This document shows, piece by piece, positions 1 through 40,955 of a stretch of DNA of 40,955 nt. A program made the translations under genes and the position numbers. Source of the stretch: a virus. Below the pieces are notes generated by a model. The model had not been told where the DNA came from, made no database searches, and saw only the letters and a program-made list of their open reading frames with translations. The DNA lies in the UHGV virus genome UHGV-0384352; one strand, written 5' to 3'. Position 1 is the stretch's first letter. The number at the start of each line of letters is the position of its first letter.

Positions 1-616
1 GCGGAGCATAACCTGCGGCTCCTGGAGTTGCCGGCATGGCTGCTCCATACTGCGGCGTGGTTGCCTGTGGTACTGGTGTCCCAAAAGCCTGTGCGGCACT
101 TGGCGCGCTGCCTCCCAGGGAATCACTGTCTCTCAGCTTCTGTACCGGCCCCAGGCCGCAGCCAATCCCCTTCTTACCGCCAAAGGCATAAGGATAGAAA
201 GATACATTCACGCGCCCATACATACCGCTGTATACCTCTGACTGGTTGATAATGGGGTTCCCCATCTTATCAACTATCTCAGGCGGATAATCTGCCTTGG
301 CACTGGCCGTGAACACCCAATGGCCCTTGCACTCAGGCCCAAAGGTCACGCCATCGGATGGCCTCACGCCATCCCCGTCATAGACCGGCACTGGGACAAT
401 TGGCGGGCACTGTCCGTTCCACTTTTCGCTGATACCCCGCTGCTTCGCGGCCTCAATGGCCGCGTTAATCCTCCCCATGGTGTCCGTGTCCGTCTTCGGC
501 ACCAGTACGGTCACCTGGTATTTCTCCTCCTGCCCTGGCTGATAAGCATAGGGCTTGAACAGGTGTACATAAGACAGTCTTACTTCCCCGGTTGTTACGT
601 TTGTTAATTCATTCAT
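1..616 (-). CDS. DUF2815-family SSB-like phage protein (N-terminal 205 aa; gene runs off window start)
   Basis: Minus-strand ATG at 616 with a GAAAGGA RBS. Translation begins MNELTNVTTGEVRLSYVHLFKPY, which is the GxVRLSY N-terminus typical of DUF2815, a family that sits next to DUF2800 and PolA in phage replication modules. It ends in a low-complexity tail and is not in the ORF track because there is no stop before position 1. Confidence 0.6.
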   Translation of the reverse strand, partial: MNELTNVTTGEVRLSYVHLFKPYAYQPGQEEKYQVTVLVPKTDTDTMGRINAAIEAAKQRGISEKWNGQCPPIVPVPVYDGDGVRPSDGVTFGPECKGHWVFTASAKADYPPEIVDKMGNPIINQSEVYSGMYGRVNVSFYPYAFGGKKGIGCGLGPVQKLRDSDSLGGSAPSAAQAFGTPVPQATTPQYGAAMPATPGAAGYAP

Positions 617-641
617 AATAAAATATCCTTTCATCTTTATA

Positions 642-670
642 TTGTGGGCTCCGTCCCCTTGGTTTATAAT
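642..670 (+). promoter_or_regulatory. Sigma70-like promoter TTGTGG-17nt-TATAAT driving the plus-strand small gene
   Basis: -35 TTGTGG at 642-647, a 17-nt spacer, and a perfect -10 TATAAT at 665-670. An AAGGAGG RBS at 678-684 and ATG at 692 follow. Confidence 0.5.
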
Positions 671-691
671 CAAGGAAAAGGAGGCGTTTTT

Positions 692-982
692 ATGAGACAA
701 ATTGATAAGCTTCTACAAACCCTTGGCGAACCGTATGATATCCGGGGGTTTGATGGTGAGGACTGCATCCACAGGAAATTTGGAAACTACGAATTTGAGG
801 TTTCTGGTACGGGCCGCAGACATTGTGTTCTGTATGTATGGACAGTCTCACCCAGGGTAGTGGTAGCGATATATAAGAATATCCCAACCGAACACATCAA
901 GGATGTCCTGGGCTATTATGCTTCCATATACCAAAACATTCCGGACCAAATCCAGGTCGAACGCCAAGATATAAAAGTATGA
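692..982 (+). CDS. Hypothetical 96-aa protein, opposite strand to the early operon, with its own promoter
   Basis: ATG at 692 sits 7 nt after an AAGGAGG RBS, with a consensus promoter upstream. Amino-acid composition is balanced. It corresponds to the internal Met of track ORF 644..982. Confidence 0.5.
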   Translation: MRQIDKLLQTLGEPYDIRGFDGEDCIHRKFGNYEFEVSGTGRRHCVLYVWTVSPRVVVAIYKNIPTEHIKDVLGYYASIYQNIPDQIQVERQDIKV

Positions 983-1127
983 CTCCCAAATCCCTTCTGG
1001 AAAGTTTCCTTTCTTCGATGACCCGGTCAAGTTCTTCAATGTCTCGAGGGTCATCCGTTTTTAATTCAAATCTTCTGAGCTCGCCCAGTGTACGGCTGCG
1101 GGGCGGGCTTGTCTTAACCTCATCCAC
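897..1127 (-). CDS. Hypothetical small protein (GTG start) between the DUF2800 and DUF2815 genes
   Basis: GTG at 1127 lies 7 nt after GGAGGAGGG, directly after the DUF2800 stop. The C-terminal 28 codons overlap the 3' end of the plus-strand gene 692..982, so one of the two calls may be wrong. Confidence 0.3.
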   Translation of the reverse strand: MDEVKTSPPRSRTLGELRRFELKTDDPRDIEELDRVIEERKLSRRDLGVILLYLGVRPGFGPECFGIWKHNSPGHP

Positions 1128-1129
1128 AA

Positions 1130-2320
1130 TTAGCCCTCCTCCCTGAACGCCTCCGCGGCGCTCACTTTATTAGTGATTGCTGGCCGTTTATCTGTTTCTT
1201 CTACTAATGCCGGCTTCCCTGGGTTCTTGACGACCAATCCACCCACAAGTTCCTGGAAGTCCTTCTTACCTACCACCTTCTCGACCTGGGCCAGCGAAAG
1301 TGGCTTACGCTCCCACAGGATAGTGTCTGATATGCCATTCGATGTAAGCGTACTGAATGCCTTATCCATGTCGGTCCAGTCCCTGGAGCCGCGTCCCTCC
1401 ACAGCCTTCCAACCGGGCACTTCCTTCCCGGCCAGGCAGTCCGCCAGGGCAACATCCTGGGCATCACTGTACCATTTGGCAATGTCCTTACCTTTCATAA
1501 GGTACTGGCCCAGTTCTTCATTTGTGAGGAGTTTTGGGTCTGTCCCCACCAGAAAGGCCAGTTCCACGTTCTTCTCCGCACGGGCCTTGCATCTTCCTCT
1601 GGCCCTGCAGTACCTGCATGTCTTTGGGGCGGGTGCGAATTCACCTTCACCCTTAATGGCCAGTGCTGCCCGTTCCTTGACGAATTCCCCGAACTGCAGC
1701 ATCTCATCCAGGGTACACTCCCATTCAGATATGCCGTCCGAAAGCCGTGGCTGCACGATGGACAGCCTCACTGTCTTAAACGTATAAAGGATTCTATACA
1801 TCTCATATGCACCCAGGGCATACAGCAGCATCTGCGGGTTCCATTCGGCCGTCACGCGTCCGTCCGGGCTCTTGCCATACTTGAAGTCAATGACATGTAA
1901 TACATCGCCCCCTATCAGGATGCAGTCCGCCGTCCCAAATCCCTCCGGTACGTATGTACTTAGATCCACCCGTTTTTCAATCGCCACATAAGGGCTGGAA
2001 GGATACTTCATGGCCACAGCCTTGATATAGTCCAGGTAATCATCCGTATAGCCTGTCATCTCGTCATCCCACAGTTCTTCTTTCTTCAGCTTGTTGACAG
2101 CCGCCGTCAGCTTCCGTTTCCCAAAATCAACTGAGTAGAAGTAATTTCTCACTTTAAGTTCCGCCAGCTCATGGGCCAATGTCCCCTCCTCCGCTGCAGT
2201 CCCGGAGGGATTGTCCGGGAACTGCTCTTGGAGCCTGGCGCTGGGGGTACAGGCCATCCACTGATAAGCGCCCGAAGCACTTAGGAGTGCGTGGGCCCTT
2301 TCTGCGTGTCCCCCCATCAT
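1130..2320 (-). CDS. DUF2800-family PD-(D/E)XK nuclease (Cas4/RecB-like) with C-terminal Cys cluster
   Basis: 396 aa. The motifs GTADCILIGGDVLHVIDFKYGK (D...D/ExK nuclease core) and CRYCRARGRCKARAEKN (Cys cluster) are both present. The gene sits in a replication module with DUF2815 and PolA. Confidence 0.75.
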   Translation of the reverse strand: MMGGHAERAHALLSASGAYQWMACTPSARLQEQFPDNPSGTAAEEGTLAHELAELKVRNYFYSVDFGKRKLTAAVNKLKKEELWDDEMTGYTDDYLDYIKAVAMKYPSSPYVAIEKRVDLSTYVPEGFGTADCILIGGDVLHVIDFKYGKSPDGRVTAEWNPQMLLYALGAYEMYRILYTFKTVRLSIVQPRLSDGISEWECTLDEMLQFGEFVKERAALAIKGEGEFAPAPKTCRYCRARGRCKARAEKNVELAFLVGTDPKLLTNEELGQYLMKGKDIAKWYSDAQDVALADCLAGKEVPGWKAVEGRGSRDWTDMDKAFSTLTSNGISDTILWERKPLSLAQVEKVVGKKDFQELVGGLVVKNPGKPALVEETDKRPAITNKVSAAEAFREEG

Positions 2321-2766
2321 ATCTGTGCCCCCAGTCCACGGAGCGCGGTTGCAAACGCACCATACTGCTCCGGCTGCAGGAACGGCAGCGCCTCCACCCC
2401 GAAGCTCCGGATAAGCTGCAGCAGCTCCGGCTGCTTGCCTGAGTCCATAAGTGGAATGGCTGCCATCATCAGGTCATCCAGCGTGTAGCTTGGCGTGGTA
2501 GTGGCCACAGGCTGAACCGGAGGGGTTACTGTGGCTGCGGGGGCAGGCTGCTGGACCGGCGGAGCCACAGGGGCAGGTTGCTGGACCGGCGGGGTGACAG
2601 GCACCTGCAGGCTGGATGCCGTCGTAAAGGTTTCCGGGGTAATCCCCAGTATGCTCTCCGCCGTGGGCCTCTGGGATGCGTTGTCGCTGGAAACAGCCTG
2701 TCCCATCACCTTTTTTGCAAAGTTCATCATGTCCTCATAATCTTCAAATACTACTGTCATAGTCAT
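2317..2766 (-). CDS. Hypothetical early protein with Pro/Gln-rich repeat linker
   Basis: AAGGAGGA RBS, then ATGACTATG (MTMTVVFEDYED...). The middle of the protein carries PVQQPAP repeats. There is a 4-nt overlap with the DUF2800 gene start. Confidence 0.5.
   Translation of the reverse strand: MTMTVVFEDYEDMMNFAKKVMGQAVSSDNASQRPTAESILGITPETFTTASSLQVPVTPPVQQPAPVAPPVQQPAPAATVTPPVQPVATTTPSYTLDDLMMAAIPLMDSGKQPELLQLIRSFGVEALPFLQPEQYGAFATALRGLGAQI
2531..2600. repeat. Tandem direct repeat (~30 nt x2, GGGGCAGGYTGCTGGACCGGCGGRG) encoding the PVQQPAP repeats
   Basis: Two near-identical units are directly visible in the sequence. Confidence 0.6.
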
Positions 2767-2823
2767 AGTCTTAATCCTCCTTGATTTTTCCGCCATAATC
2801 CCTTATACTAAGGGTGTGCTAAA

Positions 2824-3039
2824 CTATTTGTCCATGGGCCTCTTGCGGTTGCCGCCGCTGGGGTCCATCTCTTTATAATCTTTCAAAACATTAACCCATG
2901 CATCAGCAGGTAAAGCGGGGTCATTGATTGCGCGTCCTATACCGTTAATAATGCAGGCGGAAGCATATTCTTCTCCATATTCCGCACACCATTCATGTAG
3001 CAGGTCCACAATGGCCTCTAAGTCATCCTTCTTTTTCAT
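2824..3039 (-). CDS. Hypothetical early protein (71 aa)
   Basis: A track ORF that packs tightly in the minus-strand early operon. No recognisable motif. Confidence 0.4.
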   Translation of the reverse strand: MKKKDDLEAIVDLLHEWCAEYGEEYASACIINGIGRAINDPALPADAWVNVLKDYKEMDPSGGNRKRPMDK

Positions 3040-3054
3040 TGTCCTAACACCCTC

Positions 3055-3216
3055 CTACTCTTTGTCATATACCAGCCTCAGTGTGTTACCGATATCGTCC
3101 TCTATCATGGCCTCGTTGCCATCCATGCCCAACTTGATATACCGCATGTCCAGCCCGATAGAACGGCACCAATCCCTGACCGCCAGCTCCGCAATGCTCT
3201 TTATGCTTCCAAACAT
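3055..3216 (-). CDS. Hypothetical small protein (53 aa, MFGSIKSIAELAVRDW...)
   Basis: ATG is preceded by GGAGATGAGGAGAAATG. It fills the gap between two other ORFs and is shorter than the track cutoff. Confidence 0.3.
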   Translation of the reverse strand: MFGSIKSIAELAVRDWCRSIGLDMRYIKLGMDGNEAMIEDDIGNTLRLVYDKE

Positions 3217-3233
3217 TTCTCCTCATCTCCCTT

Positions 3234-3458
3234 CTATGCAAATATCAGCTCATACTTTGGTTGCTCGCTCTTGTACCCAACCATCGCGTAGAAATAACCA
3301 CAGTCGTGATACAATTTAGGAATCTTGTCATCATCGTCGGCACAGCCAAAGCCGCTTGAACATTCTTCATTATGCTTATACTGTTCCCAAAGAGCATCTG
3401 CCAGAAGGCTGGACACTTCCCTACTCCTTGTTAAAAACACTTTATATGTTTTCATCAT
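3234..3458 (-). CDS. Hypothetical early protein (74 aa)
   Basis: A track ORF that fits the operon spacing. Confidence 0.4.
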   Translation of the reverse strand: MMKTYKVFLTRSREVSSLLADALWEQYKHNEECSSGFGCADDDDKIPKLYHDCGYFYAMVGYKSEQPKYELIFA

Positions 3459-3467
3459 ATTCTCCTC

Positions 3468-3734
3468 TCATAGTCTTACACCCATGGACAGCGCCATAAT
3501 CCACCCAGTTGCCACCACCATCCCGCCCATCAGGATGACCGCCGGCACAATCCACTTAGCTGCCCTCATAATTGGGCCGTCCCGGCGTCTCCTGCGGCGC
3601 CGCACCTCAATTACCCGCTGCCTGCCCATAACATGGGTCAGCACTATGGTGGCCGGTCCTACAAAATCCACACGCCAGCCAGGATACTGGACCGCTGCTT
3701 TGGCGCGGATGGCTAACTCAGTTACTTTTGTCAT
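3468..3734 (-). CDS. Hypothetical small membrane protein (88 aa)
   Basis: Contains an Arg-rich stretch followed by a hydrophobic C-terminal segment that is probably a transmembrane helix. Confidence 0.4.
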   Translation of the reverse strand: MTKVTELAIRAKAAVQYPGWRVDFVGPATIVLTHVMGRQRVIEVRRRRRRRDGPIMRAAKWIVPAVILMGGMVVATGWIMALSMGVRL

Positions 3735-3930
3735 TGGCTTGTCCTCCTTCCTGCGGTATCTCTAAGCCCGTCCGCTCCTCAAAATATTTCCTTGACACCA
3801 TGCCGGGACGGGTTAAAAATCCTTTTTCTTTAAGCTCCTGATTTAGTTTCCCGATGACCTTGTATGCATGGCTCCTGGAGTATGACAAGACGTTGGCGAC
3901 ATCATCGGCTGTCATTAATGGATCTGCCAT
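3718..3930 (-). CDS. HTH DNA-binding protein, excisionase/AlpA-like (HTH_17-type)
   Basis: MTADDVANVLSYSRSHAYKVIGKLNQEL is a typical Xis/HTH_17 N-terminus. Confidence 0.5.
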   Translation of the reverse strand: MADPLMTADDVANVLSYSRSHAYKVIGKLNQELKEKGFLTRPGMVSRKYFEERTGLEIPQEGGQANDKSN

Positions 3931-3945
3931 GGATTTTCCTCCCTT

Positions 3946-4788
3946 CTACGCTACCCCGTATTTGATGGCCATTTCTTTTACGATGGCGGTATAACCCTCA
4001 ATCAGTTTCTTATCCTCCGCTATGATATCCACCTGTGATAACTTGCCCCTCTTGGATTTACACACGCCCTCGTCCGCCATTCGTCTGCGTTTATTGGTAA
4101 GACGCTGTTTCAGGCTTACGCCCATTCGCTTTTCCAAGAGCTCGTAACTTTCTGCCCGTACCTGCTGAAAGGCTGTCCCGCCACCCAACTCCTGAGCTAT
4201 CTTATTGATTAAGTTCCGTGTATCATCCCGCCACGATGTGGTGTCCAGTGATACTACGTCCCGGATGCTTTCTATCCGGTCAGCATTTTTCCGGTTGGCT
4301 TCCTTAACTTCTGCCAATACTGCCGCCTGTCGCTTCTGTTCCATTTCCATGTTAATAAGAAGGCGGAGCTCTGGAGACAGGTTATCCATCTTTACTTTTT
4401 CGTCCCGGAGCTCGAAATACTCATCCATCAGTTTATCGTGAACTTCCCAAGCAAGGTCCGTATCCATTATCTTAATCAGCTTCGCATAACCACGTTCTGA
4501 TAATATGTAGATGTGTTCGGCCTGAATTATCTGCTGCTTACTATATCCTAGCGAAATCAAGAGGTCGTCATATGGTGACGGGCTTTTTAAGTCCATTAAA
4601 TCAATCCCCTCTTTAAATCTGGATGTGTTCCTCCCCACTGCCTTTCTTACGTCGCTACTGGTTATCCCATGTATCTCAGCGGCGGTTTTATCCGAAATGC
4701 ACTTCTTTCCATCTCCAAATCCTCCGAGCACTACCGGAATATCCAATCCCATGAACTTCTGTTTTCCTGCTACCGTAATCTCTTTCAT
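3946..4788 (-). CDS. Phage antirepressor-like protein (ORF6N-type N-terminal domain + KilAC-like C-terminal domain)
   Basis: AAGGAGGA RBS, then ATG (MKEITVAGKQKF...). The segment KCISDKTAAEIHGITSSDVRKAVGRNTSRFKEGIDLMDL matches the ORF6N pattern. The gene lies next to the Cro-like gene. Confidence 0.6.
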   Translation of the reverse strand: MKEITVAGKQKFMGLDIPVVLGGFGDGKKCISDKTAAEIHGITSSDVRKAVGRNTSRFKEGIDLMDLKSPSPYDDLLISLGYSKQQIIQAEHIYILSERGYAKLIKIMDTDLAWEVHDKLMDEYFELRDEKVKMDNLSPELRLLINMEMEQKRQAAVLAEVKEANRKNADRIESIRDVVSLDTTSWRDDTRNLINKIAQELGGGTAFQQVRAESYELLEKRMGVSLKQRLTNKRRRMADEGVCKSKRGKLSQVDIIAEDKKLIEGYTAIVKEMAIKYGVA

Positions 4789-4825
4789 TTTATGTATCCT
4801 CCTTATGTTGTTGAGTTGTCGCTTA

Positions 4826-5044
4826 TCATGCGACATATTGGCTAAAAAAAATATTTACAGCCTCCTCTTTATTCAGTCTTAACGACTTTACAATTAAATC
4901 TGCTTCCTTAATAGAAAAATTCTCCCCTCCTGCTTTTATTTTTCTGTACATAGTAGCGCGATCCATGCCTATTTCTGCAGCTAATCGTTCAAGGGTTACT
5001 CCATTCTCTACGACTTTCCCCTTGAGCTTATTAATATTAACCAC
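4826..5044 (-). CDS. Cro-like small HTH regulator
   Basis: GTG start sits after AAAGGAGGGG. The helix LERLAAEIGMDRATMYRKI is present. The gene is transcribed divergently from the repressor gene. Confidence 0.55.
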   Translation of the reverse strand: MVNINKLKGKVVENGVTLERLAAEIGMDRATMYRKIKAGGENFSIKEADLIVKSLRLNKEEAVNIFFSQYVA

Positions 5045-5053
5045 TCTATCACC

Positions 5054-5200
5054 CCTCCTTTCTTTGTCGCATATCATGCGATTTTCTTTATGCTAACACA
5101 GTATTCTCCTGAAGTCAACACCATATTCGCATATTGTGCGATTATTTTTTGTTTTTTCGTTTTTATGTGTTGCAAATATGCGATTTATATGTTAATATTG
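5054..5200. promoter_or_regulatory. Genetic-switch region: divergent promoters and three TCGCAT-N3-ATGCGA-like operators
   Basis: Three operator-like sites: O1 5067-5081 TCGCATATCATGCGA, O2 5127-5141 TCGCATATTGTGCGA, and O3 ~5170-5183 TTGCAAATATGCGA. The plus-strand promoter is TTGCAA(5170)-17-TAATAT(5193). The minus-strand promoter is TTGACT (rc of 5113-5118)-17-TAGCAT. Confidence 0.5.
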
Positions 5201-5228
5201 TCGTATCATATATGAGGCGGTGGAAATT

Positions 5229-5801
5229 ATGACAGTAGGAGATCGCATAAAGCAGCGTAGACTAGAGTTAGGGCTATCTGTCGATGATTTGGCTAGTAAA
5301 CTAAATAAGAATCGGGCTACGGTTTATAGATATGAAAGCAACGACATAGAAAACTTTCCCACATCTACCTTGGAGCCCTTAGCCAAAGCTCTTGGTACAA
5401 CGCCTGCTTATCTCATGGGTTGGGAAGAGCAAACTTCCTTTACAAAAGAGGACTCCTTCAATTATTTTCTTGAAATGCAGCTCCGACTTATGGGCTATGA
5501 GATTATTTATGAAGAAGAGGATTTCTATACAATCTTACGATATGAGGGCCATGAGTATGAAATTGATGACAAAGATATTAATGAGCTTTCCTCTGCCACC
5601 AAATCTTTTGTTGATTTCAAACTCCATGAAATAATGAAACATTCTCGTTTAATTGGAGGAAAGAAAAAAGTAACACGTCTTTCGAGTAAGGCCTATCTGG
5701 AGCCTCAGGCCGCGCACGAACGTACCGATATAGAAGTAACCGATGAAATGCGCAAACACGATGATGACCTAATGGATAATGATGACTTATGGGATAAATA
5801 A
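5229..5801 (+). CDS. XRE-family HTH repressor (cI/ImmR-like, no S24 peptidase domain)
   Basis: The N-terminus RIKQRRLELGLSVDDLASKLNKNRATVYRYE is a classic XRE helix-turn-helix. The ~125-aa C-terminal domain lacks a Ser-Lys dyad. RBS GAGGCGG lies before ATG 5229. Confidence 0.75.
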   Translation: MTVGDRIKQRRLELGLSVDDLASKLNKNRATVYRYESNDIENFPTSTLEPLAKALGTTPAYLMGWEEQTSFTKEDSFNYFLEMQLRLMGYEIIYEEEDFYTILRYEGHEYEIDDKDINELSSATKSFVDFKLHEIMKHSRLIGGKKKVTRLSSKAYLEPQAAHERTDIEVTDEMRKHDDDLMDNDDLWDK

Positions 5802-5814
5802 GGGGTGTTGACTC

Positions 5815-6306
5815 TTGAACTACTACGAGACATTGATTGATGGGGCTACTTATGATGGATTTATAGTAAAGGAACTTCCCTTAAAATCTGGAGATGGACG
5901 CTGTAGAGGACATCGCATCGCTATCCGCCAAGATATACCAACACTAAAGAAAAAGGCCGATGCTTTGGCCGAAGAAATAGCACATGGAAAGATAACCGTT
6001 GGTGATATAAGCGACCAAACAAAACCCGCGAACCGCCGTCAGGAGCGCTTGGCTCGTTTAATGGCTTATGAAATCCGATTTCCACTAATGGATATCGTGA
6101 ACGCTTGCAAAGCACGCTGTACAAATACTTATGAGATATCAGAGTACCTTGATGTATCAGAGGATACCATAAAAGAGGCCTTGGAGTTTTATAGGCAGAA
6201 ATATGGCCAAAGTACAACTGTCGGCGATTATATAATCCAGTTTGAGCCTTATTTGCTCGTATATGAATATATAATCCCAAATGGCGAAAACAGTTTTCTT
6301 AGATAG
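5815..6306 (+). CDS. ImmA/IrrE-like (M78/DUF955-like) protein with variant HEXXH (LAEEIAHG)
   Basis: 163 aa. The gene sits directly after the repressor and before int, matching the ICEBs1 immR-immA-int order. The segments KADALAEEIAHG and QERLARLMAYEIRFPL resemble the ImmA motif region, but the first His is replaced by Glu. Confidence 0.4.
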   Translation: MNYYETLIDGATYDGFIVKELPLKSGDGRCRGHRIAIRQDIPTLKKKADALAEEIAHGKITVGDISDQTKPANRRQERLARLMAYEIRFPLMDIVNACKARCTNTYEISEYLDVSEDTIKEALEFYRQKYGQSTTVGDYIIQFEPYLLVYEYIIPNGENSFLR

Positions 6307-6456
6307 CAAAAAGCGGCTCGTACTGGAATACGAACCGCCTCTCACATAGATTTCTCTTACCGGGCTACCCCAGAAAGATAATCCAAACATAGACACTTGG
6401 ATTATATCATTCCTGGAGCGTCCTGGCAAGGGGCGTGTTTTTTATACCCAAAAATC

Positions 6457-6474
6457 AGTTGCGACGTCGCAACT
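6457..6474. repeat. 18-bp perfect palindrome AGTTGCGACGTCGCAACT 20 nt upstream of int RBS
   Basis: Self-complementary sequence. It belongs to the TTGCGAYRTCGCAA family seen at ~9880, ~24663 and ~25056. Confidence 0.6.
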
Positions 6475-6493
6475 CCCGGAAAGGAATGATATA

Positions 6494-7546
6494 ATGCCGT
6501 CATATTACGATGAAAAACAAAAAACCTATTACTGCAAATTCTACTACAAAGACTGGACAGGCCAGCGCCGCCAGAAGCTGAAACGAGGCTTTACCAAAAA
6601 GGGGGATGCCAAGGATTGGGAGAGGGACTTTCTGTCAAAACACGCAGGGAGTCCAGATATGACCTTCCAGGCACTCTATGACCTTTATACAGAGGACATA
6701 AAGCACAGACTTAAACAGTCTACCATTCGTAATAAAAAGGGGCCCTGCGAGCGTCACATAGTCCCCTACTTTAAAGATAAGCCCCTCAATGAAATTACCC
6801 CCGCTGATATACGGCAATGGCAGGCTAAAATACTATCCAGCACCTTAAAAGACACTTACCAGCGCCAGATATATAACCAACTCAATGCTGTATTAAACTT
6901 TGCAGTACGGTACTACGGACTCCCGCGGAACCCGTGTGGCATCGCTGGTCCTATTGGAAAGGCCAGGGCCAGCAGAATGGACTTCTGGACGCTGGACGAG
7001 TTTAACCTGTTTATTGGCCAGATTAAAAGTCCCCATCTCTATGCCGCATTCAAGACCTTATATTATACAGGTATGCGTTGTGGTGAAATGTTTGCCCTAA
7101 ATCTTGAAGACGTGGAGCTGAATGCTGGGATTATCCATATATCCAAAACATATCACCGGGTTAACCGTCAGGATGTAATCACCACACCTAAAACAGCTAA
7201 CAGTGTGCGTGATATCACCATACCGCCGTTCCTGGTAGATTGCTTGTCAGACTATGCTGGGCGTATTTATGGAATAGAAACAGGGGAACGGCTTTTCAAG
7301 ACCACTCAGAGCAAACTAATCACAGCTATGAAAAAATACAGCAGCGCAGCAGGAATAAGGCGCATTCGCATACACGATTTGCGCCATAGCCATGTTTCAT
7401 TACTCATTGATATGGGCTTCTCCCCACTCTTAATTGCGGAACGGATTGGAGACACTGTTGATATGGTCAATAATATTTACGGCCATCTCTATCCTAATCG
7501 GCGTAATGAGGTTGCCGATAAATTACAGCAATTAGTATCAAAGTAG
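6494..7546 (+). CDS. int: Tyrosine integrase (phage integrase family)
   Basis: 350 aa. The N-terminus has a SAM-like fold. The C-terminus carries the motifs RIHDLRHSHVSLL and NIYGHLYP (catalytic Tyr). Confidence 0.9.
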   Translation: MPSYYDEKQKTYYCKFYYKDWTGQRRQKLKRGFTKKGDAKDWERDFLSKHAGSPDMTFQALYDLYTEDIKHRLKQSTIRNKKGPCERHIVPYFKDKPLNEITPADIRQWQAKILSSTLKDTYQRQIYNQLNAVLNFAVRYYGLPRNPCGIAGPIGKARASRMDFWTLDEFNLFIGQIKSPHLYAAFKTLYYTGMRCGEMFALNLEDVELNAGIIHISKTYHRVNRQDVITTPKTANSVRDITIPPFLVDCLSDYAGRIYGIETGERLFKTTQSKLITAMKKYSSAAGIRRIRIHDLRHSHVSLLIDMGFSPLLIAERIGDTVDMVNNIYGHLYPNRRNEVADKLQQLVSK

Positions 7547-7746
7547 TATCAACTATGCTTATAAAAAGCCTAATTATGCCGTATTTATTGGTATGTCAGA
7601 CTTTTTTCCCATAATCGTTCGACAATCGGCCTACACTTTATTTTATATATCTTTCATATTTATAGCGCTAATTTATATTGCCGCCATCCATTTTTTATGC
7701 TATTTATTTTCGTTATCAAAAATTCTAGTATCATTTAAGTATCAAA

Positions 7747-7796
7747 CAGGCGGGCCCGGTCACATCCGGTACCCGCCTGCATCATGATTTTTTCTT
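7747..7796 (+). terminator. Putative terminator downstream of int (CAGGCGGG...CCCGCCTG stem, then T-run)
   Basis: An 8-bp GC-rich inverted repeat has a long loop and is followed by ATTTTTTCTT, offset by 8 nt. This is not a textbook terminator. Confidence 0.3.
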
Positions 7797-7973
7797 GTTC
7801 ATAATCTGTTCACATTTGTTTGATATATTCCATGTTTGGAATCATGTGTCTATCTTTTCTTTAACCCCATTGTCAACCGGCACATGTTTTCTCATAAACG
7901 AGGCCGGCAGAAAACTGTCAGCCTCTCCTCTTTTTCAGAACATGCGCACCCGAACATTTGGTATCTGCCTCCC

Positions 7974-8150
7974 TCACTCTCCGCCTTCCGCCTCCCCTAT
8001 CCTGATGGCTAAATCCAAAACAGTAGCGGCTGTCTCGTCACTGATGAAATGAATATGATTCATCATAATATCATTTATAAGCAATCTCATTTCACAAAAC
8101 ATGTCCTCTGCCGCCTTGGCAGACTGATATTGTACATAAGCTCCTTCAAT
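7974..8150 (-). CDS. Hypothetical small protein (59 aa, MIEGAYVQYQSAKAAEDMF...)
   Basis: GGGGAGGT RBS is followed by ATG 8 nt later. The ORF lies in an AT-rich region that is otherwise non-coding. Confidence 0.25.
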   Translation of the reverse strand: MEGAYVQYQSAKAAEDMFCEMRLLINDIMMNHIHFISDETAATVLDLAIRIGEAEGGE

Positions 8151-8304
8151 CATAACTTTATACCTCCCCACTGTTTATATATATATATAAACGCTTTTTT
8201 CAGTATTTTTCTCCATACATTTTTTACTTGTGACAAATTCAGTAAGCATGTGGCTGTGAACAACAGTTCAATTTTCCATTGACATTGAGGTGTTTTTCGT
8301 TACT

Positions 8305-8333
8305 AATAACAAAAGGCGCCATTATGGCGCCTT
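8305..8333 (-). terminator. Rho-independent terminator (AAGGCGCC-ATTAT-GGCGCCTT + T-run) after the lipoprotein gene
   Basis: Perfect 8-bp GC-rich stem with a 5-nt loop. TTGTTATT follows on the minus strand. Confidence 0.55.
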
Positions 8334-8396
8334 CTCTATATACTGTCCTTCCTTCTTTGACTAGTCCAAAATTTTTCCAGTTAAGAATTAAACCTG

Positions 8397-8792
8397 CTAC
8401 TTTTTTGTCACAGAAATCACAGTTCCAGTGAATGCTTCTGTTTCTTCCAGTTTTCCTGTATAAACAACAGAAACCGTATCCCCTTCTTTGACAGAAGATA
8501 ATCCTTCTGGTTTTTCTCCTTCAAAGCTAAGAACATAATCCACTCCATCCCCATCGGTGATAACAAACATAAAATCCTTAATGTCACTGATAGTACCTGT
8601 AAGAGTGGATTCTTCTTCAGCCATTCTATTTTCACCGCTTTTAGTGGAAGACACATCAAGCGTACTTTCCGCTATCGAAGTGCTAACTATCTGTGTAGAC
8701 GCTGCGGAAGACACTTCACCTTTCTGCGCGGAACATCCCGCAACCAACATCAAAGTTACACAAGTAGCTACAAATACATTTCTTTTCTTCAT
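8397..8792 (-). CDS. Phage-encoded lipoprotein (signal peptide + lipobox LVAGC), moron
   Basis: AAAGGAGGA RBS, then MKKRNVFVATCVTLMLVAGCSAQ. The region has lower GC than its surroundings. The gene is the last one before the putative att region. Confidence 0.6.
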   Translation of the reverse strand: MKKRNVFVATCVTLMLVAGCSAQKGEVSSAASTQIVSTSIAESTLDVSSTKSGENRMAEEESTLTGTISDIKDFMFVITDGDGVDYVLSFEGEKPEGLSSVKEGDTVSVVYTGKLEETEAFTGTVISVTKK

Positions 8793-9040
8793 TATCAAAT
8801 CCTCCTTTTTATAATTTCATAATATTAGACGTATTGTATTTCAAAAAAGTTGCAGATTTTAAAAAATTTTTTTAAGTTATCTTTTTATTTTTCCTATTCA
8901 TACTTTGTCTATATTTAGTCAATATAATATTTTCGTAGATGTCACCATCTATGCCCCCGAATATTTTGTACATGGATGGGTCTGGTCCTATGGACTAGAC
9001 CCATCTCCTCTGTTATCCCCATCCTTATCTGGCATCAGTG

Positions 9041-9814
9041 TCACCACTCGAACACGTACCGTCGATTTACCATGTCGTATTCTTCTGCAATCCGGAGCAC
9101 ACCCCTGGCATCCGTAATCATGCACTTGCCCTCGTCGCTGCCCTTGACTGGGCAAAGTAAAAATGCCTCACCGGCAGGGTCCACCTGGTAGCCGGTCAGC
9201 ATGTAGCCCTCGGAATCGAACAGATACCAACCACAGGTGCCGTCCGTGGCCTCCTGGAGCCAGTACCAGCCATTGGCCGCATAGCTGCCGTCTGTAAACT
9301 GATACAACCATCGCTGGCCGTCTGCGGCCGGCTGAAAGCCCTGGGTGTATGTCACTGGGACCGGGGTATAGTCAATGTCGCAGAGTTTAAGGGCCTTCTG
9401 CCAGGGAGTGGCGGTCACCTTACTCTTTTTTGTGCCATAATCAATGCCCTTGGCCTCGATGCACCAGCCATCACCTATGTACACCCCGATATGGCCCGGC
9501 TTCCAGAGCGCCCAACCGACCATGGACTCGTCCAGATGGTCGATACCCACGCGCTCCACGGCTGTGTCGTGGTAGTTGTAGCTGCCGCGGATGCGCCCAG
9601 TGTACCAGCTGATGAGGCCGGAACAATCCGTGCAGCGCTGGCCTATGTATCTGGCCGCCTTGGCTTTGTAGGTGGATGTGTATGTGCCTGGGTTCTCCCG
9701 GGCGAGGCGGTCCAGGATGGCCTGGGTAATGACCTCGCCCTTGGCGCCGTAGACGTAAGGGGTGCCCAGCTTGTCCTTGCAGTGCCGTATTAATCCTGCT
9801 GATGTTTTACTCAT
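9041..9814 (-). CDS. Endolysin: NlpC/P60 peptidase domain + choline-binding-type cell-wall-binding repeats
   Basis: GGAGGAT RBS, then MSKTSAG. The active-site Cys context is CTDCSGLISWY. The C-terminus has the repeats GWYWLQEATDGTCGWYLFDSEGYMLTGY. Confidence 0.8.
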   Translation of the reverse strand: MSKTSAGLIRHCKDKLGTPYVYGAKGEVITQAILDRLARENPGTYTSTYKAKAARYIGQRCTDCSGLISWYTGRIRGSYNYHDTAVERVGIDHLDESMVGWALWKPGHIGVYIGDGWCIEAKGIDYGTKKSKVTATPWQKALKLCDIDYTPVPVTYTQGFQPAADGQRWLYQFTDGSYAANGWYWLQEATDGTCGWYLFDSEGYMLTGYQVDPAGEAFLLCPVKGSDEGKCMITDARGVLRIAEEYDMVNRRYVFEW

Positions 9815-9877
9815 AGTGTTATCCTCCAATCTAAAAGGCCCAGGGGCATCCCTGAGCCATGAAAAGTTGTGACGTCA

Positions 9878-9905
9878 CAAGTTGCGATATCGCAATGCCC
9901 GCTTA
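9878..9905. repeat. Two adjacent palindromes TTGCGATATCGCAA and TTGTGACGTCACAA upstream of lysin
   Basis: Both are directly visible in the sequence. They sit ~100 nt upstream of the lysin start, between holin and lysin. Confidence 0.6.
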
Positions 9906-9939
9906 ACCTCGCGGCGGGAGATATACGGACCACCTCCTT

Positions 9940-10431
9940 TTATGTCCTGCTGCCTCCCTGATAATCTGTATTGTCAATCTTATCCTTCAATACCGCAATA
10001 TATTTGCGTAGCCATTCCGGCACATTGGCACCCATACGGCCTGCGTTCTCAATGATGGACAACAACTCATTGAGTAAGTACCAGACCGCCACCAAGAGCC
10101 CGAAGAATGCCTTGACAGATATTTGCATCCCAAGCTCTACCGACACGGATACAATTACATAATCAACCACCATTGCCGCCGCAATCACGCACAGGTATCC
10201 CACCTTCTTAATAATGCCTTTAGCCCCCTTTCTGGAGCTCCATCCATAACTGGCATCTCCCGGATGGTCTATGGCCTCATTTTTACTGGCCAACATGCCA
10301 GTTATGTAGTCCAGCACCATCGTCCCCATTAGGACGCAAAGAACCGGATACAGGAAACCCAACTTCGCACTCAAAAAGGCACCAGCTGCTGCCAATGCCC
10401 CCTGTATTGTAATCACATATTCTCTTTTCAT
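9940..10431 (-). CDS. Holin (phi-LC3 / Phage_holin_4_1-like)
   Basis: 163 aa with multiple transmembrane segments. LCVLMGTMVLDYITGMLASK...KGAKGIIKKVGYL matches the holin_4_1 pattern. The gene is immediately upstream of the lysin. Confidence 0.75.
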   Translation of the reverse strand: MKREYVITIQGALAAAGAFLSAKLGFLYPVLCVLMGTMVLDYITGMLASKNEAIDHPGDASYGWSSRKGAKGIIKKVGYLCVIAAAMVVDYVIVSVSVELGMQISVKAFFGLLVAVWYLLNELLSIIENAGRMGANVPEWLRKYIAVLKDKIDNTDYQGGSRT

Positions 10432-10449
10432 TATCTTATCGCTCCATTC

Positions 10450-11514
10450 TCAAATGACTTTTCGTATAATAGGAATTTTCCTCAATATACTTGTTAACAT
10501 GAAACCAACTATTATTACAAGCATTATATTCACACAGCATATTATAATTGGAGGAAGAAAATAAAATATCTTCGTACCAATAGGGAAGATTTTATCCCTA
10601 AGGTATTGTTCCATCACAAATATGCCAAACACACACTGACTAAGAGATAATATCCATTTTCTTTGGCATATAGAAAAGTTGGTCTGTCCAGCTGCATACT
10701 TAACCCCGCAAAACACTCCTATAGCAGGCATTAAGATAAAGGTTGAATGGAATAACTGAGAGCTTTTTTCATTGCATATACCTGTATTTATACAATTATA
10801 GTGCACCATAAAACATGCCACTACAATACTTAAAAGTCCTACTATCCACAGTATTTCCCTATGCTTTTTTATCCGAGCTTCATCAAAATAATGGTCCAGA
10901 TAGTATCCTATGCATAAGTAAAAAATAGGCATATAAGTAATAATCGGAATTTCAATACTTATATTCACCGTATTATTAAATGCAAAGTATTGGAAAACTG
11001 GTATTAACATAGAAAAAATGATATACATGGTAATCAAATACATGTAATCCTTTTCTTTCATGTTTTGGGCCATTTTTCTTATTAGTGGAAGCATCAATAA
11101 TATAGATAAATAGCTGTATAAGAACCAATATGGTACAATCACGTCATTTGAATACACCCTGCGAAAAAATGAATATATTGAAAACGGCTCAATATGATTT
11201 CTAACCAGTATCACATACCAAAAGAAAGAGGCTCCTAAAATCACTAAAATAAAACGTGAAATTCTCCAACGCAAAATTCTAAATGTGTCATCTTTTCCAA
11301 TAAGTAGTGCACCTGATATCATAAAAAATAATGGCACTGCTATTTTACAAAATATAGACATGGATAAGTAGACCCAATATTCCACGGTGACTGGGGTTAC
11401 CGAAAACAAAAAAAAGCCTTGTGTGCCTGTATGATTAAAAATGACGAGAAAAATGGCTATTATCCTTAAAATATCCAAATAAATTTTTCTTTTGTCCCCA
11501 CTGCTATCTTTCAT
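10450..11514 (-). CDS. Acyltransferase family 3 (OatA/Oac-like) integral membrane protein, low-GC moron
   Basis: 354 aa with ~10 transmembrane helices. The gene is markedly AT-rich compared with its flanks and has its own promoter and RBS. Confidence 0.75.
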   Translation of the reverse strand: MKDSSGDKRKIYLDILRIIAIFLVIFNHTGTQGFFLFSVTPVTVEYWVYLSMSIFCKIAVPLFFMISGALLIGKDDTFRILRWRISRFILVILGASFFWYVILVRNHIEPFSIYSFFRRVYSNDVIVPYWFLYSYLSILLMLPLIRKMAQNMKEKDYMYLITMYIIFSMLIPVFQYFAFNNTVNISIEIPIITYMPIFYLCIGYYLDHYFDEARIKKHREILWIVGLLSIVVACFMVHYNCINTGICNEKSSQLFHSTFILMPAIGVFCGVKYAAGQTNFSICQRKWILSLSQCVFGIFVMEQYLRDKIFPIGTKIFYFLPPIIICCVNIMLVIIVGFMLTSILRKIPIIRKVI

Positions 11515-11545
11515 AATCTTCTTTCCCCTACTATAAGTTTTCTAA

Positions 11546-11580
11546 AGTATAACATAGAAAATGGTTTTTGGCACTATCTA
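11546..11580 (-). promoter_or_regulatory. Extended -10 promoter (TGTTATACT) for the acyltransferase moron
   Basis: On the minus strand, TATGTTATACT is followed by an AGGGGAAAG RBS and ATG at ~11514. Confidence 0.4.
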
Positions 11581-11744
11581 CTCATAGGTTCATCCGCAGT
11601 CATTACCAGTTTCTCCATAATCTCTGCTTTATCAGTGCTTGTAAGATTCATATATTTGTCCAAAATATCCTCTGGATTTTCCCCCTGCTCCTTCCGAATA
11701 CGTAATGCCCGGATAATTATATTTCTTTGAATATTACTTATCAT
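11579..11744 (-). CDS. Hypothetical small protein (55 aa), ATGA-coupled to upstream gene
   Basis: GGAGGAG RBS is present. ATG overlaps the TGA of ORF 11741..12049. The protein begins MISNIQRNIIIRALRIRKEQ. Confidence 0.35.
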
Positions 11745-12049
11745 ATTGATACTCCTCCTATCATATCTGCCAAAGCAATGGTTAGTTCCGCATTTTCTGC
11801 TTGCAGTTGTGCCAGCTGCTGTTCCATAGTCGGTATGTACCTAACACGAGTCACGCCATCCTCCTCATAGAATTCACCACCAACATACCTCCCGCCTATT
11901 TTACATGAATACTGTGTGCATTCCACTGCATATGCATTGTTCCCATGGCTTGCTCTTGCCAGGCGATTTGCTAGTTCATAATCATCACAGGGTGTTATAT
12001 TCCTGATTATATCCTCCCATATTATTGCATAAATTGTATGCGCAACCAT
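11741..12049 (-). CDS. Hypothetical tail-fiber-associated protein (102 aa)
   Basis: A track ORF directly downstream of the Gly-rich fiber gene. Confidence 0.45.
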   Translation of the reverse strand: MVAHTIYAIIWEDIIRNITPCDDYELANRLARASHGNNAYAVECTQYSCKIGGRYVGGEFYEEDGVTRVRYIPTMEQQLAQLQAENAELTIALADMIGGVSI

Positions 12050-12068
12050 TCCAGTTGTCCTCCTCTCT

Positions 12069-13256
12069 CTAATATCCCCATCGGATAATTGCTATGCCAG
12101 ATCCACCGGTGCCGCCGTTATACCAGCTGCAGCCTCCACCTCCCCCAGAACCCGTGTTAGTATTGCCGTTCCCTCCAGAACCAGAAGCATTCCAGTTGGT
12201 ACCAGCTCCGCCGCCATCAGCTCCACCACGGCCACTGTAATCCGCTCCCGCACCTCCACCTCCTGCGGAATATAGGGTTCCTGAAGATTCACCAAATGCA
12301 CGTGTTGTTCTTCCTTGTCCACTGCCACCTAAATAAACGACATTACCATGGCTGTTAACTCCTGCACCGCCATTGCTACCACCATCTCCTCCGCCGCAAA
12401 GTGTTACACCCGGTGCGTAATAGGACCCCCCACCGCCACCGGAACCACCACTTCCACCATCATTTCCACCGCCATTTCTTCCCTGTCCTGCCCCTCCTCC
12501 TTTTGCCGTAAGATAATTTCCCACAACTGTATTTCCCCCGGCTCCTCCGTTATTTCCAGACCCATTATATATACCTGCTGCCCCTCCATTTCCAATGGTC
12601 ACCGGTATTTTCTGACCTGGGGTAACTTTAACATCTTTAACAGTGACGGTGTATCCACCGCCTCCACCAGAACCATTACCGTACCGACTATTTCCGCCAG
12701 AACCTCCGCCCGCGCCTCCCCCAACACCAAATATATCAATAGCACCAACGCCTTCTGGAACAGTGAACTCTCCCGAGGATGTGAATGTCTTTATTCCTTT
12801 CGCTATTACCTCAACGCAGGAAAATGCCTCTGGATGTATCCATTCGATATTATTCTTTGAAACATAACTGAATGCCTTAAGATAATAGGTCTTATTTGAT
12901 ACGAAACCATTTACGACTGCATTGGATATCCCAGAGGCCATGACATTACTACCATAACCTTTATAATATCTTGTTCCATCATCAACGTTTTCTGGATAAC
13001 CGTCTGTTTTTCCCACGATGATTACTCCTGAAAACGGCCCCTTCAATGGATTTTGCCATGTAAACATGATTGCCGTGGAAGAGTACACGGCACCATTAAA
13101 AGACAGTATACTCTGTACATCCATCTCACCCTCTATGACTTCATCATTGCTGTCCGCTGTTAATGCAGTCTCGCCCTTTAGTATATGGGCCTTTACCACG
13201 GTCACATCATCTGAAGTGATGCCTCCGCCCCCGCCTGTCATCAATATTTCACCCAT
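12069..13256 (-). CDS. Glycine-rich tail fiber / receptor-binding-like protein
   Basis: 395 aa containing long GGxGG / GNGG tracts. The gene sits at the distal end of the tail module. Confidence 0.55.
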   Translation of the reverse strand: MGEILMTGGGGGITSDDVTVVKAHILKGETALTADSNDEVIEGEMDVQSILSFNGAVYSSTAIMFTWQNPLKGPFSGVIIVGKTDGYPENVDDGTRYYKGYGSNVMASGISNAVVNGFVSNKTYYLKAFSYVSKNNIEWIHPEAFSCVEVIAKGIKTFTSSGEFTVPEGVGAIDIFGVGGGAGGGSGGNSRYGNGSGGGGGYTVTVKDVKVTPGQKIPVTIGNGGAAGIYNGSGNNGGAGGNTVVGNYLTAKGGGAGQGRNGGGNDGGSGGSGGGGGSYYAPGVTLCGGGDGGSNGGAGVNSHGNVVYLGGSGQGRTTRAFGESSGTLYSAGGGGAGADYSGRGGADGGGAGTNWNASGSGGNGNTNTGSGGGGGCSWYNGGTGGSGIAIIRWGY

Positions 13257-13262
13257 TTGTCT

Positions 13263-13706
13263 TTACACTCCTTTCAGGCCTACGGTCATGTCAATCGTGG
13301 GCTTCTTATTGTAGCATTTAAATGTTGCCTGGCCATCTGCCGTATCCCCATCGTCAATCATTCCAAATGCCTTGTTATACGCTTTCACCTGTTCCGGCGT
13401 TGCCCCGTCTGCAATCACCTTTACCAGTATGGGGCTGTCCTCCGTTGTCAGCCCCTCTACTGGCACAGTCTGGGTATATGGGGCTGCGGCACTCCATCCG
13501 GATGCCTGGAGTGTGACGGGGACAACATGGTTCAGGGCATTCACTGCCTTATTCGTGGTGTTAATGTCATTCTGTCCAAACTTGTCCCCCTTCTGGGTAT
13601 ATGGAGTGACATCTGCTATCGTGCAGGTACCATCCTCATTGGTGGCAATCCTCCAAATCCTGGAACCCTCAAAAATGTCGTCCTTATAATCTGTTTTTAA
13701 ACTCAT
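13263..13706 (-). CDS. Hypothetical tail protein (147 aa)
   Basis: A track ORF in the tail module. Confidence 0.45.
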   Translation of the reverse strand: MSLKTDYKDDIFEGSRIWRIATNEDGTCTIADVTPYTQKGDKFGQNDINTTNKAVNALNHVVPVTLQASGWSAAAPYTQTVPVEGLTTEDSPILVKVIADGATPEQVKAYNKAFGMIDDGDTADGQATFKCYNKKPTIDMTVGLKGV

Positions 13707-14107
13707 TACTCAAATGCACCTCCATTAAGTGTGAACGCCAGGCGCCTGATTCCTTCGGCCCTTCCTAATATATTCCTGTATATCTTCAGGCAGGCGGATT
13801 CAATACGGTTCAGCTCTTGCCAGTCAATGAATGGGCCGTTGTCATGATAAAACTGCCTCTCTCCTACATTGAAGGGGAATGTCCCTACGCAGACGTGGTC
13901 TATATTGGCCTCAAAGTGGTTAATTTCATCTGCATAGAAGCCGTAATCCTGATATGTCTTATCCGCTCCCATTTCCTCAAATTCAAAGTCTGGCCACAGG
14001 GTAAGGGCCTGGGCGCGTATCTCATTGATATTGCCCTTGATGCGATTATAATCTCCGATATTAAAATAATCACCGGACTGCCAGTCTGTTTTTGGCTGTT
14101 GCCACAT
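13706..14107 (-). CDS. Hypothetical tail protein (133 aa)
   Basis: A track ORF in the tail module. Confidence 0.45.
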   Translation of the reverse strand: MWQQPKTDWQSGDYFNIGDYNRIKGNINEIRAQALTLWPDFEFEEMGADKTYQDYGFYADEINHFEANIDHVCVGTFPFNVGERQFYHDNGPFIDWQELNRIESACLKIYRNILGRAEGIRRLAFTLNGGAFE

Positions 14108-16331
14108 AACTCATGTCCCTCCTCGCTTTAATGGTCCCGCTCAATCCACCATTGAATTTCAAAGTATGGTCCGTCACCCGTATCAATAAATCCGGAACAT
14201 ACTTATTTTCCAGAAAGGCAATGTCATTGGCATCCATCCTGGGTTCCCCACGATACTGCAGGTCATATTCTCGGTCCGATTTGAGGTAATCTCCTATCCA
14301 ATCAGCCAGATTGGCTGCATGGGCCCCATCTGACACCAGGGGGTTCTCCCAGGTTTCCATGCTACCCGTTGGGTTGAGCTGCCTGCTGACCTTAGTCTGC
14401 GTTATAAGGTATTCCTTACCCATAACCACCACCTCGGTGGCCCCCGCAATGCCTGTAAGCTCCACTGTGGCATAATAGGCACTGCTGCCTATTATTGTTG
14501 CTGTCTGACCTTCTGACGGTTCTATGAGCACCACTGACAGGTCGTAGGAGGCATTGGACAGGTAAAACGTATACTGTTTATCCTGTTCTGTCACTGATAT
14601 GGTCTCCCTCACAAGCTCCTTTGTGTCCTCTGTGCTAAAATTGTACATGGTGCGTACCACCTGCAGTTCCCTGACTCTGGCCAGCTGCGTGCCCTTTGGG
14701 GTTTTGGTCAGCTCCACGCCATACTCAAGGATATAATCCGTGCTGTCACCGAAGGTTATGTTATCCAGGACCACACGATTATTTGGACATCCTCGGACAA
14801 ATTCCAGTTCCAGGAAGTCAAATTCCGGGAACTCATGGCTGACCACATAGGTCTGGGTGAGCCCTGAAACCATGTAATCCTCCTGCAATGCACCATTGTA
14901 ATAGGCATGGAACACGACCGTATCCGGCCAGTTCTGACCAAATTCCAGGGTCATTCCAAAGCACTTATACACTGCCTCCATGGTTATTCCAACTGTAGGG
15001 TTATCTGCAAACAACCCATTATCTCCAGCGACGGCCTCAGATACATAGCCCGTATTGAGATATGCGATTCCATCGGTCTGCCTTGGAAGGAAATATTGTG
15101 TGCCGGATACGCCTGTATAATCCTGGCCAGGCAGGGCATACGTTTCCTTTTTCGCATGGTCCAGGATGGCTGCCGCATGAGAAAAGTACGTCTCGTTGTC
15201 AGATGTCGCTACCATATCCGGCACAAAACTGGATTTAAGGATTATTCTACCGGCCCGGTTCTGATACAGGATACACCTGCCGGCATTAGCAATCAGCTGC
15301 AGAGCTTCCTTATGCGTTACTACCGGCATCGGGTTGACCACCAGAACATTCTTAAGATATGGATCTATCCAGTAGTTCCGGTAATCCACCCGGGCATCCG
15401 TCAGGACGTCCACGGCTATGTCATACAGGCTCATACCATTCGGATGGTACTGGCCGCGGTAATATGTACTGTCCATCCCATCAAAACAATCTGATGCCTG
15501 GAAATCCATCTCTGTATCATCAGCTGACCATGATTTCAGTGCGAGTGATGTTCCCAGAATCCACTCAATCGTCCCATCATCCATGGCTTGACCATAAAGG
15601 ACCTCAACTTGTTGGCCAATCTCCAAAAAGTTTACCGTGCTCTCCTCATTCTCCACATCATAGGCCCTGTCCTTGTTATCCACGGTCACATCAAAATCAA
15701 TAGTAGGCAGCTCCTCCGATATCGGACTGATATGCTCTTTCTTAGTTGCAGACAATATTTTCTTGCTGTCAAAATAGACGCCAATACCCATGGTAATCTG
15801 ATTGATGTGGAACCGGCTCCGTCCATTGACCATGGCTGCAGGCACAAACCTCAGGTAAGTGGCTCCCTCAAAAATCTCCTCCGTCACATAATGGCCATCC
15901 GCATTATTCGTTACATTCAAGGTCCGGTTGTCTGAAATGATGGTAAAATCTACGGGATATGCCTTGCCAAATTCCACGGTCAGCCCCTTAATGTCATATT
16001 GAACGGGAAACCGGATTTCAATTTCCCCCTGAAGACCATCCGTCACGATTCCCTGATTGAGCACCACGTCTGCTGCATCCTTGGGAAGGAAATACATGCT
16101 GCCATCCACCGTGGTATAGTCCTGGTCACAGGTTGCATATAGCTCCTGTACCTTGTAGTTATCCATGGGCTTTACTAGGTCGGAATAATAGGTATACACA
16201 TCCCGCTCAGGTATGTAAGCGGATGCCTGGGCCTGCTGGTTAATCAGGCCGATGGTGACACGCAGGTAAGACAGTGGGTTTCTCCACTTCCTGCGCATCA
16301 TGTCCTTATATTCATTACTTGCCGCCTGCAC
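14070..16331 (-). CDS. Large tail protein (Tal / tail-endopeptidase-like, 753 aa)
   Basis: Assigned by size and by position, following the TMP and a small Dit-like gene. No catalytic motif was recognised. Confidence 0.55.
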   Translation of the reverse strand: MQAASNEYKDMMRRKWRNPLSYLRVTIGLINQQAQASAYIPERDVYTYYSDLVKPMDNYKVQELYATCDQDYTTVDGSMYFLPKDAADVVLNQGIVTDGLQGEIEIRFPVQYDIKGLTVEFGKAYPVDFTIISDNRTLNVTNNADGHYVTEEIFEGATYLRFVPAAMVNGRSRFHINQITMGIGVYFDSKKILSATKKEHISPISEELPTIDFDVTVDNKDRAYDVENEESTVNFLEIGQQVEVLYGQAMDDGTIEWILGTSLALKSWSADDTEMDFQASDCFDGMDSTYYRGQYHPNGMSLYDIAVDVLTDARVDYRNYWIDPYLKNVLVVNPMPVVTHKEALQLIANAGRCILYQNRAGRIILKSSFVPDMVATSDNETYFSHAAAILDHAKKETYALPGQDYTGVSGTQYFLPRQTDGIAYLNTGYVSEAVAGDNGLFADNPTVGITMEAVYKCFGMTLEFGQNWPDTVVFHAYYNGALQEDYMVSGLTQTYVVSHEFPEFDFLELEFVRGCPNNRVVLDNITFGDSTDYILEYGVELTKTPKGTQLARVRELQVVRTMYNFSTEDTKELVRETISVTEQDKQYTFYLSNASYDLSVVLIEPSEGQTATIIGSSAYYATVELTGIAGATEVVVMGKEYLITQTKVSRQLNPTGSMETWENPLVSDGAHAANLADWIGDYLKSDREYDLQYRGEPRMDANDIAFLENKYVPDLLIRVTDHTLKFNGGLSGTIKARRDMSYVATAKNRLAVR

Positions 16332-16705
16332 TACTCCATCACCCCGCAGTCTATCAGGTTCACCTTACAGTCTTTATACATGGTGGGCAGCCCATCCGGA
16401 CCTATCTCGTCTATCTTGGCCGTCCGGTTCCCCGGATACATCCGCTCTGTTTTCCAGCAGTTGTTTTTCATGTCCGGAAACTTGACCGTCACCACAAACT
16501 CCTCAAACTCTTTAAGGATGCTGCTCCAGGTCGCCGCATCCAGATAGGACCACTGCAGGCCGTCAATCTTATCCTGGTCACGGCCCACGCGCTGCCCTAC
16601 GAATTCCCCCAGGGCATTCTTGCCCTGGTTCACGTTCGTAGCAATGGTTAGGCCTGGACCCCGATCATAGTTTGGATATTCATGTCCATTGATATAGATT
16701 GGCAC
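16331..16705 (-). CDS. Small distal-tail-like protein (124 aa)
   Basis: GTG start sits after AAAGGAGGTGGA, directly after the TMP stop. Confidence 0.4.
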   Translation of the reverse strand: MPIYINGHEYPNYDRGPGLTIATNVNQGKNALGEFVGQRVGRDQDKIDGLQWSYLDAATWSSILKEFEEFVVTVKFPDMKNNCWKTERMYPGNRTAKIDEIGPDGLPTMYKDCKVNLIDCGVME

Positions 16706-16719
16706 TTAGTCCACCTCCT

Positions 16720-19700
16720 TTATGTAGTCCGCATGGTGTATCCATTACGCTTATCCAGTTCCACTAATTTCTTCTTTATCTCCCGGATGTCGATATTGAC
16801 CGTCAAGTCCATCTGCTCTATCAGGTCAATGATACGCTGTAGCAGGTCTACCATGATGGACAGATACTGCTCACTCATGCCATTACTGCTTGTTTGGGAA
16901 GCTAAAGCTACCGCCCGGTCTACCATGGCCTGCATCTTATCCTCAGGAGCCACAATCTCACCATAGTGTCGGTTATCACCTATCATGGCCAGCTGCGGGG
17001 TGTTGGCGCGGACAAAACCGCCTTGGGCCAGACGCGGAAGATGGATGTTTGGTATATTCGGGATAAAATCAGCGCCGATGCCTGGTACCTTATCCGCCAC
17101 CTCATTTACGGCGTCTATCATGGCATTAATCGCATCAATAACCCTGTTGGCCATGCTCTCTACACCATTGATAATCATGTTAATGATACCCTTTATATCT
17201 GCCCAGATACCGTCCCAGGTTTCTTTTGTCTTTGTTCTCACCGTATCCCAGACCCCGGCAATAGCATCTTTCATGGCCGTGAACTTCTCATCCACTGCTG
17301 TCTTGATTGTATCCCACAGATTTGATACGAATTCCTTAATGGATTCCCATATTTCTGATGTCTTACTCTTGACATTCTCCCAGGCCGTGCTGATGGATGT
17401 CTTGATAGCATTGAATAATGTATTGGCCAGAGACTTAAGCCAGTTCCAAAGAGTATTCAAAAGTGTCTTGATTCCGTTCCAGATGGTACTGGTTGCTCCA
17501 GATATAGCAGTCCACGCCAGGTTAACAACATTTTGAATGAATGTTACTGCACCAGAAACGAGCTCTTTCAATGTCTCCCAAATACCGGTGAATATTTCCT
17601 TGATTCCTTCCCACGCAAGACTCCAGTCACCAGTGAACACACCAACAACGAAGTCAATTACACCGCCAAGTGCTGTGAGCAATCCTTCTATGATACCCGA
17701 AACGGATTCCCAGAAACCAAAGAATGTATCAATGGCGGCTTGTAGGCATGAAGCTATGACCGGTGCCACATTGGACATAAACCATTCAATGAATGGCTGT
17801 AGAGCTCCGGTCCACAATTTGGTGACCGCATCAGCTACTTTTCCACCAAACTCCAGGAACTTATCAATCAGCGGGCTCAGGTACTGGTCCTTAAATTCAA
17901 CGAATCGAGATGACAGGTTCTGTAATACCGGCAGGAAATATGTGTTGTAGACATCAAGCAGCAGGGTGCCGATTTCCGTGAACCCTTGTTTGAAAGTTGC
18001 CAGCATGGGGGCTACATGCTCATCATATGTTGTACCAATCTTTTCAAAAGTTTCTGTAACCAAATCTTTAACCGTAGAAAAGACAGGTTCTACAGCACTG
18101 AATGTATCCTCCAGGGTTGTCTTGATGTAATCCGCATTTTCGATGAACGGAGCTGTAATGGTGTCCAGTACATCTGCCGCAAATGTCCCTGCCAATTCCG
18201 TGGCACCCATGAAGGCCTCGGAAAATATCCCAATAATATCTGCTGTAATCTGCTTGGCGCTGTTACTCCGTAGAGATGAAAATACAGTTGCAAGTGCTTT
18301 GGAAAAATTCCCGCTTATCTCCGCGATGCGTGAGCCAATATCAAACATGGACACAATATACTCAATGACACGGTCCTTATTCTGCTGCAGGAACAGGCTA
18401 ATCCCACCCAGCAGGTTATCCGCTATGGATGTCCCGATGCTCGCCATGGAGCCTGCAACCTGTCCCAGGCTATAGGCAACCTGGTCAGCAAATGAATTAG
18501 CCGAAGCCAACACCTCCGGCGATGTGAATATATCCCTCAGGCTGCCTTTGATGCTGTCTATGGATGACTGTATACTATCAAAGACGGACGTATCGCCAAA
18601 ACCATCCCAGAATCCTTCCCTGAACAGTCCCGCAAGCTCTCTGGCCTTTTCAATCAGTCCTGCATACTTGCTGTCCATCTCATCCACGGCCGATGTATCA
18701 AGCTCACCCATATCGAACTCGTCCGCAGAATACCCTCCATCAGCTCCACCTCCGGAACCACCGCCTCCGGAATCGGTATCAGGATTAATGATATTAAGCT
18801 CATCAATGCCTGTGCTGACACTTTTCATGTCTTTAGCGGCCTTCTTAGCAGCCCCGCCGGCTCCTCCGGCGGCCGCCCCGGCCTTATCCGCAGACTGGGC
18901 CATCGCATCCATACCGGCCGTGGCTGCGGATGTGCCTCCTCCACCCTTCTTCCCGGTCACCATCTCCGTAAATGCCTTGAAGGCATTGGCCAGGCTCATC
19001 AGCTTACTGATGATGCGGTTGATTACCTGGATGACCGGGGTCAGCACATTGATGAGCCCCTGACCGATTGTGGCCTTGAGGCTGTCAAACTGCAGCTTCA
19101 GGACGCGTACCTGGTTTGCCCAGCCATCCGCCGTCCGGATGAAGTCACCGGATGCCAGGGACAGCTGGTCCTGCACGAACTTATACCGCAGGGCCACCTT
19201 CTCAGCCTCAGACATCTTAGCCGTTACCTTGCCATAGCCGTTCGCCAGGGCATAACTGTCCAGGGCGCTCTGGGTCATGACGATGCCCAGGTCCTTAAGG
19301 GTCTCCGTCTCACCCGTGAACACGGATTTCAGCTTTGTATAGGCTTCATCTTGGCTGATGTTATAGAATGATGCCACATCACCAGACAGTCCAGTTAAAG
19401 CCGTGGCCATCTCATAGGCCTGCTGCTCACCAAAGCCGAATGCCTTGGCCATCGCACCGAATGTACCCGTGAATTTCTTAGCCATGGTCTCGGACAGGCC
19501 GAAGGAGGTTATGGCGTTCTTAGCAAAGTCATCCACCTGTTTGGACATCCGCGGGAATGTGACATCTACCACGTTCTGTACTTCCGCCAGGTCGGAACCC
19601 AATTCAATACACTGTGCGCCGAAATCTATGATTTTCTTTACTGCAAACGCCGCCGCCAGAGCAGCTCCCGCCTTTTTAGCCAGTCCCTGTATTCCGGCCA

Positions 19701-19779
19701 TCTGCTGTTTAAATTGATTCTGGTTGACCACAAGGTCAAGGCCAATCTGGCCTACGCTGTCAGCTGCCATACATATCAC
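16720..19779 (-). CDS. Tail tape measure protein (TP901-family N-terminal domain)
   Basis: 1019 aa. The N-terminus VGQIGLDLVVNQNQFKQQMAGIQGLAKKAG... matches TP901-family tape measures. The protein also carries Gly-rich linkers and long helical repeats. Confidence 0.85.
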   Translation of the reverse strand: MICMAADSVGQIGLDLVVNQNQFKQQMAGIQGLAKKAGAALAAAFAVKKIIDFGAQCIELGSDLAEVQNVVDVTFPRMSKQVDDFAKNAITSFGLSETMAKKFTGTFGAMAKAFGFGEQQAYEMATALTGLSGDVASFYNISQDEAYTKLKSVFTGETETLKDLGIVMTQSALDSYALANGYGKVTAKMSEAEKVALRYKFVQDQLSLASGDFIRTADGWANQVRVLKLQFDSLKATIGQGLINVLTPVIQVINRIISKLMSLANAFKAFTEMVTGKKGGGGTSAATAGMDAMAQSADKAGAAAGGAGGAAKKAAKDMKSVSTGIDELNIINPDTDSGGGGSGGGADGGYSADEFDMGELDTSAVDEMDSKYAGLIEKARELAGLFREGFWDGFGDTSVFDSIQSSIDSIKGSLRDIFTSPEVLASANSFADQVAYSLGQVAGSMASIGTSIADNLLGGISLFLQQNKDRVIEYIVSMFDIGSRIAEISGNFSKALATVFSSLRSNSAKQITADIIGIFSEAFMGATELAGTFAADVLDTITAPFIENADYIKTTLEDTFSAVEPVFSTVKDLVTETFEKIGTTYDEHVAPMLATFKQGFTEIGTLLLDVYNTYFLPVLQNLSSRFVEFKDQYLSPLIDKFLEFGGKVADAVTKLWTGALQPFIEWFMSNVAPVIASCLQAAIDTFFGFWESVSGIIEGLLTALGGVIDFVVGVFTGDWSLAWEGIKEIFTGIWETLKELVSGAVTFIQNVVNLAWTAISGATSTIWNGIKTLLNTLWNWLKSLANTLFNAIKTSISTAWENVKSKTSEIWESIKEFVSNLWDTIKTAVDEKFTAMKDAIAGVWDTVRTKTKETWDGIWADIKGIINMIINGVESMANRVIDAINAMIDAVNEVADKVPGIGADFIPNIPNIHLPRLAQGGFVRANTPQLAMIGDNRHYGEIVAPEDKMQAMVDRAVALASQTSSNGMSEQYLSIMVDLLQRIIDLIEQMDLTVNIDIREIKKKLVELDKRNGYTMRTT

Positions 19780-19812
19780 CTGCCTTTTAATTCAAAAGCA
19801 GGCTCTGGCTCG

Positions 19813-19965
19813 CTACTCCTTTGGTGCGGCTCTAGGCTCTGTCATTTTTATATCCAACCTGTTTATGGTTTTACATCTGGGACATTTAATTTCCCCCTTA
19901 ACGTATTCCGCCAGGAGAAGGGTCTGTCCACATCTTACACATCTTACTTTCTCAATCTTAACCAC
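19813..19965 (-). CDS. Com-like zinc-ribbon small protein (CVRCGQ...CPRCK)
   Basis: The two CxxC pairs resemble phage Mu Com (IEIRCPRCK). The start is uncertain: there is GTG at 19965, or an upstream ATG that lies inside chaperone T. Confidence 0.35.
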   Translation of the reverse strand: MVKIEKVRCVRCGQTLLLAEYVKGEIKCPRCKTINRLDIKMTEPRAAPKE

Positions 19966-20278
19966 CTCCGCACATAGCCGCAAACATCTTCTCCAGGCCG
20001 GCCATTTCCTTCTCGAAGGTTTTCTCATCCATTTCTTTCATTTCCCGGTTGCGCCAATCGTCATATATCTGGCGCTGGTCCTTTGTATAATGTTTGATGA
20101 TATCCTTATCTGTTTCGGACCGGATGGCTACCACACGGCCTAATGCAGTCTCCGGGGACAGGCCGGCAATCAGTGCCTTGAATTCGTCCCAGGAGACTGT
20201 TTCAAATTCCTTCGTTCTGATTCTTAACCCGTACTGCGACAAAAAACTGGAGACTATCAGGTCCCAGTCCTCAAACAT
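19958..20278 (-). CDS. Tail assembly chaperone, T/GT part (no own RBS; frame open upstream into G)
   Basis: The frame stays open ~26 codons upstream of its ATG and overlaps the end of G. The position between the major tail gene and the TMP fits a T chaperone. Confidence 0.5.
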   Translation of the reverse strand: MFEDWDLIVSSFLSQYGLRIRTKEFETVSWDEFKALIAGLSPETALGRVVAIRSETDKDIIKHYTKDQRQIYDDWRNREMKEMDEKTFEKEMAGLEKMFAAMCGGG

Positions 20279-20291
20279 ATCGTAGTACGGG

Positions 20292-20594
20292 TCACTGCTC
20301 TCCCGCGGCAGGTTCCTCCATGCCGGAAATGAGCTGGACCGCTTCCTGCACTACAATAACCAAGTCATTGAATCCCAGTTTCATCCTCTCTATCTCTTTC
20401 TTGGACTTTTCTGGGAACATCATGTCGTAGGCCTCCAGAATTTCCTGTGCACCAGGGTCATTCGCTGACATCAGTCCCATGACCTTAAGCATGGTCGGGG
20501 CATCCGCATTCACTTCTATGGCCTTTCCCTTGATTACCAGGGATGGATTCCCTTCAAAACTCAATTTATCTGTGATATCTACTTTCCTTGCCAT
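20292..20594 (-). CDS. Tail assembly chaperone G
   Basis: 100 aa, directly after the major tail protein gene. Confidence 0.55.
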   Translation of the reverse strand: MARKVDITDKLSFEGNPSLVIKGKAIEVNADAPTMLKVMGLMSANDPGAQEILEAYDMMFPEKSKKEIERMKLGFNDLVIVVQEAVQLISGMEEPAAGEQ

Positions 20595-20607
20595 TCGTTA
20601 TTCCTCC

Positions 20608-21069
20608 TTATGCTCCTGGTGTGGGTGCCGGTGTAAAAGTCGGGGCGCCATATCCCGTCACTTCAAATTCCAGGGTGTCAATGTTGGTTGTATCACCGCC
20701 GCCCGGAGTGGTCACATTCACAACCACGTCACAGGCCAGCTTTGCGCCGGATACCATGGTCCACTCAAACTTCGTCATGACGTCCTGTCCGAACTTCCAG
20801 GCCAGGCCGGCAATATAGTCATTGGTCGGGTCACCTACTGACCTCTTTCCTTTGAAGGAAAATCCCAGCTTCTTTCCTGTCATGGCTGCTTTTGCCCAGC
20901 CCTTCGCATCCATGGCATACCATTCCTCTACGGTACCGTCAATGGACGGAGCGAAATTCTCCAAATCTAACGGTACAGCCATATCCTCCTCTGTGCTTTC
21001 GAGGCCTTTTATGCCAAACTTAAACACATTGTTATGCACCGGATAAACTCTTCCTGCTACATCTGCCAT
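20608..21069 (-). CDS. Major tail protein
   Basis: 153 aa, positioned before the chaperone pair and the TMP. Confidence 0.6.
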   Translation of the reverse strand: MADVAGRVYPVHNNVFKFGIKGLESTEEDMAVPLDLENFAPSIDGTVEEWYAMDAKGWAKAAMTGKKLGFSFKGKRSVGDPTNDYIAGLAWKFGQDVMTKFEWTMVSGAKLACDVVVNVTTPGGGDTTNIDTLEFEVTGYGAPTFTPAPTPGA

Positions 21070-21079
21070 ATCTCATTCC

Positions 21080-21487
21080 TCACTTTCTCTGATACACAAA
21101 ATCCAGCCGTATCGCATATTCATATACACCCTTTTCATCCGTTCCCACGTCAACCGGTTCCGGTACCTGGAGGATGATACAATTAATGGGTGTATCCCCT
21201 ATGGACAGGCTGGATACGTTTTTAATTTTCTCATACAGCTCATAGGCGGCCCGCTCTGATGCCTGTACGTCCCTGTCCCAATGGACCAGCAGGGAAATGC
21301 GCCGGACATCGTAGCTGCTGTAGTCATGGCCGCCCAGGGCCATCACGGGAGGACCGCTGCCCTGCCGGTGATATACACCAATGGAATGGTCCTTCTTGCT
21401 GTTCAGCTTCCCGATATAGACATTCCTTTCAGCCGTAATTCCCAGGCCTCCTAAGTATCCCCGGATGTCATCCAAGGTCAGCATCAT
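21080..21487 (-). CDS. Tail terminator / tail completion-like protein
   Basis: Assigned by gene order only. Confidence 0.4.
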   Translation of the reverse strand: MMLTLDDIRGYLGGLGITAERNVYIGKLNSKKDHSIGVYHRQGSGPPVMALGGHDYSSYDVRRISLLVHWDRDVQASERAAYELYEKIKNVSSLSIGDTPINCIILQVPEPVDVGTDEKGVYEYAIRLDFVYQRK

Positions 21488-21885
21488 ACACCACCTACTT
21501 TCCTGTAAAATCGCTTAAATGCATTCTTTGCAAAATCCTGACTGACGCCGCCGGGCAGCCACGGTTCATACCATTCACCGCCTGCAAACGGGTTCTCATC
21601 CGTCTGGAAATTGTATTCCGGATGAAAATACAGACGCCGCGCATAGGGCGTGTTTACCACCAGCGTCGCTTTCCCTTGACCACATTCTTTGTAATCCGCA
21701 AAAAAGCTGTCCTCCTCCAGGTGGCCTGTGTCAAATGGCATCACCTGGGCCTGGACAACTTCCGTGTGCATTGCCTCCGCTGTCATCTCCAAGGCAGTCA
21801 CTGCCGCCTGTGTAAGCTGCTTAATTCGCGGGAAATTCATCTTTACGGTTGATTTAACCTGCATCAGACCACCTCTAACTGACAA
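21484..21885 (-). CDS. HK97 gp10-like head-tail joining protein
   Basis: The segment NTPYARRLYFHPEYNF is typical of gp10-family proteins. Confidence 0.5.
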   Translation of the reverse strand: MSVRGGLMQVKSTVKMNFPRIKQLTQAAVTALEMTAEAMHTEVVQAQVMPFDTGHLEEDSFFADYKECGQGKATLVVNTPYARRLYFHPEYNFQTDENPFAGGEWYEPWLPGGVSQDFAKNAFKRFYRKVGGV

Positions 21886-22202
21886 TAGTTCACCGTCCCA
21901 TCCGGATTTCTGGCCTTCATCCCCTGCTCAATCCTCCGCTCTTCCCCGAATATGGTAACGGTACCCCCGCTTAAGGTTGGGAAGTCCGGGGCAATGTCCC
22001 CAGGAAACAGGGCCGTACCGGTTATTTGCACCAGCTTCTTTTCCGCGGTAAGAATGGTCTTAGCTCTGTCCTGGAAATTACATTTCAATTCCAGGTCCAG
22101 CGCCTTCTCCGGCTGACCATGGTTATCCGTGTCCTCCGACTCCAGATGGACATGTATATCTGTCTTACATAGCCGTTTTGGAACTAAGCATGGATATTTC
22201 AT
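21864..22202 (-). CDS. Head closure / head-tail adaptor protein
   Basis: Assigned by gene order only. Confidence 0.4.
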   Translation of the reverse strand: MKYPCLVPKRLCKTDIHVHLESEDTDNHGQPEKALDLELKCNFQDRAKTILTAEKKLVQITGTALFPGDIAPDFPTLSGGTVTIFGEERRIEQGMKARNPDGTVNYCQLEVV

Positions 22203-22205
22203 GGT

Positions 22206-22592
22206 TCACCTCGCTAACCGGCAGCACAGGCCTGCCTGGGACAGCAGAGCATACACATCCCGCTTCATAGCCACGCCCTTATCCGTAAATACGTTCCAGC
22301 TGCTGCCAAACTGTGCCGACACCCCGTTGATGCTGTAGCCCTGCAGGATGGTGTTAATCTCGTCTGCGTTTTCCCATTCAAAGTCCGCCTGCTGGCAGAC
22401 CACTTCTTGGATAACATCCTGCTGGAAGGCTGTCAGATTAGAAAATCCCCGGCCCACAATACGGTTGTAGGTCAGGGAATCAACGTGGCGGCTGGCCTGC
22501 TTAAGGGCCTTGTCCAGTTCGTCCATAGGGATAACATCCCCCTTGTATGCGTCACAGTAGTACTCATAGGTGACATAGGGTTCATAGGGCAT
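22206..22592 (-). CDS. Head-tail connector (gp6-like) protein
   Basis: The internal start MPYEPYVTYEYYCDAY is separated by 1 nt from the upstream stop. The position fits a connector. Confidence 0.45.
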   Translation of the reverse strand: MPYEPYVTYEYYCDAYKGDVIPMDELDKALKQASRHVDSLTYNRIVGRGFSNLTAFQQDVIQEVVCQQADFEWENADEINTILQGYSINGVSAQFGSSWNVFTDKGVAMKRDVYALLSQAGLCCRLAR

Positions 22593-22593
22593 G

Positions 22594-22887
22594 TCATTCA
22601 CCCGCCTTTTTACTCTCTGCTTTCTTTGCCGGTTCCTGCTTTGGGGCCTGGAGGGCTGCAATCTCTGCTTTCAATGCTTCGTTTTCAGTATATCTTTCAG
22701 CCGCTATGTTCTGCAGATGCTCAATCTCTTTAACCGCCTTCATGTATTCATCATAAGGCACTGTCTTTCCGCGTCCATACGCAGTCACCCGGCCGTCATC
22801 ACCCACAATATCAAAACCAGCATCCTGATAGGACTTCTGCTGGCTTTCACCAATGGTGTACTCTTTATTTCCCTTAACTGCTCTCAT
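22594..22887 (-). CDS. Hypothetical head protein (97 aa)
   Basis: A track ORF directly after the capsid gene. Confidence 0.4.
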   Translation of the reverse strand: MRAVKGNKEYTIGESQQKSYQDAGFDIVGDDGRVTAYGRGKTVPYDEYMKAVKEIEHLQNIAAERYTENEALKAEIAALQAPKQEPAKKAESKKAGE

Positions 22888-22896
22888 ACTACCTCC

Positions 22897-23790
22897 TTAC
22901 GCTCCGGCTGCCTCTACGTTCATGGCACATCCCTCCACCTTCTTTTCCAGAAGGAACAGGTCGCCATAGCAACGGTTCTGATACAAATATCCGTCCGCCG
23001 TTCTTGAATCCGTTCCTGGGGTGAACAGCTTGATGTAGCTGTATTTGTCGCGGCAGACCACACAGGATGTGTGAATCAGAATCCAGTTAATCTGCTTGGC
23101 GTCAGCGGAAGCTACACAGCCGGTTGTAAAGTCATACTTCGTCTTCATCCTGGCTGCCGGAACCATCTTTATGGTCACATCATCCAAGCTATGTACCTTA
23201 CGGTTGATTGTGGACGGGGATGCGACGGTCATAACCCTCTGGAGTCCTTCTGCCTCCTTCACAATCTTATTCATGGTTGGGGTAACATACAGCATCCTCC
23301 CCTCCTCCGGAACACCGGCCTCGTCCATCCTCGCCATTTCCTCGTCAAATGCTTCCAAGAAATTGGCTGCCGTAATCACATCAGTACTAATACGGCCTGA
23401 ATAGGTGGTCAGCTCTGCATGAAGTTTAGAATAGCGGTAGGAATCTTTTTCCGGGATAGCCTGTTCGGTCTCAAACGTGTTCTGTATGTTTGCCACGGAT
23501 AAGGTCAGGTTTGTTTCGTCAATGTCCATGGGGTCAATCCAGAACTCCACATCCCTGTCGTGTTCCAGCTTCTTTGCCTCCCAGTCATTACTCAGGGTGC
23601 CTACATTGAATCCCGGTGTCCTGGTATGGTCCTTATACCCAGTCACTGCCATCCTTGGAAGTTTGATAGTCTGGGCATTGATGAACTTCACCTGCTGGTT
23701 ACTCTGTGTTAAAGCATCCGAGCATAATTCCTTTGCGTACTTCTGCTGGAGCAGCTGTGTAAAGGTTGTTGCATAATCATATACTGCCAT
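22897..23790 (-). CDS. Major capsid protein
   Basis: 297 aa, positioned after the scaffold gene. Confidence 0.7.
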   Translation of the reverse strand: MAVYDYATTFTQLLQQKYAKELCSDALTQSNQQVKFINAQTIKLPRMAVTGYKDHTRTPGFNVGTLSNDWEAKKLEHDRDVEFWIDPMDIDETNLTLSVANIQNTFETEQAIPEKDSYRYSKLHAELTTYSGRISTDVITAANFLEAFDEEMARMDEAGVPEEGRMLYVTPTMNKIVKEAEGLQRVMTVASPSTINRKVHSLDDVTIKMVPAARMKTKYDFTTGCVASADAKQINWILIHTSCVVCRDKYSYIKLFTPGTDSRTADGYLYQNRCYGDLFLLEKKVEGCAMNVEAAGA

Positions 23791-23809
23791 TTCTTAATCC
23801 TCTCTTTCA

Positions 23810-24421
23810 TTAAAGTCCGAACGCCTTTTTAAGGGCGTCGTCTGTCGCCTGCGTCTGCTGTTGCCCACTGGCAGCTCCCACCTGGATGAACCCGGTGGAG
23901 CCTGATGCCTGGGGTTTCAGCGCCGGCACGTCCTCAAGTACCTTGTCCAGAGCCGCTTTAAGCGCCTCATCGTTGATTTTCCCATCCTGCCCCATGACCT
24001 GACTTAAGTCGGCCATCTTAAGGACATATGGAATTGTTTTGGCATCAATCCCCAGTGATACTGCCGCCATGGTGGCTGCACTGTCAATCATGGCCTTCTG
24101 AGCCACTGCCTGAGCCTGGGTGAGCTGCTGCTGGATTGCACCTACATCTGGCTGCTGGGCCGCCTTCTGCTGCTTAAATGTGGCAATTGCCTGTTCCATT
24201 TCTTCCTGGCTGAGCCCCTGCTGCTTGAAGTAGGCTTTCAAGGCCGTGTCCTCCTTAGCGGCCAGAGTTCCTTCCAGCATTTGCTGGATTTTAGCATAAT
24301 CAATTGCGGGGGATGCCTGCTGTCCTGTTTGAGTTTGTGTCTGCTGCTGATTCTGACCTCCTGCCGGCGGCTCTGCTCCACCTGCGGGCTCAGCAAATAA
24401 CTGTAAGTTCATACGTTTCAT
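23810..24421 (-). CDS. Scaffolding protein
   Basis: GGAGGT RBS, then MKRMNLQLFAEP. NLQLFA is a common scaffold N-terminus. The protein is Gln/Ala-rich and helical. Confidence 0.7.
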   Translation of the reverse strand: MKRMNLQLFAEPAGGAEPPAGGQNQQQTQTQTGQQASPAIDYAKIQQMLEGTLAAKEDTALKAYFKQQGLSQEEMEQAIATFKQQKAAQQPDVGAIQQQLTQAQAVAQKAMIDSAATMAAVSLGIDAKTIPYVLKMADLSQVMGQDGKINDEALKAALDKVLEDVPALKPQASGSTGFIQVGAASGQQQTQATDDALKKAFGL

Positions 24422-24526
24422 CATCCATACCTCCATTTTAAGGGTGTCACCCTGTAATTTTTATTGCATCCATTGTCATCAGTGTCGCTGGCCACGCAGC
24501 AGTTTTAAGCCATGCTCGTGTTTGGG

Positions 24527-24558
24527 CGTAAAAATAACACCCGGGATAGTCCCGCGTG
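24527..24558 (-). terminator. Rho-independent-like terminator after the small-gene cassette
   Basis: Minus-strand CACGCGGGA-CTA-TCCCGGGTG stem (9 bp, 1 mismatch) is followed by TTATTTTTAC. Confidence 0.45.
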
Positions 24559-24564
24559 CTTCAC

Positions 24565-24642
24565 TCATTTCTTCTTTCCATTCCAACACAATATAATAAG
24601 TGTCAGGCATATAATTGCCGTAATCTGTACTGCCGGGGTCAT
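24565..24642 (-). CDS. 25-aa hydrophobic peptide MTPAVQITAIICLTLIILCWNGKKK
   Basis: GGTGGAG RBS is present. ATG overlaps the TGA of the upstream 130-aa gene (ATGA). The peptide has a single transmembrane segment. Confidence 0.35.
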   Translation of the reverse strand: MTPAVQITAIICLTLIILCWNGKKK

Positions 24643-25034
24643 ATCTCCACCTTCTTTCCGTTGCGATATCGCAAATTATAACCTGTCCGTTTCATGTTTT
24701 TTGTTACAGCATTAATGATTTCATCTTCATCCAGATGTTCCGTAACATCCATGGAAACTTTCGTCACAGCCGGCTCGTAAGTTGCAAGGAAGATATCCGG
24801 CTTACACGGATATATCTCTCCTGCTATACCACGGATAATATAATCCCCCACACTGGCCTCATGTACACCTTCCAGAGTCTGAATCATGAATTTTACATCC
24901 GGCGTCCCTGCATTTTCAAACCACGCCACCTTGCTTTTGATAGCCTCGATAATCCATTCAGGGTCATCCTCCTGCTCTGGTCCTCCTGTCCATTGAAAAG
25001 CCTCAATTACCACTGGTTTCTTTCTGTATTTCAT
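24639..25034 (-). CDS. Hypothetical 131-aa protein (MKYRKKPVVIEAFQWTGG...), candidate immunity/moron gene
   Basis: Strong AGAGAGGATAAG RBS before the internal ATG of track ORF 24639..25088. The gene is flanked by a 22-bp direct repeat that contains the palindrome. Confidence 0.5.
   Translation of the reverse strand: MKYRKKPVVIEAFQWTGGPEQEDDPEWIIEAIKSKVAWFENAGTPDVKFMIQTLEGVHEASVGDYIIRGIAGEIYPCKPDIFLATYEPAVTKVSMDVTEHLDEDEIINAVTKNMKRTGYNLRYRNGKKVEI
24652..24673. repeat. 22-bp repeat TCTTTCCGTTGCGATATCGCAA (copy 1, contains 14-bp palindrome)
   Basis: Identical to the copy at ~25045-25066. Confidence 0.65.
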
Positions 25035-25044
25035 TCTTATCCTC

Positions 25045-25066
25045 TCTTTCCGTTGCGATATCGCAA
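25045..25066. repeat. 22-bp repeat TCTTTCCGTTGCGATATCGCAA (copy 2)
   Basis: Identical to the copy at ~24652-24673. It lies ~15 nt upstream of the RBS of the 131-aa gene. Confidence 0.65.
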
Positions 25067-25087
25067 CAAATAAAATACCACCGGCCA

Positions 25088-25252
25088 TTACTGACTGGTG
25101 GTATCATGTTTCTTTTTATATTCTTCCAGCTCTTCTTTTGTCGGCATCGGAATCACAATATCATCATGATCCTGAGCAAAAAACGTCCCTTTTGGATACT
25201 CGCCGATTGGACGATCAACGTCCCGAAAACTTACTATATGCTTTTCTTTCAT
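25088..25252 (-). CDS. Hypothetical 54-aa protein MKEKHIVSFRDVDRPIGEYPKG..., ATGA-coupled to the MuF gene
   Basis: GGAGGAAAAATG: the ATG overlaps the MuF TGA. Its own TAA overlaps the next gene's ATG (TAATG). Confidence 0.4.
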   Translation of the reverse strand: MKEKHIVSFRDVDRPIGEYPKGTFFAQDHDDIVIPMPTKEELEEYKKKHDTTSQ

Positions 25253-26844
25253 TTTTCCTCCATAAAATATGTAAAACCATACTTTGATGTCAGTTTATCT
25301 AGGATGCGTCTCTGATATTCAATTGAGTAGTCATTATCTGTTGTAATCCGACCAGACAATACCTCTTCATACATTTCATTCTGTAACGATAACTGGATCT
25401 CAGAATATTCTTTTTCCAACTTTTCAAAGGAATTGATTCCTTCCGGCCATTCCGCAGGCTGTCTTATGACATACACCCCATCACGACCAATGGCACGCAA
25501 CTCTGTGACACCAGTTCTGCCCATCATATCAATATCATCCACTGAAAAGGTAGCTCCACTTGGATGATTGTGGGTTAACACACCACCTAACATTAGCGCT
25601 GTCTCTTCATCGGTATACACAATCCTGTCTTTTTCTCCGCGTTTCTTTAGGATACGCTTTCCTTGGGAATCGTACAATATCCCATATTCATTTTTATGTC
25701 CAGCAATGGAAGCCTCGTCAAGCCTACGTCTTTCAATTGCATCATCCGACCACCCCTCTGTTTTAATTATACCAGAGTCCTGATACTTGGCAAGCCTTCG
25801 TTTCCAGTCTTTTTCTTTTGCCGTATACATAGTCTTGTTTTCAGGAGATAATGAGTGTTCTGCCAGCCTCCCATACTTTTCCGCCTGCCTTGATACATAC
25901 TGCTGCCCGGCCTCCTGCTTATTGGCCTGACCAACCGCCTCCAGTTCCTTCTCAGTCCAGGTATCGTCCGCCGTGGAGATGCCAGGGAAATAGGTTGTAT
26001 GGCTGTCCTTGCATCTGGGGTGATACAGTCCAGATGCTATGGCCTTACTCATGAGGGGATACGGCCCATCGGATTTCTTTCCGCCGGACCAGACGTCGTC
26101 AATCAGGACTTTACCGACAAAGGGCAGGCACTTAGGGCACGGATTCCCGCGCTTAGCCATGATAACCGTGGTAATCCCCCATTCCTGCCGCTTCTCTCCT
26201 TCACCCTGCAGGTAGGCCCGCTTGGATGCCGTCCGGATGGCCATGTCTGCATAATCTGCCAGGGTATGACGGGCACCATTGGCATACTCCACACAGTTCA
26301 ACCCGCGGGAAAGCAGGTCCTTGGTGGCCATGTCCACAGCCTTCTCATAGGTGCCGGCGCCTGAATTGGCATATACCTGGGCGTTGAAAATGGCCTTCCG
26401 GTAATCATCATTAGCCATCCTGAGGACTGCCGTTTCAGCTCGCTGCATATCATTGGTCGTGGCCTGAATTAGTGCCTCTAACTTCCGGTCATTCATCCGG
26501 AAGAACTCTGCCGTGGCTCCCTGGCTGACTTTCTTTGCCGGGAACCCATTCCGGATCGCGTTCAGAATTTGTATTTCCTGCTGCATGTTCCCCTTCTGCC
26601 GGGCAATCTGGATAAGCTCACCCATTTCCTTGTTTAGGTTCCGAAATTGCTTTCCATACCGCTTCTGGTTGTCCTTTTTGTACCTCTCCAGGGCTTTCAG
26701 CTGTTCCGTTTGCCACATGGACCACTCAATACCTTCCTTGGTCTCCTCGGCCCGATGCCTGTCCATGTTGCGAATCATGCATTTGATAAGCTCATCCTCT
26801 ATGGCCTGGAAGGCGGCACCGATATTATACTCATTATGTTGCAC
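25249..26844 (-). CDS. MuF/SPP1-gp7-like head morphogenesis protein fused to ~230-aa C-terminal extension with JAB/RadC-like HNHPSG motif
   Basis: The N-terminal ~300 aa carry the MuF signatures GNPCPKCLPFVGKV...YHPRCKDS. The C-terminus contains LGGVLTHNHPSGATFSVDDID. This resembles the RadC JAMM core HNHPSG-x4-S-xx-D, but with one residue fewer. Confidence 0.75.
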   Translation of the reverse strand: MQHNEYNIGAAFQAIEDELIKCMIRNMDRHRAEETKEGIEWSMWQTEQLKALERYKKDNQKRYGKQFRNLNKEMGELIQIARQKGNMQQEIQILNAIRNGFPAKKVSQGATAEFFRMNDRKLEALIQATTNDMQRAETAVLRMANDDYRKAIFNAQVYANSGAGTYEKAVDMATKDLLSRGLNCVEYANGARHTLADYADMAIRTASKRAYLQGEGEKRQEWGITTVIMAKRGNPCPKCLPFVGKVLIDDVWSGGKKSDGPYPLMSKAIASGLYHPRCKDSHTTYFPGISTADDTWTEKELEAVGQANKQEAGQQYVSRQAEKYGRLAEHSLSPENKTMYTAKEKDWKRRLAKYQDSGIIKTEGWSDDAIERRRLDEASIAGHKNEYGILYDSQGKRILKKRGEKDRIVYTDEETALMLGGVLTHNHPSGATFSVDDIDMMGRTGVTELRAIGRDGVYVIRQPAEWPEGINSFEKLEKEYSEIQLSLQNEMYEEVLSGRITTDNDYSIEYQRRILDKLTSKYGFTYFMEEK

Positions 26845-27112
26845 TCATCAGCGCCCCTTCCGCACCCAGGGTGCCACTTTCCATCAGTTGACCACCTTTG
26901 TTGGAATACACTCTGTATCCCTGGGCCTTAAATTGTCGTGTCAGACTCTTAAGCTGTGTGACGCTGCTACACTTATCACAGCGCAGCTCTGCATATCCCT
27001 GCTTCTCAATGGCGTATATCCCGAATGGCACCTGATCACTTGCCACCTGCAGCAGCCCCTGGTACTCCTTCTGGTTCATCTGGTACAGGCGGTTCATTAC
27101 CTTGACCTTCAT
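26834..27112 (-). CDS. Hypothetical 92-aa protein overlapping the portal 3' end
   Basis: GGAGGGAGGAAAGG RBS lies 5 nt before ATG. The 5' end overlaps the portal C-terminal low-complexity tail by 77 nt. Confidence 0.35.
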   Translation of the reverse strand: MKVKVMNRLYQMNQKEYQGLLQVASDQVPFGIYAIEKQGYAELRCDKCSSVTQLKSLTRQFKAQGYRVYSNKGGQLMESGTLGAEGALMSAT

Positions 27113-28628
27113 CTGCCTTTCCTCCCTCCATGTTCAGTTGGAAGCCACCGGCAGACGTACTGATTCCGGGTTCCTCCACTTCCGCAATGCCCTGCTCTGC
27201 CTTCAGCCGCGCTATCTCCTCTTGTTTCCATGCATCATCCTTGCTGTCCCCATACAGCTCTTCTACCTGGGCCTCAATGCTCATCATAGGGACACCCGGC
27301 CTTGCCTTAGCCAGGGTCTCCACCTGGCTCTCAAAGGATGGGTTTGCATACTCTCCAAATGGGATGTCTACCTTGACCTCCTCCGCAGCCTTTCCATGCA
27401 GGAAGTTATATGCGTTGATGGTTGCCCCCACCAGCTCAGGCAGGGTTTCCTGCAGCGCCTCCACGATAGCGTTCCGGGTATACAGGGTAGCTTTTTCTTT
27501 CTCACGCTGAGCCTCAGCATTATCCAGCTTCTTGACATCAATGCCCAAAGTGCTGGGACTTATGACCCCCTGCAGACAAAGGTCCAGAGCTGTACAGTAA
27601 GATGCAAGATAACTGTCATGGGGTATTGCCGGCTGCACCACGTTGACCTTGTTATCCGCACTTTCTGACATGTCGTTATCAGAGGCAAAATACTGATTAT
27701 CAAAAGAATTGGGGCGAATAATCTGCCCGGTCGCTGGGTCGTGCGGTATCAGGCACTCAGGAATATATGTCCTGGCTCGTCCAGCGCGTAGGGCATCCAT
27801 CCACTGGGACCAAGCCTCGTCAAAGGCGTCAAAGCTGTCCAGCTTACCATCAAAGATGCTGCCGCCGCGTCCTTCATATTTGGTGGACTCATACACCTGC
27901 AAGGGTACTGCCAGGATGACATTATCATCAAACTTCGTGTCCTTGATGCCCTTGGTGGCGTCGATAGCATTGAGGGGCACCGAAGTGTCACCCTTGTACA
28001 ACTCGTTGTATATGTAACCATATCCATAATGCTCATATAGGACATACTGCTGATGGCCAGCCTTATACGGCGTCTTGAACACGACCTCCTTCACCCGGTC
28101 CCGGTTCCGGGCAATCTCAATGCGTTCCCCTGGATACCATTCCAGAATAGGGTACTCGCTGACAGTCGTATCAATCGTGACCTTAAAGGCTCCATCCCCG
28201 ATGTATAGGACCTCCTTTAAAGCCTTCTCCATTTTACGAGTGAACTTATTATCTTTTGCAATGTCCTCCCACAGTTGCCGCTGCCGGTCATTATCCGCAA
28301 AGTCAAAGTCATTCATATCATCCAGGACAATGCCTGAGAGGATGCGGATAATCAGCCCAGGCAGACCGGTATGTATCTTGCGCATCTCCATACCCGGAGT
28401 GCACCTGCTGGCCCAGAATTTGTATTTGTCAGCGTACTCGGGAGCCTGCTGGTACATCTGTTCCAGCTCATTGCCATCCCCGCGGTACCAAATCCGGTTC
28501 CGGATGGCATTAGCCTCGAAGTCCAGGACCTCGTTAATCTGGATGCAGTTCCCGCTGGCCGGCACCACATTCAGCCAGGTACGAATGCCACGCTTAATTG
28601 TCTCATTCATGTTGTTCAGCCACCTCAT
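27036..28628 (-). CDS. Portal protein (SPP1 gp6-like)
   Basis: 530 aa, positioned between TerL and MuF. The C-terminal tail is acidic and Gly-rich. Confidence 0.75.
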   Translation of the reverse strand: MRWLNNMNETIKRGIRTWLNVVPASGNCIQINEVLDFEANAIRNRIWYRGDGNELEQMYQQAPEYADKYKFWASRCTPGMEMRKIHTGLPGLIIRILSGIVLDDMNDFDFADNDRQRQLWEDIAKDNKFTRKMEKALKEVLYIGDGAFKVTIDTTVSEYPILEWYPGERIEIARNRDRVKEVVFKTPYKAGHQQYVLYEHYGYGYIYNELYKGDTSVPLNAIDATKGIKDTKFDDNVILAVPLQVYESTKYEGRGGSIFDGKLDSFDAFDEAWSQWMDALRAGRARTYIPECLIPHDPATGQIIRPNSFDNQYFASDNDMSESADNKVNVVQPAIPHDSYLASYCTALDLCLQGVISPSTLGIDVKKLDNAEAQREKEKATLYTRNAIVEALQETLPELVGATINAYNFLHGKAAEEVKVDIPFGEYANPSFESQVETLAKARPGVPMMSIEAQVEELYGDSKDDAWKQEEIARLKAEQGIAEVEEPGISTSAGGFQLNMEGGKADEGQGNEPPVPDEPEGVPGAAAGGK

Positions 28629-29974
28629 TTCTTCTCAGCCTCCTCAAATCCAATCAGGTTCCGGTATGGTATCCATGCATACTGATTGGCATTAATGGTA
28701 TGGTCGTTCCTGTCCTCTGGCTTGTCCTTCTCATCATCCCAGCTGTACCGGTCCAACTCGGACAGATGCTCCATGCAGGTATCAACTACCAGGTAACAGC
28801 CCTGCTGTATCCAGCCCAGCTGCAGGTTGATACGGTCCAAAATCTCCGGTCGCTTGTAGGAGTCATAAAAATTATACAGGCAGCCCTTAAGCCGCTTGTA
28901 CTTGCGCAGCTCCGTAATGGTCGCCTGGTCCGCATTATCTATATACACATCCTTGGCAAATCCCCAGTCCTTACGGCACTGCTCCAAGAAGGCCACGAAC
29001 TTAACCGCCGTGTCGCTAGGGGCAAGCGGGATGTCAAGCTTGGCATTGTTGTAAACCTTTTCGGCCAGGGTCACAAGCTTCCTGTCCTCCGTGATTCCCT
29101 GGAATATCATAGCTATGGTATCCGGAGACTTGGACGAGTAGGATGTGTCCAGGGCCGCCGTGAACTTTTTAAATTTCAGTGCCTTGGCCTGCTGGACTGT
29201 GATGACATGCTTAGACCGCTCAAAGTTGGAGAATATCAGTCCGGTTGCCTTACCACGCAGGCCCTGAATCTTATTCTTCCAGATTTTCGTTCCTTTCGGG
29301 GTATTGGTCATTATCTGTTCCAGTTTTTCCTTGCTCAGGCCCAGGTTATGGGCAAAAGAAAAGAACCAATGTACCCAGCCGGGTTTTGGCTCCTCTTGCA
29401 ATTCGTCTTTAATTTCCTTTGGTGTCTCTGATTCCCATTCAGGCAATGGCCGGGAGCAGTTGATATACTGCTTGTATACATCCAAACCTGGGTCGTCCGG
29501 ATTGAGCGTGGCCATCAGGTAATCGCTCCGCATGGCGGCCTCACGCACAAACTCAATGTCAGCCGTGTTAATCTCATCAATGTACAGGCATCCGTACTGG
29601 CCGCCCAGGGCATCCTTCCACTTGCGTTTGTTGCCGTAACCGACAACAAAGATAATCTTATCACCGCCGGATGTGTGGAAGATGATGTGAGGCATGTTGT
29701 AACCACCGCCGCCATTACCCTTGTACTCAACCAGCACGCCGAAGTCATCCAGGATACCCAGGTCCTTCTGGATGATATTTTTCTCTGCAGCGCCGGTGTC
29801 ATCCGCTGCCAGGATGTGAAGCTTTTTTGGCGACTCAGCTACCTTGAGCATGAATTTAAACAGCCCCACCGTGGTCTTTCCGGCCGCCGTGGTCCCCTCC
29901 AGAAACTCCACTGGGGCGTCGCAACGCAAGAATGCCTTGTACTTATCTGATAGTAATAATCTCTCCGCACTCAT
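28625..29974 (-). CDS. terL: Terminase large subunit (PBSX/XtmB-like)
   Basis: Walker A LEGTTAAGKTTVG and Walker B-like LYIDEINTAD are both present. The C-terminus has a nuclease domain. There is a 4-nt overlap with TerS. Confidence 0.9.
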   Translation of the reverse strand: MSAERLLLSDKYKAFLRCDAPVEFLEGTTAAGKTTVGLFKFMLKVAESPKKLHILAADDTGAAEKNIIQKDLGILDDFGVLVEYKGNGGGGYNMPHIIFHTSGGDKIIFVVGYGNKRKWKDALGGQYGCLYIDEINTADIEFVREAAMRSDYLMATLNPDDPGLDVYKQYINCSRPLPEWESETPKEIKDELQEEPKPGWVHWFFSFAHNLGLSKEKLEQIMTNTPKGTKIWKNKIQGLRGKATGLIFSNFERSKHVITVQQAKALKFKKFTAALDTSYSSKSPDTIAMIFQGITEDRKLVTLAEKVYNNAKLDIPLAPSDTAVKFVAFLEQCRKDWGFAKDVYIDNADQATITELRKYKRLKGCLYNFYDSYKRPEILDRINLQLGWIQQGCYLVVDTCMEHLSELDRYSWDDEKDKPEDRNDHTINANQYAWIPYRNLIGFEEAEKK

Positions 29975-30414
29975 TGACCACCACCACGCATCTGCTGGAG
30001 CAGGTCATCCAGCTTGGTCTTTTCGGTATCCAGGCCACCAGACAAATTGTTTTCCACCTTCGTTGTGTAGCCATACTTGCTCATCCACAGGCCAGCCAGC
30101 TGTGACGGAATTATCTGTAGCTCAAATTTCTTCCTAGCATCAGCTTCACACTCCTCTCGTATGCGCGTGACGATGTCCCCATACCTCTTCCTATTTGCAT
30201 AAGTCTCGTAAAATTTCGACCTTGCAATCCCAAGATATACGCAGAATCCCTCAATGGTGTAGGTAATGCTCCGCTTAAGTTTAGCTGACACAAATTCACT
30301 GTTCTTTGAACTAAAGTCATGGGTAAGCACTTCCTGGTTATCACATTCCTGTTTGTAAGCTTCCCAAAACTGCTCCATTTCTTCTGGGGATTTAATCTTC
30401 AATGGTCTTCCCAT
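29971..30414 (-). CDS. terS: Terminase small subunit
   Basis: 147 aa, immediately upstream of TerL with an ATGA overlap. It is the first gene after the late promoter and tRNA. Confidence 0.6.
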   Translation of the reverse strand: MGRPLKIKSPEEMEQFWEAYKQECDNQEVLTHDFSSKNSEFVSAKLKRSITYTIEGFCVYLGIARSKFYETYANRKRYGDIVTRIREECEADARKKFELQIIPSQLAGLWMSKYGYTTKVENNLSGGLDTEKTKLDDLLQQMRGGGQ

Positions 30415-30515
30415 CCGCGCTCACCTCCTTGCGTCAGTCAAAGAAAAGAACCCCAGACCTATAATAGCCTGGAGTCCCAGAAAGGAATTTACAATGTCAA
30501 ATGTATCTGTCTGAA

Positions 30516-30589
30516 TAGCGGGGACAGGATTTGAACCTGCGGCCTCCGGGTTATGGGCCCGGCGAGCTGCCAGACTGCTCTACCTCGCA
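30516..30589 (-). tRNA. Phage-encoded tRNA-Met (anticodon CAT), initiator-like features
   Basis: Cloverleaf folded by hand. D-stem GAGC/GCTC has a GG-containing loop. Anticodon stem CCGGG/CCCGG carries three G-C pairs next to the loop CCCATAA. T-arm is GCAGG-TTCAAAT-CCTGT. Acceptor is TGCGAGG/CCCCGCT, with 1:72 and 5:68 mismatches. Confidence 0.55.
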
Positions 30590-30793
30590 ACAATGCGTAC
30601 CTGCATCTAAGTACCCAGCATCTGGATACCCGATGCGCCAGTACGCCATGCTGACATATTCAGCGGTACCTTGTGCCGCAGTCACAATGCCAGCGAGTCA
30701 GCCACCAGGGTGTGATACCTGGCGGCCGTTGCTTAAATGGGGAGGGTGCAAAACCAATCAGCTTTCCGCTTCATCCAATTTTGCATATTACAA

Positions 30794-30849
30794 TTATAAA
30801 TCGTCCAAACGGACATGGCAAGGACACGATTTTGACATGCTCCTGTCAA
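30794..30849 (-). promoter_or_regulatory. Putative late promoter TTGCCA-16-TATAAT with upstream dyad TTGACAGGAGCATGTCAA
   Basis: On the minus strand, TTGCCA is rc(30816-30821) and TATAAT is rc(30794-30799). The palindrome at 30832-30849 is centred ~25 nt upstream of the -35, 5 nt after the ArpU stop. Confidence 0.45.
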
Positions 30850-30853
30850 GACC

Positions 30854-31360
30854 CTAATCCAGCATAAGGGCGTCTGAACCAAAGAGGTATACACTAAGTA
30901 TCCCTGTAAGTTCCGTTATCCACCGTCTGGCCGTCCGCTCTCCATATCCGTAAATCTCTGCAATATTCTCGTATGTCATCCCATCCAGATAGAAATACTT
31001 AAAGGCCAGATACTTCTCATGCGTATTTTTCCGACACTCCTCATCCTCCAGGAGCTTCAGGCACTTGTCTATGTGGCCTATCATGACAATGCTCCGGAGC
31101 TTGCTCTTAAGAATGCTGTTGATAAAAATATCTTCCTCAGTGAACTCCTCCAGTTCTTCCCTGTTGTCCATATCAGAAAGCTCCGCCACGCCCTCCTCCA
31201 CACTCTGACAAATTCTGTTATAATTCTCCATCAACTTCTTAGTATTCTGGAAAATCTTTGTGCGCTTATTTCTCTGTGTCTGTTTTTCATGCTCTTTGAC
31301 CGCTTCCTTTGCGGCCAGCCTTGCCACTTCTTCCAGTGCTTCTGTCTGTTTCACCGGCAT
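30854..31360 (-). CDS. ArpU-family / sigma-region-4-like late transcriptional regulator
   Basis: The C-terminal helix-turn-helix is MTYENIAEIYGYGERTARRWITE. The gene lies just upstream of the late operon. Start chosen at MPVKQTE, after GGAGGAGG. Confidence 0.5.
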   Translation of the reverse strand: MPVKQTEALEEVARLAAKEAVKEHEKQTQRNKRTKIFQNTKKLMENYNRICQSVEEGVAELSDMDNREELEEFTEEDIFINSILKSKLRSIVMIGHIDKCLKLLEDEECRKNTHEKYLAFKYFYLDGMTYENIAEIYGYGERTARRWITELTGILSVYLFGSDALMLD

Positions 31361-31434
31361 CACCTCCTCCCACGTCCAGGTGCGGACACGCCCAGCACCC
31401 GTACCGTATCCTGCCCTTGTTGTTGCGCTGGCCA

Positions 31435-31674
31435 TCACACCCGTGACGCCCGTTGTCTATGTAGCACTGTCTCATAATACCGTATCACTCCCTTCGGCGG
31501 CTCCCGCAGCTCCGGAACCGGGCACAGGCTGGTGTACATGTAGGCCGGCGCCGTCCGAATGCGCTCCTTGATGGCCTCGTCGGCCTGGGCGGCCAGGGCC
31601 TTGCTACGGTCGATGCGGCTAACCTTGGACTGCTTACTGCCTTTCTTTCTCACGGGTACCTCCCTTCGTATCAC
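31435..31674 (-). CDS. Hypothetical basic small protein (79 aa)
   Basis: A track ORF. The call is weak. Confidence 0.3.
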   Translation of the reverse strand: MIRREVPVRKKGSKQSKVSRIDRSKALAAQADEAIKERIRTAPAYMYTSLCPVPELREPPKGVIRYYETVLHRQRASRV

Positions 31675-31679
31675 AAATG

Positions 31680-32102
31680 TCAGTTTTGTGGCTTATACGG
31701 TTCTGGCAGCGGCATCCAGGCGATAACGCAAAAAACTTCATGTTGTCTGTTTATACCAATAGGAAATCCATTTACTATACAATTACCTGTTATCTTGCTT
31801 TCCTCTCCCGTGATACTAATACGTACTACTCCATCATCACAAGTAACTAAAACTCTCATTCCTTTTTCCGGCAGCCGCTCCTCCACCGGAATCCATACAG
31901 GTACATCATTCTGGTAAGCATCACACCAAATATTCCACTGCTCACTCGCACGTTTGAGCCTATCCAATAATACCGGGATTTCACACGGCTCCAGGCCAGT
32001 ATCCTCATAGGCAGCTAATCTTATCATCGCATCACGAAATCTATCATGCCGTATGCTTACCTCTGTTTTTTCCTCATTAGTCCAATCTGTTAATCTCTCC
32101 AT
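31680..32102 (-). CDS. DUF551-domain protein
   Basis: The C-terminal IAWMPLPEPYKP matches the DUF551 hallmark WMPLPEPP, and WIPVEERLPE is also present. Confidence 0.6.
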   Translation of the reverse strand: MERLTDWTNEEKTEVSIRHDRFRDAMIRLAAYEDTGLEPCEIPVLLDRLKRASEQWNIWCDAYQNDVPVWIPVEERLPEKGMRVLVTCDDGVVRISITGEESKITGNCIVNGFPIGINRQHEVFCVIAWMPLPEPYKPQN

Positions 32103-32129
32103 ACCGTAGTTCCCTTCTTAAATCCTAAT

Positions 32130-32558
32130 TTACAGGACTAAATCAACCTGTTTTGTTTCTCCTGCAATGCCACACCAATCGTCAACGGCACACACAAAAC
32201 TATATCCATGCAGCCCATCCGACCATCCACAACCGCAAGGATACATATGATTAATTGATAAATCCAGCAACTCCTCTGGTATCTCTTTCAATAGGACTCC
32301 CCGACACATTCCTTTCCCCTGTGGTTTGTGTTCCAACTGGTAAAACTGTATGGTACGGTTGATAAATAACGTTTTTAACTCTGGTCCTCCATACACATCT
32401 CCAATCTCTGCTTCATAGAGAAATCGCTCAGATAAACCCGGGCTAACGTCTTTCCCAATGCGATACTGCATAATGTACTTTGTCGTTTCTTTTTCTCTGA
32501 CAGTGACATCAATTTTGTCCACGTTCCAGTCAGCTTCTAATACTTCACGTATCGTCAT
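32130..32558 (-). CDS. Hypothetical protein (142 aa)
   Basis: A track ORF containing a Cys-rich segment (CGCGWSDGLHGYSFVC). Confidence 0.45.
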   Translation of the reverse strand: MTIREVLEADWNVDKIDVTVREKETTKYIMQYRIGKDVSPGLSERFLYEAEIGDVYGGPELKTLFINRTIQFYQLEHKPQGKGMCRGVLLKEIPEELLDLSINHMYPCGCGWSDGLHGYSFVCAVDDWCGIAGETKQVDLVL

Positions 32559-32582
32559 ACATTCTCTCTTTCTCAGTTTAGT

Positions 32583-32750
32583 CAGCAGCTAAATCCTAAA
32601 TTTCTTAAATCATATATACGATTTTCTCTTTCCTGCGCTGTTAAATCAGAAATCATACTTTCCATCTCAATGATTTCCTCATCATTTTCACATTCAGAAA
32701 ACCAATCCATAATAGTTTCCTGTACTTCCTGTTCACTTCTCATTCCCATA
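32583..32750 (-). CDS. Hypothetical acidic small protein (~55 aa)
   Basis: Found by hand translation: MGMRSEQEVQETIMDWFSECEND... Coordinates are approximate. Confidence 0.25.
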
Positions 32751-32761
32751 CCTCCAAAATG

Positions 32762-33061
32762 CTAATTTTCCTTATAAGTCACAAAATCCTCGTACCCTTC
32801 CAGAATCTCCAGAAATAATTCTTCAAAAGGGATTAACCATTTTACAGAATTTTCATCACTGGTACTTGGTTCACTTAATCTGTTTAAAATGTAATCAACA
32901 AAATCCTGTTCTTTCCCTCTCTTTATATTGCTACCGTCATAGTTTTCAGGGCTGCATTTAAACAATTTCTTTAAATCCGTAACCTTCAAGGAAAAATGGA
33001 TGATTTTCCCGTCTGCTGATAACTCGGTTTTTAACATTCCATTATCGTATTTCTTTTTCAT
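32762..33061 (-). CDS. Hypothetical protein (99 aa)
   Basis: A track ORF. Confidence 0.45.
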   Translation of the reverse strand: MKKKYDNGMLKTELSADGKIIHFSLKVTDLKKLFKCSPENYDGSNIKRGKEQDFVDYILNRLSEPSTSDENSVKWLIPFEELFLEILEGYEDFVTYKEN

Positions 33062-33095
33062 TTTTCACCTTTCCCGGCAATGCCGTTAAATGCTA

Positions 33096-33266
33096 ATATC
33101 AGTTACACGACATTTAAAAGCTAAAGTACCGTCTCTATCATATAATGTCAAAAAATTTGCCTCATCTTCGATATCAACGTTGGAAAAATAGAATTCATTG
33201 CAATCAATTCCCTTTGCGAAACATTCATGAGTCTTTACATATACGCTTTTATACATAATTTTTGCA
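33096..33266 (-). CDS. Hypothetical small protein (~56 aa, MYKSVYVKTHECFAKG...)
   Basis: Found by hand translation. Coordinates are approximate. Confidence 0.25.
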
Positions 33267-33320
33267 ACCTCCTTTTAAAATGTTAATTTCTACAATATCC
33301 ACGCTTACAAAAATAACGAT

Positions 33321-33758
33321 TTATGATAACAACTTATCCACATCCTTCAATATGCCTTCATACCGTTCGGCCAGCTTCCGGTGTTCGTCCATCTCTCTTT
33401 TATACCGAACGGACTTTGCCTTGCAGCGGCTTACATCCTTCTTTGCATTGGTCAGCTTTTCCTTGTCTCTGGTGTACACGGCATAACAGGGGCTCTGCAT
33501 CCGCTCATACATCTCCTGCAGTTCTGCCAGCTCCGTACGGCAGTCCACATACTTCTTCGCAAAGGCTTTAGCCCGGTCCGTCTCATCCTGCCGTCTGTCC
33601 GTAAGCCATTCCCTGATTTCCCTGGCGTTCTCCTCATTCGGCCAGGAAGCGCTTACCCACTTAAGCATTTTACGTATCTGTGGCCTTCTGGCCTCCTGGA
33701 AGAAAGTCTCTAAGTTTATCTCCATCCTCCCGTTTGGGATGTTGAATCTAATTACCAT
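33321..33758 (-). CDS. Hypothetical coiled-coil protein (145 aa)
   Basis: A track ORF, 4-nt-overlap coupled to the helicase gene. Confidence 0.45.
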   Translation of the reverse strand: MVIRFNIPNGRMEINLETFFQEARRPQIRKMLKWVSASWPNEENAREIREWLTDRRQDETDRAKAFAKKYVDCRTELAELQEMYERMQSPCYAVYTRDKEKLTNAKKDVSRCKAKSVRYKREMDEHRKLAERYEGILKDVDKLLS

Positions 33759-35064
33759 CTTTTATCCTCCTTATCCTTGCCTTAAGGGACTCCATTACCC
33801 AATTCTGTACATCATCTTTGCGCTGCAGAGCCTGCATCACATCCTCATCCCGTGTCCCGCTGCACACCAGATGGTGGATGATGACCTTCTCCTGCTGTCC
33901 CTGGCGGTGCAGGCGCTTATTGGCCTGGGTGTATAACTCATAGTTCCATGTAAGGCCGAACCAGATGACGTGATTCCCACCCTGCTGCAGGTTCAGTCCG
34001 TAGGCGCTGCTGGCCGGATGGGTCAGAAGCACATCTATCTCTCTGGCATTCCAGTCATCCTCATCCTGTGGCGTCTTAAGCTCCCTCACCCTCAATCCGG
34101 TTTTCTCCAGGGCCTTAAGGATTCTCGACCGGTCGTGCTGGTAGTTGTAGAACACAAGTGCCGGCTTCCCCTGAAGGGATTCCATCAGCTCCATAAACGC
34201 CTCCAATTTGCAGTCATGGACCTCATGGACCTGCCTGTCCTCGTCGTAAATAGCCCCGTTGGCCAGCTGCAGCAGCTTATTACTCAGGGCCGCCGCACTG
34301 GTTACACTAATGTCCTCTCCATCCTCTGGCAGCTGCAGAACCATCTCACGCTCCAGCTCACAGTATGCTTTGAGAGCCTTTGCGTCCAGCTCCACCGGTA
34401 TCTCATGGTACGTGATATCCGGAAGCTGCAGGTAATCCTCCGCCTTCATGCTGATGCAGATATCGGATATCTTCTCCAGAATACCTTCCTCACTCCCGGG
34501 CTTAGCCTCGTAACTGTACACCATGCCGTCTGCTCCGCGCTTATCCGGCTGGAAATACCGTTCCCTGAAATGGGTGTACCGTTTCCCCAGACGCTCGCCG
34601 CCGTCCAGCAGGAATACCTGGGCCCACAGGTCGTTCAGACCATTGGGGGATGGGGTTCCCGTCAGCTCTACCATTCTGTCGATGCGCTCTCCCACACTGG
34701 CTAACGCCTTGAAGCGTTTAGCGCTGTGGCTCTTAAAACTGCTGCTCTCATCCACCACCACCATGTCAAAAGGCCAGGCGTTCCGGTAATAATCCACCAG
34801 CCACACCACATTTTCGCGGTTGGTGATGTAGATGTCGGCCGGCGTGTTCAGCGCCTTCACCCGCTTGGACTGGCTCCCCAGTACCGGGGACACCCGCAGT
34901 ATTTTTGTGTGGTCCCACTTGGCGGCCTCTCTTGTCCAGGTTCCCTCCGCCACCTTTTTTGGGGCAATCACCAGGACGCGCCGTACTTGGAACCGGTTAT
35001 ACTTAAGTTCCTTGATGGCCGTCAGCGTGGTGACCGTCTTGCCAAGGCCCTTAACCCATATCAA
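33748..35064 (-). CDS. SNF2-family helicase (main body, begins at Walker A GLGKT)
   Basis: The motifs GLGKT, DESS (DEAD/H-like) and a C-terminal helicase domain QGQQEKVIIHHL are present. The N-terminus is in another frame (see next entry). Confidence 0.7.
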   Translation of the reverse strand: MIWVKGLGKTVTTLTAIKELKYNRFQVRRVLVIAPKKVAEGTWTREAAKWDHTKILRVSPVLGSQSKRVKALNTPADIYITNRENVVWLVDYYRNAWPFDMVVVDESSSFKSHSAKRFKALASVGERIDRMVELTGTPSPNGLNDLWAQVFLLDGGERLGKRYTHFRERYFQPDKRGADGMVYSYEAKPGSEEGILEKISDICISMKAEDYLQLPDITYHEIPVELDAKALKAYCELEREMVLQLPEDGEDISVTSAAALSNKLLQLANGAIYDEDRQVHEVHDCKLEAFMELMESLQGKPALVFYNYQHDRSRILKALEKTGLRVRELKTPQDEDDWNAREIDVLLTHPASSAYGLNLQQGGNHVIWFGLTWNYELYTQANKRLHRQGQQEKVIIHHLVCSGTRDEDVMQALQRKDDVQNWVMESLKARIRRIKDGN

Positions 35065-35140
35065 GCCAGAGACCCAGCTTTTTTATTTCGATAATCCGGT
35101 TGATACAGTGTAACTGGTAGTCATGTGGTTTGAATATCAT
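35051..35140 (-). pseudogene. Out-of-frame N-terminal fragment of the SNF2 helicase (MIFKPHDYQLHCINRIIEIKKLGLWLDMG*)
   Basis: ATG overlaps the HNH TGA (ATGA). The KPHDYQ and LWLDMG segments are SNF2 N-terminal motifs. TAA falls 4 codons before the downstream frame reads LGKT. Removing 7 nt (TTAAGGG), or a 1-nt indel, restores a contiguous DMG..LGKT reading. Confidence 0.5.
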
Positions 35141-35607
35141 AGGGCATCACCTCCTTTATGTTCCTTGTGCCATCTGGCGTGTTCAGCCTGACTCTGAAAC
35201 ACCATCAGGTTATCCGGCCTGTTATTTCGTTTATTTCCATCAATGTGGTGGACTATTTCACCGGGTAATAGTTCTCTGCCCAATGTTCTAGCGGCTACAA
35301 TACGGTGCGTATGAATTCCAAAAGACTTGGTATAGGTCTTTCCTTTTCCAGTTCCTCTGTGCGCCATACTCAATTTAACCCTTGTAGGAAATGTCATTCT
35401 GGCCGGGTTAAGTTTTTGGTTAAGTTCCGTCATGTGCCTGGACATTCCTGTATAGTCTTTCAAATTCTGGTATCCATTCGGATTCTTTGCTTTACTTGAA
35501 TAGTTCGCAAGGCATTTTCGGCAACAAAAATTTCTTGGTTTAACTTTGCATGGATATGTCTGTATCTTCTTCCCGCACCATGCACATACAGTTTCTACCA
35601 TCCCCAT
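35137..35607 (-). CDS. HNH endonuclease
   Basis: An N-terminal zinc ribbon CAWCGK...CCRKC is followed by HHIDGNKRNNRPDNLMVFQSQAEHARWH. Confidence 0.8.
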   Translation of the reverse strand: MGMVETVCAWCGKKIQTYPCKVKPRNFCCRKCLANYSSKAKNPNGYQNLKDYTGMSRHMTELNQKLNPARMTFPTRVKLSMAHRGTGKGKTYTKSFGIHTHRIVAARTLGRELLPGEIVHHIDGNKRNNRPDNLMVFQSQAEHARWHKEHKGGDAL

Positions 35608-35628
35608 CCTCCTTCACGTCCTTTGTGG

Positions 35629-35955
35629 TCAATCCCCATCTGCCTCCGCCTCCTTTTCAAACCGTCTTAACTTCAATCCGGTTCCGCAGTCCTCCAGGAA
35701 CTGCTCCACCTCCTGGATTCCTCTCAGCACCCTTACGTCCTGCCCCATGTCCTGAAGGCGCCTGAGCTGCGCGGTTTGCAATACGCTCAGCTTCCCATTC
35801 TCAGCCTTTAGCTCCACGAATACCGGCGGCCTGTCCGGGAATACCACAATCCGGTCTGGCACCCCACCGTTACCAGGGCTTACCCACTTATAGGCCCGGC
35901 CTCCCAATTTCCTTACCTCCCCCACCAGGACCTTCTCAATATCTCTTTCCAACAT
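35629..35955 (-). CDS. VRR-NUC domain nuclease
   Basis: GGAGGT RBS is present. The VRR-NUC core PDRIVVFPDRPPVFVELKAENGKLSVLQ contains the characteristic ELK. Confidence 0.75.
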   Translation of the reverse strand: MLERDIEKVLVGEVRKLGGRAYKWVSPGNGGVPDRIVVFPDRPPVFVELKAENGKLSVLQTAQLRRLQDMGQDVRVLRGIQEVEQFLEDCGTGLKLRRFEKEAEADGD

Positions 35956-35957
35956 TG

Positions 35958-36167
35958 TCATACCTCCAAATACCAAAAGTGGTTTGGCGTAGGGCCGTCC
36001 TCATCAAATTGGTGGAATGTTTTAACCCCCAGTTCTTTCCGGGCGGCTTTCAATTCTGACCTTTTAAAACCTTGCTTTTTCGCCGCCTCCCTTACGTCAT
36101 CACACAAATGACACTCCCTATCTTTTAATAAATTTTCCAGCCAGCCCCTGCAATCAATAGTCTCCAT
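35958..36167 (-). CDS. Hypothetical small protein (69 aa)
   Basis: A track ORF, ATGA-coupled to VRR-NUC. Confidence 0.4.
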   Translation of the reverse strand: METIDCRGWLENLLKDRECHLCDDVREAAKKQGFKRSELKAARKELGVKTFHQFDEDGPTPNHFWYLEV

Positions 36168-36169
36168 GC

Positions 36170-36420
36170 TACAAACATCCTCCTATATCGCGTATTGTGT
36201 GTATATCAGGTGTGTTAGGTGTTATGTGTGTATATCTATTCTATCTATTTTTATACTTATATAGATAATTGGTAGTCATAGTAGTTAGATACTAGAAAAC
36301 CTTGTATTTTCAATACTTTTCTTGCCTACGATATCTAGCTACTATATTGCCTACTTACTACTTACCACATGACTACCAACTACTTTCTAACTATTTTCAA
36401 ACTACTACATTCAGTAGCCA
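36170..36420. repeat. Repeat-rich non-coding block (GTGTGTATATC x2; ~9 ACTAC/GTAGT iterons), candidate origin of replication
   Basis: The stretch ctacttactacttaccacatgactaccaactactttctaactattttcaaactactac is directly visible. The block is AT-rich and lies at the 3' end of the primase gene. Confidence 0.45.
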
Positions 36421-38818
36421 TGCGCTCAAAACCTTTTTGGTTTCCATAGGATCCGAATCTTCTAGGAGTTTTTATCCTCTTCCATCCTTTAGTACTTAGC
36501 AGGATATTGTTGATTTCAGTGCTGTCACTGCGCTTCATGTACCGCTTTTCACCTCCATAACACTCCTCCCAAATCTCTACTGCACACACTTTATTTCTCT
36601 TAACGAGCTCCACGCTCTCATCGTGTTGGAGGAATCCGTTTAAAAACTGTCTCCTCTGACCGATAGATAGCTGGTCCCAGTTTGAAGGTATTGGCTTCTC
36701 CAGGAAATCCTGTATGATTCCCTCTTTCCCTGACAGCTCCCTGTGGCTCTCCTGCTGCTCCATGGCCGCGGCCTCTATCTCTTTAGACAGATACAACTGT
36801 TCCCCCATGGCCCAGTACATGTATGCCTCAGCCCATATTTGGTCCACCTCACCGGGCATATCCGTCCAGATGGATTTCTGCGCCGGATACAGGCCTACAT
36901 CTACCGGCCAGAACCGGCGATTACCCGTTGCATCCTTCAGAAACTCATTGTCGTTGCTGGTCCCGAAGAACACACAGCGCCTCGGATGTTTCTCTGTCTG
37001 CCTGCCATAGGCCGCTCTGTAGATATCGAAACATTTGCTTAAAAACTGTTTGATGGCGGACGTCTCCTGTTTCGTAAAAGCCGTAAGCTCTCCCACCTCA
37101 TTAATCCACGTTCCCTGAATCAGCTCCGCGGCGTCCTTACCCTCAAATGATGTCAGGCTGTCTGAAAACCATGTCTTCCCCAGATTGCCCAGAAACGTAC
37201 TCTTTCCGATTCCCTGCGGTCCTGTAATGATGGGCATGTTATCATATTTCACACCGCCCACCACGGCCCTTGCCACGGCCGCGCACAGAGACTTACGCAT
37301 GACTGCCCTTGTATAAGGCGTGTCATCGGCTCCCAGGTAGACACTTAACAGGGTATCCACCCGTTTTACGCCGTCCCACGTAAGGCCCTGAAGGTACTGC
37401 TTGACTTCGTTGATCTTGTTCTGCTCTCCCACAATCGCCAGGGCATCCGTCATGTTGTTGCGGGCCGTAATGCCATAGTATGTTTCCATGTACCAGTAGA
37501 AACCCGAAATGTCCGTATCAGTCCATAACCGTTTCTCTGATTCCTTGTTCCATGGCACGGCGCCTAAGACCAGCCCCCTGCCCGCAAACTCGTCGGTCAC
37601 AATCTTTCCCTTGAGCAAAGGGTCATTCTGAAGCACCAGGATGATGTTGTTCACCGTCTTCTTATAATTCCCGTTCCCGTCCACTGCTAGTTGTCCCAGC
37701 CAGTCCAAATTTTCAGGTTCCGTCACCGTGGTTCCTTCAGCGGAAGCGAACGCCGTCACAGCCGCGTCATGTTTCTCCCGCGCTATCCGGTCAGCCACCG
37801 CCTTGTCAGCTAGTGCAAGCTTACTCATGGCCACGAAGGATGGCAGCTTGTTGACCGGTGTTCCGTCTTTGGCTGCGGCATCCTTATCACCGTACATGTG
37901 CAGCCGGACCAGGTCGAACGAGTTGACCAGCTGGCCGCAGCAGGGGTCGTGGGAGTGATGGGAATACAGGAACAGGCCGCCGTCATATACGATGGCGCCG
38001 CCGGTTGTCTCGCCTCCGGTGTAGGTGTAGCGCCCCGTTGTGGCCGTCTCATCATACATCCCCGGTATGAACCGCTCCATTGCCTCCACGATGCCGTACG
38101 TTCGGCAGAATGCGCCTATGATACCCCGTTTTGCCGTGGGGTCCTCCTGCTTGGCCAGCCTGCGCCGCTCCATTGCCTCCGCTCCTGGCACCTGGGGCCA
38201 CTGGGTGACGTCCTTCCAGTCCCCGTACATCCCCAGCAGCCCGTCCAGGCTGCAGAACGGCTTGTCATATACCTGGTATACATACTGGCTGTCGCTGCAG
38301 CAGCTTGGCCAGTACATGAGCCTGTGAGGTTCAAACGTGGTCGGGTCACAAAATTCAATCCCCAAAAGAGACGCCAGTTTCCTGGCCGCCGGCTCATACT
38401 CGTCTGCCGTTGCCGTCCGGTCCACCGGTACGATGACACGCAGCCGCGGCGCATACCCGCTGTGTTTCCGGGTGCTGTACACGGCCGCGGCGCACCCCAG
38501 TCCGCCCACACGCCTCAGGATGTCATCCGTCTGCCCCGCGGGTATATTGTCCAGGTCCAGTGTGAGCAGGTCCCTGCCCTCCACGTGGTCCTGCTTCCTG
38601 CGGTTCCCCTTCAGGGTGCCGCCTACGAATCCGCCTATGTCCTTAAGTTCATCCTGCTGCGCCTTTGGGAAAGCAAGGTACTGCTCCAGCGTCTCGTCTC
38701 CCCTTACCGGGGTGCTGAGCTTCTCTGTGAATTCGGACCACATCATGGTGCTTCCCGGCCACTGTATCGCCTTCCGGCTTCCTGCTGTGCTGATATGCAG
38801 CATTCTGTTATTCTGCAC
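36380..38818 (-). CDS. Primase / VirE-family P-loop replication protein
   Basis: 812 aa. The N-terminus has a primase-like domain. The C-terminus carries PIITGPQGIGKSTFL (Walker A) and is VirE-like. The gene lies next to PolA. Confidence 0.75.
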   Translation of the reverse strand: MQNNRMLHISTAGSRKAIQWPGSTMMWSEFTEKLSTPVRGDETLEQYLAFPKAQQDELKDIGGFVGGTLKGNRRKQDHVEGRDLLTLDLDNIPAGQTDDILRRVGGLGCAAAVYSTRKHSGYAPRLRVIVPVDRTATADEYEPAARKLASLLGIEFCDPTTFEPHRLMYWPSCCSDSQYVYQVYDKPFCSLDGLLGMYGDWKDVTQWPQVPGAEAMERRRLAKQEDPTAKRGIIGAFCRTYGIVEAMERFIPGMYDETATTGRYTYTGGETTGGAIVYDGGLFLYSHHSHDPCCGQLVNSFDLVRLHMYGDKDAAAKDGTPVNKLPSFVAMSKLALADKAVADRIAREKHDAAVTAFASAEGTTVTEPENLDWLGQLAVDGNGNYKKTVNNIILVLQNDPLLKGKIVTDEFAGRGLVLGAVPWNKESEKRLWTDTDISGFYWYMETYYGITARNNMTDALAIVGEQNKINEVKQYLQGLTWDGVKRVDTLLSVYLGADDTPYTRAVMRKSLCAAVARAVVGGVKYDNMPIITGPQGIGKSTFLGNLGKTWFSDSLTSFEGKDAAELIQGTWINEVGELTAFTKQETSAIKQFLSKCFDIYRAAYGRQTEKHPRRCVFFGTSNDNEFLKDATGNRRFWPVDVGLYPAQKSIWTDMPGEVDQIWAEAYMYWAMGEQLYLSKEIEAAAMEQQESHRELSGKEGIIQDFLEKPIPSNWDQLSIGQRRQFLNGFLQHDESVELVKRNKVCAVEIWEECYGGEKRYMKRSDSTEINNILLSTKGWKRIKTPRRFGSYGNQKGFERMATECSSLKIVRK

Positions 38819-38829
38819 CTTGTTCCCTC

Positions 38830-40836
38830 CTAGTCCTTCATGTAGTAGTCGCTCTCAAACCCGGCTCCCTTAAGTACCAGCCCCGGGGCCCAGGGTATCG
38901 GTTCGGCCATCAGGCCGCATATTTCGTCCACCGTTGTTTCCATAGGCGCGTCAATGATAACCTCGTCATGCACATGGAACACCACTTGCAGGCCTCTGGC
39001 CGCAATTCGTTCCAGTGTCACGGCCAGGCAGTCTCTGGCGATAGCCTGGACGATGTTCTCGGTCATCTTGCCTCCATAGGTCGATGTGACCCCCCACTTC
39101 CGCGTCTGCTGGCCCACCGTGTGGTAATGGATGGCAGTTTTTTCGAATTGGTTTTCCTTTAGAAATGGCCGGCAATAGTACAGCTTCCGTCCACTTGGTA
39201 ATCGCACAGTAAGGAAAGACTGGCCGTAAATGAGGTCCCCCTCCAATGCGAATATAAGTCCGTTGATACCCTGCGGCTGCGCCGTCTCCATGACGGTGAG
39301 GGCCGCGTTCTCCACGGCATACCACAGGCCACATATCTGCCGGTTCGCCTGGCGCCACCGCTGCACAATGTCCGGCAGTTCCTCCTCGGTAAGGCCCTGT
39401 TTCAGGGCCCCCATGGCAATCAGAGAATTGGCGCCTCCCTGGTACCCCAGGGCCAGCGTGGCCACCTTTCCTTTCTGTCTCAGAGCATATTCCGGGTTTC
39501 CTTTCACAATCCGTTCCACCGGTACTCCGAACATCTGGGCAGCTGTGGCCTCGTAAATCTTTCCATGGGTGGCAAACACCTCGTTCACCCACTGTTCCCC
39601 AGCCAGCCAGGCAATCACGCGGGCCTCTATGGCGCTGAAATCAGCCACCACAAACTTGTGGCCTTCAGACGGAATAAAGGCTGTTCTGATAAGCTGAGAG
39701 AGCGTGTCTGGCACGTTTCCGTAGAGTAGCTTAATCCCGTCATAGTTCTTAGCCTTCACCAGCTTCCGGGCATAGTCCAAAGTCTTGATATAATTTCTGG
39801 GAAGGTTCTGCAACTGTACCAGCCGTCCGGCATATCTCCCGGTACGGTTGGCCCCGTAGTATTGTGTTAATCCGCGTACTCTGTCGCCCTCACCGCGAGC
39901 CGTGTTCATGGCCACATATTTCTTAATGGAGGTCTTACCCAGCTGTTGCCGAACTTCAAGCATCTGACAGACATCTTCCGGCAGATTCCCCTTATCCCTT
40001 AACAGGTCCTCCACCGTAGCCTTCTGTAGGTTATTCAGCAGGTCAGGGTCATCCGGATGCTCTTTAGAATGACGGTTGAGCCAAGGTACCAGCTGCTGCT
40101 GGCTGTTCGGGTTCTGCAGCCCGGTCAGGCCGATGGCCTCGTCCGTCAGCTTCTGGGTGCTGATGCCGTCTATGTACAGCGCCCCCTCAATCAGCCCTGT
40201 ATCCACCCGGACACCATAAGCATTCATGAGAACATCCATCTGCCACAGGCGTTCCTCTTCCTCTGGCATCGGGAACAGGTCCAGCCGCTTCAGTATCTCA
40301 TGTTCTGTGACTACGTCTTGTTTGCAGTATTCCTTGAACAGAGCCCATTTGTCTGCATCATGCCACGGCTGGTTCCATGTCCGCCCCCCATTGGTCCTTG
40401 TTGGCTTGCAGGGTACACAGAAATACCGTATCAGTGTCTTACCGACCGCAAGCTTCTGCTTGTCCTGCGGCAGCCCGATGGCCCTTCCCGTTGCATCCAG
40501 GCCGGCGGTGTATCCGCAGTACAGGCCGTGGGCCATGGTGCAGCGCCACTGCTGGATCGGTGTCTCATAACCGGCGCGGTTCAGGCAGTACCATTCGAAC
40601 GCCGCGTTATAAGCGTGCTTAATTACATTGGGGTCCCTCAAGGCATCTTCCCATATCTCCGGTGGGAATGATTCATCTGCCGTAAGGTCTATGACCTCCA
40701 CCGGCCCGTCGTCCCACTGGTACGCAAACAGGAGGATTTTAAAATCCGGGGACTGGGCGTATTTGTAAGCCCCGGCCTTGCTGATATCCACGCTGCTGCG
40801 TGTCTCTATGTCTATGCTGAGATGATGTTTCGCCAT
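38830..40836 (-). CDS. Family A DNA polymerase (PolA-like, 3'-5' exo + pol domains, no 5' nuclease)
   Basis: 668 aa. Exo I motif SIDIETRS; polymerase motif A DFSAIEARVIAWLAGE; motif B RQKGKVATLALGYQGG; motif C HVHDEVI. Confidence 0.9.
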   Translation of the reverse strand: MAKHHLSIDIETRSSVDISKAGAYKYAQSPDFKILLFAYQWDDGPVEVIDLTADESFPPEIWEDALRDPNVIKHAYNAAFEWYCLNRAGYETPIQQWRCTMAHGLYCGYTAGLDATGRAIGLPQDKQKLAVGKTLIRYFCVPCKPTRTNGGRTWNQPWHDADKWALFKEYCKQDVVTEHEILKRLDLFPMPEEEERLWQMDVLMNAYGVRVDTGLIEGALYIDGISTQKLTDEAIGLTGLQNPNSQQQLVPWLNRHSKEHPDDPDLLNNLQKATVEDLLRDKGNLPEDVCQMLEVRQQLGKTSIKKYVAMNTARGEGDRVRGLTQYYGANRTGRYAGRLVQLQNLPRNYIKTLDYARKLVKAKNYDGIKLLYGNVPDTLSQLIRTAFIPSEGHKFVVADFSAIEARVIAWLAGEQWVNEVFATHGKIYEATAAQMFGVPVERIVKGNPEYALRQKGKVATLALGYQGGANSLIAMGALKQGLTEEELPDIVQRWRQANRQICGLWYAVENAALTVMETAQPQGINGLIFALEGDLIYGQSFLTVRLPSGRKLYYCRPFLKENQFEKTAIHYHTVGQQTRKWGVTSTYGGKMTENIVQAIARDCLAVTLERIAARGLQVVFHVHDEVIIDAPMETTVDEICGLMAEPIPWAPGLVLKGAGFESDYYMKD

Positions 40837-40858
40837 CCGTCTTACCTCCTGTCAGGTT

Positions 40859-40878
40859 GAGGGGCCGCAGGGCCCCTC
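40859..40878. other. GC-rich hairpin GAGGGGCC-GCAG-GGCCCCTC between the DUF2815 stop and the PolA RBS
   Basis: 8-bp perfect stem with no flanking T-run. Confidence 0.3.
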
Positions 40879-40887
40879 TTGTAGTCA

Positions 40888-40955
40888 TCAATATGGCATC
40901 CCCGTGATTGGGTTGACAGCAGCAGGCGCCTGCGCCCATGGAGCTGTTTGTGGCT
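40888..40955 (-). CDS. Putative C-terminal continuation of the DUF2815 gene across the window junction (...QPQTAPWAQAPAAVNPITGMPY*)
   Basis: If position 40955 joins position 1, the reading frame is preserved: the dangling base at position 1 plus complement(40955,40954) forms CAG. The frame then continues the Pro/Ala/Gln-rich tail and reaches TGA at 40890..40888, about 50 nt upstream of the PolA RBS. Confidence 0.35.
   Translation of the reverse strand, partial: PQTAPWAQAPAAVNPITGMPY

What the first reader, a model, noticed from the sequence alone, without database searches (positions are those of the whole stretch)
6455..6493. Family of perfect 14-18 bp palindromes TTGCGAYRTCGCAA placed just 5' of the RBS of int and two small genes, and ~100 nt upstream of the lysin start
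Four copies are visible in the sequence. They are AGTTGCGACGTCGCAACT (6457-6474, before int), TTGCGATATCGCAA (~9881, between holin and lysin, next to a second palindrome TTGTGACGTCACAA), and two copies inside an identical 22-mer (~24652 and ~25045). In three cases the coding-strand context is palindrome-C(TCC)CGGAAAG-RBS-ATG with the start codon within ~35 nt. This looks like a shared operator or leader element. It is different from the cI/Cro operators at 5054-5200, so a second, unidentified regulator (possibly the ArpU-like or Com-like protein) may co-control integration, lysis and the MuF-associated cassette.
Basis: seen in the sequence. Interest (0 to 1): 0.6.

Follow-up and report, generated by a model that had tools for sequence, protein, structure and literature searches.

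The report
Portable palindrome at phage gene junctions
A 14-16-base perfect palindrome in front of the integrase, the lysin and two small genes of this phage is an optional part of a movable "gene-junction" sequence shared by hundreds of gut Lachnospiraceae phages. It marks where gene modules are swapped, and what reads it is still unknown.

Summary
The four exact copies (6459, 9882, 24661, 25053) and TTGTGACGTCACAA (9867) are real; shuffles give none. They are not private to this phage. GTTGCGATATCGCAAC sits at the same junction types in more than 118 IMG/VR contigs and in prophages of Enterocloster, Hungatella and Lacrimispora.

It is an optional 15-21-bp add-on in a promoter-less junction cassette:
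- morons and int: terminator hairpin + U-run + [palindrome] + extended SD + start;
- lysin: stop codon + palindrome(s) + terminator hairpin + SD.

Homologous leaders occur with and without it. At least seven different upstream genes join it within 0-5 nt. One window junction lies at its centre. Elsewhere it is in-frame (AISQQ) between protein domains.

No sigma-70 promoter lies beside the lysin and moron copies. In one alignment the neighbouring hairpin evolves like RNA (G·U, compensatory changes). The palindromes stay sequence-invariant and symmetric through the centre. At least nine perfect alleles exist, some with negligible hairpin energy.

Best reading: a module-junction "linker" whose palindrome is a dyad-symmetric recognition site, probably read on DNA by a dimeric protein acting inside transcription units. 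It is not a classic operator, and the binder is unknown. RNA-hairpin and recombination-site readings remain open.

The parts
6457..6474 (.). 18-bp perfect palindrome AGTTGCGACGTCGCAACT (core 6459-6472, 'CG-centre' allele) between a terminator and the int SD
   Evidence: The same allele occurs in the hairpin-type leaders L348 and L351.
6418..6445 (+). Intrinsic terminator after the cI-ImmA operon (stem-loop 6418-6436, then a T-run and ATACCCAAAA). It is part of the conserved block that precedes many different int genes.
6401..6429 (-). Strong promoter-like site TTGCCA-17-TGaTATAAT pointing away from int. Its -35 lies in the loop of the plus-strand terminator, and it drives a candidate ~85-nt sRNA (6394 to 6308).
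   Evidence: The palindrome centre lies about 70 bp upstream of the inferred start.
6479..7546 (+). Extended SD (GGAAAGGA) plus the tyrosine integrase gene (ATG 6494)
9882..9895 (.). P1, TTGCGATATCGCAA, in the holin-lysin intergenic region
9867..9880 (.). P2, TTGTGACGTCACAA, one base downstream of P1 on the coding (minus) strand. It forms a 15-nt unit that is precisely absent in L488 and L505.
9833..9858 (-). H2, a terminator-like hairpin GGCTCAGGGATGCCCCTGGGCC plus U-run, directly before the lysin SD. It evolves by G·U and compensatory changes, so it is an RNA-level structure.
9896..9939 (-). Orphan strong SD-like sequence AAGGAGGTGGTCC + ATCTCCC + a GC hairpin, between the holin stop and P1
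   Evidence: It recurs in other loci.
9041..10431 (-). NlpC/P60 lysin (9041-9814) and the holin_4_1 holin (9940-10431), the genes flanking P1/P2
25045..25066 (.). 22-mer containing a palindrome copy (25053-25066). On the minus strand it is the leader of the 131-aa gene.
25068..25105 (-). H1, the hairpin AUACCACCAGUCAGUAAUGGCCGGUGGUAU plus U-run, immediately upstream of the palindrome. It is the 5' part of the portable cassette, and the stop codon of the 54-aa ORF lies in its loop.
24639..25034 (-). 131-aa gene (phrog_419, function unknown), a cassette cargo. Its last codons contain the next palindrome.
24653..24674 (.). Second 22-mer containing a palindrome copy (24661-24674). It is the left junction of a 104-bp insertion relative to L001, L002 and L005, with the break at the palindrome centre.
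24565..24642 (-). 25-aa hydrophobic peptide gene, the cargo of the inserted cassette. In L009 and L190 it has its own H1 + palindrome leader.
24542..24554 (-). H3, the terminator-like hairpin (+ GUUAUUUUU) that closes the moron cassette

Best explanation
What it is (shown). The palindrome is an optional 15-21-bp insert within a portable, promoter-less junction cassette of temperate Lachnospiraceae phages. There are two layouts:
(a) intrinsic-terminator hairpin + U-run + [palindrome] + extended SD (A/GGAAAGGAG) + start codon, used in front of exchangeable accessory genes and of int;
(b) stop codon + one to three different palindromes + terminator hairpin + SD, used in front of the lysin.
The cassette is the conserved 'linker' at which unrelated modules are joined.

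How the palindrome most likely works (inferred). It is a sequence-specific, dyad-symmetric recognition site read on double-stranded DNA by a symmetric (homodimeric) protein that binds inside transcription units rather than at promoters. Next to a terminator, it would act as an extra elongation block or insulator. This would keep read-through out of int, which lies directly downstream of the cI-ImmA operon expressed in the lysogen. It would do the same for the lysin and the moron cargo in the lysogen. Antiterminated late transcription would pass it.

As a by-product, its 16-22 bp of identity gives recombination a foothold.

The binding protein is not identified. It is neither this phage's cI/Cro nor, apparently, its sigma-r4-like late regulator.
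For: - Real and non-random.
- Widespread at the same junction types: more than 118 viral contigs. About 44 of 120 genome hits have phage-type contexts; among the record titles shown these come from Enterocloster, Hungatella, Lacrimispora and other Clostridia.
- Bimodal position: the start codon lies 10-24 nt after the palindrome in 43 contexts and 45-79 nt after it in 35 contexts.
- Optional add-on with clean indels. For int, L160 has ...ATCAG|AAAGGAATG where L255 has ...ATCAG[TTGCGATATCGCAACGGG]AAGGAATG. For the lysin, compare L091/L486 with L215. P2 is lost as an exact 15-nt unit (L488, L505).
- Frequency far above chance: of 67 newly sampled H1 leaders, 9 carry a perfect and 3 a near-perfect 14-bp palindrome, against an expectation of 0.002 per leader.
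- Junction role. At least 7 different upstream genes abut P1 within 0-5 nt in a sample chosen only by lysin homology. 10 of 24 BLAST alignments start at the first base of P1. The window differs from L002 by a break at TTGCGATA|TCGCAAC. In-frame copies sit between a conserved N-terminal domain and variable C-terminal domains.
- DNA-level, sequence-specific reading. In alignment A1 the adjacent hairpin H2 shows U·G/C-G alternation and AU<->GC swaps, while P1 and P2 are almost invariant.
- At least 9 alleles are all perfect palindromes, including the central pairs 6/9 and 7/8, which cannot pair in a hairpin.
- Stem mismatches on the sense strand split 4 G·U-type to 4 A·C-type.
- Several alleles form only -1.0 to -2.8 kcal/mol hairpins.
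- No promoter beside the lysin or moron copies.
- The late operon has a strong promoter + leader + strong terminator layout, which implies antiterminated late transcription able to pass the internal terminators.
Against: - No binding protein was found. No window regulator is shared across the palindrome-bearing loci.
- Two or three different alleles sit side by side in one leader (window P1+P2; L259 and L495 have three). That fits one dimeric protein poorly, because a protein tolerant of those differences would not enforce perfect symmetry.
- The tight, allele-independent placement directly 5' of the SD is what an RNA or translation element would show.
- Perfect symmetry could also be kept by template-switch correction of quasi-palindromes, without selection (my knowledge, not tested).
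- Only 4-5 sites per genome, far fewer than known elongation-blocking repressor sites.
- The same gene families occur with and without it, so any effect is modulatory.
Confidence: 0.4

Rival explanations
1. RNA-level element. The transcribed palindrome forms a small hairpin at the intercistronic junction. It could insulate the strong SD from upstream sequence, protect the 5' end after processing, block ribosome sliding from the upstream stop codon, or serve as the binding hairpin of a translational or antitermination factor (nut/boxB-like or Com-like).
For: - It is always inside co-directional transcription units.
- It lies 0-6 nt 5' of an extended SD in every allele of the hairpin-type and int-type leaders, or 0-5 nt after a stop codon and 5-12 nt before a terminator in lysin leaders.
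- The 16-18-nt forms fold at -6.9 to -8.5 kcal/mol, z -3.7 to -4.7.
- It is embedded among clear RNA features: H1, H2, H3 and an orphan SD-like sequence.
- Its layout parallels SAS/ESAS of Cluster K mycobacteriophages (PMC3203893).
Against: - Symmetry extends through the four central bases, which would form the loop.
- Loops are always self-complementary: AUAU, ACGU or CCGG.
- There is no G·U bias on the sense strand and no alternative stems within a leader family. The neighbouring H2 shows both.
- Several conserved alleles give only -1.0 to -2.8 kcal/mol.
- It occurs in-frame inside coding sequences and in 'empty' cassettes between two terminators (L147, L257, L174, L362).
- No Rfam family matches.
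Confidence: 0.3
2. A recombination site in its own right. The palindrome would be the target of a site-specific nuclease or recombinase, or a recombinogenic structure, that actively drives cassette gain, loss and exchange (integron-like or PeSL-like shuffling). Different alleles would act as compatibility classes.
For: - Cassettes are flanked by palindromes (the window has palindrome - 131-aa gene - palindrome - peptide gene).
- Units are gained and lost precisely.
- Mosaic junctions lie at its edge and once at its centre.
- It occurs in-frame at domain boundaries.
- Empty cassettes keep it.
- Central dinucleotides are always TA or CG.
Against: - Half-site scars are not enriched: 113 GTTGCGAT sites without the other half, against about 107 expected.
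- There are no target-site duplications.
- No dedicated recombinase is linked. The window has only the tyrosine integrase and a free-standing HNH.
- 14-16 bp is shorter than known recombinase core sites (my knowledge).
- Junctions at the edge of any conserved block are expected from ordinary short-homology recombination.
Confidence: 0.13
3. One reading: a classical operator at promoters, bound by a second regulator of this phage (ArpU-like or Com-like) that co-regulates int, lysis and the MuF-associated genes.
For: - It is palindromic, has several copies in front of genes, and differs from the cI/Cro operators.
- Each half-site begins with TTG like a -35 hexamer. The window encodes a sigma-region-4-like HTH protein.
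- At int its centre lies about 70 bp upstream of the divergent promoter's inferred start.
Against: - No promoter at three of the four sites.
- No copy at the late promoter. That promoter has its own conserved inverted repeat, TTGACA-N5/6-TGTCAA.
- The element is present or absent independently of the gene.
- It is shared among phages with unrelated early regions.
Confidence: 0.07
4. A host-genome signal (restriction/modification site, uptake sequence or host regulon operator) that merely also occurs in the phage.
For: The central hexamers are classic 6-bp palindromes: GATATC, GACGTC, ACCGGT, GCCGGC, AACGTT.
Against: - GATATC occurs 22 times in the window and is not avoided. The other cores are also not depleted.
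- In the genome scan, the Lachnospiraceae hits were 2-3 per genome and all in prophage-type contexts. The remaining hits were scattered single hits in unrelated phyla, about as expected by chance.
Confidence: 0.03

Closest known systems
PeSL (promoter-early stem-loop) mobile regulatory cassettes of T4-type phages (PMC2839356, PMC4122927)
   Same: A short, conserved, composite intergenic motif that contains a terminator stem-loop. It flanks variable ORFs, and indels and replacements have their breakpoints at the motif. It provides both a regulatory function and the homology for module shuffling.
   Different: PeSLs carry a sigma-70 early promoter after the stem-loop. Here no promoter is detectable, and the variable extra element is a perfect palindrome plus SD. 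The hosts are Firmicutes temperate siphoviruses, not T4-like myoviruses.
Start-associated sequences (SAS) and extended SAS of Cluster K mycobacteriophages (PMC3203893)
   Same: A conserved short sequence containing the SD immediately upstream of the start codons of a subset of genes. In about half of the cases an inverted-repeat feature lies just upstream. Presence or absence is seen between homologous genes. The function is unknown.
   Different: The SAS is asymmetric (13 bp). The ESAS arms are imperfect 17-bp repeats with a 4-13-bp spacer. Here there is a spacer-less perfect 14-16-bp palindrome, it is also used after stop codons and inside ORFs, and the phage group is different.
Stoperators of Cluster A mycobacteriophages (PMC9283540, PMC6550527)
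   Same: Repressor-binding sites that lie inside operons in short intergenic gaps rather than at promoters, and that stop elongating RNA polymerase in the lysogen. This is the mechanism proposed here.
   Different: Stoperators are asymmetric, orientation-dependent, bound by a monomeric immunity repressor and number about 20-30 per genome. Here the site is symmetric, there are 4-5 per genome, it is shared by phages with unrelated immunity regions, and binding is untested.
Linker or boundary sequences of the modular theory of lambdoid phage evolution (Susskind and Botstein; Clark et al. 2001), cited from my own knowledge
   Same: Short conserved sequences at module boundaries where unrelated genes are joined.
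   Different: Those are not palindromic and do not form a single family spread over hundreds of genomes.
Aca2 inverted repeats of anti-CRISPR operons (PMC6765145, PMC13551039)
   Same: A palindrome next to the RBS of accessory-gene cassettes inserted among phage structural genes. From my knowledge, the same inverted repeat can be read both as DNA and as an RNA hairpin that includes the RBS.
   Different: Aca sites lie in a strong promoter and an aca HTH gene is linked. Here neither is present.
14-16-bp perfect palindromes bound by ParB-type or architectural proteins and by LuxR/NarL-type dimers (parS, Noc NBS, RacA ram, KorB OB; ComA box TTGCGG-N4-CCGCAA), cited from my own knowledge
   Same: Perfect or near-perfect symmetry, sequence invariance, dispersed copies, and tolerance inside genes. 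The half-site TTGCG(A/G) resembles the ComA box. One in-frame copy lies in a ParB_N-domain gene.
   Different: No ParB or LuxR-type protein is encoded in the window. The spacing differs from the ComA box. The copies are prophage-borne only.

Membership tests
PeSL-type mobile regulatory cassette | Conserved intergenic motif containing a terminator-like stem-loop | tested here: met
   H1 (25074-25105), H2 (9837-9858) and H3 (24542-24554) are each followed by a U-run. H2 covaries.
PeSL-type mobile regulatory cassette | A sigma-70-type promoter within the motif, upstream of each ORF | tested here: not met
   No promoter-like site lies between hairpin and start codon at 24400-25400 or 9700-10100.
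PeSL-type mobile regulatory cassette | Indel and replacement breakpoints between related phages coincide with the motif | tested here: met
SAS/ESAS (start-associated sequences) | Conserved sequence including the SD at a fixed short distance from the start codons of a subset of genes | tested here: met
   43 of the 84 contexts with a detectable start within 120 nt (122 distinct contexts in all) have the start 10-24 nt after the palindrome, with the extended SD RGRAAGGAG between them.
SAS/ESAS (start-associated sequences) | Asymmetric 13-bp repeat; ESAS as imperfect 17-bp inverted repeats with a spacer; confined to Cluster K mycobacteriophages | tested here: not met
   The element is a spacer-less perfect palindrome with Lachnospiraceae hosts.
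Stoperator (elongation-blocking repressor site) | Located inside operons in short intergenic gaps, not at promoters | tested here: met
Stoperator (elongation-blocking repressor site) | Bound by the phage immunity repressor; blocks elongation | not testable with these tools
   This needs EMSA, ChIP and reporter assays. The cI operators differ from the palindrome.
Stoperator (elongation-blocking repressor site) | Asymmetric, oriented with transcription, about 20-30 copies per genome | tested here: not met
   The site is symmetric, and the 41-kb window holds 5 sites.
Classical repressor or activator operator | Overlaps or lies at a defined distance from a promoter | tested here: not met
   The lysin and moron copies lack a promoter. 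Only the int copy lies about 70 bp from a divergent promoter's inferred start, and there the element is optional.
Intrinsic terminator | GC-rich hairpin directly followed by a U-run on the transcribed strand | tested here: not met
   Only the int copy, and only on the antisense strand, fits. The other copies are followed by CGGAAAG or by another palindrome.
parS/ParB-type centromere or silencing site | 16-bp palindrome plus a cognate ParB-family protein encoded by the element | tested here: not met
   The palindrome is present, but no ParB_N protein was found among the window proteins scanned. A ParB_N gene carries an in-frame copy in L243 only.
Restriction site, uptake sequence or host-wide repeat (HIP/REP-like) | High density throughout host chromosomes, or avoidance or enrichment of the core in the phage | tested here: not met
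   There are 2-3 hits per Lachnospiraceae genome, all in prophage-like contexts, although the scan was truncated at 120 loci. The core hexamers are at expected frequency.
Known RNA family (Rfam) | Match to a curated covariance model | tested here: not met
   Only tRNA-Met matches in the whole window. Nothing matches at the leaders even at E<=10.

The most novel reading that the evidence does not exclude
The palindromes are docking sites of a dedicated, so far undescribed cassette-exchange system in Lachnospiraceae phages. It would be an integron-like or 'plug-and-play' mechanism. Spacer-less perfect palindromes of several compatibility classes (TTGCGAT|ATCGCAA, TTGTGAC|GTCACAA, TTGCACC|GGTGCAA ...) would be cut or synapsed at their centre. 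This would move promoter-less SD-gene units, and even protein domains, between phages. Alternatively, they are read both as DNA and as RNA by one new class of dimeric regulator.
Probability: 0.12. Interest if true: 0.85.

Novelty: new variant of a known kind. Interest (0 to 1): 0.55.

Why it matters
Temperate phages of Lachnospiraceae are abundant in the human gut and almost unstudied. None of these phages is in the GenBank phage collection, and neither palindrome sequence appears in a relevant paper.

A single sequence family that marks where accessory genes, integrases, lysins and even protein domains are joined gives several things:
- a practical marker for module and moron boundaries in gut prophages;
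- a natural set of leaders with and without the element, for testing how such elements tune expression;
- a concrete handle on how mosaicism is generated in this phage group.

If a binder exists, it would be a regulator or insulator common to many otherwise unrelated phages of one host clade.

Tried and rejected
- My first viral scan used a wrong pattern that demanded CC after the palindrome. It found nothing.
- Near and distant BLAST of the window and the leaders against GenBank phages gave no relatives.
- A full-text search for the sequences returned only unrelated primer hits.
- Promoter hypotheses (palindrome half as -35, extended -10 overlapping the ATG, antisense promoters, class II spacing, sigma-54 spacing) were rejected. 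The spacings do not fit or vary, and the scanner finds nothing.
- A link to this phage's cI operators was rejected. They use the same pentamers, TCGCA/TGCGA, in everted order, but TCGCA-N5-TGCGA is not found in other palindrome-bearing loci.
- A restriction-site core was rejected. The hexamers are not avoided.
- The search for half-palindrome scars found no enrichment.
- The sense-strand G·U test for an RNA stem came out balanced, 4 to 4, which gives no support.
- Window regulators were compared with all loci to find a co-occurring binder. The result was uninformative.
- Pfam on proteins carrying in-frame copies gave only one ParB_N hit.
- The 168-aa sigma-like protein has no PDB relative.
- A small ORF spanning the holin-lysin spacer (9933-9811, 40 aa, GTG start inside the SD-like sequence) was considered and judged unlikely.
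- Rfam has no family for the leaders.
Full report
**Observation**

The pattern TTGCGAYRTCGCAA occurs exactly four times in the window: 6459, 9882, 24661 and 25053. None is expected in dinucleotide-preserving shuffles. Allowing two mismatches adds only TTGTGACGTCACAA at 9867, one base away from the 9882 copy. A degenerate family pattern finds no further true copy.

The int copy is an 18-bp perfect palindrome (6457-6474). The two copies near 25 kb lie in an identical 22-mer (24653-24674 and 25045-25066).

On the coding strand three copies are followed by C(N0-3)CGGAAAG + SD + ATG, with 18-21 nt from the palindrome to the ATG. The downstream genes are:
- int (ATG 6494, plus strand);
- a 131-aa gene (ATG 25034, minus strand);
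- a 25-aa hydrophobic peptide gene (ATG 24642, minus strand).

First, the lysin copies lie 53-81 nt upstream of the lysin ATG (9814), with a terminator-like hairpin between them and the SD. Second, the 24661 copy lies within the last codons of the 131-aa ORF.

**Context in the window**

The window is a temperate siphovirus-like genome. The genes identified are listed below.

| Feature | Coordinates |
|---|---|
| cro-like gene | 5077-4826 (-) |
| cI-like HTH | 5229-5801 (+) |
| ImmA protease | 5815-6306 (+) |
| Tyrosine integrase | 6494-7546 (+) |
| NlpC/P60 lysin | 9814-9041 (-) |
| Holin | 10431-9940 (-) |
| Tail and head genes | between the lysis and head-assembly genes |
| MuF / minor capsid 2 | 26844-25249 (-) |
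| Portal, terL, terS | 29974-27036 and 30414-29971 |
| tRNA-Met | 30590-30515 (-) |
| Sigma-region-4-like 168-aa protein | 31360-30854 (-) |
| Replication genes | upstream of these |

Each palindrome sits next to a strong hairpin followed by a U-run:
- **int.** The order is terminator (6418-6436), T-run with ATACCCAAAAATCAG, palindrome, SD.
- **131-aa gene.** The order is hairpin H1 (25074-25105), UUUUAUUUG, palindrome, SD.
- **Lysin.** The order is holin stop, an orphan SD-like sequence, P1, P2, hairpin H2 (9837-9858), UUUU, SD.

No sigma-70-type promoter is found at the lysin or moron copies. The only strong promoter near the int copy (TTGCCA-17-TGaTATAAT, 6429-6401) points away from int.

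**Distribution**

GenBank phages contain no relative. The sequences appear in no relevant paper.

Most hits are the full 16-bp palindrome GTTGCGATATCGCAAC.

About 44 of these are in prophage-like contexts. Among the record titles shown these come from Enterocloster, [Clostridium] clostridioforme, Hungatella, Lacrimispora, Butyrivibrio and other Clostridia, with 2-3 hits per genome. The rest are single hits scattered over unrelated phyla, about what chance predicts (roughly 140 for this collection). The host clade is therefore Lachnospiraceae, and the element is prophage-borne, not a host-wide repeat.

**Anatomy across phages**

The contexts fall into a few types.

- **Type A.** [ACCACCnGUCA...GGCCGGUGGU hairpin + U-run] + palindrome + C + RGRAAGGAG + ATG. 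Many unrelated genes follow it: the 131-aa family, a DUF2829-like gene (judged by eye from its N-terminus), a gene family starting MKRLFISQPM, the 25-aa peptide, and others.
- **Type B.** A conserved block carries the divergent promoter and a terminator, followed by UUUUUAUACCCAAAA + palindrome + SD. It precedes at least six different integrase types and a zinc-ribbon gene.
- **Type C.** Stop codon of a holin or other gene, one to three different palindromes, hairpin GGCCyGGG...CCCrGGCC + U-run, SD, lysin.
- **In-frame copies.** These read (V/I)AISQQ in acidic linkers between a conserved N-terminal domain and variable C-terminal parts of early proteins. One is a ParB_N-domain protein.
- **'Empty' cassettes.** The leader is followed directly by the next terminator (L147, L174, L257, L362).

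The distance from the palindrome to the next start codon is bimodal. It is 10-24 nt in 43 contexts and 45-79 nt in 35 contexts. In 38 contexts no start lies within 120 nt.

**The palindrome is optional**

- Integrases 97-99% identical to the window's (L081-L084), and other leaders with the same upstream block (L088-L093, L160), lack it.
- The difference is a clean indel. L160 has ...ATCAG|AAAGGAATGATATAATG. L255 has ...ATCAG[TTGCGATATCGCAACGGG]AAGGAATGATATCATG.
- A scan for the type A hairpin alone returned 67 new distinct leaders. Most read hairpin-UUUUUAUACCCAUUUUUAAGAAAGAGAGGA-ATG with no palindrome. Nine carry a perfect and three a near-perfect 14-bp palindrome, inserted directly 5' of the SD. 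Chance predicts 0.002 per leader.
- Loci chosen only by lysin homology gave 51 distinct leaders, of which about 36 carry an exact P1:
  - most have P1 + P2 + H2;
  - two lack P2 by an exact 15-nt deletion;
  - several have H2 only;
  - four have no leader at all (also L091).
- The same cargo gene families occur with and without the palindrome.

**It marks module junctions**

- In the lysin-homology sample at least seven different upstream genes abut P1 within 0-5 nt.
- 10 of 24 BLAST alignments of the window's lysin region to other loci begin at the first base of P1.
- For type A, homology between loci starts at the hairpin, and the upstream sequence differs.
- The window differs from L001, L002 and L005 by a 104-bp insertion that carries the 25-aa peptide gene. 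Its left junction is at the palindrome centre: the window reads TTGCGATA|TCGCAAC... where L002 reads TTGCGATA|AGCACGC.... In L009 and L190 the peptide gene has its own hairpin + palindrome leader.
- The in-frame copies sit where homologous proteins stop being alike.

**How it evolves**

I aligned 32 lysin leaders (A1) and counted pairs.
- Hairpin H2 behaves like an RNA structure. It has U·G/C-G alternation at two pairs and AU<->GC swaps at two more, with 99% of cells paired.
- P1 and P2 in the same sequences are almost invariant. They have no alternative stems and essentially no wobble use.

Across all samples at least nine alleles occur: TTGCGATATCGCAA, TTGCGACGTCGCAA, TTGTGACGTCACAA, TTGTGATATCACAA, TTGTAACGTTACAA, TTGTAATATTACAA, TTGCACCGGTGCAA, TTGCGCCGGCGCAA and GTGCGACGTCGCAC.
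- All are perfect palindromes.
- They are connected by symmetric double changes. The asymmetric intermediates are present at low frequency.
- The symmetry includes pairs 6/9 and 7/8, giving centres AT|AT, AC|GT and CC|GG. These bases would form the loop of a hairpin and cannot pair there.
- Stem mismatches seen on the sense strand are 4 of G·U type and 4 of A·C type.
- Predicted hairpin energies of the 14-mers range from -6.0 down to -1.0 kcal/mol. P2 gives -2.8.

In contrast, the conserved inverted repeat upstream of the late promoter (TTGACA-N5/6-TGTCAA) looks like an ordinary protein operator. Its arms are fixed and its centre is variable and asymmetric.

**Interpretation**

Shown:
- The palindrome is an optional component of a portable, promoter-less junction cassette.
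- The cassette is the conserved linker at which modules are exchanged in Lachnospiraceae phages.

Inferred:
- The palindrome is more constrained in sequence than a neighbouring RNA hairpin.
- It is symmetric through its centre.
- It is retained in alleles that barely fold.
- It is tolerated inside ORFs and in empty cassettes.

Together these inferred points suggest that the palindrome is read as a sequence, most simply on duplex DNA by a symmetric dimer. It lies inside transcription units beside terminators, not at promoters. The most economical role is therefore an added elongation block or insulator in the lysogen. The clearest case is int, which lies directly downstream of the cI-ImmA operon. 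This is comparable in logic to mycobacteriophage stoperators (PMC9283540).

Late transcription probably passes these sites. The late operon has a near-consensus promoter, a ~300-nt leader and a 13-bp-stem terminator just before terS, directly downstream of the sigma-like gene. This resembles the lambda Q/PR'/tR' layout.

I put this mechanism at about 0.4. Its weaknesses are:
- no binder was found;
- two or three alleles stand side by side in one leader;
- there are few sites per genome;
- the placement against the SD is tight and independent of allele.

The last weakness is the main argument for the RNA-level rival (0.3). That rival could be insulation of the SD, 5'-end protection, a block to ribosome sliding, or a protein-binding hairpin. 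An active recombination site (0.13) is suggested by precise unit gain and loss and by the centre junction. However, half-site scars are not enriched and no recombinase is linked.

**Comparison with known systems**

| Known system | Shared with this element | Fails on |
|---|---|---|
| PeSL cassettes of T4-type phages (PMC2839356, PMC4122927) | Stem-loop, flanking of variable ORFs, breakpoints at the motif | No promoter here |
| SAS/ESAS of Cluster K mycobacteriophages (PMC3203893) | Start association, optional presence | Symmetry, phage group |
| Stoperators | Location inside operons | Symmetry, copy number |

It is not a terminator, not an Rfam family, and not a restriction or uptake site. 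It is not accompanied by a ParB or Aca gene in this window. I therefore class it as a new variant of a known kind: conserved junction or start-associated repeats of phage genomes. It is undescribed for gut Lachnospiraceae phages.

Noticed in passing
window 6308-6429 (minus strand): A candidate ~85-nt small RNA next to int. A near-consensus promoter (TTGCCA-17-TGaTATAAT, 6429-6401) has its -35 in the loop of the opposite-strand terminator. The predicted transcript (6394 to 6308) folds into two hairpins (-41.9 kcal/mol, z -5.7) and ends in a terminator. The block is conserved beside many different integrase genes. There is no Rfam match.
   Followed up: partly
window 30447-30849 (minus strand): Late-operon control region with a lambda Q/PR'/tR'-like layout. 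It consists of the inverted repeat TTGACA-N6-TGTCAA, the promoter TTGCCA-17-TATAAT (30821-30793), a ~300-nt structured leader, tRNA-Met (30590-30515) and a 13-bp-stem terminator (30478-30447) just before the terS SD. It lies directly downstream of the sigma-region-4-like 168-aa gene. The repeat and promoter are conserved in L003, L004, L006, L011, L013, L120 and L296.
   Followed up: partly
window 25766-25793 (minus strand): A third 11/12 promoter-like site with the same -35 (TTGCCA-16-TGgTATAAT), inside the MuF coding sequence about 500 nt before its stop. It could express the MuF C-terminal extension and the downstream small genes in the lysogen.
   Followed up: no
window 9896-9939 (minus strand); also L161, L290, L376, L388, L404: An orphan, very strong SD-like sequence (AAGGAGGTGGTCC, complementary to the 16S rRNA 3' end) followed by ATCTCCC, which can pair with it. 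No canonical start codon follows. It recurs as AGGAGGTGATCC-N4-ATCTCCC in many loci, sometimes followed only by a terminator. It resembles STAB-SD-type mRNA stabilisers (my knowledge).
   Followed up: no
window 5067-5081, 5127-5141, 5171-5184: The cI/Cro operators TCGCA-N5-TGCGA use the same pentamers as the palindrome (TGCGA-N2-TCGCA) but in everted order. This operator type is not found in the other palindrome-bearing loci, so the resemblance is probably coincidental.
   Followed up: yes
window 24565-24668: A 104-bp insertion relative to L001, L002 and L005 carries a 25-aa hydrophobic peptide gene (MTPAVQITAIICLTLIILCWNGKKK). The same peptide gene occurs elsewhere with its own leader (L009, L190).
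   Followed up: partly
window 25249-26844 and 25088-25252 (minus strand): MuF / minor capsid protein 2 has a ~190-aa C-terminal extension beyond the Pfam domain (residues 335-531). An overlapping 54-aa ORF follows. This layout is reminiscent of MuF polymorphic toxin and immunity pairs (my knowledge). It was not tested.
   Followed up: no
whole window: Six-base palindromes containing GATC or CTAG (AGATCT, CGATCG, TGATCA, GGATCC, CCTAGG, GCTAGC, TCTAGA ...) are almost absent: 0-1 copies against about 9-10 expected from base composition. This suggests avoidance of GATC- and CTAG-specific restriction.
   Followed up: no
window 10450-11514 (minus strand): A low-GC (0.37) acyltransferase_3 gene between the tail genes and the holin. 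It is a likely lysogenic-conversion moron.
   Followed up: no
L084, L131, L141, L198, L266, L284, L243: A family of early phage proteins has a conserved ~200-aa N-terminal domain (WYEG...SRYM...SQLQEML), an acidic linker carrying the palindrome in-frame (VAISQQ), and unrelated C-terminal modules. L243 has a ParB_N domain instead of this N-terminal domain. None has a homologue in the window.
   Followed up: partly
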